In this document: positions 1 through 64,000 of the stretch, one piece after another
How positions within the stretch are numbered: position 1 is the first letter of the stretch
Layout of the letters: each line of letters opens with the position of its first letter
Origin: Heteronotia binoei
Lineage: Eukaryota
DNA length: 64,000 nt
Assembly (NCBI RefSeq): GCF_032191835.1
Contig: NC_083227.1
Location: 43,152,001-43,216,000 of the forward strand
Direction of reading: 5' to 3'
Notes under the pieces: generated by a model
The model's input: the letters and a program-made list of their open reading frames with translations, nothing else
What the model was told of the DNA's origin: nothing
Databases searched by the model: none
Translations under genes and position numbers: made by a program

Positions 1-816
1 TAAAAGAGCCTTCAAAACAGTACCAGACAGGTAGAGCTCAGAGTTTGGTTTCCCTGCTGTGATCAGATTGGCGTCTAGGTTGCCAAAGGTGATGACAGGG
101 AGAATGGATAGTACTGGGCAGGCTGAACCTGCTCTTTGCTGCTGATCTGAGTCTGGTTTTGCCCACTCTTAACTGCAGCTGCTTCCACACAGGAAAAGAT
201 CCCTGTTTTGTTCTTATTGTCACTGTGAAAGGAAAAGCACATACAGCAGCCGCAGAACTTCTAAAGGGTGTGTGTGTGTGTTCCCTGTGCTTTCCTTGTT
301 TGCTTGCTATTTCTCCCTCTTACACATCCGGTGACCTTTTTTAAAAAAAAAAATCCATAGTAGAAAATTCATTGTAGTGTTAATATGCTGTAGTGTTAGA
401 TCTAATAATAACTGGCTGCAAGTGGGGAGACTGTGTAAATAGACGCCTTTTAATTCATGCTTTCCAGAAGGCACTTCCAAAGCAGGTATGAGGAAGCCTA
501 CAGTCAAGATAGGAAAAAATCTAGAAGGACAACCAGGCATTGTGCAGAAACCCTAAAAGAACTACAGAGGGGGAGAAGAAAGCTTCTGCATGGAAGCAAC
601 TTGTGTCCTACTGTGCAACTCACTTCCTTTGTCACATAGAACATAAGAGGTGCTATTCCACCATCAAGAGAGCCTGTAAGTGCAAAACCCGGCCCCTGGA
701 TTCCATTTCAATGTCAGAGCAGGACAGAGCTGCTGCAAAGTGACCTAGAGATAGATAGGAGTGACAAGGCAGGAGGTGTCTTGTGATCAGATCATGCCTT
801 TAAAAAAAATTGCAAA

Positions 817-1082
817 AGCCAGTTTGGTGTAGTGGTTAAGTGCGCGGACTCTTATCTGGGAGAACCGGGTTTGATTCCCCACTCCTCCACTTGAACCTGC
901 TGAAATGGCCTTGGGTCAGCCATAGCTATCACAGGAGTTGTCCTTGAAAGGGCAGCTGCTGTGAGAGTCCTCTCAGCCACCCACCTCACAGGGTGTCTGT
1001 TGTGAGGGAGGAAGATAAAGGAGATGGTGAGCCACTATGAGATTTGGAGTGGAGGGTGGGATATAAATCCAAGATTATCATC
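817..1082 (+). mobile_element. tRNA-derived SINE (abundant squamate family)
   Basis: A-box GTTTGGTGTAGTGGTTAAG, B-box GGTTTGATTCCCC; further copies at ~23563-23710, 27530-28068, 39046-39327 and 45664-45939 (all minus). Confidence 0.85.
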
Positions 1083-2240
1083 AAAACACCGTGGGAAAAA
1101 TATACCCAGATGCTTACCTCTGCAGAAGGCATAGGTGAGATGACTCATGTGTTGCACAACTATCCCTATTATGTTGCAAAAGGAAATGCTGTTGTAACTT
1201 CTTCCCATGTCACAGATAGTTGCTTCCCATGGTTTCAACCCTAGAAGTGATCACATCCAGGCTCCAGGATGTAGACTGGCTTCCTCCCTTCCTGGCTCAA
1301 ACTGCAGTTTCTGGGTAATCTGCATAAAGCTCTAAAACCACAGCGTTCCTCTGAGCCCCACTGTGGTTTCTACAGTCTGCTCAGAAAAGCCCCTTTCTAG
1401 AGCTTTCTGTGCACGGAGAGAGAAAGTTCTGGATGGGCGTCTCCATGCATGAAAGGTCCATCTGAATCTAGGCCCCTTCAGGGAGGAATGATTTTTTTTA
1501 AAAAAAATGTGTAATTATTTTGTACGTTGTAGCTTTTAGAGGCATTTTGTCATAGTTCATAGTATATTTCACCTTTGTTGTATTTAGTATTGCCACTGTG
1601 TCTTTCTAGTCCTGCTTCTGTGCCTTGAATGACAGCAGGACACGCAAACTGAGGAAGTGAAGCTTTTTTTATGGCAGAGTGAGGAAAGGTGGGCAAAGCT
1701 TCCTCTGCTAGAAATTCATGTGCATCAGGCTATTATTAAAGGCACAAGAGACAGTAAGAAGAAGTTGAGGCAATGCTGCCCTCCCCCCCCCCAACCAAAT
1801 GATTAAAGAAGAACATTATGACCCACCTCTTCTACAGTTCTACGATTCCCTACCCCTGAAGATAATCTCGCAGACCAACGGATGTACCCAGTTACACGTT
1901 CAGTGATTTTTTATAGTCTTTCTTGGTGGTTTTATATGTATATCCTAACAAGAAGCAGCACTATCACTTGAGTAGTCTGTGAATCCTGGTTGTTCTTCTT
2001 TAGGAGAATAAACAAAGTTTTGTGGCTGATTAAACTTCACAGAATTCTGTTTAATAGGATGATTGTGATAGTTTCCTCCAAACTGGTATCTTTAATGCTA
2101 AAAGGTCAGTTTTTGTACTTCATGGTGAAAAGTCAAGACTTAGCCATGTTGCAAACAGAACATCAAGAAACAATATAGCTTTTTAAAAATAATAGATGTT
2201 TGTATTACATATATGAGGTTTCTATGGCACAGCTCTAGAC

Positions 2241-3365
2241 CAGGGTTTCCCAAACTTTCCCCCACTGTGGCCCAGTTATTTTTACACTTCTCCTTCATGG
2301 CCCACTAAAATTAGGGGGTGGAGCCAGGAGACTTTGGGGGTGGAGCAGGGAGACAGGAAATGATGTACAAGCCTAAAATTTTTGCAGTATTTTGTTTAGG
2401 AATGGTAGGAGAATAGTGCGATTTTGCAATGCAATTGTAAAATAAAACATTAAGAAAAAGCACAAGGACCACACAGCAGAAAACTAAAAATATAAAATGC
2501 TCTCAGCCTGGGAAAACATGAAATGGCAGGGCGTTTAAAGCTTCCCACCCTCCCACCCCCAGGCTACTCAGATTAGCAAAGGCAAGGAAGGAAGACGGAA
2601 AAGACTGACTGACAGAGAGAGAGAGGAAGGAAGAAAGACAGGAAAAGACTGAAGGAAAGAAGGGAGGGAGAGCTGGAAACAAATATAGAAAAAAGAGAAA
2701 GGAAATAAGAAGGGAGGGAAAGAGTGAAAGGACTCTCGCTGGGAAATCTGGCCACAGAGCCCTCAACGCCGGTCCGCAGGGCCTCCAGTCCTCTGGCTGC
2801 TCATCCACCTTCCCCCGCATTGTGCCCCTCCCCGCCTCCTTCTCCCTCCCTTCCCCACCTCAGGCAGCTCAGTTTCATGCTGCACAAAGTCCTTCCTCCC
2901 CTCGCTCAATGGCCTGATCGCTCGGAAATCGGCATGGAGCTCATTCCACACTGGGCCAAGCCAGCGGCAGCTCAAACAGACCGCAGCCCAAAAGGGTGCG
3001 AGGCTCCTCCCTCCCCGGCACTTCCTGGATGGGAAGGAAGTGCCAGGGAGGGAGGAGAGAGGAGCCATGCACCCTTTTCAGCCGCGGTCTGTTTGAGCTG
3101 CTGCCGGCTTGGCCGGTGTAGAATAAGCTCCGTGCCGATTTCCGAGCGATTGGGTGATGGGGGTGGGTGGGGAGGGGAACGGCTTTGTGCAGCATGAAAT
3201 TGACCTGCCTGAGGTGGGGAAGGGAGGGAGAAGGAGGTGCAGAGGTGCACGACCCGGGGGAGGGAGGCGCAAGGCGGGGGGAGGGGCGGCCAGGGGACTG
3301 GAGGCCCAGCATTGAGGGCTCGGCGGTCCAGTGCCAGGTCACGACCCTGCTTTTGGAAAAGGCTG
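2241..3365. mobile_element. Non-autonomous hAT element with long internal inverted repeat
   Basis: TIR CAGGGTTTCCCAAAC / degenerate TTTTGGAAAAGGCTG; 8-bp TSD CTCTAGAC / CTCTGGAC; hairpin 2822-3250. Confidence 0.7.
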
Positions 3366-4720
3366 CTCTGGACCATTTTTTTTTTTTGAACTGGTGGTAC
3401 CCACTTACATCTATAAGGCTGTTCTGTCTTTCCGTGAAACAATAATCCCCCTACAAACTGTAGCTTCAAGCTTTTCAGAACGTTTTCAAGGACAAACGGG
3501 TATCTATGTAAGCTGGGCACTAGGCAAATATATTCTAATTGTGGGATTCAGTTGCATTACTCTGGATAATGCAGAGATCTAAGCCTACAAGTACATGATA
3601 AAACATCCCAGTATATACATGCGTGATCTCAACCTTAATTATGTTTGGTGGCAAGAGTCAAAAATCAAGGCTGTCTGCACTAACTGCAGTTTCTCCCTCC
3701 CTGCCTCTCCATTCTTTCTGAAGCTCAGACTGGCCCAATTGGAGACATCATGTAGACATCAGGGATGCTTACCTGAGCCAATCTTGAGCAAGACTTTCCT
3801 GACATACGTGGTTACTCAGAACTGGGGCAGTGGGTAAAAACAAGCAGAGTTTTTTGTTTTCTAATTAAAAGTCCTGGGGTCAAAATAAGCTGGTACTCCA
3901 GGCTTAAATATTCAACATACCCTGTAATATTGTAATTTTGCTTCCACGGAACACAATATATTGTGGCTGAACATTTCCATCAAGGCACATTTTCAGTTTA
4001 CAAGGGTATTCGGGAATGTTTGACAATAAGATGCCCTCCAATCCTACCCATTCTGACTCCCCCCCACAACTAATGTTGTAATAAGCAAAATCTGTCAGAA
4101 AGTTTAGGATTTCCCCTTTCTAGAAGGCTGCTCCTAAACCCTCCTGCTACCATCTTTTTTGGGGATTATAATGTGAAGCAAAGAAAGGGGGAAGGAAGAG
4201 AGTGGGAAAGTTTTTTTTTTTTGTCCCAAATCCTTCCAAGGCCCTCCATACTAGTGCATAAATAGAACCATGGGATTTTTCTACAAACATTCTCTGGGTT
4301 TCAACATAGCAATGTGGTACAAGGCTTAATAGAGCCTGGTGCCTGTGATCTTGTACTATTTTAAAAGCCTTCAGAAACTCTAGTTGCTAAATAAGCTTAC
4401 CCTGTTGGGTTGTAAAAGGCAGATAACCATCTGACAGTACTAAAAACACATGTTCAAAGTCCATCTCCCTGTTTACTGTAGGTGGCATGCCCCTTTCAGC
4501 CCAACTTGTTTTCAAATCACATGGGAAACACGAAAGGCAGCTCGTTGTTAAGATCAATATATGGTAATGCAGAAGCAAGCAAGCTTTGACATTGCACAGA
4601 GCCATTCAGCAATGGAATTGTAGCTAGGTGCCATGCTTACATAGAAAACACAACATTTTAAACCAGATATTCAGGGGGTTTTGGTACACTGTCCAATTAA
4701 GAGCTTAACAACAGTAAAAC

Positions 4721-4726
4721 TTTATT
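4721..4726 (-). terminator. Candidate RPUSD3 polyadenylation signal (AATAAA on minus strand)
   Basis: tttatt at 4721-4726, about 680 nt past the stop codon; position only. Confidence 0.4.
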
Positions 4727-5405
4727 GATTTTTTTTTTTAAAAATGCATACACAGCAAATTCAGCAAGATTCCTCATGCCAAAGAAGGACTGGAGGTGGA
4801 GGAGAAAATAGGACAGGAAGGCTAAAGCTGCTCTTTTGCACTATTTCCAGGCTTGCAATCCTCGCACAGCAAAACAAGGTCTCGGGAAAGCGGCTGAGCC
4901 CTCATCACCAGCACAGTCCAAAAGCATCAGCCTCTAAGGGGATGAGAATGCTGCCTACAATCTCTTCAGGCCTTCCAAGGTGACCAACCTAATGGCTGAG
5001 GAATGCCTTTTCTAAATGCATTACACCACTGCACTAAGGGTACTGCCAATCCCACTGATTTGAATAGGACATGGTTATGCTTGAACGGCGCCTGAACTCA
5101 TTCTGCCATGGCACGTAGCAACTCCGAGGCAGCAGCTGAACCCACTGCCATTCTACGCCTCCGCACAAATACAACCCCTAGAGCTGAGTTTGGTCTTAGA
5201 TGCCAGTCGTGCTACACAAGAAGTCTTGAAAAAAACAGTTCACCTCTGCTAGAGCAACAGAGGTTAGAAAGCCAGCTGTTGCCAGTAAAGGACACTCTTT
5301 GCTATTCAATGTGTGCATCTGGCCAACAGGGGGCAAGATTGTTCTCTCTGTCCGCAGCAACCAGGCTCAGTCTTTCCAAAGAGGCCTTCTTCCCCTGGCT
5401 TTAGG

Positions 5406-5672
5406 CTACTGTTTCTGAGAGCAGGTCCGATTCCTGCCAGGTCGGGGCAGATGCTCTGAATGCCTTTCTCTTGTTTCTTTTGTTGGAAAACAAAGCCCCA
5501 GAAGACTAAGTGTCTGCAGGAAAAAAGGAGGAGGAGGAGCTGTAAGCACCGTGCTGGAGGCAGAGGAGGTGGCAGCAGGCAGGAGGAGCTGGTGCAGGTG
5601 GAGGTGAAGGGGCAGGCGATGCACTTGCGGCTGCTTCAAATTCAGCTTGCACAACAGAGCCTCATCCAAGAC
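5406..5672 (-). CDS. RPUSD3: RPUSD3 exon 9 (terminal coding exon)
   Basis: VLDEALLCKLNLKQPQVHRLPLHLHLHQLLLP..APPPPFFLQTLSLLGL matches recalled human C-terminus (LPLHLHLHRLLLP); about 25 extra C-terminal residues before TAG. Confidence 0.93.
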   Translation of the reverse strand, partial: VLDEALLCKLNLKQPQVHRLPLHLHLHQLLLPAATSSASSTVLTAPPPPFFLQTLSLLGLCFPTKETRERHSEHLPRPGRNRTCSQKQ

Positions 5673-6968
5673 CTAGCAAGAGAGAGGAAGGAATACTCCC
5701 TTAGCCAAGTGCTTAGTCCAATCTAGCGGCTAGGAGAGTGTGGAGCAAAGTGACTAGGTCAACAGAGTCTACTATGGAGGACACAGTTTCCAAATCAGGC
5801 ATCGACAAAAGAAACCTCTCCTCCTATCACTAGTTCTAGCCAGTTCTTCCATTAATAAAGATGGGTCCAAGAGCACTTCAGGACTGACCTGCCAATGATA
5901 ACTTCACACCAATGAATCTCCTATGAAACATCCACTTTCTCATCTGTCTTATCTGAATTCAGCTACATGCAGTCAACCACAAACTTCAGGATATTAGTTC
6001 CAAACCAAGATGCAGCTGCTTTAGGAGGCTTAGTAAAGAGCATCTATATAGCTAGGTGTTGTCATCAACTCCAGAGTTTTGAATCATCTTTAGCACCTTG
6101 CTAGAAATATCTGAACACAGTGGTGAGCCCCTCAGGCCTTGAGGGATTACACATTTCTGTGGAAGTATACAGATGACTCACCTAGTAAGGGAAGACTAGA
6201 CGGAGATCTATCATTGGCCAAATCCTCTCTAATCACGGGCAGTTTCTTTAAAAGGCTTCCCCACAATGATTTTGGAAACCGACATTCTGCTAAAGATTAA
6301 CTATTTTGACAAGAGCAACCCTTTGTTATTTGCAGCCCTTTGTTTTTCCTCAACTTTTTTTGTAGAAAAAGGCCAGTAGGAACTCATCTGCATATTAGGT
6401 CACACACCCTGATGCCACCATTTGCAAGAACTCATTTGCATATTAGGCCACACACCCCTGGTGCCAAGCCAGCCGGAACTGTGTTCCTGCTCAAAAAAAG
6501 CCGTTTTTCCTGATATGATTTTACCAGCAAGGACAGGCATGGATTTTCATTTGCAACACGGACTAGGGAGATCAATCCAAAACGATCCTTATAATTTTGA
6601 TAAGTGATTCTATCTGGTGCTTCTAACATCTGCAGTGGCATCCTTACAATAATCTTGGGAAGGAACAGCAATTTGTTTCAAGGCCAGACAACAAGCTCCT
6701 TGGTGGGGCAGGAATCTGAACCCAGATCCAGTGACTGAGCACAATATTCCATCCACCACACTGGTTCATTAAACATCCCATCGCACTAGCATTCCCATTT
6801 TCACTCAATATTTAATACATTTCTGGCTCATATTCGGTGCTATCAAACAAATGGAAGGTAGGGCAGATAAGATCTCAAGAAATATCAGTAGAAGTCTGTT
6901 CTGCAGCAAGTAACCCTCTCTCCACCAAGTATGAGACTCTTAGCTCTGATCCAGTCGTCATGCTAAAC

Positions 6969-7280
6969 CAGGGGTTGGCAAACTGTGGCTCAGGAGCCAC
7001 ATGTAGCTCTTTCACACATTTTATGTGGCTTTTGAAACCCCCACCACCTTATTGGCCAGCTTGGAGAAGGCATTTGTTCCTTTAAATCACTTCTCCAAGC
7101 CAGTTAGCAGGCTTGGATGATGCATTTAAAGTTACTTTCTTTCCACCTCTCCCTCCCTCCCTTTTTTCCTTCCTTCTCATCTTATGGTTCTCAAACATCT
7201 GATGTTTGTGTCTTGTGGCTCTCAAAAATCTGATGTTTATTCTATGTGGTTCTTACATTAAGCAAGTTTGACAACCTCTG
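6969..7280. mobile_element. hAT MITE (CAGGGG..AAACT TIR family)
   Basis: Exact 8-bp TSD TGCTAAAC; relatives at 27763-28048, ~33107-33431 and ~63616-63900. Confidence 0.85.
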
Positions 7281-7816
7281 TGCTAAACCAGCTCTTGGCT
7301 CTGTGAACGAAGAATGGTTGAGTCTCAAGCTATGCAACTCCTGTGCAAGAACCTTACAACTCCCTTCCTAGCTCCTATTCATTAGCTCATACCCTGCTTC
7401 TGCCCATTCCTGGTCCCATCTCTATGAGTTTTATCAGCCAGCTGTAGCATTTTCTAAGGTCACTGGGCACCTTCAGCACAGATCACAACTAAGTGGTACT
7501 TGCAAAGAAAATATATGTATGAAAGAACACTATGTAGGAATGTTCTTACACAGCCTTGCATGTGCAAGACAGAGATGTACAAAAGCATGCACAGGACTTC
7601 CCAATGTAAACTAGCAACAGAGCTCATAAAATTCTCCATAAAAAGCTAATGTGTTTTAAATATTTTATTTATTTGGTAACTTATATCCCGCCCTTCCCAC
7701 AAGTGGCTCAAATAATGGCCTGAGAACACAAAGGAGAGTCTTCTTCTACACCCCCACCAAGTTTCTCCATTGCAGTCTTAGGAGTACGCTAGGTAGAACC
7801 AATTCTAGAGCGGTAC

Positions 7817-7956
7817 CTGTGTCCGAGGTGGAGTGGTCTCAGCAGGCAAGAGGAAGGGCTCCTCCAGGACTGCCCCTACGCGGGAAGAATACATGTGGTC
7901 CCCTAGGGCTGGACTCAGTATCAGTGTCAGGTGCACCAGGAGCTGACACGGGAAGA
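7817..7956 (-). CDS. RPUSD3: RPUSD3 exon 8
   Basis: (V)FPCQLLVHLTLILSPALGDHMYSSRVGAVLEEPFLLPAETTPPRTQ; strong polypyrimidine acceptor; donor gtaccg. Confidence 0.94.
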
Positions 7957-8204
7957 CTGCCAAAAAGAGAAAGGAGAAGAGCGAAGGGGTCAGACTGCTT
8001 TACACCAATGACCACAGCGTGACCTCCGCTTTGAGTAGGGTAAATGTTGCACACACAAAACCCACGAACTGCTTGACTATGATTCTGTCCCCAAGAAACC
8101 TGAACTTTGCGCTGAGAATAAATTACGTGTTGCATTACTATACTGCAGCATTTGGGTAATGGAAAGTGCTGTCAAGCTGTGGCACACTTAGAGCAACCCC
8201 ATAG

Positions 8205-8350
8205 GGGTTTCCATGGCAAGAGACAAACAGAGGTGGTCTGTCATTGCCTGCCTCTGTTTAGCAAGTCTGGACTTCCTTGGGGGACTCCCATCCAATTATT
8301 AACCAGGCTGACCCCTCTTAGCTTCTGAGATTTGATGAGACTGGGCTAGC
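8205..8350 (-). mobile_element. 5S rRNA-derived SINE
   Basis: Degenerate 5S head (ATCTCAGAAGCTAAG..GGTCAGCCTGGTTAATAATTGGATGGGAG on minus) fused to a non-5S body; relatives at ~20480-20660, 22830-23010, 29870-30050, 32930-33095 and 55820-55900. Confidence 0.65.
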
Positions 8351-9199
8351 CTAGACCATCCAGCTCCAGGCAACAGCACATCGATTTTACATAGCTTTAA
8401 TTCATTAACAACAGCCCTGCTAGAGAAGACCAGAAGTCCCACCTCTCCAGCCTCTTGTTCCTCACAGTGGCCAATCAGGTGCACAAGGAAAAGTCTTAAC
8501 CTATTTCCATCTCCCAGCATTTGGCATTCAAAAGTACACTGCTTCAGACCATGGACGTCCCATTCAGTTTCCCCTCCCCTGTAACAGCCACAGATGGAAT
8601 TATCCTCCTAGAATTTGTCTAACCTCCTTTCAGAGTTGCCTACAATAGTGACAAAAGCCAGCTAAAAGGGAAAGCATGGATTAGAATGGGCAGTTATAGG
8701 AAACAAGAATAGAAAAGTAAGCAGGGAAGGATTATTAAGAGGAAAGAAGTCAAAAATGAGCCCAAAACAATGAAGTACTTTAAAAAAAACCCCACTATAC
8801 TCCAACTTGAGTGTCAGCAAGAAAGGTGGATTATAAACAAAGTAAGTAATGAAATTTGGTTTCTGAGCCTACAAGCTTCTCTACTACCATGAGGGCTAGA
8901 TACCTGACACTGCACCCACAAAACAGGTTACAGGTTTGCTGCGTTGGACTCCAGGTTATATATACACAGATTATACCCCCAAATCTTTAATCTTGAATTA
9001 GGAATACAACCAAACCTGTAGCCTGATGGAGAAAGACTAATATATTTGGGACTTTAGACGCATTCTGCTGAAGTCATTCCCCATCCCCACCCTTTTTCCC
9101 CCTGTGCAGTGGAAAGCAATAGCCTCCCCAGTGATTCCTCTCCTCTGCTGTCTCAACTCTGCAGGGCCTGCTCAGTGGTTGCATATCTTTGTACCACAC

Positions 9200-9326
9200 C
9201 TGTCAGCGGCTGGAGCTGCACCAAGGCACACTGATCTTCAGAGTCCAACACCTTGTAGCACGTCTTTGTGTTTTTCACCTCCTTCTTCTGGAGGCTGCCA
9301 CGAGATGGAGAGGCCACCGGCACCAC
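9200..9326 (-). CDS. RPUSD3: RPUSD3 exon 7
   Basis: VVPVASPSRGSLQKKEVKNTKTCYKVLDSEDQCALVQLQPLT; tgcag|..|gtgtgg. Confidence 0.93.
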
Positions 9327-9587
9327 CTGCAAACCACATGCAGGCCCCCATGAGATCGAGCATTTCCTGCCAACACTCAGCAACAGCAGCAGCTAGCCAG
9401 CGCCCAGGTAATCACTAGGACCTTCCGATCCAGGCTGCCGGATGCCAAATACTAGCTGGAGGCAATGCCAGGTGTTGGCAGAGGAGTGTCCTGAATGTAT
9501 GCTGGAGCAACCTGCCCTCCTCCCCCCAACAATAAGCAGCGGCAAGTTCCTCAGAACCACTGCCTTCCCCATGAATGCTTTCCTCAC

Positions 9588-9672
9588 CAGGTCAGAATCT
9601 TCCTTGTGAATCAGCTGGAGGCCTGTGCTAATTTCACCCTCTGAGTCTGCAGGCACTCTGGTAGTGACAGCA
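9588..9672 (-). CDS. RPUSD3: RPUSD3 exon 6
   Basis: (C)AVTTRVPADSEGEISTGLQLIHKEDSDL; cttag|..|gtgagg. Confidence 0.92.
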
Positions 9673-9854
9673 CTAAGAAGAGAAGGGTTTGGTGTCAGCC
9701 TCTTCAGACGCTCTAAGGCCTGGGCAAAGCCTTGTGAGAAATGGGGACTGCAGAAGGTGATCCTGAAGCCCCTCCCCTCCCACTCCTTTGGAATCATCAC
9801 TCCCTCCTCCCCACATTCCATAGCAACAAGAAGGAAGGAGAACGTCTAACTCAC

Positions 9855-9962
9855 CAGTAGGTAGCCTCTGGTTGTCTTGCTTTGCGACACCGGGCATAGA
9901 ATTCCTGGCAATGCTGGATCGTGCTCTGGCAATCTGAGAGCAGCACAAGTCCAGAGCTTTCC
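9855..9962 (-). CDS. RPUSD3: RPUSD3 exon 5
   Basis: ESSGLVLLSDCQSTIQHCQEFYARCRKARQPEATY; cctag|..|gtgagt. Confidence 0.93.
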
Positions 9963-10404
9963 CTAGGAAGATACGACAGACTTAGCAACCATTGACTGTA
10001 CAACAAAAATTAAATTAATTTAAAAGACTCCTGTCTAAGCTGCATTCTGAGGTAAAACATTTTGGGGGCAGCTGAAGGAAGGTCATTTTAAAACAATTCC
10101 AATTAGCATGAAGAATGCTAATCACACCAATTTTTTTTTAAAACCACAGCAGTGATTATCAATTTATATTCATGCTTCCATTCTGTGTATGAGGCAGAAA
10201 ATCAGTAATTTGCCTGAGGCAGTTCTTAACTGAGATGGGATCTGGTGCATTGCTTTATCCACTATCAGATGCAGAACTGGCAGCCATGGTTTATTTCCCC
10301 ATCCGTTCTATCGCCACAGCTCCACAGTTTATTCTGCTGTGAGAAGCCTAATCCTTTCTGCAGGCAGCTTGATATCAGTCTTCCCAGCACTGCATCTCAC
10401 TTAC

Positions 10405-10504
10405 TTTCCTGGAGCTTTGATCAACCGCACATCCTGTGAGAGGCCCAGTTTCTGGCTTAGATCAGGCAAAAGAGAAACTAAAGTCATGTCATCATCTGGC
10501 TTTC
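10405..10504 (-). CDS. RPUSD3: RPUSD3 exon 4
   Basis: (G)KPDDDMTLVSLLPDLSQKLGLSQDVRLIKAPGK; canonical splice sites; lacks the HRLD catalytic Asp, as known for RPUSD3. Confidence 0.92.
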
Positions 10505-10734
10505 CTGTGAGCACAGAAGAAGAAACTTGGTCAATGTCACATGAACCCAGCAACCTCCCATTCAAGATTCATATCCAAAGGAGAGACCATTCTCTACCCT
10601 GACAGAGGTTTGCTTTCTCTCTGGCACCATAACTATTGTCCTCGGTCTAGTTCTACTTCAGGAGCACGCTTCTGCTCTTCCAGTGCTTCCCTTGGTCATA
10701 CAGCAAACCACTGCAGCTGCACACATATACCTAC

Positions 10735-10779
10735 CTGTCACAGGCAAGCCAGGGGGTTTGCTGATAGCCACAAGCGCAC
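10735..10779 (-). CDS. RPUSD3: RPUSD3 exon 3
   Basis: 45 nt, ttcag|..|gtaggt; (G)ALVAISKPPGLPVT, RluA motif I (human GPLVTLNKPQGLPVT). Confidence 0.92.
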
Positions 10780-10791
10780 CTGAAACAAAAA

Positions 10792-11075
10792 CAGAACATA
10801 AGAAGGGCCCTGCTTGATCAGACCATTGGTCCATCTAGTTCTGCATCCTATCTCACACAGCGGCCAACCAGTTCCTCTGGAGGGCCAACAACAAAGAATA
10901 AAGACTTTCCCCTGCTGTTGCCTCCTGGCTCTGAGATTCAGAGATTGTGCCTCTGAATGTGGAGGTTCCCCTCAGTCACCATGGCTAACAGTCACTGACA
11001 GGCCTTTCATGAATCTTTCTAATCCCCCTTTAAAGCTGTGTATTCCTGTGGCCACGGCTACATCCTCTGGCAGCA
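10792..11075 (-). mobile_element. CR1-type LINE 3' fragment
   Basis: Starts AGAACATAAGAAGGGCCCTGCTTGATCAGACC, the reverse of the CR1 3' tail seen at 28690 and 54440. Confidence 0.65.
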
Positions 11076-12022
11076 AATTTTCTCAGATAGATTCCTCTCT
11101 TCTTAATATCTTTTGGATAGTTAAACTTCTGAAATGAAGATTCCAGATTCACAAGAATTGGAGACAGAGGAGTGGGAATTACACACACACACAAAGTTGT
11201 GCCATTGTATTAATTCTATCAAATGTGCAAAGTTAAAACATCCACAGTTGCAGAAGGCATTCTGTTACAGAATTTGGTATCCTCTGATGGAGAAATCAAG
11301 GCATACACGTGGCCTGTTGGCTCTGACACCAACCTTTATCCCAAGTCTACATAGTTGGTAACCCCTCCAAGCTGAACACAGCTCAGGATGGCTTGTCAGC
11401 CTGCCTGGATTTGCAAAAACAGAAAGGATATCTAACTTTCGGCAGGCCTCTATTCATGATCAGCAGATTGTTTGGCTTGATGGACCATAAGTTTGCCTGG
11501 TTTAGACCAGCTTCTTCCAACCAGCCACTGGGTCCCAACCCTAAAGTTGGTTGCCAAGCTGTGAAAATAGGCTTTTGAGTTTTATTTATTTGTCCCTGCT
11601 TGGATTTTCTAAGTGGATCGCCGTACTAAGTAAATCTGGATGGGTCACCATACCAAAAAGGCTGGGAATGACCATTTTTCAGACTGTTTGCCTAACCCCC
11701 TTAAACTCATTGGATCTTCCTCATGCCCAGCTCTGACTGGCTATTGCTACTCTCCTATTCCTATTACAACACGCACTATGTTAAATCAGGTCTATTAAAA
11801 ACATTTTAAGTTGTTAAGTGTTCAGGGTTTCAACCCCAAGCTGCACAACTGGCTCCAACAAGTCACAGAAAAACAGAGTGGAACCTTTGTGCTATTATCA
11901 TACAATTGGGTGGTTTGTACTGACTCAAAGTAGGATGATCTAGTGGAGTTCTCCAAAAATATTGCTGGGGGCAACAAACGAACCATAATTAATTTCCAAA
12001 AGATTTTTTTAAACTGGGTTTG

Positions 12023-12299
12023 TGTAGGGGTACAGGAACAAGTATCAGACATCACGCTGGCAAACCACGTGACTTGCCTGTGCTGCCTGTACCCTGCAGG
12101 GCCCCAACCGAAACTGCTTCGTGTGCATTGTACTTTGCCCTGGCACCACTGTTGTAAAAGGGTATCAATCATTACCTGAGCCAACGCCTGGCTTACAAGG
12201 ATATAAAATAAAGCACCGCTCCTGGCCCGACAGAGCAGCTCTTTACCCCACGGTCGTCTCATCTGGCTTCTTGACTCCCACAGCCTCTCGGCTCCCACA
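12023..12299 (+). repeat. ERV 5' LTR (277 bp)
   Basis: TGTAGGGG..CTCCCACA; TATA and AATAAA overlap in GATATAAAATAAAG (~12200-12213). Confidence 0.97.
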
Positions 12300-12301
12300 G
12301 C

Positions 12302-12319
12302 TGGTGACCCCGACGTGAT
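12302..12319 (+). promoter_or_regulatory. Primer-binding site, tRNA-Trp
   Basis: TGGTGACCCCGACGTGAT, 2 nt after the LTR end; same 18-mer as the recalled ASLV/RSV tRNA-Trp PBS. Confidence 0.9.
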
Positions 12320-12372
12320 CAGCTCCCGGCTCCTGCTCACCCGACCCTTCGGTCTTCACGGTGCACCAATTT

Positions 12373-12381
12373 CAGGTGAGT
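12373..12381 (+). promoter_or_regulatory. ERV major splice donor
   Basis: CAG|GTGAGT immediately before the gag ATG at 12382. Confidence 0.7.
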
Positions 12382-13351
12382 ATGGGGGAAACGTTGTCTA
12401 AGGAACAGGTAGTGCATGCAGATGAACTAAGGAAATTATGTCAGTCACAGCAGCCAGACAGATGTCCGTCAGGGAAAGAGATCCTTGAGCTCCTGCGGGA
12501 GATAGACTGCCAGTGTCCATGGTATCCACAATGTGGTTCCATGAAGCCCAGTGACTGGGGGAAAATCGGAGCGGAATTAAAACAGGAACCCCGCGCTCCT
12601 ATGTCTCTGCTCATAACCTGGCAGCGGATTCATCATGCTATTTGCCAGTTCACTCCGGCTGAGAACATCCTCTGTAAGCCCCCTGAGACGTCGGGTGAAC
12701 CCCCTCCTTATCTCTACCCGGCCCTGGCCCCTTGGTCAGAGGCCTCAGCTCCCGTGGGAGCTCCCCAGACGGTTGTGTCTCCCAGTGAGCCTCTGGGCTC
12801 AGTCCTCCCAGTGCCCCAGTCCTCTCCCGCCATGCTTCTCAGTCCCTTAGAACTCTCTTTGGCTCGAGCCCAAGAGGCAGGGGAACTGGACTTGTCAGAG
12901 GATTGGGGGGGGGGAATCTCCAGGGCTGTTCCCCAGAACACGGGGACCAGATCCTAGTCACCCTGACCGAGTTTAGCAAAGCAAAGCAAAGCAAAGCGAA
13001 TTTTATTTTTATATCCCGCCCTCCCCCGCCAGAAGGCGGGCTCAGGGCGGCTCACAGACATGACAAGCATGATTTGGTTAAAATAGACAACAATGGTTTA
13101 AATAATACAATTACATGAATTAATAAAGTTTAAAAATATAACAATAAGAGAATAGGAGATTAAAAGATATAAAAATATAAGGTAGGTAGAAATAGGTGAC
13201 CTGGACAGGGCTACCTTATTCTGTCCTGAGAGAATTGAATAAATCTATTAAGGAATATGGGTTAAAATCCACCTTTGTGCAAGGGACCTTGGAGGGCATC
13301 GCCCAAGGATATGCCATGTTGCCCTATGATTGGAAAACCCTCTTGAAATAA
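12382..13351 (+). pseudogene. gag: ERV gag (MA, PPPY late domain, start of CA), disrupted
   Basis: MGETLS (myristoylation consensus), CPWYPQCGSMKPSDWGKIG (beta-type MA), PPPY at 12700-12711; frameshift at G10 run 12905-12914; LINE insertion 12974-13195; CA N-terminal part WTGLPYSVLRELNKSIKEYG..LPYDWKTLLK* at 13202-13351. Confidence 0.9.
12974..13195 (-). mobile_element. 5'-truncated L2-type LINE 3' end inserted into gag
   Basis: (AAAGC)n tail followed by TTTATATCCCGCCCTCCCCCGCC..CTCAGGGCGGCTCACA, the same 3' end as at ~62490-62560; gag frame resumes at 13196. Confidence 0.7.
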
Positions 13352-16137
13352 ACTCAGCCAAATTCAGCTTGAGTTAAAGAAACTGGAAAGAGTTACAATT
13401 TTGAGCCCCACCCAGGCAGAAAGCTCATTATTTCCCTCTTTTCCACCTTTCTTTGTAAAAACTTATCAGGATTAGATAAGAGAGTACTGGCCAAATCCAT
13501 TGTGTCTGTTAAAACCTTCCCCTTCTTTCCCATCTAGGGGGGGAGGGTGGAAATAGTGTGGAAATATTTTTGTGCTATTTTGAATTCTCATCTCCTGATT
13601 TTGGGTCTAAAAGATATAATTTCAAAAGTCTTTCATTACCAAACCTTTTTCTAATATTGCAGTCTCTCACAGACAGCCTCTCCCCAGCCAGAGAAATACC
13701 TGGCTGGAAGATGTGCATACTACTTTGTTTTTGTAAGGTCGCCAGTCTCCAGGTGGGACCTGGAGGTCTCTCCCGAAATCATAGCCTTTTCCCCAATACA
13801 TTGAGGCTAAAGCCTCTGGAGGGAATAGGTGTCCAAGGAAATGAACTGCATGCCTTGTGATTTTCACATTTGATTCACTATTTCAGGAATCTCCAGCCTG
13901 GAGCTGGCATCCCAAAGTTCTACTTACAGCCAATCCTTCTCCGCTGGAGAGACTCCTCTGCCTGTAAACTGCCCTAATACCAGGAGTTCTCCTAGGTTAA
14001 TAATTTTCTAGTGACTGGTAAACCCTTTTAAAATAGTCAGCCTATGATTTCCATTGTTCTAAGGAAATGGTGCACCTAATAGAGACTCCTTTTTTGTTAT
14101 TTCTAGTAGTTTTCTTATACAGGGCAATGTCTTAAACTTTACCTCACAAATTTTGGTTCCTACAAGCAGTATAGGACATCTGTACATTTCCTTGGGGTAA
14201 ACGTACCTTCTCCCTGTGCTTTTTCTCTCTTAAGCTTCCAGACCTCATACTCTTGTTTTTTGGCAGAATTCCTGAAAGTTCTTGGTCTCCATTAGAAATC
14301 TGGATTCCTCAAATGTATTTCAACTATTGATATCTTCATTTGCCCTCTGCATGTCATTTGTAGTTATGTTCCATCTATGATCAATCTTCCCCTTTCTAGC
14401 TATTTGGTGCAGCTTGAGTTTTAATTGTTGTTTAATCCAGTCTGCCTGTGGAAAGAGGTATCCACATGTTCTTAAAAGGCCCCACCTTGTGGGCTCAGTA
14501 TATCTTGTTAGAGCCAGACTTTTCTGAGTGAACACCCTTTTCTATTTTCCATGTTCTCAAGGAAATGAGCCATAACCTGTTAGATTCTTAATGTAGATCC
14601 CTCAGGGTTCATTTCTGATCATGATTTTCTTCTTGCTACTAAATGTCCTTTTGTGTTATTTTTGCCTCAATAAAGGCCCTTCAATTTAAGTCTTGTTGTA
14701 TTATGCTCAACTTTTGGTCTACTTGGTATTTCTGACAGTGTGTTGCCTTCCAGCAACACATTCTTTGCACTCTGTGTATGCACAGAGGAACATCATTCTC
14801 TGGCACAAGCCTTAAACCTGGAGCATTGTGCCATCATCCTAGTTCTACCTTTTACTCCATAAAAGGTCTCTTCTTAAAGGGATATGCTTTCGTGCTTCTA
14901 GTCTTTCTTTTGACTTGTCCTTGCAACAACTCAGCATTTTAATCTTGGTCCTACAGATGCCTTGACACATCTTTTCTCTTTTTATGCATTGTTTTAGTGT
15001 GTCTATCAAGGTATTAACCATGATTTGATTTCTAGGATTTTGTAACCGTTTTGTTAAGTTTGCTCATCTTTTCTTTCAATATAGATGTGCAGGGAATCTG
15101 GACCTGCAAATCAAGTCTAATGCATGCTCAGTAGTTCTAAAGGTTGTTGATAGTCCTGTTAAGAATTGTTTTATGTATGTGTAACCCTCATGTTCCTTTT
15201 CAAAATCCTTGTTTTGTTAAGTTTTGTTGAAATCTATGCTCACATGTGAGACCCCCATGCCAAGATCGTTTTAGCTGACCTAGCCCAGAGAAACACTGGA
15301 TTTAGTGGGACCTGATCACCTCACTTATGTCCAGGTTTTTAATTTCTCTGATCTAGCTCACCTATCATATAAAGCTAGCTAGCATTGTTCTATTGAGGCC
15401 TCAGTTTTTGTTTTTGAAGTTTTTATATTGTTTTGACAATTTATTATATTCCAAGGCTATAGCAAAGGTTTTCTTTTGTCTCTTTTTTATGGAACTATTT
15501 TCATCATATGGGGGACGCCCCAAACTATGGTCATTTTCCTGGATTGTGCACAATGTTTTATTTTAAGTTTTATGTTGCAACAAAGAATATTTTGGGTTGT
15601 GTTTTCTGTATTGTGTATGTTACTTTCCTCCCTTGACAAGGAAGAAGCCTCCTGAAGTCCTGAATGCTTAGTGTACTAGGCAAACCTGCCCAATGCAGGC
15701 CCCTAACGTGACATATGTACGCTTGTGACGTCAAAGCTCACTGGTCACCATACTCTGGACAGGAAGACGCTTCCCTACTAACTTTTTCAGACTCCTTTCT
15801 TCATGGTTGAATGTATGCATTTTTGATCTGCTTTCACTGCTCCCTACACTGGTACGGAGTCATCTCCATGTTGTCATGTGTGAATGTTTTTGGTTCCTTT
15901 TTGGGTTTTTTCCTCAAGCCCCCTGTTGCTGTATGGACCATCGGTGATACCGGCAGGACAGCACCGTTGCCAATTCTATGCTGGGTTACAGGAAGAATTC
16001 CCTTTTGGCAACCATAAAGACACATTTCATTGGGTGCTAGGGGGGGTGGGCAGGCTCTTTAGTTCACCCTCCCCTAGGCCTTTCACATACCCAATAGGTC
16101 CATGGCAGAAGATCCTCTTCCAACCCCAGTATAAGAA

Positions 16138-16431
16138 GCTTATCAACGAGGGGAGAACGTGAAACGGGTTATTTCTCATTTTGTCCGCGCCATGGCTGTT
16201 ATGGGTCGTCCTGCCACCCTCCAAACAGACAATGGCCCTGCTTCCTGTTGCTCCGCCTTTGCTGAATTTTGTGGCCGCTGGCACGTTCGGCATCTCTACG
16301 GTATTCCCTTTAATTCCACAGGTCAAGCTGTTGTGGAGCGTGCCAACCGTACCTTGAACGCTGCCCTGGCTGTTCTTGAAAAACAGAAAGGGGGAGAATC
16401 CCCCTCCGCTGTTTCCTGTGACATGCTCTGA
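16138..16431 (+). pseudogene. pol: ERV integrase catalytic-core fragment
   Basis: RGENVKRVISHFVRAMAVMGRPATLQTDNGPA..GIPFNSTGQAVVERANRTL..KQKGG; class II IN core; N- and C-terminal domains absent. Confidence 0.92.
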
Positions 16432-17503
16432 GCACAAAACCTTTTTATTGTTTGTTGTTGGTTCCAGTCAATGCAGAACTAGTTACTCAGTCTCCTCCTC
16501 AGAATTTGTGGGTTCGACACGCTGCGTATATGTTTCGGCATCATGGTACTAATGTTACACTTGTATATGAACCCCCCATGTCTGTTTCCTCTATGTCTTT
16601 CCTGCCCACCCCCTTTCAAGCTCCAGAAATAGTATTAGCCCAATTACAGGATTTAAACCGCTCCTATATGTTTACCAACCCATTGGAGGACGATGTTAAT
16701 GCTACTCGCTTTCGCATGTTTCATTACCAATATGCCTTGCCAGGAATGTGCTTTTGTTGCGGCGCTACAAATAACGCCTTTTCCAAGTGGAAAGGACTTG
16801 CTGATGGGAACAAACATTGGCTTAGTCACAAGAATCAGACTCATTGTAGTGACCGATTCTGGGTGGGAGGCGGTAATAACATGAACTTTAATTCGTCTTA
16901 TAATGTTAATATTTCCCTTATGAATTCTACTTGGGACATTTTGCAAGTCTCACAGGCATTTTAACCTTAGGCGGCTATTCTAATATAGTAGCACAGGAGA
17001 ACCGTGCTTCCATCATTGGACTCACCTGCCGTCTAGAACAATCCATTAATGCAACTACCTCCATCATTCGTGACCTACAGAAGGAAATCTTCAGTCTGCA
17101 CCAAATACAGTTGCAGCACCGGCTTGCCCTGGACTATCTGTTGGCACGCCAAGGAGGGTTTTGCAAGATTGTTGGGCCAGCAGCCTGTGAGGTACGGTTT
17201 CAAGACTTCAACCGGACCATCGAGGAAGAGTTGAAGCACTTGCACAACCTCATTGCGGATAATGCACTCCGTCCTGATTGGGACCCTTTTGCTTGGCTAA
17301 CCTCCCTGCTTCCAGACCCTACTTGGCTCCGACAATTGATTTGTGCCATAATTGTAATTGTTGTTCTTTTAATCATTGCCTGTTGTTGTATTCAGTGCCT
17401 TCCTAATTTGCTGCAAATGTGTACACGTTCTAAGGAAACATGGCAACGGCGTGCATTGTATTATGCTTATCATCAGCTTAAAAACAAAAAGGGGGAGATG
17501 TAG
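16423..17503 (+). pseudogene. env: ERV env (signal peptide, shortened SU, intact-looking TM) with frameshifts
   Basis: SU frame 16422-16964 (PFYCLLLVPVNA/ELVTQSPPQNLWVRHA..); TM frame 16910-17503 with heptad, ISD LQHRLALDYLLARQGGFC, CX7C loop and membrane anchor LICAIIVIVVLLIIACCC; no furin site; ATG 16423 one nt out of frame. Confidence 0.92.
17480..17498 (+). promoter_or_regulatory. ERV 3' polypurine tract
   Basis: AAAAACAAAAAGGGGGAGA directly before the 3' LTR TG. Confidence 0.9.
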
Positions 17504-17793
17504 GGGTACAGGAACAAGTATCAGACATCACGCTGGCAAACCACGTGACTTGCCTGTGCTGCCTGTACCCTGCAGGGCCCCAACCGAAACTGCTTCGTGT
17601 GCATTGTACTTTGCCCTGGCACCACTGTTGTAAAAGGGTATCAATCATTACCTGAGCCAACGCCTGGCTTACAAGGATATAAAATAAAGCACCGCTCCTG
17701 GCCCGACAGAGCAGCTCTTTACCCCACGGTCGTCTCGTCTGGCTTCTTGACTCCCACAGCCTTTTTGGCTCCCACAGCCTCTCGGCTCCCACA
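17499..17793 (+). repeat. ERV 3' LTR (295 bp)
   Basis: Identical to the 5' LTR except one A/G substitution (12261 vs 17737) and one extra 18-bp unit in U5 (CTTTTTGGCTCCCACAGC). Confidence 0.97.
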
Positions 17794-17863
17794 GGTTTGC
17801 ATGACAATAATGTTTGTAAGGATCCCATGATACAAACATCCTTCCCTAATCAAAACTCTAGAG

Positions 17864-19040
17864 CAGGGGTGTCAAACATATGGCCTGCAGGCCGGATCAG
17901 GCCCGCAGAGGGCTCCAATCAGGCCCTCCAGCAACTGCCTGCCATCGGCTTCATTTTCCCTTGCCTGCTTTTTTCGGTCGCCATTTTGTGTTTCTCCCCG
18001 GATGGGCCAGAGCAGCAGAGCAGCCTTTCCTTCTCCCCCCTCCCTTTTTCCAAAGGGAGGAGGAGGGAGTAGCAGCCTCAGCCAATGAAGGAGCTTGGCT
18101 CTATAGCTCTGCTGGGTGATTAAGTTTGCCAGGCTCAGTTAATCACCCTGCAGAGCTACTGGGACAAGCCTCTCTTCCTTCTAATGAATGGCTGAGGCTC
18201 CTCCCCCTCCTCATGCCCCAGGGAAGGAAAGAAAGCGCCAGAGCTTCCTTTGCCAGTCCCCACCATCAGCAGAGCTACAAAGAGTGCTTTTAAGACTAGC
18301 AACATTTTAGTGAAGGTATGAGCTTTTTGCCTTGCTAGAGAGAGAGAGAGAGTTTTGTTGGGCTTGTTATGGGTGTAATGGGTTATGGGTTGTTATGGGT
18401 TCCCCTCCTCTTTTTGGAGGTCTTGAATTTAGACTAGTAGACTGACACTGACCACTGTACATGGCTGTCTCTCTGTTCTTGTAGTTGTTTTTTGGGGGGA
18501 AGCTGTATTTTTTTTTTAGTTGTAGTCATTTTTGGGGGGGAAATTATAGTTTTATAAACAAGCACATAGCCCTCAATCTGTACCATGGTGCCTTCACATG
18601 TTCTTGACTAGTGCATGAAGCAACTTCTGTATAAAAGCTCAGTGTCCAGATGCTTCATGTTCCTCTGGGTCTTAGGCTCAAAGCATTGACCATGAGATAT
18701 CTGTAATGAATGTCAATGAAGCAAAAGTAGGTTTGCAACTTACAGATGTGCACACCTGAACAGCACATATTCAAGACTGGTACAGCACAGACACTGTCTG
18801 CAGTTTTTGATGCAATAATTCATAGCAAGAGGTGACATTTATCAGAGACAAAATATTGCAAGTGTGCTAACATTTTAAGCATGTTTTAAGTTTTAAAAAA
18901 TCTTTAATTGTGTCTGTGCCCTTTATAAAGTTTATATGTCCGCTACCTGGCATTACATTTTATGATACACATGGCCTGGCCCGACAAGGTCTCATTTATG
19001 TCAGATCCAGCCCTCATAACAAATAAATTTGACACCCTTG
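17864..19040. mobile_element. Non-autonomous hAT element (CAGGGGTGTCAAAC TIR)
   Basis: TIRs CAGGGGTGTCAAAC / ATTTGACACCCTTG; exact 8-bp TSD CTCTAGAG; siblings at 36482-36931 and 48144-49375. Confidence 0.88.
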
Positions 19041-19642
19041 CTCTAGAGGCACCTGAAATAAACAAAATTTATGTCAGCATAAGCTTTCATGAGTCAGAAC
19101 TCACAATCAGATGCATCTTGAACACAACAACACATCCTAAGTGTACAGCTGACACATTAAGCAGCAGACACATTTATACTTTAAGTTACAGGTGTAAGTG
19201 TATCCCTTAAAGGGAGCTTTGACTCTTGAAAAACTATACCCCCAAAACCTTGTTGATCTCGAAGGTGCTGTTGGACTATAGCTTTTTCTAACAAATTTAC
19301 GCTTCACGTGTCTGATGATGTGGGTTCTGATTCACAGAAATTTTTGCTGTAGTACATTGATGATAGTCATCAAAGTTACCAATGGATACCTGTTTAATTT
19401 TTCTGCAACAGATAAAACATGGCTATCCCTCTGAAATTATCCTTCTTTAGGAACAGAATGGCATTTGGAACTATTTTTCATCAGGAAATGATGCCACACC
19501 AAAAGAAGTGAATGTTACCAGTTACATAAACTTTCTGGCCAATATGCATTGCCAAGCAATACCTTTATCAGCATAACAAAGTTTGAGTCCAGTGGCACCT
19601 TTAAGACCAACCAAGTTTTATTCAAGGTACATATGACATATG

Positions 19643-19850
19643 GACATATGGAGCTGCCTTATACTGAATCAGACCCTTGGTCCATCAAAGTCAGTATTGT
19701 CTTCTCAGACTGGCAGTGGCTCTCCAGGGTCTCAAGCTGAGGTTTTTCACGCCTTTTTGCCTGGACCGTTTTTTGGAGATGCCAGGGATTGAACCTGGGA
19801 ACTTCTGCTTCCCAAGCAGATGCTCTACCATTGAGCCACCGTCCCTCCCG
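19643..19850 (-). mobile_element. tRNA-derived SINE, second family
   Basis: Reverse of GGTGGCTCAATGGTAGAGCATCTGCTTGG..CCCAGGTTCAATCCCTGG; sibling at ~31449-31652; head fragment at ~61010-61070. Confidence 0.75.
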
Positions 19851-20323
19851 TGTAAGTACACTTTTTCAAATTCAGATATCTGAATAAAACTTGGTTGGTC
19901 TTAAAGGTGGTAATGTACTCAAACTTTGTTCTGCTGCTTCAGGCTAACATAGCTACCCACTTGAATCTATTATCAGCATAAATCTTCTGTTCCTCTAGCA
20001 CAGGAGGCAGGGCTAGTTCCAGGTTGGGGGTGAGAGCTAAGCAGAGAGTATCCAGCAGCCCCTTCCTTCCACCACCTGCCCCTGCTTCCCACCTATTCCT
20101 TTCTGCCTGCATAGGTATGCAGAACACTCACAAGTGGGCAGAGTTAGTGCTGGTGGGGGTTGGGGACCAGAAGCCCTGGGCCTAGTAATCTGCTGCACCT
20201 CAGAGTAGGCTGAGACCAGCTCCGACAAGAGACATCACAGACACGGCATTCCTCCACCCAATCCTATCAGCAAGCCCAGCTACCTTAGGGCCTCTCAGCC
20301 CTGCTGTTCATATGTCAACATAC

Positions 20324-20466
20324 CATCTTTGTGCACCACAGATGCTGCCAGCAGCTTAATCAGAGCCTGCCGACTCAATGGCCGTGCTGGCCCCAAGATA
20401 CTAACTCCACCAGAACCATCTGCTAATGGCTTCCCCAAGTCTCCTTCCTTCAGCAACATCTGGTAC
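20324..20466 (-). CDS. RPUSD3: RPUSD3 exon 2
   Basis: gcag|GTAC..AAAGATG|gtatgt; ends LSRQALIKLLAASVVHKD, matching recalled human LSREELVDALRAAVVDRK. Confidence 0.9.
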
Positions 20467-20907
20467 CTGCAATAATGGAAAGTGTCTGTATGTAAAGTGC
20501 GGTCAAGTCACAGCTGACTGATGGCAACCCCAACAAGAGGCTCTCAAGGCAAGTGAGAGCAGAGGTGGTTTGATAGTGCCTTCCTCTGAAGAGCTTTCCT
20601 CGGTGGTCGCCTTGCTTGCCTCCCAAAACTGACGAGATCGGGCTATACCATGCTATTTTCTCTCCTTAGAATGGAAGGATAATAACAATAAAGCCAGCAA
20701 CACTCTGCAAGTTGCAACTGCCGCCCGTAAATATTCTACTGTCCCAGTATCAAGTTCTTAACCTGGGCTGGCAGCAGTTTCCACGATGACAAAATTCTAT
20801 TGGGAGTTTTGCCTGGCGTGCCAGTTCAGTGATAGAGGCCCTGCTGGGGGGCGGTGGGGGGCGTGCGTGTGGCAGCAAATTCACCCTGTTTCCTCGCCAC
20901 CTCTTAC

Positions 20908-21014
20908 CAGGTGAGTGTACTGAGGGCCACTCGAGAGCTCCTCCGCCGGCAGTTAAAGCGCCATGGAACGTTACGAAGCATCGAGACCGGCCTAAAATAA
21001 GCAGAGAGTTCCAT
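20908..21014 (-). CDS. RPUSD3: RPUSD3 exon 1 of 9 (mitochondrial RluA-family pseudouridine synthase-like protein; full CDS 1122 nt, 373 aa)
   Basis: ATG at 21014; MELSAYFRPVSMLRNVPWRFNCRRRSSRVALSTLT is Arg/Ser-rich like a mitochondrial presequence; donor CTG|gtaaga; phase 2 joins exon 2. All 9 exons (107+143+45+100+108+85+127+140+267 nt) splice in frame with GT-AG. Confidence 0.8.
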
Positions 21015-21342
21015 TTCCCGACACGTGCGAGCACACTAGAGCCAATGACAGCCGAGAGAAAGATGGGGGAAGACCTACTTCTGTATTCCTGTGCCTACTG
21101 GGAGATGTCCCATATTTCCCTAAGCAGAAATTGCCTTTAGCGCCCCCTCGAGGGAAAAGCGTTGAGTCGCTGATCATAGCGGCGCCTGCCCAATCAACCC
21201 TTTCGTTGACCATAGAGTTGTCCTCTCCAAAGGTATAGAGAGAGTGCCAATAGAAAGCTTGACGGGCAACAGAGTGGGCTTTTACGCATGCGCGCTTGAC
21301 TTTCTCCGTTCCTTGACGCTTGCTTTCCGCCCTTCGTGGAAG
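21015..21342. promoter_or_regulatory. Bidirectional CpG-rich promoter between RPUSD3 and JAGN1
   Basis: 328 bp between the two ATGs; CpG-rich; CCAAT boxes (~21042, ~21190, ~21247), NRF1-like GCATGCGCGC (~21286), YY1-like AAGATGGC overlapping the JAGN1 ATG; no TATA box seen. Confidence 0.75.
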
Positions 21343-21431
21343 ATGGCTTCCCGCGCGGGACCCCGCGCCACGGGGACGGATGGCAGCGATTTCCGACACC
21401 GGGAGCGTGTGGCCGAGCATTACCAGATGAG
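21343..21431 (+). CDS. JAGN1: JAGN1 exon 1 (jagunal homolog 1)
   Basis: [29 protein letters not shown], the conserved jagunal N-terminus; 89 nt; donor AG|gtgggg. Confidence 0.97.
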
Positions 21432-23946
21432 GTGGGGGCGGGAGAACGGGCAGGGTGTATTTGGCTGCTTCCGCCTTCCCCCAGGGTTGCCTGCCAACCT
21501 ACAGGTGGGGGATGTCGTTCTCCCGGAATTGCAGCTGACCTCCGGATGACAGAGATCAGTTCCCCTGGAGAAAATGGCAGCCTTAGAGGGTAAACTAGTG
21601 AGGGTAAATCGCATGCCTACTGAGCCCGCTCCCCTCACCAAACGCCATCTTTTCAAACCTCCAAGGATTTCCCGCAACCCACCGTTGGTAGTCTTATTTG
21701 CAATTTCTTTCTGGGAGAGGAAGGAACAAGCTGCTCGTTTGTACATGTTTCAGTTATGTAAACCCGTGTGAATGATTTAGTTAATCTATGATACAAGAGA
21801 GAGTGAAGGGAGAGGGAAAATAATCCGTTTCAGTTCCTAATACGGTTGTCAGTTGTCTTCTTGGGGGTTTTTGGTCCTTGTAATAACGACATCCAGTAAA
21901 CGGGATTTAGGCTTAAACAGAAAGGTTTCTTGCCCACTCCAGGTATTAAATTATATTACTAGAATAGGAAGACGTCCGTCGTGCTTCCTGATCACTGGCT
22001 TATCTTGTCATGTCAGTTATGCAGACTTGCCTGGGAAGCGACCTCTTGTATTTTATGGCCTTTTAACCCTACAGTTTCTCTTCTAACTATGTGTGTATCC
22101 ATACTGGCTGAAGTTTCACTTCATAAAGATCAGGGCTCTAGCTAAAGTTGCCAGGTGGCCTGTAGAAAAATGCCCCATCCCTTGAATATGTCAAAATGGG
22201 GAGCTGAAGCTTTTCCTTGCATGAAGGTATATGACATCCCTATTAGCCCCCCCCCCCCCCATTAAAGGGACAGGACTTTTTTTTCTGCTGGCAGTAAGCA
22301 ATCCTATCTTTAGCCTACAAAACATTATGCTATAATATATCAGTTTTTAAGGTGCCTCAGATCATCTTTTTTGGTTTTGCTCTAACAAACTAATATGGTT
22401 TTCCCACTGGAATTTTTATCTGCAGGCTCAAGTGAAAACAGCTACTGAAATTCTGCACAGGAGCTTTGCCAGAAAAAATCTGGCAGCTCAACCTGCTAAA
22501 AACAGGATTGCCACTTGACCTTTCCTGTGAAGGCTGGTATGCCTTACAACAGAGCAGACTATGTAGTTCTTTGCCACCTTTTAAAGTGCACCACCATTGA
22601 TTACCAGAGCTCTGTACAACTTTTATGACTGATGCAAAAATATTCTTGCTTCCATCGGTTTCTCTTGTTTGTGCCAGCCTTGGCATCATTCTGGTGGTAC
22701 TCTTGGACTCTCTCCACATTTGCCCCATCATTTGTACAATGGGATGCACCTGCTGAGTTGTCATAAGGATAATGAATAAGAATAGTAAAGCTTTTTCAGT
22801 GTTGTAGAAATGACTGCCCTAACCTGAGTGTCCCAGACTAACCCAACTCATCAGATCTCGAAAGCTAAGCAGGGTCGGACCTGGTTTGTACCATCCACCA
22901 AGGAAATCCCGGATTGCTTTGCAGAGGTAGACAATGGCAAACCACCTTTATTCATCTCTTGCCTTGAAAATCCCATGCTGGGTTGCCATGAGTCGGCTGC
23001 AACTTGGCACATTTCACCATCAGAACTGCTTGGTCATAAATATTACTGCGAGACAGGCTTGTCAGGTTGGGGATTTTATTATGGAAAGTGCACAGTTTCA
23101 TTGTCTGTTGGGCCATAAGACAAGGCTAGGTGTACATATGCGTGCAGCACAATGAAGCTGTAGATTTCACTGTGAGCGACCCAAAATAAGGGCCTGTCTT
23201 GCACTGTACCATCTGTTTGCCAAAGGGGGTATGGTTAACAAGCTACTGTCTTACAAACCTTTATGCCTGGTCCCTCTTCTTCCCCTGGAATGTGAAAGTC
23301 TGCAGACCACAGCATGATGTCTAAAAGCTGGAAAGTTAACTTCTTGCTTCAGACTTGTGAACTCCTGGCCTTGTGCCTCTTCACCTGATCTTTCTTTGAT
23401 CTGTAGTGCAATCCTAAGCAGAATTCCACCTCTAAACCCATTAATTTCAATGACCTTAGAAGGAGTATACCTTTGCTAAGAATGGCACTGTTGGTGTCCA
23501 CAATCCAGGTACCGTGTTTTATATAATTAGAAAAGCTGGGGGGGGGGGGTTACTGTGTTTTTCTCAAAAGAGTCTCCGAGTAGCTTTTAAACGCCTTCCC
23601 TTCCTCTCCCCACAGCAGTGACCTTGTGAGGTAGGTGGGGCTGAGAGAACTGTGACTGGCAGCATGCGGAAAAGCAGGAGAATCAAATCTGGTTCTCCAA
23701 ATTAGAGTCTGCTGTATAACATTTATATCCCCCTTTTCTGCCCTCACAAGGGCCACAAAGGCAACTAACAAATCAAAACATACATAATAAAAATCACATA
23801 ATAAAAATACCTCCCCCACAAAAAACACAGATCATTAAAACCAGAGCCAAAATACAAAGATGTAAGAACAACAATTAAATGCTTGTGATCACCTTTAGCA
23901 TTGGCCCTTGGCTGTCCAGCATCACCTCTCTTTCTCCTCCCTACAG

Positions 23947-24409
23947 TGTGTCCCTCAAATCTGAGATTAAGAAGTTGATCTACATGCAAGTGGCGCTGTG
24001 GCTGCTGGTGGCAGCGCAGATGTGTGTCGCTCACCTCAAGTTGCTGTCCCACGATCAGGTGGCCATGCCCTATCAGTGGGAATACCCATACTTGCTCAGT
24101 ATCATCCCTTCGCTCTTTGGCCTCCTCTCCTTCCCCCGAAACAACATCAGCTACCTGGTGATCTCCATGATCAGCACAGGCCTTTTCTCGGTGGCACCTC
24201 TCATCTACGGCAGCATGGAGATGTTCCCCATGGCTCAGCAGCTCTACCGTCACGGCAAGGCCTACCGCTTCATCTTTGGCTTCTCCGCCGTCTCGGTCAT
24301 GTACTTGCTGGTCGTGATTGCTGTGCAGGTCCACAGCTGGCAGCTTTATTACAGCAAGAAGCTCCTGGACTCCTGGTTCACCAGCACACAGGAGAAGAAG
24401 AAGAAATGA
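23947..24409 (+). CDS. JAGN1: JAGN1 exon 2
   Basis: ctacag|TGTGTCC; [42 protein letters not shown]; total 183 aa; C-terminal dilysine ER-retrieval motif. Confidence 0.97.
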
Positions 24410-26309
24410 AGAAATGGCTCAGAGTTGCATGCATGTGGGGCATCGTCTCAGGGCTGGGAGCTGGAGGTGTTGCTCAGGCAAAGGCAGAATGGGTTTTTTG
24501 TCCTCCCCATCCAGTGGATAGGTGATGCCAAAGATCCTATGTATGCTGAGTGAGAGTTAGCCTGTACCTTGGCATCTTTCAGCTAGGGCTGGGAGACGCA
24601 CAGTATGGACAACTTTCCTTGGGAGGGACTTAAGGGTTCTTCGGTCTTGAGAGGCAGCCGATGCTGTCCAGCAACAGGCCATCCTCATGCGGCTGAAAGT
24701 GCTGGGAGCTCACAATGAGTGGATTTGGATGCTGAACCGGTCAAAGGCATCTCCAAGCTTAAGAGACTGATGGTCTTTAGCTGTGCTGTAGCCTGTGAGA
24801 TACTAGTGGGATGGGATAATAAATCATGCTGAGGCTGGGATACCTTGCGTATGCTCATCCTGGAGCTCTCAATAGGGAATGCTCTAGGCCCCAGCCCTGT
24901 AGAGAGGGACGTGCCCCTGTGCAGTGATCCCCACCCCACCCCAGGGATGAGCCACTTTGCTGTGGGGGAAGAAGACCTCTTGAGCTGCTGTTTTTAGCCA
25001 GGAAGAAAGTGGCTTCCAGCCAGATGTCATTATGCTGTGCTTTTTCCTCTTTGCTCACCCACAGAGGACCAGTTTGTGGGACCAGTGCCACGTCTCTGAA
25101 CCTGGCCTGCTTTGCATCTTCATGCAGACCCTCACAGCTTTAGGATTCCATCCTTTTTCAGATGTTCCCTTTTCCTCAGACAGCATAGTTCCCTCCACCC
25201 TGAGACAATGGCTACCTTCTCCTTTTTCCCAGGCACTGAATTTTCAGCATCCCCTCCTATGTGCTTCTGTACCAAATAAAGAGCTGAACTGGAATGTCTT
25301 TCTTGTGGGTCTTTTCTGAGGAGTGGGATTGGCGGCGGCATCTAGCAACTCTGGGTGGAACTGGATTCCTTCTTGAATCTGCCATGCTTCGGGGAGGCAA
25401 AAGGTAGAGTGGGAGGGTTTTGGGGGGAGGGGGAATGTCACCCTATCTGCACACAGGCAAAAATCACTTAGACTTGTCATTTTAATCACAATTTCCTTTC
25501 CAGCTACAGCCCAAATCTACAATGAAATGCCCCGAGCCTAAGGAGGGACACCTGTGTGACATGGTGACTGCCTTAGTATTAACCCCCAGTAAAACCATCA
25601 CCCTGCCATTCCTTCAGTTGTCACATATTTCCTTTCAGAAATTGGCAGAAGAGGCACAGTTAAAGATTTCAACAACTTTTGGTTTATTTGAACAGACCGG
25701 CAAGGAAGGGAATCAATATGTACATAGGGTTTGGGATTAGGAATATGTAGGCAGACAGTTGAAAACTAAACACAACTGCCTCTGAAGTTGCTGACTTCAC
25801 ATGAGATGGTTTTACACTTAAAGTTGTTTGGCTTTCGCTGATGCTTTAGCCGATAATATAATGCTTAGTCTTAAAGGTGGCGTGGCACAGATTTGCTTTT
25901 TAAACTTTATACTAGATAATCATACAGCCTTGAGATTGTACTCAGTGTTGTCCCTTTGGTTAAGACTCCTCTAGACCCCTTTTCTCTGGCAAGACCATTG
26001 TTATCTCCTCTTTAAGATAAATAACCTGGGACTTGGGCATTTGAGGGCCTTTCAATGCCACTGCACACCCTTTGCCAAATCCTGATCTTCCAGACTGACA
26101 GTCTTTTCCCCACTGAACAGTAAGGTTAATACTGGAGAAAAATTCACTCTCAACGTGGATTCTTTGTTTTACACACAGAGACTGTACTTTTGGGGACAGT
26201 CTTCCATCAGAGTCTCATATATTCCAAACCACTCCATGCTGGTTCTGACACAGACTCTGCTTTATTAGGCTTTTCTCACATGAAAGAGTGTCTCAAGCTA
26301 CCACTCCCT

Positions 26310-26495
26310 ATCAAAGGTTTCAGGTTTTCACGGCTGGTAACATCATTAGGGTTTGTAGAAACTTTCGGGCTCAAGTGCCATGTTCTACTGGAGAAAGTTT
26401 TCCTTCCAGACGTTTCGTTCTCAGCTGCGGAGAACATCCTCAGTGGCGTTGCAGCCGGAGCAGGCGCTCTGACCTTCTTGGCTGCTTTGCATTGC
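26310..26495 (-). mobile_element. Penelope-like element terminal (pseudo-LTR) fragment
   Basis: Contains CCAGACGTTTCG..CATCCTCAGTGG, the characteristic PLE terminal motif. Confidence 0.65.
26406..26446 (-). ncRNA. Minimal type I hammerhead ribozyme motif
   Basis: Minus strand: CCA-CUGAGGA-U-GUUCUC(CGCAGCU)GAGAAC-GAAAC-GUC^UGG; stem I CCA/UGG, 6-bp stem II, palindromic ACGU stem III. Confidence 0.8.
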
Positions 26496-26513
26496 ATCAC
26501 TCAGGAAAACTGA

Positions 26514-26765
26514 GACCAATTCCCCACTAGTCTTACCCCACTCTCAAGACTTCTCTTCGCGGGGCTTCAGTTGGATTTCGCACAAACTGCCCCAAGGCTG
26601 CAATTTGCTCCACCTCTTTTGAGCAGCAGACAAGATCCTCTAAAAACCGGTTTCTGTTTGCCCCATAAAAGAGGCAAAGCGAGCTGCAGCCCTGGGGCAG
26701 CTTGTGCGGAATCCGACGGAAGAAGAGGAGAGTGAGAGCGAGGTAAGGCTAGTGGGAAATCGGTC
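26514..26765. mobile_element. PIF/Harbinger-like palindromic MITE
   Basis: TIR GACCAATTCCCCACT / AGTGGGAAATCGGTC; 3-bp TSD TGA. Confidence 0.75.
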
Positions 26766-27762
26766 TGAGATCTAAATATAATGAACTTGGAGGGAGGGGT
26801 TTATTAAGAGGGGATAAAGCTAAACATCTATGAAGAATGATTAGCAGGTCTCCAGCAGTCAAAATAATATCAATATTGTCAGTCTCCAATAAGGGGTGCT
26901 ATGTCCCCCCCCCCCTTCTTGCCAGGCCTGGCGGTGCCCAGTACCAGTCTGGGGCCTGCATCTTTGTTGTGTTGCATCGGCAGCACAGGTCCCTGGCTGG
27001 GCAGCTGACACCACGGGGCCCAATGTGGCCCCCAGGCTCAGCACAGAGCATGGGGCTGTGCACCCACCACTGCCAGACCCAGCACTGAGACCTGGGCTGC
27101 ATAGCTGCTGCCACTGAACCCAGCATGGCTCCCCAGCACCACACTGTTGACTGCCAGAGTTTAGTGTGTTTTTTCACTTGTGCAGAGAAAGCTGTTTTCA
27201 GTGGGGGGGATTTAACTGCTTTACTTGGGGGAGAATTTACCCCCGCCAATGCCATGGCAGAGCCTGGAGCAGTTCCCCGTGTCTGCCACCAGGCTGCAAT
27301 GCTGCAGCTGAACCCAGAACAACTGCCAATGTGTACTGCCTCTGCAGCCAGCTGGAAAAGAAAATTGCCACTGTCTTGTGGCTTTCAAACATCTGACATT
27401 CATGTCTTGTGACTCTCAAACATCTGACGTTTATTCTAGGTGGCTCTTACATTAAGCAAGCTTGGCCACCCCTATTCTAGCCAGTTGGCCACTCTATACG
27501 TAAAAGGAATTGATAATAACAACAATGGCAGCAATGATGATGATAGATTGGATTTATACCCCACCCTTCACTTGGAGTCTCTCCATTACGGACACCATGT
27601 GAGGTAGGTGGGACTGAGAGAGCTCTATGTGAACTGCTCATGAGAGAACAGCTCTGAGAGAACTTGTGACTGATCCACGACCACATCAGCAGCTGCATGT
27701 GAAGGAGTAGGGAATCAAATTTAGCTTTCCCAGACTGGAGTCCGTGCTCTTAATCACTACAC

Positions 27763-28048
27763 CAGGGGTGGCCAAACTTGCTTAATGTAAGAGCCACATA
27801 GACTAAATGTCAGATGTTTGAGAGTTGCAAGACATGAACATCAGATGAGGAAGGAAGGAAGGAAGGAAGGAAGGAAGGAAGGAAGGAAGGAAGGAAGGAA
27901 GGAAAATAGAGTTGGTTTGGCTTGGAGAAATGATTTAAAGAGACAAATGCCTTCTCCAGGCCGGCAGATGAGTTGTGAGGGCTTTGAGAGCCACAGAATG
28001 TGTGAAAGAGCCACATGCGGCTCCTGAGCTGCAGTTTGACACCCCCTG
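27763..28048. mobile_element. hAT MITE with (GAAG)n microsatellite, nested in the head of a SINE
   Basis: Exact TSD CACTACAC; splits the SINE sequence TAATCACTACAC|CAAACTG. Confidence 0.85.
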
Positions 28049-28159
28049 CACTACACCAAACTGTCTCTCTTTTTAGTATCATTCCCATTCATATACTTGA
28101 AAAGAAGGCTCCTTCTGTTCAATTGTATGCATGGGAACGATACTTAAAAGAATCTAAAA

Positions 28160-28697
28160 TGCTTGGGGCTCTTTAGCTTGGAGAAACGTCGACTGAGAGT
28201 TGACATGATAGAGGTTTACAAGATTATACATGGGATAGAGAAGGTAGAGAAAAAAGTATTTTTTTCCCTTTCTCACAATATGAGAACTCGTGGGCACACA
28301 ATGAAATTGCTGAGCAGTTGGGTTAGAACAGATAAAAGGAAGTACTTCTTCACCCAAAGGGTGATTAACACATGGAATTCACTGCCACAGGAGGTGGCGG
28401 CGGCTACAAGCATAGGCAGCTTCAAGAGGGGATTGGATAAACATACGGAGCAGAGGTCCATCAGTGGCTATTAGCCACAGCGTATTGATGGAACTCTCTG
28501 TCTGGGGCAGTGATGCTCTGTATTCTTGGTGCTTGTGGGGGGGGGGCGGGGGCGGACAATGGGAAGGCTTCTAGTATCCTGGCCCCACTGATGGACCTCC
28601 TGATAGCACCTGGGTTTTTGTTTTTGCCACTGTGTGACAGAGTGTTGGAGTGGATGGGCCATTGGCCTGATCCAACATGGCTTCTCTTATGTTCTTA
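28160..28697 (+). mobile_element. CR1 LINE 3' fragment
   Basis: ORF2 C-terminus MGLFSLEKRRLRVDMIEVYKIIHG..RGHTMKL..RKYFFTQRVINTWNSLP; tail CTTCTCTTATGTTCTTA. Confidence 0.92.
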
Positions 28698-30557
28698 AGC
28701 TACACATGAAACACATAAGGGTTGTATAATTCTTAAAGATTCCTTTTCCTTTGCACCATTTAATCTTTTTCTTCTACATTTGCCTTGGTGTGGCCCCTTT
28801 TCTTCAGGTATAAGTACTCTGCTTCTAGGAGATTTAGTTTCCTGGTTATTTTCTGCTTGCTTGGGGAAGATTTGGGCTATCCAGTCATTCAGCTATAAGA
28901 GGCTAAGACACTTGGGAAACTAGCCTTTGATTTTAGCTGACCAATTGTAGCAATATCAAATGACAAAATTTGTTTTCCCTGCTTGCACAATGGCATAGTA
29001 GAACTGGTGTAATGTTTTAATAGGCTGGCACAGAAGGAATGAAAAAAAAGATGTGAGAGAAAACACAGCAGGTATCTGGGTTCACAAACTGACACAAGGA
29101 ATGGTTAAGTGCCATTGCTGAGCAAGGAAAACATATTTTCTGTTAGGTTTGTGTAGTTATGGGGGGGACTAGATGCATATAAGACTAGCGAAGTTATCTG
29201 ATACACTTGAATGAATACTTTAAGGGAAAATATCTATCTCATGCATATATAAACTTGTTTGGCTGGGGTTTTTTTTCTTCCAGTACTAACATTTTATGCT
29301 TTTAAACATGAAACTTTCCCCACCCACACTTCTTTAAAGTTAAGATTCTCCCCACCCATGGTTTTTGGTTGTTTGCTTCTGTGTGCTTTCTCCTCTCTCA
29401 ACTTGTAGTGGTTTTGACTCTTGGTGGCTGCAGGATGCCACAACAGTGCCTGCTTTCTTTGTTGCTTATCGCTTCCCCATCATTTCTGTTGCTTTTTCTC
29501 CCTTGTCCTTTGTTTCCAGCAGAGACATCATGCCAAGGCATTTGACTTTGTTATTTGGAACCCAGAGGCAAGAACCTGGGCATGATTTTTCCATATTTTC
29601 TTTTTTTTTATTTAGACCTAACCCACCCCAGATCTCAGGCTGAGATATAATGTTAGGACAGCAGTCTAGTTTTCTCTTTTGATTGACATCGCCATTATCA
29701 TAGAACTAGGAACTGAACCGGTTCAGCCACTTCTCTAATCCCTAGCCCTGAGGTAACTCCTGAGATTATCACAGTTTTAACACCTGTATCCAATTTATAT
29801 ATATATAGATAGTCCAGTGTAGGTATAGGAGTATAAGGAACTGCCATGATATCTATTCATTCCTCATATGTCTCTGTGTGGAAAGTGCCTTCAAGTTGCA
29901 GCTGACTTATGGTGGCAACCTCAGCAAGGGGCTTTCAAGTCAAGGGAGAAGCAGTGGTCTGCAGAGTCTTCCTTGGTGGTCTTCCTTCCAAGTACTGACC
30001 CTGCTTAGCTTCCAAAAACTGATGAGACCAGGCTATACCATGCTGCCTTCCCTACCCTCATGTACTGAAGCAAAAAAATTGACCATTTACCATGCAAAAT
30101 TGGTGGCCATGTGCATGCATGGATTGCGCATAGCATATGTTAGGAGCATCAAAATAACAGCAATTGAAAGGGCTTTTATTGGTGTTCATATACCGCACAG
30201 ATTCAGAGGTACCTGTTTAATTAATTTTTTTAAATTAATGATGGTTACCTAATTCCACCCATGCATGACATCAGATAGCACCCATGCATAATGCACTTAC
30301 GCCTTCTCCAATTTGTGGACAAGAAGTGTGTCAATAATGCAGTGGTATTGAAATAACCATGGGTATAATGGGGAATTGATCTGGAGGTTTTGGGGGCTCT
30401 GGGGGAGCTGTTTTTTGAGTTAGAGGCACCAGATTTTCAGTATAGTATCTAGTGCCTCTTCCCAAAGTACCCCCCAAGTTTCAAAACGATTAGACCAGGG
30501 GGTCCAATTCTATGAGCCCCAAAAGAAGGTGCATTCTAAGCACCCTGATATAAAATT

Positions 30558-30809
30558 GCTGAGCAGTTGGGTTAAAACAGATAAAAGGAAGTACTTCTTC
30601 ACCCAAAGGGTAATTAACATGTGGAATTCACTGCCACAGGAGGTGGTGGCGGCTACAAGCATAGACAGCTTCAAGAGGGGGTTAGATAAAAATATGGAGC
30701 AGAGGTCCATCAGTGGCTATATATAATTTTTTTGGCCACTGTGTGACACAGAGTGTTGGACTGGGTGGGCCATTGGCCTGATCCAACATGGCTTCTCTTA
30801 TGTTCTTAT
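30558..30809 (+). mobile_element. CR1 LINE 3' fragment inserted in a hAT-derived element
   Basis: Same family as 28160; interrupts the host element at AAGAAGGTGC|CCCTATCC. Confidence 0.88.
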
Positions 30810-33800
30810 GTGCCCCTATCCTTCATTATTTCCTATGGAAGGAAGACATTTAAAAAGGTGTGCTGTCTCTTTAAATGTGATGGCCAGAACTCCCTTGGAG
30901 TTCAATTATGCTTGTAACACCCTCGTTCCTGGCTCTGCCCCCAATGTCTCCTGGCTCCACCCCCAGAGTCCCCAGATATTTCTTGAATTGGACTTGGCAA
31001 CCCTAGTTGTGTGTGTGTGGTGGTGAGGTAAAGGAGATTGTGACCGCTCTGAGACTCTGCGATTCAGAGTATAGGGCGGGATATAAATGAAATATCATCA
31101 TCTTCTCTAGGTATGATATGAGGGTCTGCAGAGGGAAAGGAATCAGCAAAAATTGCTCCACTAGTGGAAGTCCCCTGCTGTTGGCAAAAGAAAGAGAAAG
31201 AGCACACTGGGACAACCCACTGTATTTGAGTGGGTTGTAATTTTACATGGATTGGATTTGGACCAAAGTTTTTGAACCCAGTGGAAAACATGTAATACAG
31301 GAGTGGCAGCCTCCAAGTGGGACTGTCCGCAGAATTGCAGTTCATCTCCAGACTACGGAGATATATGGAGAATATGGATGCTTTGGAGGGTGGACTGTAT
31401 GACGTACTCCTCTGAGTTCCCTGTCCTCCCCAAACTCCATCACTTGAACACATGAAGCTGCCTTATACTGAATCAGACCCTTGGTCCATCGGACTCAGTA
31501 TCGTCTACTTAGACCGGCAGCAGCTCCCCAGGGTCTCAAGCTGAGGTTGTTCACATCACTTACTGCCTGATCCTTTTAACTGGAGATGCTGGGGATTGAA
31601 CGTAGGACCTTCTGCATGCCAAGCAGATGCTCTGCACATGAGCCACAGCCCCAGATCTCCCAGAGTTTCCCAGCCTGGATGTAGCAATCCTAACTCCCCA
31701 TCCCCTGCCAGATAATATGTAACACAGGGGAAACTGAAATTAGGAACAAATATATAAAATGCATTCTAAGCACCCTGATATAAAATTTATCTTTAGAAAG
31801 GGAAAATGCCAACCTCAGGGAACGTACTTGGAATTTTAAAAAAGGATAAAAATATATATTAACTCAAGCTTTCTGATAGCAAAGTCACCTTCTAGTTTTG
31901 TCAAGACTAAATCGTTTTAATAAGCAGAGTCAGAATGCTGTTGTGATTAGACTAGATCAGATAAGAATCCCCACTCTGCCATGGAAGCTCAAGCGGTGAC
32001 ATTGGGCCACTCACTCTCCTCCACTTAACCTATTTTACAGGATTGTTTTGTGAACATAAAATGGACGAGGGGAGAATGAGGTTATAATCTGCTTTGGGCT
32101 CCCAAAGGGGAGAAGAGTACGATATATTTAAACAAATTTGCTGGTCTGAATTTAGAGAAACAGACAATTAAACACCACCAGCCACAGTCCTGGTAAGGAA
32201 GGCCATCATTATGAAAGCATTCTTTCATCCCCAAGCTGACACACCCTTCAAGGGGAACACCAAATCAAGAGTATTCATCTGCAACTCAGCTCACCACAAT
32301 TTTGTTGGGTTTTTTTAATTAAAGCACAGCTTGGATCGAGAAGATAAGGAAATCTGATTCAAGGCAAGAAGTCGTCATAGTTTTCAGAAACATCTCAGTG
32401 TATTTCTCAGTCAGAATGAAGCCACTCGATACAGAGAAATGCTACAATGATTATTATCAAATAGATTGCATATATTTCACTGTCTGGGCTTGTCTCGTGC
32501 CTGATGTACACCGAGTTTAGGCAATACAGAAACATACAGTTCAGATGGTTATAGTTTGGATTAATGACAAAGTAATCAAGGGAATCTTAATGCACACATG
32601 TCTCCAAATCTCTTAACACAGCCAGTAGCATAGAAATTGAAATGATAACCATTCATATGTTCTACTCACATCCACTGAAATGGATTTCCATGTGTGGGAG
32701 AGGGAGAGACTGCCATGAAGTACTGCACAAGTTAGTCCCCCAGCTTAGCCTACCTCATAAGACTGTTGTGTGAGAATCAATCAATGTATTACATTGTATT
32801 ACATTTATTCTTCTGTTTTGTAGGGATAAGAATGCATTGGAGGCCTCCCAATGGATAGGGTTACCAACTGCCTGGAAAAAAATCCCGTCCCTTTAACAGA
32901 GGCTTACACATGAAACACTGTTTACTAGTAGTGCAGAGTGCTGTCAAGTCATCGCAGACTTACGGAGACCCTGTAGCCATTTAAAGGCAAGAGGCATCCA
33001 GAGGTGGTTTGCAATTCTTGCTCACCTAAACAACCCTGGAGTTCCTTGATGGTCTCCCATCCAAGTATTTGCCATCAACCCTGCTTAGTTTCCATTGAGC
33101 TTGCCCAGAGGTAGCCAAACTTGCTTAACATAAGAACCACATAGAATAAACATCAGTTGTCTGAGAACCGGAAGAGATGAACATCAGTTGCTTGAGGGAG
33201 GGAAGAAAGATGGGGAGAGAAAGAAAAATAGATGGGGAGAGAGGTGGAAAGAAAACAACTTTAACTTTAAATGCATTTTCAAAACTGCCAGCTGGTTTGG
33301 CTTGGAGAAGTGATTTAAAGAGACAAATGCCATCTCCAAGCCAGACATTGGGGTTGTGGGGGCTATGAGAGCCACACAATATGTGTGAAAGAATCACATG
33401 TGGCTCCCGAGCTGCAGTTGGGCCTCCCCTGAGCTAGCCTGAGTCTTCCAGGTCTGGATGCTGCATAATTACTATGACTATATTACTAAGGTAGGGCCAG
33501 GGCTTTTTTTTTGAGCAGGAACGCAGTTCTGGCTGGCTTGGTGTCAGGGGCTGGCTTGCTGCTGCACCAAAAGCCTAATATGCAAATGAGTTCCTGCTCG
33601 GCTTTTTCTACCAAAAATCCCTTTTGTGAAACAATGGTGATGCAGGGGGTGTGGCTTAATATGCAAATGAGTTCCTGCTGAGCTTTTTCTACCAAAAAGG
33701 TTCTACCGTAAGGCAAACAGTCACACTGTTTAGTGGGTGAAGGGATGTATGCCTTTGGTATACATACACTTCATAGAGACCCTCGGATTTTAAAAAATAT

Positions 33801-34493
33801 ATTTTAAAGCATATCAAACGTAAACATGAACGTTATCAATGTCATAAATGTTAATAGCGTATGCACATCTTCAATTAATATACAATGCATAAGAAATCTT
33901 AATTGAAATCACACTCATAATTCCTAAATTCTACACAAGGATTAAACAAGAAGTAATATTCTAATAATATTACTTCCTGTTTAATGTGAACAATTCATCA
34001 GTTATAGACACCACCAGAGAACCAAGTGTTATTCAGTTTCTGAGCAGATCTCTTTAGTGAGGTGAGGTAATTGATTCTCACTCCTTAAGTAACTGTTCAC
34101 ATTTTGTTGGGTAAACATATGATACCCAACACTATTGTAAACAGTCTGGCTGCTCCTATTATTTCAATATTCTTGAAATTTTTGCATGTTATTCTTTATG
34201 AAGAAGAAAAGTTCTGCTTCAAGAGTTACAGTTGTATAAAATATTTTCCTAGCTGTGGGCAACTGTCTGTTTCCAGGCATAGTTATTTGTTCATAAGAGT
34301 AATTCAGAATGGGCTTAACTGAGTGGAATGAACTTGTGTAAGTGGAACATTCCCACCTTTGGCTTTCCGCAGCAGCTCCTCTGTGCCCTGCCAATCCTCT
34401 GCTGAGGGCTAGGGACCATAGGTATGTGAATATATATGCTTAAAGAAAAATCCTGTAACATTCAAAAGTTTGCCTTTTGAATAAGTAGACACA

Positions 34494-34713
34494 GGGCCTT
34501 TTCTTTTTGTAGCAGAGTGTGAAATACATTAGCTAAAATTCAGCATTTCAATAGGCCTTTTTTAATAGCAGGAACGCATATTACTGTAACCAATCCTCCA
34601 AGAGCTTACAGGGCTCTTAGTACAGGGCCTACTGTAAGCTCCAGGAGGATTGGCTACATCAGGGTGTGTGTGACCTAATATGCAAAGGCGTTCCTGCTAC
34701 AAAAAAAGCCCTA
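34494..34713. mobile_element. MITE of the AGGGCTTTTTT..AAAAAAGCCCT family with rearranged left end
   Basis: TIRs visible; relatives at ~6356-6510, 33498-33705, 37318-37460 (TSD CCCAGAAG) and ~38780-38890. Confidence 0.7.
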
Positions 34714-35572
34714 TGAAATGCTGAATTTTAGCTAATGTATTTCACACTCTGGGAGATCATCCCTGTTTCTGTTCCCTGTAAAGCAGATGTTGGGGTGCCT
34801 ATGAACTGTTTTTCATGAACACATGGCCTGTTCCGACTCTTTGGGTAGGGCTGTTGCCTTAGTTTCTGGTACTGCAACTCAAGGGCCTCTGAGCACATTC
34901 AGTGTTCTTTTCCATTAAAGGGAAAGGTTTCTAGAAAAGGGTTCTTTTTCATACTTCCTTTTCTCCTGCCAAAAAAAGGGTCATGTGCAAAAAAAACTGC
35001 CCAGAGGTTCTGTGCTGCTTGCACAGTGTCTCAGATGCAAAGAGGGTCAAAGACTGCTTTGGACTGGCTGACTTGCCTGCACAAAGTCTGATGGCCCACA
35101 CCAAGAGGTGAACATGGCCTTACCCAATGCACCTGTGCTACTACCACTACCCAACACGATCCTGTGATTAAGGCATAGCGATCTATGACTGGAACCTCCA
35201 TGTGTCTGCCTTCACAGCCTTTACAGAGCATATGTGCACTGTGCGCACACATTCCATGACATCTCAGTGTGCACGATGGACCAATTCCAGTTCTGTTTTC
35301 ATGATGAACTGGCACCACTGGAAGTTGGCACGCACCGGCACTCCTTCTGAGCTGCTAGAGATCAAGATGGCTGTGGGTGTAGGCACGGGCAAAAGTCACA
35401 GGTCATGTCCACATCTCTGGAAGAAGCAAGTGCTTTGTAACTAGATTTCCAGGCAAGCTTGAACCTTGGCTTACTTCTTTTTAGAAATTAAGCACTGCTC
35501 TGTAGGAGAACAAAAGAACCCAATAATAACAAATTGACTAATAACTTTAATTCATGAGATTATGCCTACAAC

Positions 35573-36022
35573 CAGGCCTCATTTTGGGCAGGAGCTCACA
35601 GGAGCAAAGCTCCGAAACCTCTACATTTTATTGTGCTCTTTCTTTCTCTCCCCCCCCCCCTCAAAACCCCCTACTTGCTACTGGGCTCCATTATTCAAAC
35701 CCCCTGTGAGAATTTTAATGAACTTTAAGATCTGACAAACTTTCTAATATTTTTCTCCACAAAAAATGGGAAAATAATCAAAACATATAAAGCAGACAGA
35801 TGGAAATCATCATGACATTATGGCCACACAGGAGAAAGTCATTTAAAAAGTATGATGGAAGTAAGGTTTTATTATGACAATTAGAATTCAAGAAACATTT
35901 TAAGGTAGATGCTGAGCTGATATAATTTAGTACCCCTTCCGGTGATGTCAGGGGTGTGTGGCATATGCAAATGAGTTGTGCTAATGAGCTCCAGCACCTT
36001 TTTTCCTACTAAATGACCCCTG
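35573..36022. mobile_element. hAT MITE
   Basis: TIR CAGGCCTCATTTTG / CTAAATGACCCCTG; exact TSD CCTACAAC. Confidence 0.8.
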
Positions 36023-36481
36023 CCTACAACAACAATTTGTATTGTTATTAGCACTCAATGGGTCCTGACTATTAGTTCTTGAAATACAGATGTGATTTTT
36101 GGTTGGAGCTCCAATGGACTGTATATAAGTTAACTCTGACTTTTCCAGTTTGTTTCTTCTCTCAGCAACTAATGCAACTTGTTGGGCCAAAATCCTGGGC
36201 ATACCTGGGAGTAAACAGTGGTCCTTGGTTCTCAGCAAAAACTGATTTAGAACGTTTCCATCACTCCCTTTCTGAAAACAGCTCAGGGCAACATACGTAG
36301 ATTTCCTTCATTTTAGCCTCATGAGGTTGCCAGGCAAGGTAGACCTGACAGCTGGCAAGGGGACTGACCAGTGGTAGAGGCTGTCGCCCATGATGGAACT
36401 GAATCACTGGCAATGCACTGATGTCATTCCCCATCCACCCAGAAGCAGGGTTGCCAGCTCTTGCTTGGAAAATACCTAGAA

Positions 36482-36931
36482 TAGGGGTGTTAAACGTGTG
36501 GCCTGTGGGCCAGATCAGGCCCCAGAGGGCTCCGTTCAGGCCCATGATCAAGTCTGCTTCCTTCTCCCTCTCTCTTGCTTTTTTTCTGTGTCACAGCTTG
36601 CTTTTGCAGGATTTCTCAATTGAACAGGAGCTACAAAGTAGCAAAGCCTCTATTTTCTCCATTGACCCGGCTCCTCTCTTGGGGAGGAAGGGGTGGGAAG
36701 GGAGAGCTTGCTTTGATACTGACAACAATATTGCAGGAGCGCTAATACTTTTAAGCATGTTTTATTTTAGGGTTTTAAAAATAAAAATATTTCATTGTAT
36801 TTGTCTGTGTCCTTTATAAAGCTTATATCTCCATTACCTGACATTACATTTTATGACACATATGGCCCGGCCCGACAAGGTCTTGTTTACATCAAATCTG
36901 GCCCTCATAACAAATGAGTTTGACACCCCTG
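36482..36931. mobile_element. hAT non-autonomous element, sibling of 17864
   Basis: TIRs present; TSD ACCTAGAA / ACCTAGAG. Confidence 0.8.
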
Positions 36932-37530
36932 ACCTAGAGATTTGGTGGGTGGACCCTGTAGAGAGTGGGGTTTGGGGAACGGAGGGACCTCAGCAGGGTA
37001 TAACACCAGAGAGTCCACAGCAGCCATTTTCTTCAGATCTTTGTCATCTGGATGTCAGCTGTAATTCTGGGGTATCACCAGCCCGTACCTGGAGATTGGC
37101 TACCACACCGAGAAGCAATGTTCCTTCTAAGCTGTGGAATCTTGTGAGCAAAAATTCTACTTTGTGAGCTACTGGTATTCAATTTGTGAGCTACTGCATA
37201 AATTTGTTTGCTCTGGGGCCATTTTTCCTGAGCTAAGGCAAAAATGTGTGAGCCACAGACTAAACAACTATGAGCTAGCTCTCACTGACTCAGCTTAGAA
37301 GGAACACTGCCCAGAAGCAGGAGTATGGCCTAATATGCAAATGAGTGCCTGATGAGCTTTTTCTACCCCAAAAGCCCTGTATGAAACATGGTAGTGCCAG
37401 GGGGTGTGGCTTAATATGCAAATGAATTCCTGCTGGGCTTTTTCAACCTCAAAAACCCTGCCCAGAAGTGATGTCAGCAACACATTGACATAACTTCTGA
37501 GTGCACAAGAAGTGGTGTCAGTGCACTGGG

Positions 37531-38339
37531 TAGGGTTGCCAAGTCCAATTAAAGAAAAATCTGGGGACTTTGGGAGCGGAGCCAGGAGACATTGGGGGTG
37601 GAGCCAGGAACAAGGATGTGACAAGCATAATTGAACTCCAAGGGAGTTCTGGCCATCACATATAAAGGGACAGCACGCCTTTTTAAATGCCTTTCTTCCA
37701 TAGGGAATAATTAAGGATAGGGGCACCATCTTTGGGGGCTCATAGAATTGGACCCTCTGGTCCAATCGTTTTGAAACTTGGGGGGTATTTTGGGGAGAGG
37801 CACTAGCTGCTATACTAAACATCTGGTGCCTCTACCTCAAAAAATAGCCCCCCCCAGAGCCCCCAATACCCACGGATCAATTCCCTATTATTCCCTATGG
37901 GAATCGTTCTCCATAGGGAATAATAGAGTGCCTAGTAGACATTTCCCTCCCCGCCCCCCCGCTTTCTAAAGGGGGGGAGGGCCTCCATAACAGGGAATCC
38001 CCCCTCCCTCTCTCTCTCTCTCACACAAACAAACACTTACGGTACTTGGTCTTCTTCCAGCAGAATGTGCTTGCTGGGAAAACGAAAGCAAGGCTGCACA
38101 GGAAACTAAAGGGAGGGGCCATTCTCCATGGAAACTGTTACTTTCCCATGAAGCCCTTCCTGATTCCTGTTTCCTGTGCAGCCTTAAAGGGACACATTTT
38201 AAAACGGATCAGAAGCTGTACAACATGATGCTTAAAGGTATGTTCTCCCCCCCCCCGCCCCCAGATTTTTTGAGAGCGGGGGAGGATGATGCAATTTTGG
38301 GGGTCCCCCACCAGGGCGGGGGTGGGGGTGGGAAGCCTA
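37531..38339. mobile_element. hAT element of the TAGGGTTGCCA family
   Basis: TIR TAGGGTTGCCAA / TGGGAAGCCTA; exact TSD GCACTGGG; many short relatives across the window (e.g. ~21476-21720, 46686-46930, 58405-58850, 60335-60555, 62362-62660). Confidence 0.85.
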
Positions 38340-39351
38340 GCACTGGGACACTGCTGATGTCCCCTGGGGGAACCCTTCCCCATTTCCACCCCCCCCCCTC
38401 ACCAGCCAGCTGAGTGGCAGCAGGGAAGTGCTGCTGGAGGTAGCAGGCTTAGAGCACTGTAGGATGATGCATAGGATTAGGTTGCACAATTTCAAACATT
38501 TGAGTATTAGACTTGCATGAGCAAGGTAAGGTTGCCACCTGCAGAGGAGAACACTCACTGAAACAGGCAACTGGCAGAAGATAGGGAAAGCAGGGCAGTG
38601 TTGTCACTGCATTGTATAGGGAGACAGGGATCTACAGCTGAAGATCTCTTTCACATCTCCCGCACAATGATGTCACTGAGACCGAGAAGTGACATCATTG
38701 TGCCAGAGTGACACATTAGCATTCACCCAACACACTATGGTTTAATTGTAGAGATTTGAGTGAATGCTAGAATGCAGGGCCTTTCTTGAGCAGGAACGTA
38801 CTGGGACATAGTTCCAGCTGGCTTGGTGTCAAGGGGTGTGGCCTAATATGCAAATGAGTTCCTGCTGGGCTTTTTCTGCAAAAAAGCTCTGCTGGAATGT
38901 AACCCGATATGAAGATGTCAGTCTCAAGTCCAGCTAGAAATAGCTCAGTAACACCAAGGACACCAATTCCACACTAATTTTCTACCTGTGCCCAGCTGAG
39001 CAGCAGATGACAACAGCAGTGGGGTCTCTGCTAGGAGACCTCAAGAAGAAGAAGAAGAAGATATTGGATTTATATCCCGCCCTCCACTCCGAAGAGTCTC
39101 AGAGCGGCTCACAATCTCCTTTACCTTCCTCCCCCACAACAAACACCCTGTGAGGTGGGTGGGGCTGGAAAGGGCTCTCACAGCAGCTGCCCTTTCAAGG
39201 ACAACCTCTGCCAGAGCTATGGCTGACCCAAGGCCATTTCAGCAGGTGCAAGTGGAGGAGTGGGGAATCAAACCCGGTTCTCCCAGATAAGAGTCTGCAC
39301 ACTTAACCACTACATCAAACTGGCTCTCCAGAGAAAATCATGAAATATAGT

Positions 39352-39959
39352 CAGTGACTTGTGGGGGAGGGACGTGACAGAATTACTAAGTGAAAAGTGT
39401 CAAAATTCATTCAGTGCAAACCAGTGGTGTCAAAAACCATGCAGTGTAAATCAATAAACATGAATTAGTTCATGATATTGTCTGCTGGCTTCAATACACA
39501 ATTCATACGATACACAATTCCTACAAAATTCCCAATGGCATCAAACAACATCCAGTTTTAAAACAAACCAATTATTGTCTCAAAGAACAATACCCAAAGT
39601 CGCTTGGAGAGTAATATAGAAGTCTAAAACTTTCAAGATGCGAGTGGAGGGCAAAAAGTGGATACTCTGAAGCAATCTGCAATTTCTATGGAGACTTGCT
39701 CCTTTCCAAGTGATCAATACTATCTACAAAACTGAGTCAAGAATTGGTTTGTTTGAAAATTGGACATTGTTTGATGCCACCTGGAATTTTGTATCAAATG
39801 AATTGTGTATTGAAGACAGTAGATAATATCATGAAATAATTCATGCTTATTGCTTTACACTGAATGGTTTTTGATACCACTGGTTTGAACCAAATGGATT
39901 TTGATACTTTTCACTTAGTAATTCTGTCACAAGTTTTTTTTTTTCTTTTCAAGTCAGTG
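39352..39959. mobile_element. Foldback element with ~250-bp terminal inverted repeats
   Basis: GTGACAGAATTACTAAGTGAAAAG.. mirrored by ..CTTTTCACTTAGTAATTCTGTCAC; the arms pair over most of their length. Confidence 0.75.
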
Positions 39960-41419
39960 CTAGGAGACCTGGCAACTATTTGGGATGCTGTAAGATTTCC
40001 CAAACAGTTTATGGTAAAAACCATAGCATTTGGGAATCCTAGAACATCCTGCAAAGTGGTGACATCACTTCTGTTTACATAGCCAGAAATGATGCTACAT
40101 GATGCCATTCCAGCTCCGCCATTTTCCCCTACTGTTCACAAGAGTGAGCAGTGGGAGTGTGTGTTAATTGTCTCATTCACTTTTAAGCCCCATTAACTCT
40201 GACACGGAGCCAAATGAAGTATGAGAGAGTAATAGGCCATTTTTTTCCAGTGCCTTGGCTAACAGGAATGAGAGATCGCTCAAGTCTCCTGAGACATCAC
40301 ACTCCTTATAGAATTAGCTAGGGTACTCGCTTTCTTTAAAGTTTCTTTCTTTCTTTCAAGGTACCCTCTTTCAAGTTACAGATCTCAGCAGATGCCCAAA
40401 CATGGTGCCTGAGACGGTGGCCCAGCTTCATTCATAACTATTTCTTTCTCCTAAATTGCTCAGCACTTTCACTTTTCCCACCAATCCTTCCCATTTCCTT
40501 TTCTGCCCAGAATTGTCTGCTATTCTTATGATGCTGGTGACAGCAATTTGAGGATATCTGGATGCTATTCACACACATACCTATTTGCAGGAATAGCATA
40601 CACACAACTTGACCATGCAGCTGAGAAGGGGAAACAGGGAATTGGTGCCAGCCAGGTCTGCCCTTTTTTCTCTATGAATTAAAGATCCAGGTTCTGTATA
40701 TTTCAGGGCTCTCGAGTGATACCTGGACCATAGAGAATTTGACACCCCAGTTCCAGTGGAGTGGGCTATAAAAACTCTGGTTTTATAGGTAGTAAATAAT
40801 GATTGCACCACAGCAACATCTGGAATGTTATTGTTGACAATGTGCCAGCTGTTGAAGGTCCAGGAGCAAGCCAAGGCAGGTTTGTTTGAGTTGGCAATCC
40901 AAACTGGAAATTCTCCAAGAAAACAGATGTTCGGCTATTCAAGAGGGAATAATTTATTTGTTATGTATATGTTTATTACCCCATTTTTCTTCCCAATGAA
41001 AACCCAAAGCAGCTTACAAGAACCTATCCTCCTCCATTTTATCCTCACAGCTACTCTGTGAGGAAGACTGGGCTGAGAGAGTGACTGACCCATCCACAGA
41101 AAGCTACTTAGCTATGGCACAGTGCCTAAGCTATAGATCAGGAAGTCTCTAGTTTAAACATTGCCCTGCACTCCTTGCCCATTTTCTCAGTTTCAACCCT
41201 TGCCAAGATGGGGGTGGGAAGATAGCAATATTGGCCTACTTGGCAGGGGTTTTCTAAGGATTTGGGAAGTAATGTATCTGATGAGTTTTGAACTCTTTAT
41301 TGTCTGGGATCAGAGGAAAGAGGATTCCAGGCCACAAGATGTTCTTCAAGGTGGTTTAGAATCCAAACATTTTTTCAGAAAATAAGTGCTCAAGTACAGT
41401 AGAAGACAGAAACAGGATA

Positions 41420-41850
41420 CTGGAGGATATTGACAGGCTGGAAAACTGGGATGAAACAAAAAAAATTAATTTTAACAGGGATAAATGTAAAGTTCTGCAT
41501 TTAGGTAGGAAAAATCCAATGCATCATTATAGGATGGGGGAGACTTGTCTTAGCAGTAGTATGTGCTCCCCCTCAAGCACCAAGAATTCAGAGCATCACT
41601 GCCTCAGAAAGAGAGTTCCATCAATACACTGTGGCTAATAGCCACTGATGGACCTCTGCTCCATATGTTTATCTGATCCCCTCTTGAAGCTGTCTATGCC
41701 ACCTCTTGTGGCAGTGAATTCCAGACTAGATGGTCATCTGACAGCATGTTGATCCTGTGAACTTAGGGTGAGGTATTTGTGAAGTTCCTGTATTGTGCAG
41801 GGGGTTGGACTAGATGATCCTGGGGTCCCTTCCAACTCTGATTCTATAAG
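41420..41850. mobile_element. Composite CR1 fragments in mixed orientation
   Basis: Plus-strand CR1 RT segment (GATAAATGTAAAGTTCTGCATTTAGG), inverted piece of the 28-kb family, then a plus-strand 3' end (GGACTAGATGATCC..CCTTCCAACTCT). Confidence 0.75.
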
Positions 41851-43970
41851 TCATGTTTGGGCGCCTTGAATTTTTACACGGAACTGGCTCAAGCTGGGCA
41901 AAAATGGAGGGTTTTTTTTTGTTTTGTAGGATTTCTCCATCAGGCTGTGTTCTTCTTCACATGACCTATGTGTTTCTATGAGCTCTGCATGTAACATTTG
42001 TGTACGAGGTGGTATCACAGACGAGTGTGGGTGTGAGACAGCACACGAGACAAGAAAGTCTTAGTAGCAGCTCCCCTCCCTCTTTTTCTGTGCCTCTGAG
42101 AGTTGGCTTGGGTGGCCAACCTTAAGGTGGAAACTTGAGTTCTCCCAGACTGGTCATTGAGCTCCAGACTAGCCCCAGGAGCAAATGGCAGCTTCAGTAG
42201 GTGGTGTCCGGAACCACTGGGAGTGCCAATGCAGTTGAGTAGAAACATCAATCTGAGCAACATAGCTGAAAGTCCTGGTTGTTGAATGGGTTCAAGGGTC
42301 ATGTTCCAATGTCAGGCAGTCCAGGAATCTCAGGGGGGGACTCAGTCCAGTGCAGTGGTTGTGGTGTTAGCAGTAACATGACACAGTGCTTTCACATCTG
42401 ACTCTTCCACCACTTCCCCTTTTATGCTAGGCTCACAGCTGAGCCTCATTGACCTTATGAGTGCGCTGTCAGCCTGGCTCCTTAGTCTCAGGTGATTCTC
42501 CTGGGTTGTCAGACTCAGGAGCCATCGGTGGCTAGGCATAGACTCTGCCTCCTTTTGAGGAGTTCCAACTGCACCCTCTGGCGCTGGCACTCAAGCAGCT
42601 CTGGGAATAGGGGAGGTGATCTCACCCATGCCATCTCATCTGAATCCCAGGTTGTCAAGGCACTGCTGCCTTCTGGGGGTGACCCCTTGCTCACATGCTC
42701 ATGGCTTCTGAGGGTGCACTGTCAGCATCCAACTGTGCATTGGGGCCTGCCTCTGCTGTTTCTGTGTCACTGACAGCACTATAAGTCTTGTTAGGACTGG
42801 CTGGCTCAGGCTGAGCCATGACATGTGGCCTCTATGGTATACCATAGAGTCTACAGAAACAGAAGTCCTAGCCTGCAGAGAATGATGCTTTAGGACTTCT
42901 ATTTCCCACATAGATGAAATATCCCTGCTGAGCCCCCCTTCCCTACCCAAATGCTGTCCATTTCAGGTATCTCTCACAAATCTCCAGGAATCCACCTCCC
43001 TCCCCCCACTACAGTTGGAACCCTACACCTGGACCTGGCATGTATGCAAATAGTGACCATAACACACAGGTTGTCTCTGAGTGTCCTCATTACCTTCAGG
43101 ATCTCTCTGTCTGACAGGAAACCTCAGCTAAATCAGGTCACCCAGGGCCCGTCCCAGTTTCCTCAGGTCTGTACAAACTTTTTTTGTGGGTGGAGGTGGG
43201 GAAATGACTGTGTGCAGATAGAGACTGAGGTGAGGAGGAGAATTCACATGATTCGCAGCCAGGAGATGTAGATAGGTTTAAGCTAGCTGGAGGCTATATA
43301 GGTTACCTGGTCTCTAGGAAAAGCCAACTAAACAAAGAGCCAGCCAAAAGAGAGAGAGAGAGAGAGAAGAAGAAGAAGCTCTGATTAGAAGTTTAGCTCT
43401 ACACACACCCACACCCACCTTCTTTCTGCTACAAGGGTAGAACTCTGCTCCTATCTCTTGCAGGAGTGCTTGCTCACAAAAAATAGCTTCTTTCAGCTAT
43501 CCTGTTTCTAATCTCTATGTTGCAACTATCTGTGTTGCTAATAATTTATACAGTTGGTCAGGTTTGAAGTGCTGCGGGAGAGTTACAGCTGCATTTTCCT
43601 ACACGGACTGCATTCCCAGGGTATGTGATCCCCAGCTTCTGAGTCTTGATATCTGAGTCCTGAATCTTGCACTGACAGTAGGGAGAGAGCATTAGAAAGC
43701 CAGTGCTGTCACTGAAACAGCATAGCTGGGCTTACCAACATCCAGGCGGGGCCTGGAGATCAGCTATTACAACTCCAGAGTTCAGTTTCCCTGGAGAAAA
43801 TGGTTGCTTTGGAGGGTGGACTTTATGGCATTGTACCCTGCTAAGCTCCCTTCCCTTCCCAAACCCCACCCTCCCAGGCCTTCAAAATCTCCAGATATTT
43901 TTCAGTCTAGAGCTGGGAACCCTTAGTGTGGCTGTAAGATGGCTTGAAGCTGTCCTGTGGTATTAAGTAG

Positions 43971-44621
43971 TAGGGTTCCCAAGTCCAACCCCAAAAATAT
44001 TTGGGGACTTTGGGGGTGGAGCCAGGAGACTTTGGGGGTGGAGCCAGGAGACACTGGGGTGGGGCTAGGGGGAGGGGGGGAAACGGCGAGCCGCCCCGTC
44101 TCGGAGCGTGCGACGCCGCTGCGCAGCTGACGCCTCTTCTCTGCTCGCCGTGGCTGCTCCTCCGAGCCTGAGCCCATCTCAGAGGAGCAGCCACGGCGAG
44201 CAGAGAAGAGGCCGCCGCGCCGCTGCCGCCTCGCCCACTCGGCCTCTGGGGTGGAAGCGGAGGGGGGGGGTGGAGGCGAGCCGGGGGCGTGGCGAGCCGC
44301 GAGTCCGGGTCCTAGAAGGACCCGGATTCGCGGTTCGCCATGCTCCTGGCCTGCCTCGCCCTCCCCTGCGCTGCTGCCGCCTCTTGGCTGCTCCTCTGAG
44401 ATGGGCTCAGCCTGGGCTCATCTCGGAGGAGCAGCTGCGGTGGGAGGGGAGGGGGCAGCAGCGGTGCGCCGCGGCAGCCTCGCCAGCTCCGGGATGTGGC
44501 GGCTGGCCATGCTCCCCAGCACCGTGTCCACCCCCTCCCCCGCTTCCGTTTTTGGGGGGAGCGGGGGAAGAGGGTGGAAATCCTGGGGCCCCCCTCCAGG
44601 GTGGGAGGGTTGGGAAGCCTA
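43971..44621. mobile_element. Young GC/CpG-rich hAT MITE
   Basis: TIR TAGGGTTCCCAA / TTGGGAAGCCTA; exact TSD TTAAGTAG; three internal hairpins. Confidence 0.88.
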
Positions 44622-46954
44622 TTAAGTAGCCAAGTGCAGATGAGTTGCCGAGTACCACAAGAGTCTCTCTGGTTAAGTTAAAAGCACACATTTTAGAAAA
44701 AATAGTTTTCATTATGGCATACCAGCATCTCTGTTCCTGCTGTGTTTGTGAACAAAGGTAATAAAGACTCCTGAGGTGCTGTTACAAGCAACATGAGGCC
44801 TAGTGTTCCTTCAGATTTACAAGTGATCTCCACACAACAGAGAACAGTTCCCTTAGATTTGAACGGTGGACTCTGTGGTATCACATTCTGCTGAAATCTC
44901 TTTCTTCCCAGAACTCCACCCTCCCCAGGCATAGTCCTCAAATCTCCAGGAATTTCCTAAAATGGATTTGGCAGCCCTAGTGTGAGGGAGGAACACAAAA
45001 GATGGAAAAGGGGATGAGGTGGTAACCATTGAAGGTAAGGGAGAGTGTGATGTAGTTGTTAGAATGTTAGACTAGGGTCTGGAAGATCCAGGGTCAAATC
45101 TGCACTGGGTGACTTTGGGCCAGTCACTCTTCCACAGCCTAACCTGCCTCACAGGATTGTGTGATTATAAAACTGAGGAAGTAAGAATGATGTTATATGC
45201 TGCTTTGGGTTCTCTTTGGGGAGAAAAGCAGGATATCAGTATCAAAATAAATAAATTTAGCTTCTCTTTTCCCAAAACTGCAGCCTCAATCCACCACCAC
45301 CCGAGCTGCTTTTGGATCACAAAAGTCCAACAATCTGTTTGGCAAGAGATGATTTGAAAGAGTACTGTGAGGGACAACTCCCAGTCAGATTTAGCACAAG
45401 GACAGGATTTGCTTCCTTCAGCATTTAACGAGCAGGAAGAAGTTCATCTACCTCTGAATCTGAGCAGGACAGTATACTAGCAAGAGTATTTTGACCTTTC
45501 CCTCTCCATGCTGAGCAGACATCTTCTGATCTTCATTTCACCTCATATTCCAGGACATTTTTAGCTGTCAGTGGCACTAGACTTTTGGGAGCCATGCGAG
45601 TCCTTCAAGAGTAGTGCGATTAATTAGGATCACAGAAAATACTTTCCCTCTGTTCTAATTAATGAAGAGAAGAAGAAGAAGAGATTGGATTTATAGCCTG
45701 TCCTTCGCTTGGAGTCTCAGAGCAGTTTACAATCTCCTTCCTCTTCCCCTCCCCACAACAGACTCCCTGTAAGGTAGGTGGGGCTGACAGAGCTCTCCAG
45801 AACTGCTCTTGAGAGGAACAGCTCTGTGAGAGTTATGACTGACACAAGATCACACCAGCAGGTGCAGGTGGAGGAGTGGGGAATCAAACCCTGTTCTCTC
45901 AGATTAGAGTCTGTGCACTTAATCACTACACCAAACTGCACACAAATTGCTACAACAAAATGCCCCCCCCTCCAAGGCTAGGACTCTTTTTTCTTCAGAA
46001 TGATTTTAGCTCTTGCTATGCAATCCTAAACAGGGTTTCCATTGAGATTAGTGAACTTTGACGTGTGCAGCTTTGCATAGGATTGCACAGTTAGAAGCTT
46101 ACAGCATGGCAGACCAGTAAAGGGTAGGCTAAGAGAATATACAGCTCATACTGCTCACCCCCTGACCAGTTTTCCCTCTAAACTGAGTTAGTGTGAGCTA
46201 GCTTACAATATTTAGCTTCCAGCTCACACGTTTCTGTCTCAGCTCAGGAAAAATGGCCCTAGAACAAATACATTTATGCAGTAGCTCACAACTTTAATTC
46301 CAGTAACTCACAAAGTAGAATTTTTGCTCACAAGACTCCACAGTTTAGCGGGTACATTGCCCCTGACCCTAATCTTCCCCTCCAAGATATTATACATTGT
46401 TAGGGCTTAAACAGGCCAATCTCCCTTTGTTAACTGGTACTCTGCTGCCCTCAACATTTCACCGCTGTTGGAGGTCAGTGAGCATGTTCAGCATTCACCA
46501 AACCATTTTGTGTAGGTTTCTGCTTTGTAGGACAAAGCTTGAGTCCTTGTCCGTGTGCGTTGGGAAGGATTACAAACAAATATTTTTCTGCAAATCTGGA
46601 AATCCCATGAGTATTCTGACCCCACCCCTAACAGTGAGTGGCCCCTGTTTTGCTTTCCTTTGGACAGATGTGAGACCATCAGCTAAGGTTGCCAGGTCCA
46701 CCTCCCCTCCACCCCAACCAATAGTGTGGGGAGGGTAGGATTGCCAGATCAGGGAAACTCCTAGAGATTTGGGAGGGGAGCCTGGGGAAGACAGGGACTT
46801 CAGTGGGCTACAATGCCATAAAGTCTACCCTCCCAAGCAGCCATTTCCTCCAGGGGAGCTGATCTCTGTAGTCTGGAGATGAGCTGTAATTCCAGGGGAT
46901 CACAGGATCCCACCTGGAGGCTGGCATCCCCACGGCATAATTCTTACTATAAAG

Positions 46955-47255
46955 AGGGAAAGGAAAGGTCCCCTGTGCAAGCACCAGTCGTTTCTGACTC
47001 TGGGGTGACATTGCTTTCACAACGTTTTCACGGCAGACTTTTTACGGGGTGGTTTGCCATTGCCTTCCCCAGTCATCTGCACTTTCCCCCCAGCAAGCTG
47101 GGCACTCATTTTACCAACCTCAGAAGGATGGAAGGCTGAGTCAACCTTGAGCCGGCTATCTGAAAACCCAGCTTCCACAGGGGATCGAACTCAGATCGTG
47201 AGCAGAGCTTAGGACTGCAGTACTGCAGCTTTAACACTCTGCGTCACGGGGCTCT
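46955..47255 (-). mobile_element. Sauria-type SINE
   Basis: AAGGTCCCCTGTGCAAGCACCAGTCG..GGTGGTTTGCCATTGCCTTCCCC..GGCTGAGTCAACCTTGAGCC; plus-strand sibling at ~49905-50110. Confidence 0.8.
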
Positions 47256-48061
47256 TATTATAAAGAGACATTATGATAAAACGGGGGGTCTGCAAAGGAC
47301 TGCAGGGGGAGAAGCCACTAGGAGATGCCCTCTTCTCCTCTGGTGCAAGGCAGATGTGTGAGACAGAAGATTTCTGTGAGACAGACGATCTCTCAGGGCT
47401 GGATCAGTTCTTTCCTGCTAACCCATCTCTGAACCTCCGTGGTCTCACACGTGGTAGCACAATCCCCAGCAGCGCTGAGATGTGAAACACAGAGAGGTTT
47501 GAAGCAGGAAGCTGCTCTTCTCAACTCAAATCTGAGAAGCTGAGTGTGGGGAAAAATGTATTTTGTACCTCTTCCTCCCACTGCTACATGAAAGAGTTGG
47601 GTATGTGGTTGGAAATTGGGGCCAGAGGAAATGCATCCCACACCCCCTCAGGTTCCTATATGCTGTCAGAAGGCCGAGCAGGCCAATTACCTCCTCCCAT
47701 TTTACTTATTACGGTTGCCAACTCCAGATTAGGAAATTCCTGGAGATTTGGGGGTTGAGCCTGGGGAGGGTAGGGGTTGGGGAGGAGAGGAGAGGAGAGG
47801 GACCTCAGTGAGGTGTAATGTCTTAGAGTCCACCAAAGTAGCCGTTTGCTCCAGAGGAACTAAGTTCTGCCATCTGGACATCACTTGTGATTCCAGGAAA
47901 TCTCCAGGTCCCACCTGGAAGTTGACAATGCTACACCTTCTCCTTTAATTAGTTCCTTGGGGACAATGAGCATTCTCTGTCTTCTTTGAGCTGTCTTGGT
48001 GGTGGGGGATGGAGGTGCTCTACATTTTAAAAGCACTTGTTTTCCTGTGCACTAGTGGATA

Positions 48062-49615
48062 GAATAATAGAATCACAAAGTTTCGAAGGGGCCATACAGG
48101 CCATCTAGCCCATCCCCCTGCTCAGTGCAGGATCAGCCTAGAGCAGGGGTGTCAAACATGCAGTTCAGAGGCCGAATCAGGCCCCCAGAGGGCTCCTATC
48201 AGGCCCCCGAGCAACTGGCTGTCATCTGCTTCCTTCTCCCTATATCTTGCTTCCTTCTGCATAACAGCTAGCTTTGCAAGGCTTGCTCAACTGCACAGGA
48301 ACTAAAGAGCCAAACCTCTGTTTTCTCCATTGGCTGAGGCTCCTCCTTTGGGGAGGAAGGCGGGGAGGAATAGCTTGCTTTGCCAGGCTCTGTCAATTGC
48401 ACAGCAGAGCTACTGAGACAAGCCTCTCTTCCTTTTATTGGCTGAGGCTCCTCCCCCTCCTGGTTCCCTGGGGAAGGAAGGAAAGAGCCAGAGCTTCCTT
48501 TCCCCAGCTCCCTGGATCCCATGGGAGAGCTACAAAGAAAGCATAGAATCATAGAGTTGGAAGGGACCTCTAGGGTCATCTAGTCCAACCCCCTGCACAA
48601 TGCAGGAAACTCACAAACACCTCCCCCTAAATTCACAGGATCTTCATCGCTGTCAGATAGCCATCTAGCCTCTGTTTAAAAACCTCCAAGGAAGGAGAGC
48701 CCACCATCTCCCGAGGAGGCCTGTTCCACTGAGGAATCGCTCTAACGGTCAGGAAGTTCTTCCTAATGTTGAGCTGGAAACTCTTTTGATTTAATTCAAC
48801 CCACTGGTTCTGGTCCTACCTTCCAGGGCCACAGAAAACAATTCCATACCATCCTCTATATGACAACCCTTCAAGTACTTGAAGATGGTGATCATATCAC
48901 CTCTCAGCCGCCTCCTCTCCAGGCTAAACATCCCCAGTTCCTTCAACCTTTCCTCATAGGACTTGGTCTCCAGACCCCTCACCATCTTTGTCGCCCTCCT
49001 CTGGACCCGTTCCAGCTTGTCTATATCCTTCTTAAAATGTGGTGCCCAAAACTGAACACAATACTCCAGGTGAGGTCTTACCAGAGCAGAGTAAAGTGAT
49101 ACCATCACATCACGTGATCTGGACACTATACTTCTTTTGATACATCTTTAAGACCAATGAGCATTAATGTTTTAAGCATGTTTTAAGTTTTTATAAATAT
49201 ATATTTGTGTTTGTCTGTTTTTTTTAATATAATGTATACCTTTGCTACCTAATCTTAAATAGGTACACACATGGCCCGGCCTGACATGGCTCGGCCCAAC
49301 CCGACATGGCCCGGCCCAACAAGGTTACTTTTATGTCAGATCTGGCCCTCATAACAAATGAGTTTGATACCCCTAGGCTAGAGCATCCCTGACACATGTT
49401 TGTCCAGCTGTTACTTAAAGACTGCCAGTGAGGCCAAGCTCACCACCCCCTAGGTAGCTGATTCCACTGTTGAACAAGTCTTTCTGTCAAAAATGGTTTT
49501 CCTAATATCCAGCCGCTACCTTTCCACCCTTAATTTAAACCCATGATTGCGAGTCCTCTTCTCCGCTGCCAACAGGAACAGCTCCCTGCTCTCCTCTAAG
49601 TGACAACCCTTCAAA
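48062..49615 (-). mobile_element. CR1 3' fragment split by a hAT element (48144-49375) that itself carries a CR1 (48545-49144)
   Basis: hAT TSD GCCTAGAG / GGCTAGAG; inner CR1 encodes [34 protein letters not shown]. Confidence 0.85.
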
Positions 49616-50112
49616 CACATATAGGCGGAGGTCAGACGCACATAAACTGACAAGATGGGCATGGATGAAAGCCAGATGCATGTCGGATTTTATGCATTGT
49701 CCAAACATCAGCATCTGGCAATGGTCGTTGGCTCGTTCGTGTCCTGAACTGCCACGACTGAGACACGGACTTTTTTGATAGTACATTAAATCCAGAATAA
49801 GAATGCTTCCGACGACTCCTGCGCGTACTTTCTATGTTTGAATGCTCCATTGTAGCCGACTTGTCACAAGTGCACATCCGCTTCCCTGTGAGAGCCCACT
49901 CCAAATGATATCATTGAGCCAGCAATTGTTGACTCAGCCTTCCAACCTTCCGAGATCGGTAAAATATGTACCCAGCTTGCTGGGGAGGAAAGTGTAATGA
50001 CCAGGGAAGGCAATGGCAAACCACCCCGTAAAAGGTCTGCCGTGAAAACTTTGTGAAAGCAGCATCACCCCAGAGTCGAAAACGACTGGTGCTTGCACAG
50101 GGGACCTTTCCT

Positions 50113-50510
50113 AAATGGGGCGGGAGGCAGATCGCCCACCTTTGCTGTCTCCCTGCCAGGGGAGGAAGATGACCCACCTTTGCTGTCTCCCCGCCAGGCG
50201 GAGAGACAGCAAAGAGAGTTGCCGTGCTCCCCCCCCCCATTTAAACACCACGTCGGGGTGTTTAAATGGGGGGGGGGAAGATGACCCACCTCTGCTGTCT
50301 CCCCGCCAGGCGGAGAGACAGCAAAGAGAGTTGCCGTGCTCCCCTCCCCATTTAAACACCACGTTGGGGTGTTTAAATGGGGGGAGAGGAAGATGACCCA
50401 CCTTTGCTGTCTCCCTGCCAGGCGGAGAGACAGCAAAGAGAACTCCTGGGCTTCCCCTTTCTTTCTGGGTGTTTAAATGGGGGGGGGGGCAGATCGCCCA
50501 CCTTTTCTGG
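50113..50510. repeat. 112-bp tandem repeat made of two palindromes per unit
   Basis: Units start at 50168, 50280 and 50392. Confidence 0.85.
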
Positions 50511-51691
50511 CACCTTTTTAAAAAAAGAGCCAAGTACGATATCCCAGGTACTGCGCTTGCGCGAGTGAGCAATGCCATCTCAAAAAATGAGGTCTGGTTG
50601 AGACCTCTGATTAACCAACAACTGGACCAATGCTGCTTAGAACTGAAGGATGGAGGGATGTCTGATCAGGAAATTTGTTGTAAAAAAACTGCAGGATATA
50701 ATAGCGACGGGTTAGGGATGGATTTAATGGTGAGTCTGACCACAGCCTACAGAGAGCAATCATGTTCCCCCTCAACCTCCTCTTCTTCAGACTGAACTTT
50801 CCCAAGTCCCTCAGTCTTTCCTCCCAGGGCTTGGTCTCCAGGTTCTCATGTTTACAGAATGTCTTTGGATCTCCATTCCCACTGCTCTGCCAATGACCAC
50901 AGGGCCGCCTAGGAGAGATATGACTGGATATTCCATCTTAGAAATAGCTTCAATAAGGTAAGGTACATAGCAGGACAGGTCCTGGCAGCTGTCAGTGCAG
51001 TCCTCAAGAGGATTCTACCTTTCTAAAAGTCCACAGAAATCAATGAACTTAGAAGGGCAGAACTCTGTTGTGGATTGCACTGCATCATCTATGAAGAGAT
51101 CCCATCCAATTGCCACAAGAAGCTTCACAAGTTTGGCAATATCCCACCGGTATTTCTTCAGCTTCAGTCTCTCCCCCATCTCTTCTGTAAAACGGGGATA
51201 AAGATGCCTTCTCTCTAAAAGGCTGTTAGAAAGGACACGGCAGGCTTGCTCCTGCTGTCTAGGAGGGGCTGCAAACCTACAAGGCAATGCATTTTTCTCT
51301 AGGGGATGGAGAGCATTGCTCATCATTTCACAGGAACCTTTAGCCTCTTCCCAAGGGCTGGAAATTATTAATCCAAGCAGGGTGACATCCTTCCAGAGAT
51401 AGGGCCCAGAATCTCTCCAAACAGTGCTAGGACGGCAGGGGGGAAGAATCCCCTCCGCAGAGGAGCAAGGAGGCTTCTTTGGCAGCCCCGGTTGCGTGCC
51501 AGGCAACTGCAGCAGCGGAGGAATGCAGCCCAGCGAGTCTAGTTAGGCTGGGGCAGGGCAGAGCACCACGTCCTGCCTGAGAGAAGGAGGGGAGGAGACT
51601 CGCCTGCAGCTGCCTGGCCTAGGTGCGCTGAGATCTGCCTGTTTAGCAAAAAGCCATGTTCCAGCCCAGCTGAGCTCCAGCCTGGCAGTCC

Positions 51692-51808
51692 ATGGGGAGC
51701 CCCACTTGGCCCAGGGCCCTGTTGCTGCTGCTCCCCACCGCTTTCATGCTGACCTGTTTGCCTGCTGCACCCAGGACCCACCTGCCTCTCGACCTCACCA
51801 CCAACTTT
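51692..51808 (+). CDS. IL17RE: IL17RE exon 1 (signal peptide)
   Basis: MGSPTWPRALLLLLPTAFMLTCLPAAPRTHLPLDLTTNF|gtaagg; hydrophobic signal peptide; syntenic position downstream of JAGN1. Confidence 0.75.
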
Positions 51809-54317
51809 GTAAGGAACCTGGCTTTGGGGGACGGTGGAAGCTGGGGGAAGGGCTGGGAAGGAGAGACGGATATCGGACCTTGTTGTGGAGGAGGGGAGTG
51901 GGTGGAAAGCTTGAGCACTGAGTCATGAGAAGGATGGACATGGGGGGGGGGGCAAGCTGTGCATTAAGCAACCTTCAGGAGGCAATTCTTAAACTGCAGA
52001 GGCTCAGGCAGGCTGATTGCTGTTGGGGATGAGTGGGATGAGGAAAGGTCAGCCTGCTGGGCTCAGCTGTCTCCCAAGCGGGTTACTGTTTGGGCAGCTT
52101 TGGAAATGGCTTGGGGGAGGCCTGCGTGCTTCGACTCTGGCTCCGTTGTGCACAGCCATGGCACTCAGAGAACTGAGGGTTGTGCATGGGTGGAGAAAGA
52201 ATGTAGTGTGCTTAGTATTCCCGTGAGTCCATTACCAATGTTGGCAGAGCAGCGCAGCAGATATGGGGACAGTGCAGGGCATGCCAGTCCCCGAGGAGGG
52301 TTGTGGGGCATATGATGCAGGTGTCTGTTTACCGAAGCTGAGTCCGGTAGCCAGCAGTGCTGGAAAGGGAGGCCGCCTGTCGATGCCTCCATATCTTAGA
52401 AAAGTGGGTTATAAAAATGCAATAATGTAAACAAGGCGGCACGCAATCGTTGGCAGCTGGGCCTTTGCCTTGGCTCTCTTGCTGCTCCGTTAATAATTCT
52501 CACCTCCCTTGAACGACAGGGCTTTGCTTGATGCTCAGCCCCAGGTGTATTTTGAGCACCGGGGTTCAGCCAGGAGCATGAGAAGCAATAATAGTGAAGA
52601 GAAGCTCTTTGGAAGCCTCTTCCCTTCTATGCTGAGTTACCACAGCCTTCAGATCCAGGATACCATGCCAGGGCTTCAATGCAGTGCCAGAGTAAACCCT
52701 GTGGAGGCCCCTAGGTAGTCAAAATCTCGGGGGCCCCCTTGCAAATTAGAGTTGGAGCGCCTGCCCTGCTGCCCGTGGCCCCCACTGCATCCTGCAGGTA
52801 CCTTCTCAAAAGCCCCTTTGACAAAGCTGTGGGAGAGAGGCAAACCTGGCAACATCGCCAGCAGAGGCCGCACGAGGCAAGTTGGGCAAAGAGCGGCTCA
52901 GTTGCTGGCTGTGTGTGCAGGCTGGGAGGGCTGCAAGCAGGGAGAAAACTGGGGGCAGGGAGCTGGCCTGAAGCCCCTAAAGGTGTGGGGTCCCATAGGC
53001 CAGTGCCTAATTGGCCTAATTGTTAATATGGCCCTGCTTCAATGAAAAGGATTTGATTTCTGGGCAGACTCTTCTGAAAAGAACCAAAGCAGAGGCTGAC
53101 TTCAAACGGCAACTCTCTTCCTTCCTTCTTTGGCACTTACACCCTGTTCCCCCTGCCTCTGTCTCACAACGCTTGAGATGCCATCCTCATTCCTGCAAAT
53201 GCCTATCACGTGTGAGAATGAATGCTCTCCAATACCACCCATGGAATTCATTTCCAAGGGTAGCCACGCTAGTCTGCAGTAAAACAGACTCCAGTCCCAT
53301 AGCGCCTTAGAGACCAACAAGAAATTTAGGGTCAAGGCTCTTGTCTGTTTCTATTTTCTCACAGAGGTAATTGTTATATGTGGCAAGTCCCTGTGGTGTT
53401 TTCATTGGCAATGCGAATGCAGAGGCATGGGAAGCCATCTCCAGCTTCCTGCAAATGACGCAGAACTGAATCATTCAAGAGGGCTTTTCTATGCACGGTT
53501 CTAAATGATTCACAAAGTGACTTGGAAAAATTATTAAGGATTCATCTGTCAGTTGTGCTGACTCACTCTGTGTAATCTGCCGGGGTCCAAGTGAGAAAGG
53601 TGGACTAGAAATAATGCCAATAATAAAATAAACGAAATAGTTCACAGCAGCCACCAGTGGTCCATATGGGGTGATTTTTCTCATTATGTCCTTGGGTTGC
53701 CATTCACCTCCCCACAAGCAGCAGGCTTTTTCATGGCATCTTTTTGAAAACTCACTAATCAATACACTGCTATAGCATTATACCTGCTAACTGGTTAAAA
53801 TAGAAAGCTGGCCCAATACATTGCTTTGGCAGGGGGAGGCAAATGGCAGGTGCAAAGGGGTGGGAGGAAACGTCACCAAGTGTGGGCAGGGAGGTCAGAA
53901 CATCTGCACATACCCATCCACAGGGTGGCCAGATGATCCTCTCTGACCATCAGGACAGATGACATCAAAGCTGGTTCTGGAAAATGAGCAGCGAGGCGAG
54001 GGGAAATGTAGAAGATAGACAATGGCATGAGAATATTGTGTGGAAGCAAAAAAACAAACAAACACTGCCGTTTGAGAGGGGAGCACATGGAGCAAAACCT
54101 CTGTTGGAAGCAACCTTTTGTACTGATTGCTGGTGTGTATGAAACTTGCAGCTTGTACAGGAGTTTAGCTGCCAAAGGGACACATTTGGACGATGTCAGA
54201 ACCATCTATTTCATGTGGGAAATTTTGACCCATGGGAAGTGACATGATGTGGCAATGAAACATGACACAAGAAATTTAAAATCTGCTCCAGTATCTTCCC
54301 TGGGATAGAGATCAGAC

Positions 54318-54450
54318 CGACTGGCCTGTAGCTTCCTGGGTCATCCCTCTTCTCTTTTTTGAAAATTTGAGTCTGGTGGCCACTGTGTGACAGAGTGTTG
54401 GACTGGATGGGCCATTGGCCTGATCCAACATGGCTTCCCTTATGTTCTTA
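54318..54450 (+). mobile_element. CR1 3' end fragment
   Basis: GGCCACTGTGTGACAGAGTGTTGGACTGGATGGGCCATTGGCCTGATCCAACATGGC..TTATGTTCTTA. Confidence 0.8.
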
Positions 54451-57010
54451 TGAGAGGGACCCTCAAAAGCAGCCATTTTCTCCAGAAGAACTGATCTCTC
54501 TGGTCTGGAGATCAGTTGTGTTGTGTCTTGCATTTTGGTTCCTGAATTTACAACACAGCGCGACCACGTACATTACAAATTATAATCCCAGGAGATAAAA
54601 TGATGATGATGATTTCCAGGCCCCACTTGGAGGTTGGCAACCCTAGGGGATGAGGCTTTCAGACTGTAATTTTCCCTTTCTGTACAGTACTGTCACAGGT
54701 AGGGCACAGCTCCCTGATCTCATTGTTTTCCATGGCAATGGGTATCTGCTCCATGCCCCCTCTATCTGGACTTCAGTGAAGCTAACAAAATTGAGAGAAT
54801 GAGTTGGAGATTTTCCTGTAATCCCTTCAACAGGTTCCCCCCACACCCATTATCAATTTAATATTACTAGAGTTCAGAAAGGGAGTACTGAGAAGAAAAT
54901 GGTAGGGGAGGGGCAAGCGGGTAATGCAGAAGCTGAGGTAACACCCTGTCAGATAGTCCTCAGACAAATCTTGGCAGGCCTGTGTCACTCTAATCTTCTT
55001 CTGGAAATCTAGGCCAGCGCCTGGGTCGGGTAGGCCAACGAAGATTGTTGTTGACCTACTGAGCAAGGTGACATTAAAATGAGAGAAGCAAGAACTTCTG
55101 AATGATGTAAAGTGTGTTCTCTGAAACAGGGAAAGATTTCTGAAACGCAGATTGCTTCCAATGGAGATGGGTCCCTCTTGTGCTCTGATTGGTGCTTCCC
55201 TCCTTGATATCTTTTCAATACATGCCATTTCCCCCCCCCCCTCACCATCAGAGTCATTTTCCACAGCTTTGGGGCAGGGGGAGGGATCAGTAGTTAGTGT
55301 ATCGCTACAGTGTTGTGATGCTATAGCAGTTTTAAGATGCTAGCAAAAACTTTCCAGTGTTGTTGTTGTTGTTCAATCACACAGTCAAGTCCGACTCTTT
55401 GCTACCCCATGGGCAAAATGGCTGATATGAGCTACACAGTAATCTGCTCATTCCCTTTGGGCCCAAAACAGCCACTGTCACATGAACTCTCATGCCCTAA
55501 AGACTGCTTAACCAGCTCATGCTACCTCAATGTAGGTTCTGCTCTATTAGTGGCAGCACTTTCCTGCTATTATCAACTGCACAAATTACCAACTGCACAA
55601 ATTACCAACTGCACAAACAAAAATTTTCAGTCACTCTCAAGTCTGCTGAACTTCTGCTTGTCTTGCAGCTGTTAAAGGCTTGGGGGTGGGAATAGCAACT
55701 ATCCTAACCTGATCAATATTATTATTAGCAGTAATTAGCTATTGTAGATTCAAAAACACACAACCTTTTGACTCCCCTCCCCCCTCTCTTCTCACTGTTC
55801 TGAATAGCCTGAGTCTGGCCCAAGCTCATGTGAGCGTAGGAGCTAAGCAGGATCAAAAATGGTCAGTACTTGGATGAGAGACCCACCAAAGAGGATGGGG
55901 GTTGCTCCCTGGAAGCAGGCAAGAGCACACCCGCAACTGCGGTCACACATGCTAAATAATGACATTTCAATCCACTTCAGAAACTTTGAGAGAGGATTTT
56001 GCCATTGCATGCAGCAAAATCCAGTTGGGAAGTGCCTTGAAAATGGATTGAAAGTGCATTATTTAGCATGTGTGACTGTGAACCTCTTGCTTTCAGCATC
56101 CCAGGGATGCAGTGACCCATGAATTGGTTGCAACTTGACAGCGCATTCTCTTTCTCATGCAAGAAATTGCTTTAGACTAATAGATGTGTGCAAGATAGAA
56201 AAAAAGAGTGCTTGCCTATAATGCAAATGTTAAGGCTAGTTTGCAATAAGTTTTTCCCCTTTCACAGTGAGCAGAGCGTCTAGGTAAGGAAGATTTAGGA
56301 ACTGTTCTGACAACCTCATGAGTGATTCAGGAGGGGAGAACGCAGATTCCCTCTAAATTTCCCTCTTGTTCACCTCTCTGTTCAGTTTCTCCACCCTTCT
56401 GCTGCAGACGCACATGTCTGATTGCATAACCTGGCAGCGATAACTCACCACCCGCTGCTAGTTTTTCAGAGGCGTTATTGCTGAAGCCTTTCACAATCAG
56501 AGATGCACTTCTAAACATGGCAGCGTGGGGTGCAGTTATTGCCCTCATAAGCACAGAGGATACCACATCTGAAGTCGCAATGGGTATGCATCTGAATCCA
56601 CCCACAGTTACAAAGGGGGCTATAGCATGCTTCTCGATTACTACTTTCAGGCAGTCAGAATTGCTTGTAGGGAGCTAGGTGGAGAGTCTTACAAAACTTG
56701 GTGCTTTTTTCCCTCTCCTTTTTTTCAAACCGCAAATGACTAATATCAGGATGTGTGGGCAAGTGAGCTGCTATCTTGGGTGGGTCTAAAAACCAACTCT
56801 TCTTTTTCATCCACACTGAGTATAGCAGATGCCTATGGTTCTCATGGTCACAAACCAGGAAAGAGTGGTAAATCAGGGACTTGCAGACATTTGAGTGCAT
56901 GTTCCCTTCAGGCGTTTTAGATACTCCTGTCCTACGGCAGCAGTTAAGAGTTAGGGAGGGACCTGGATTCCACTTCTCTTACTAACAGTCTCCCTCTCTT
57001 TTTCTTACAG

Positions 57011-57026
57011 GCCTGCAGAGCTAAAG
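57011..57026 (+). CDS. IL17RE: IL17RE exon 2 (16-nt micro-exon)
   Basis: branch point ACTAAC, polypyrimidine tract, cttacag|GCCTGCAGAGCTAAAG|gtgagt; ACRAK; links phase 0 exon 1 to phase 1 exon 3. Confidence 0.7.
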
Positions 57027-57375
57027 GTGAGTAAACAATATGCACCCATTTGCCAGTAGCTGGAGCTGATTGTGGGAAGAAGAGAGCAATTCAGGGGAAA
57101 GATTTTGAAAGTGCTGAACTCAGGAATGTTGCCTGGCGAATGCTGGAAGGACGCTGCATCATCACATAAATTGAGCAAAAGCCCATTTGTACAACTGGGC
57201 AAGCTTTTACTGACCTTTGCTACTTCAGACCAAAGCACAAGAGGTACATATTTGAACATGTCTAGCTTGGGGGTGGGGTGGGGGGTTGCTGGAGATCTCC
57301 TTCTGTCACACAACAGATCTCCAGGCCGCTTTGGAAGATGGACTTTATGGCATTATATACCCCACTGAAGACCTG

Positions 57376-58041
57376 TGTTCCCTCTAAACTGCAGTCTTGT
57401 GAGCACAAATTCTACTTTGTGAGCTACCAGCATTAAAGTTGTGAGCTACTGCATAAAATAGTGTGCTCTGGGGCAGTATTCCCTCTAAGCTGAGTTAGAG
57501 TGAGCTAGCTCACAGATTTTTAGCCTCCAGTTTACACAATTTTGTCTTAGCTCAGGAAAAATGGCCCCAGAGCACAATAATTTATGCTGTAGCTTCCAAC
57601 CTTAATCCCTGTAGTTCACAACTTTAATGCTAGTAGCTCACAAAGTAGAATTTTTGCTCACAAGACTCTGCAGTTTAGAGGGAACATTGGTCTGGGGTCA
57701 TCCTTCCTGAGCTAAGACAAAAATGTGTGAGCTGGAGGCTAAAAATCTGTGAGCTAGTGTTATGTATTGGGCCTTGCCTGCCCAATACATAGCAGTTAGC
57801 TCATGTTAACTCAGCTTAGAGGGAACACTGTTGAAGACCCTCCCCTCCAATGTTCCCTCTAAGCTGCAGAATCCTGTGAGCAAAAATTCTACTTTGTGAG
57901 CTACTAGCATTAAAGTTGTGAGCTACTACATAAATTAGTGCACTCTGGGATCATCCTTCCTGAGCTAAGACAAAAATGTGTAAGCTTGAGGGTAAAAATC
58001 TGTGAGCTAGCTCATGCTAACTCAGCTTAGAGGGAACACTG
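57376..58041. mobile_element. Cluster of hAT MITEs (CAGTGTTCCCTCTAAG TIR), one nested in a sibling
   Basis: Inner copy 57474-57689 with TSD CTCTGGGG / GTCTGGGG; other copies at ~37117-37309, 46175-46360 and 57850-58041. Confidence 0.8.
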
Positions 58042-59108
58042 CTCTCCTCCCCAAACCCCACCCTTCTCAGGCTCCATCCCCAAAATCTCCTAGTATTTCC
58101 CAACCCAGAGCTGGCAAGCCTAGTATGCAGGAAGTACTTTGAACAGGGGGAGCATTACAATATGCAACTCTCCATTTGCAGCAGGATGTGGTATGGGCAG
58201 GGGAAAACTTTATTACTTGATCCTGGGGGCTGAATACACACGTGCAACAGAAAGAGATCCCATCTTCTGTGTTCTTCATTTCAAAGCAGCCATGCTGGGG
58301 ACTGTGGTGCTGGAGAGAGGGTCTAATGATCCCTTCTACTTTAGTTGTTGCCTTGAGAGAAACCAAGCTCCTTTAAGCTGCATTAGCCCATGGCTCTTTC
58401 CCACTTAGGGTTACCAACCTCTGTGTGGGATCTGGAGATTTCCTGGAATTACAACCAATTTTCAGACAGCAGAGATCAGTTCCACTGGAGAAAATGGCTG
58501 TGTTGGAGGGTCCATAGTATGGTATACCATTGAGTCTAGGAGAAACTGAAGTCCCTTCCTAGGAACCACCCCAAATCCTCCAGGAATTTCCCAATGCAGA
58601 TTTGCCAACCCTTAGGGTTGCCGGGGAGCCCCTGGCCATCAGCAGGGGATGGGGGTAGGTTTGCCAGATCCAGGTTGGGAAACTCCTGGAGATTTGGGGA
58701 TGGAGCCTGGGGAGAGCAGGGATCTCATTGGGGTACAGTGCCACAGAGTCCACCCTCCAAAGCATCCATTTTCTCCAGGGGAACTGATTTCAGTACTCTG
58801 GAAATGAGCTGTAATTCTGGGGAATCCCACTTGGAGGCTGGTATGCAGACCCATAGTGAGGGGGTGGGCCTGAGAGTTACTGGCCCTACCAATTAAATCT
58901 CTTTGAAACCATTACAGCCCCTCCGCCTTTCAGTCCCCACACCTTGCAAGAGATGTTTTGCATGTGTTTGAAGCTGCTTTGCAAAGACAATAAACTTGTC
59001 TATGGTGCAATAAACACATGCTAAAGAAATATAATCCTTATCTATAAGCTTTGAAGGCCAGAGGCTCAATCTTGAGTCAATATGAAAAAGGGAGGGGACC
59101 TACAGTGT

Positions 59109-59367
59109 GACCGATTTCTCACTTACCTTATGCCGCTCTCACGCTCCTCAGCGGGCTTTCTATCCGATTTCACACTATCTGCCCTGGGGCTGCAACTAGC
59201 TTCGCCTTTTGCACGAGGCAAACATAAACCTCTAAAAACCAGTTTCTGTTTGCCGCACAAAAAAGGTGGAGCGAGTTGCAGCTCCTGGGCAGATAGTATG
59301 AAATCAGACGGAAGCCCCACTGAGAAGAGGAGTGTGAGAGCGGTGTAAGGCGAGTGGGAAATCGGTC
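59109..59367. mobile_element. PIF/Harbinger-like palindromic MITE, sibling of 26514
   Basis: TIR GACCGATTTCTCACT / AGTGGGAAATCGGTC; 3-bp TSD TGT. Confidence 0.78.
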
Positions 59368-61137
59368 TGTCAGTTGCCAGCTGACTGGAGGAACATAATA
59401 CAGACCAAAATTTTTTACTTGTTTTCATTATATCTGTAATGGTTAGTGCCTTAAATGAAAATCCTGGTTGTGTGCCCCCTCCCAATGAAAAATTCTGTCT
59501 ATAGGCCTGCTGGCATGTCTAGCAATAGCAACTCTGCAAGTACCTAAATTAATTGCAGTTTAAGAGGGAGCTATTTCTCCTTGGAGAGTGCTTTGTATCC
59601 TGCCCCTGTTGCCTCCATCTAACTTCCCTGCCTGGTTGGCTGCTTCTGATGTGATCCCAGATATCCAGGAGCTTGACTAAAAATTCTGCCTTGAGATTAA
59701 GCTGGACAAGTACTGTGTTCCAGAGAGGCATTAGGGGGCACTGTGCTGCTATAACTGTAAAGATCACAGTTCTAAGAGCTGCATGGCTTTCCCATTCAGT
59801 AGGAGAAATGGTATCCAGGCTTTTAAAACAAAATCCAGTACTGGAGAGTGAATGACAACATGATCCCATACGTGTTTACTGGAAAGTAAATCCCACTGTG
59901 GGATTGTAAGTAAACTTGCCCAGGGAGTTGCAAAACTGGGAGCTGGGTTGGATCCATGAAAATGCAGATTTACTTAGTGCAGCTCGTTTTGCTCAAGGGA
60001 CATGCTCAGGGGATAGCACAAGATCTTTTGCAACACCTCCCACTATTGTTCCTCTACTTTACCTTAGTCACATGCCACATTTGTTGTTCATGTTTAAGGT
60101 TATGCACGTCTTTTATTTCCTTGATCAACAGCAGATTATGTCAGGGCGCACTGGTGCATTAAGCAGCAATTACATAACTTCCATCAATCACACAGACAAA
60201 CAATTACACCTCCAAAACATGTCAAGGAGCTGGATGGCGGGTCAGTAAATTGATGCTGGTTGTTAGTGCCTTCTTCTTATGAGTTGTTGTTCATGTCCTC
60301 TTGGCAGTAAAAGGGCAGCCCAGGGCTCCTCCTTTGGGGTTGCCAATTTCCAGGTGGTGGCTTGAGATCTCCCGGAATTACAACTGATTTCCAGGTGACA
60401 GAAATCAGTTCCCCAGGAGAAAATGGCCGCTTTAGAAGGTGAACATTATGGCATGATATCCCACTGAGGCCCGTCCCATTTCCAAACCCCGCCCTCCCAG
60501 GCTCAACCTCCCAAATCCCTGCGTATTTCCCAGCCCACAGCTGGCAGCCCTATGTGGAACTCCAGTTTGTTTGCAGGCAAGGAGGGGCAAATGTGTTAGC
60601 AGGGCAGTTTCCAGTGGCCACTGAACTTATTAGCCAATTGAAACAATGTACGCTGCAGTGCAAATGAGGATTCAAAATGACATTCCTTTATCTGGCATGA
60701 GCATCCCACTGCACTGCCCTGCACTGCACAGGAAGGGGGTGTCATTGTTGTCTCAGCATCCGTTCAAAAATGATAATTGCTTCTGACTTGAAGTCAACTT
60801 TGACATGCTCTGAGGATCAAACTGTAGGATGGGATGAGATGCTGATGATCTGTGCACCCACTCTTGGTATTATCAATTACCTTTTTTTTCTCACTCTCCT
60901 CCAGGGAATTTGTCAGTTTAAACACCTTGCCTAATCTGATTTTCCTTCACAATTATTCTGTGGCTGAGGAAGGATTTGAACACAGAGCTCTCTAGTCCGT
61001 GCTCGGTAGCGGTGGGACTGTGGCTCAGTGGCAGAGCATCTGCTTTGCATGTAGAAGGTCCCATTTGCAAGGGCCAAGTAATAGGAGATAGGAAAGCCCT
61101 CTGTTTGTGACCATGGGGAAGTGAGATAGATTCAGAT

Positions 61138-61480
61138 TAGGGCTGCCAAGCCCCCGGTCTGGACGAAGGTTCCCCCACCCAGGAGGTACTCAACCCGCTG
61201 GTCCACATGGGGGTGCAATGACATCACATGGCGACTGCTCTAGCGTTTCCCGGAAAACGCCGTGGTTTTCCCGGACACTCTAGCCATTTGGGAGGGAAAA
61301 GCTCTATGGTACAATAGGTCAGTAAATAGGTACCATAGAGTTTTTCCCTCCCAAATGGCTAGAGCCTCTGGGAGCAGTCACCGCGTGATGTTGCCACTGC
61401 GATGACATCACTTCCGGGTGATGCAAAGTGCACGTAAGGACAGTCCCCTGCTAGAGGTTGCGAGGGACTTGACAACCCTA
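61138..61480. mobile_element. hAT MITE with a central 35-bp hairpin
   Basis: TIR TAGGGCTGCCAAG / CTTGACAACCCTA; no TSD match seen. Confidence 0.7.
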
Positions 61481-61484
61481 AATA

Positions 61485-61975
61485 GTGTTTAGTTTAGTTT
61501 ATTCACAGCCTAAGCCAGCATTTAAAACAGTAAAATCATACAAAATTAAAACTGAATGACCATAAAATCGTACATAAAAAGGTATAAAATACTGTTGTAA
61601 GACTACAAATATAACAGAACATGGCAGTTACAGCAAACAGATTGGCAGAAGGTATTTAGCCATTTCCTGACTGAATTATTAGAGTTTTTCTTATTCTCGT
61701 GGCAAGCCTAATTTGCTAATTTGTATGTAACCTCAGGATTCTTATCGTCAAGAAGATTCTTAAGTAGTTGCAATTTTTGACTACTGGTAAAAGGTATGGC
61801 CGTGGAAAATGGAAGTACTTTGCGATGATCATTGTAAGCCTCACAGTCAAATATAACATGGACTAAAGATTCGATACCACCATTGCAGCAGGGACATAAT
61901 CGTTCGTGGAAGTCATTATTACGGCCTTTCAAAACAATATCTCAGTTTCTTACTTATGATAATGCTAGGGAGATA
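61485..61975 (-). mobile_element. Non-LTR retrotransposon 3' end with CCHC zinc knuckle (clade not resolved)
   Basis: ERLCPCCNGGIESLVHVIFDCEAYNDHR on minus; tail AATAAA(CTAAA)n at ~61485-61503. Confidence 0.75.
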
Positions 61976-62807
61976 GTGAAACAGAGAATATTAGACGTTG
62001 TCAGATTCAGATAGTGAGTGGCCCAAGGTCACACAATGGCCACTACCAGTCTGGACTCCAGAGCAGAAAATACTGACCTCAATAGACCACAGTACTGACT
62101 CAGTGAAAGGTCCTTTCTGTGTGTACATGTTGCCACTTCCACACACTGGGTTGGATCCAGCCAGCTTTTCTTCTAGTAATGGGTGGCGAGAATACCCTTT
62201 GTCCACCAAAAAGGCTATGCTGGGGGTCCTGGGACCTGCAGGGATGAAAGGTGTGGGTGACAGAGACTGGAAGGAGGAGGGGCATCAGATGGAATGGAGA
62301 AAAAAACTGACTGGATCTAACATGTGGGGCAAAACTGGCGCTTACATGTTGTGTTTGTGATAGGGTTGCCAACCTCCAGGCAGTGGCTGGCATTCTCCCA
62401 CGATGACAACTGACCTCCAGGTAACAGAGATTAATTCACATGGAGAAAATGGCCACACTGGAAGGTGGACGTTATATAATATAATAATAATAATTTTTTA
62501 TTTCTATCCCGCTCTCCCCGCCGAAGCAGGCTCAGGGCGGCTCACAACATAAAATCGTTATGACATTATACCCACAGAAGTCCCTTCCCTCTCCAAACCC
62601 TGCCATCCCCAGACTCTGCCCCCTAAGTCTCTGGGTATTTTCCAATCCAGAGCTGGCAACCCTAATGATGATGTAAACCTGAGAATAGCTGAGAATGGTG
62701 TAGTTGGCCCAGCAGGTAACATTGACCAGAAAACATAAGAACAGGGTTGTTGGGTTTTCCCCTCTCTTTCTCATAGCCTACCAAAATCTTTCTGCTCTTT
62801 CCAACAG

Positions 62808-62957
62808 CGTATGGGGACCTGTCCACACCACGATGCCAGCAAGTATTGAAGGAAGGCCCAGCCCTCTCTGTGCCTACCCTTGCTCTCAGCACAGTTCAGC
62901 TATGCCTGCATAAATGCCAGCCGTGTGTGCGTGTTTCCTTGGCTCTGAACGCTACAG
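62808..62957 (+). CDS. IL17RE: IL17RE exon 3 (Cys-rich IL-17 receptor N-terminal domain)
   Basis: ccaacag|..GCTACAG|gtatgc; 150 nt open in phase 1: YGDLSTPRCQQVLKEGPALSVPTLALSTVQLCLHKCQPCVRVSLALNAT, IL17RC/RE-like C..C..CVRV pattern; gene continues beyond the window. Confidence 0.75.
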
Positions 62958-64000
62958 GTATGCTGGGGGAAAGGACAAGAGCGGCCTGAACAGTGGAGAA
63001 TGGCAGATTTCTGCCTGTCCTGGTTTGGTTGACATCTGCATTGTCTTGTCTGTGCTCAGCCTCACGGGGATGTGGGAAGGGGAAATGAACCAGGGAAGGA
63101 GATGCACAGCCAGGGGTGAAATTTGCCCTTCCCCCACTAAATTTTGCAGGCAGATCAGTCTAAATTTTGCAAAAATTATGCTTTTTTTTGTTTTATTTCC
63201 AAGTATATTTTGAAGTAATTGAAGGTGACATGGGGGCAGGAGCAGACAGGGAGGTTAAAACAGCCAAGTGGAGTGGCCTCTGCCCTGCAGCGGATGAGTG
63301 CTGTAGAGCTACTCACCAGAAATGGACATTAGCTGATGCGGTGCTTTCTCCTAAAAACTAACAGAGTGGCAAGAGTCAGCTGGTGAGCTGACTCCGATTA
63401 TCATTGTCACTAAAGGGTTTGGGTCTGGGACAAGCAGCGCCCGAGGCTAGAGTTGCCATTTGCAAAGGGCAAAACCCTTGCTGGCCCCTGCCCTCACTGA
63501 GTGGAACAGCAGGGCAAGAAATGGGAAGGGACAACGTCAGTATATTGAATTATTCTCTAGGAATTCCCCCAATCTCTATGTTTGTACCATAAGAATTTTG
63601 GGAAATTATTAGAGCAGGGGTGACCAAACTGTGGTTCAGGAGCAAAATGTGGCTCTTTCACACATATTGTGTGGCTCTTGAAGCCCCCACCACCCTGTTG
63701 GCCACTTGTCTCTTTAAATCATTTATCCAAACCAAGCCAGCTGGCGGCTTGCAGAATGCATTTAAAGTTAAAGCTGCTTTCTTTCTACCTCTCCCTCCCC
63801 CATCTATTTGCCTGCCTGCCTGCCTGTCTTGTGGCTCTCAAACATCTGATGTTCATATCTTGTGGCTCTCAAATATCTACAAACAACGGAGCTATGGTCT
63901 AGATTGAGAAAAACACTGTTACAAAAATCGTATACTCAAATTATACACTCAGTTGAATTCCATTTATTTATCATTTTTTAAATTTACATTCCACAACTCT

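Follow-up and report, generated by a model that had tools for sequence, protein, structure and literature searches.

How a provirus can look young at its ends and old in its middle is the question raised by a retroviral insertion in the gecko Heteronotia binoei. Within the window, the whole 64,000-nucleotide stretch of DNA that was analysed, this provirus occupies positions 12023-17793. An earlier note described it as a pair of near-identical LTRs around an insert of about 2.8 kb, hereafter the cargo, and took the insert for host DNA. Its parts are listed below, with positions in the window.

12017..12022, forward strand: 5′ target-site duplication (TSD) GGTTTG
12023..12299, forward strand: 5′ LTR of 277 bp, TG...CA
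12302..12319, forward strand: primer-binding site, the same motif as in sister proviruses
12382..13341, forward strand: gag remnant, from MA to the first third of the CA N-terminal domain (Gag_p10 match; alignment to pol-bearing sisters)
12977..13193, forward strand: fragment (217 bp) of a dispersed young host repeat, bounded by the 3-bp repeat TAG
13337..13341, forward strand: 5′ junction of class II gag and family B, 5-bp microhomology ACCCT
13337..16157, forward strand: cargo, sense-strand non-coding interior of the gag-only LTR family B
13737..13851, forward strand: decayed relic of a dispersed host repeat, present in family B too (profile search)
16144..16157, forward strand: 3′ junction of family B and integrase (IN), with a perfect 7-bp core GGGGAGA inside 11/13 matching bases
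16144..16431, forward strand: IN remnant, part of the core (rve match; alignment to sisters)
16422..17503, forward strand: env remnant, split over two frames (TLV_coat match)
17486..17498, forward strand: polypurine tract
17499..17793, forward strand: 3′ LTR of 295 bp
17794..17799, forward strand: 3′ TSD GGTTTG

The two LTRs are indeed near-identical, differing by one substitution and one 18-bp indel of a tandem unit, and the primer-binding site is one that we take to be of the tRNA-Trp type. The gag frame ends at a stop at 12955-12957, and env is without 126 bp, at 16939/16942, that are found in most sister copies. The cargo breakpoints, first placed at ~13348 and ~16138, had to be moved to 13337-13341 and 16144-16157. 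That part of gag-pol was lost had been recognised correctly, but not its extent, which was given as the CA C-terminal domain through RT/RNase H; the replaced viral sequence amounts to ~3.4 kb, begins within the CA N-terminal domain, ends within the IN core and takes in NC, PR and the IN zinc finger. The 217-bp repeat in gag is shared with 5 of 35 other cargo-bearing copies and is a truer example of host-repeat capture than the cargo; it belongs to a high-copy repeat with at least 33 sites outside known proviruses at 97-99% identity. Nearby host features in the window are a spliced transcript at 9855-10503 (reverse strand), ~1.5 kb upstream of the provirus, and a Jagunal (JAGN1-like) coding exon at 23879-24409 (forward strand), 6 kb downstream.

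The cargo itself is AT/T-rich, CpG-poor and full of stops, as had been reported: its GC content is 0.40, its AT skew −0.20 and its CpG observed/expected ratio 0.14 (0.46-0.67 for viral genes in a sister with pol), and each frame contains 36-65 stops. The decayed host-repeat fragment noticed in it also proved real: a profile built from 11 host copies in the window scored 23.2 bits at 13737-13851 with 100 shuffles at or below 6.1, while plain blastn was borderline (33.7 bits, a level reached in 1 of 30 shuffles). Searches of the cargo against Pfam in all six frames and against Rfam for known RNA families returned no match. An antisense L1 or other coding relic was ruled out by the six-frame Pfam result and by eight related pol proteins, which matched no better than E 0.017.

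As the earlier note had advised, the genome was searched with the cargo segment. This search gave 989 candidates, 40 of which were scored: 35 of these loci hold proviruses that share the backbone and the cargo (family A), and 5 are family B elements that contain no class II sequence. LTR pairs could be delineated in 28 of the 35 and were identical in 23, with 8 mismatches over ~8,100 bp in total; 27 of the 28 have their own 6-bp TSD and one has a TSD of 5 bp. On the assumption of a neutral rate of about 2e-9 per site and year, the LTR divergence of 0.1% would correspond to a few hundred thousand years. The 3′ junction motif of the window provirus occurs at 31 sites, 29 in family A proviruses and 2 in donor-family copies. 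The proposed capture before integration is thus borne out by a junction common to 29 proviruses, by the separate TSDs of the copies that were delineated, and by the lack of a TSD at the cargo ends. Since neither a TSD nor element ends surround it, the cargo is not a later insertion.

In contigs of RNA runs X1 and X3, which come from two studies, 30 of 30 and 28 of 30 interior bins of the provirus were covered, and the non-repeat flank had no cover in X1, X3 or X4. The 5′ junction was crossed by contigs in both X1 and X3 and the 3′ junction in X3, which suggests that the hybrid is transcribed, by contigs that carry neither strand nor level; raw RNA runs X9 and X10 gave thin cover only. With regard to insertion polymorphism between individuals, the flank was covered in none of the DNA runs, and the insertion site in no run of any kind. 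Because contigs of two studies cross the junctions, misassembly is excluded. An assembly artefact or a later insertion into a single provirus has therefore a negligible chance of explaining junctions that are common to dozens of loci with distinct TSDs.

Family A copies found through the cargo necessarily contain it, and retention of a shared core in every copy is not claimed for this reason. A second search with an env motif, run to avoid this bias, found 62 sites, 38 with cargo and 24 without; position alone assigns one of the 38, and another, located on a small contig, probably duplicates a further copy. Family A is a young class II endogenous retrovirus family whose hybrid copies lack pol, and its designation as a non-autonomous variant holds, in that copies without pol have multiplied to dozens of sites. 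The idea that env was kept as a contribution to a helper is unsupported: the longest terminal env frame is 401 codons in the cargo copies (33 of the 38 measured), while some sisters have 575.

One site in the assembly, L080, has the full RT region at 98% identity or more to the query, and two more sites reach 71-73% (all 20 candidates scored). L080 contains Gag_p10, p24, two zinc knuckles, RVP, RVT_thumb and Integrase_Zn domains. The chains nearest to its pol are 7sr6 for RT and 7usf/3jca for IN, a comparison by nearest chain rather than by an RT tree, and its IN scores 231 bits to 7usf and 162 to 7jn3; we take 7sr6 to be HERV-K, 7usf and 3jca MMTV, and 7jn3 RSV. By these sequence comparisons the backbone is class II and beta-like rather than ASLV-like, despite its Trp-type primer site. 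Cargo copies are close to L080 in leader/MA (90-99.8%), 3′ env (96-99.5%) and the LTR (83-98%), and more distant in the stubs beside the cargo (CA 86%, IN 74%). In addition, 15 cargo copies have regained NC/pro at 97.2-99.3% identity to L080. Such a mosaic would be the trace expected of repeated co-packaging with a helper lineage, and these signs of recombination point to mobilisation of the hybrid in trans.

The cargo matches family B at 87-91% identity in sense orientation. Rather than non-viral host DNA, as the earlier note had it, the insert is therefore the interior of another, multi-copy LTR family. Copies of family B are 10-11 kb long, with 1.25-kb LTRs at 99-100% identity and 4-bp TSDs (5 of 5), and combine a single long Gag-like frame with 4.5 kb of non-coding sequence on the 3′ side. 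The Gag stretch had 176 matches, with 150 candidates scored, and at least 135 sites at 76% identity or more, most of them within open frames of 760-930 codons. The frame of one copy (L085:103-2691) comprises a coiled coil and a capsid; the capsid part is missing from copies L055 and L060. Another copy hosts a nested copia-type element with an 879-codon frame (L132:5192-7828). Two public gene models, P0001 and P0002, fuse the family B Gag to MHC class I-like and vomeronasal receptor domains and are probably annotation artefacts of intronic insertions.

As for the affinity of family B, the predicted structure of the central part of its Gag (pLDDT 79) has MLV CA as its best match (E 8.6e-4). Database matches are unnamed or 'uncharacterized' gecko proteins, relatives in other geckos are 26-30% identical, and the match to foamy Gag in the Atlas scores only 0.81. 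Among 17 diverged relatives, one (L133) carries gag, one stop and then pol with tether and RNase H domains. This element (L133:4203-8012, reverse strand) has a pol of 1270 codons, with relatives at 51-81% that include turtle and ostrich; downstream of pol another repeat occupies the region, and no env was seen there. Its RT scored 185 bits with foamy-type, 179 with MLV-type and 115 with Ty3-type sequences and 61 with 7sr6, as scores rather than a tree with reference lokiretroviruses. In PMC7947760, the traits that define lokiretroviruses include an RT sister to all other retroviruses and an Env related to the paramyxovirus fusion protein; PMC13568524 is a further source on retrovirus classification. 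The loki-type traits found here, a Gag CA fold like that of MLV/Ty3 and the tether and RNase H of the L133 pol, are common to other retroviruses, and from its sequence family B may equally well be a lokiretrovirus or a class III (ENS-like) element.

Family B sequence continues past both cargo junctions in all five donors, and pol-bearing sisters hold ~3.4 kb of gag-pro-pol at the position of the cargo; the transfer thus went from family B to the class II virus, in sense. Family B already shows the CpG loss and the host-repeat relic, so that the old look of the cargo was inherited from its donor, and it has a second host-repeat relic outside the captured part. Against related pol proteins, the non-coding region of family B gave nothing better than E 0.017, and the ultimate source of this region may therefore be host DNA. 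To that extent the sequence would fit classical transduction as in avian sarcoma viruses, in which a read-through transcript of a unique locus, CpG-poor and with a host-repeat relic, was captured and family B acquired the same sequence separately. We consider this very improbable, since the cargo clade is nested among family B copies, family B extends past both junctions and holds its second relic beyond them, and, in what is a weak test, no unique host donor was among the 40 candidates scored out of 989. The ASLV-style event proposed by the earlier note thus gives way to capture, in sense, from a young, high-copy LTR family by a virus whose sister has a beta-like pol.

In a tree of 63 rows, the 31 cargo rows formed a single clade (100/100) among 32 family B rows, its place among them having weak support (80/76). 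Separate captures for the two main 5′ junction types were rejected, as both types intermix in this clade. The closest of 24 young family B copies is ~91% identical to the cargo, so the exact donor was not found; two older copies reach 96-97%, but only over the first 180 bp. The exact viral parent was not found either, as the CA stub is 97% like one sister and the IN stub 89-90% like another, and the microhomologies that inspection of the junctions revealed, 5 bp on the 5′ side and a 7-bp core on the 3′ side, are accordingly read against relatives. Altogether, five of seven viral/cargo junctions examined had microhomology (5, 7, 8, 8 and 11 bp) and two had no clear one, while random pairs share at least 5 bp in 0.5%, at least 7 in 0.05% and at least 8 in 0.01% of cases.

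Microhomology also marks joints made by DNA repair, and ectopic recombination, gene conversion or repair between integrated elements, followed by retrotransposition, could have produced the hybrid; PMC6112702 leaves this route open for recKoRV. We regard it as improbable here, because every capture joined donor and acceptor in one and the same (RNA) orientation and because repeated passage through particles would account for several later exchanges with dispersed sister lineages. It is very probable, in our judgement, that the window provirus is a copy of a pol-less class II family that obtained its middle from family B by template switching and was spread in trans by a pol-bearing sister. Established in this account are the family structure, the identity of the donor, the junction microhomologies, the separate integrations and the subsequent swaps of flanking viral segments with sister lineages. 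For the remainder, family B RNA would have been co-packaged in a class II particle, the reverse transcriptase would have switched template twice, by copy-choice during minus-strand synthesis, and the pol-bearing sister would have amplified the hybrid in trans. Cross-packaging between distant retroviruses is documented (PMC5086612).

This capture may not have been the only one. A second tree, of 52 rows, placed the provirus L150 apart from the cargo clade; together with an 11-bp microhomology at a junction of its own, this makes a second capture likely. The sequence of L049, L050, L150 and L151 jumps from cargo to env and then returns to IN, in each case at 8 bp of microhomology. Older class II elements of ~6.6 kb with LTRs of ~400 bp (family C, L105-L126; LTR pairs 89-97% identical in 5 of 6 copies examined) contain gag and IN fragments and host-repeat pieces. 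Behind IN and the env leader, in place of env, they carry a patchy, colinear homologue of the captured family B region at 65-90% identity.

Repeated capture would be expected if the cargo were a functional cis-acting RNA module, acting in export, packaging or stability, that favours its carriers. Besides L150 and family C, this possibility draws on the contrast between one cargo junction common to 29 proviruses and the many deletion types among the 24 cargo-less, env-bearing sisters. We still think it unlikely: the cargo has no Rfam match, some copies have lost large parts of it and integrated nonetheless, family B is so abundant that RNA supply alone would lead to repeated capture, and apparent retention is biased in copies that were found via the cargo. 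Most likely, the cargo is passive filler between intact cis signals, namely the LTRs, primer site, leader and polypurine tract.

The cargo also shows an odd, strand-specific excess of A>C changes. When 31 cargo copies were polarised by 24 family B copies over 14540-16140 of the window, 72 of 193 derived changes were A>C, compared with 5 T>G (Fisher p 4e-25), and within family B 12 of 267 were A>C. The share was 18 of 48 among fixed, 35 of 69 among shared and 19 of 76 among single changes. Elsewhere in the proviruses, with the rare allele taken as derived, A>C made up 3 of 52 changes in leader/MA, 2 of 59 in 3′ env and 8 of 34 in IN/5′ env. A genome-wide bias was rejected, as the excess is weak in leader/MA and 3′ env, regions swapped with sisters and less well polarised, and partial in IN/5′ env. 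According to PMC3001061, 8-oxo-dGTP in reverse transcription in vitro causes exactly such A-to-C changes; the weak bias in leader/MA and 3′ env makes selection on the cargo RNA a rival to a mutagenic origin. No account of an A>C bias in endogenous retroviruses was found in the literature searched, which left out most subscription journals. A speculative and rather unlikely proposal would combine these observations: the T-rich region of family B would be a transferable cis-acting module, captured at least three times by class II viruses (the main family, L150 and family C) for export or packaging, and its A>C drift, from a mutagenic step of reverse transcription such as 8-oxo-dGTP use, could be counted as replication rounds.

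Acutely transforming avian sarcoma/leukosis viruses have foreign sequence in place of viral genes, a Trp-type primer site, 6-bp TSDs and a dependence on helper virus. The gecko hybrid shares the first three and would share the last, but its non-coding cargo stems from another LTR family instead of a host gene, and the pol of its sister is beta-like. Another parallel involves KoRV, a gammaretrovirus. In recKoRV1 (PMC6112702), a piece of PhER lies between the ends of KoRV; microhomologies and TSDs are present, and co-packaging has been proposed. As there, the 5′ LTR and gag start and the 3′ env and LTR come from a young retrovirus and the middle from an unrelated, high-copy endogenous element, transcribed in the koala case and perhaps in the gecko, with microhomology at the breakpoints, many TSD-flanked copies and, probably, repeated independent recombinants. 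Unlike recKoRV1, the gecko hybrid has a class II backbone, a retained IN stub, later swaps with sisters and a strand-specific A>C bias, and its donor is young (LTRs 99-100%) with open Gag frames, whereas the recKoRV donor is old and degraded. In ETn/MusD of mouse (PMC6466679), a class II non-coding derivative likewise outnumbers its pol-bearing partner, and ETn is mobilised in trans; in the gecko, the donor family of the middle is identified and the junctions are mapped, and trans-mobilisation is the probable route. The class II backbone joined to a still-young foamy/loki-like donor, the two or more probable captures and the mutation signature appear to set the gecko hybrid apart from known cases. 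No description of family A or B came up in the literature searched; supplements and Repbase/Dfam lay outside that search, and either family may be catalogued there.

Family B in its turn has the plan of Bhikhari, a zebrafish lokiretrovirus, and of chicken ENS-1/ERNI, sister to ERV-L: LTRs, one Gag frame with coiled coil and capsid, no pol and many young copies (PMC12067270). The likeness is one of plan without sequence match, and family B differs in its 10-11 kb length and its 4.5-kb non-coding 3′ region. It is a large, young, gag-only gecko family like the developmentally important Bhikhari and ERNI. For young proviruses in general, the case calls for caution, in that 'host-like' inserts may derive from other LTR families. 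With a cargo that is non-coding and a donor family to act as outgroup, the hybrid copies offer a natural record of how a germ-line retrovirus mutates. That the partners belong to very distant retroviral lineages suggests that the RNAs of such lineages meet during reverse transcription, and H. binoei provides a reptile case of the recKoRV process, with the donor family, the sister lineages and dozens of dated products in one genome.
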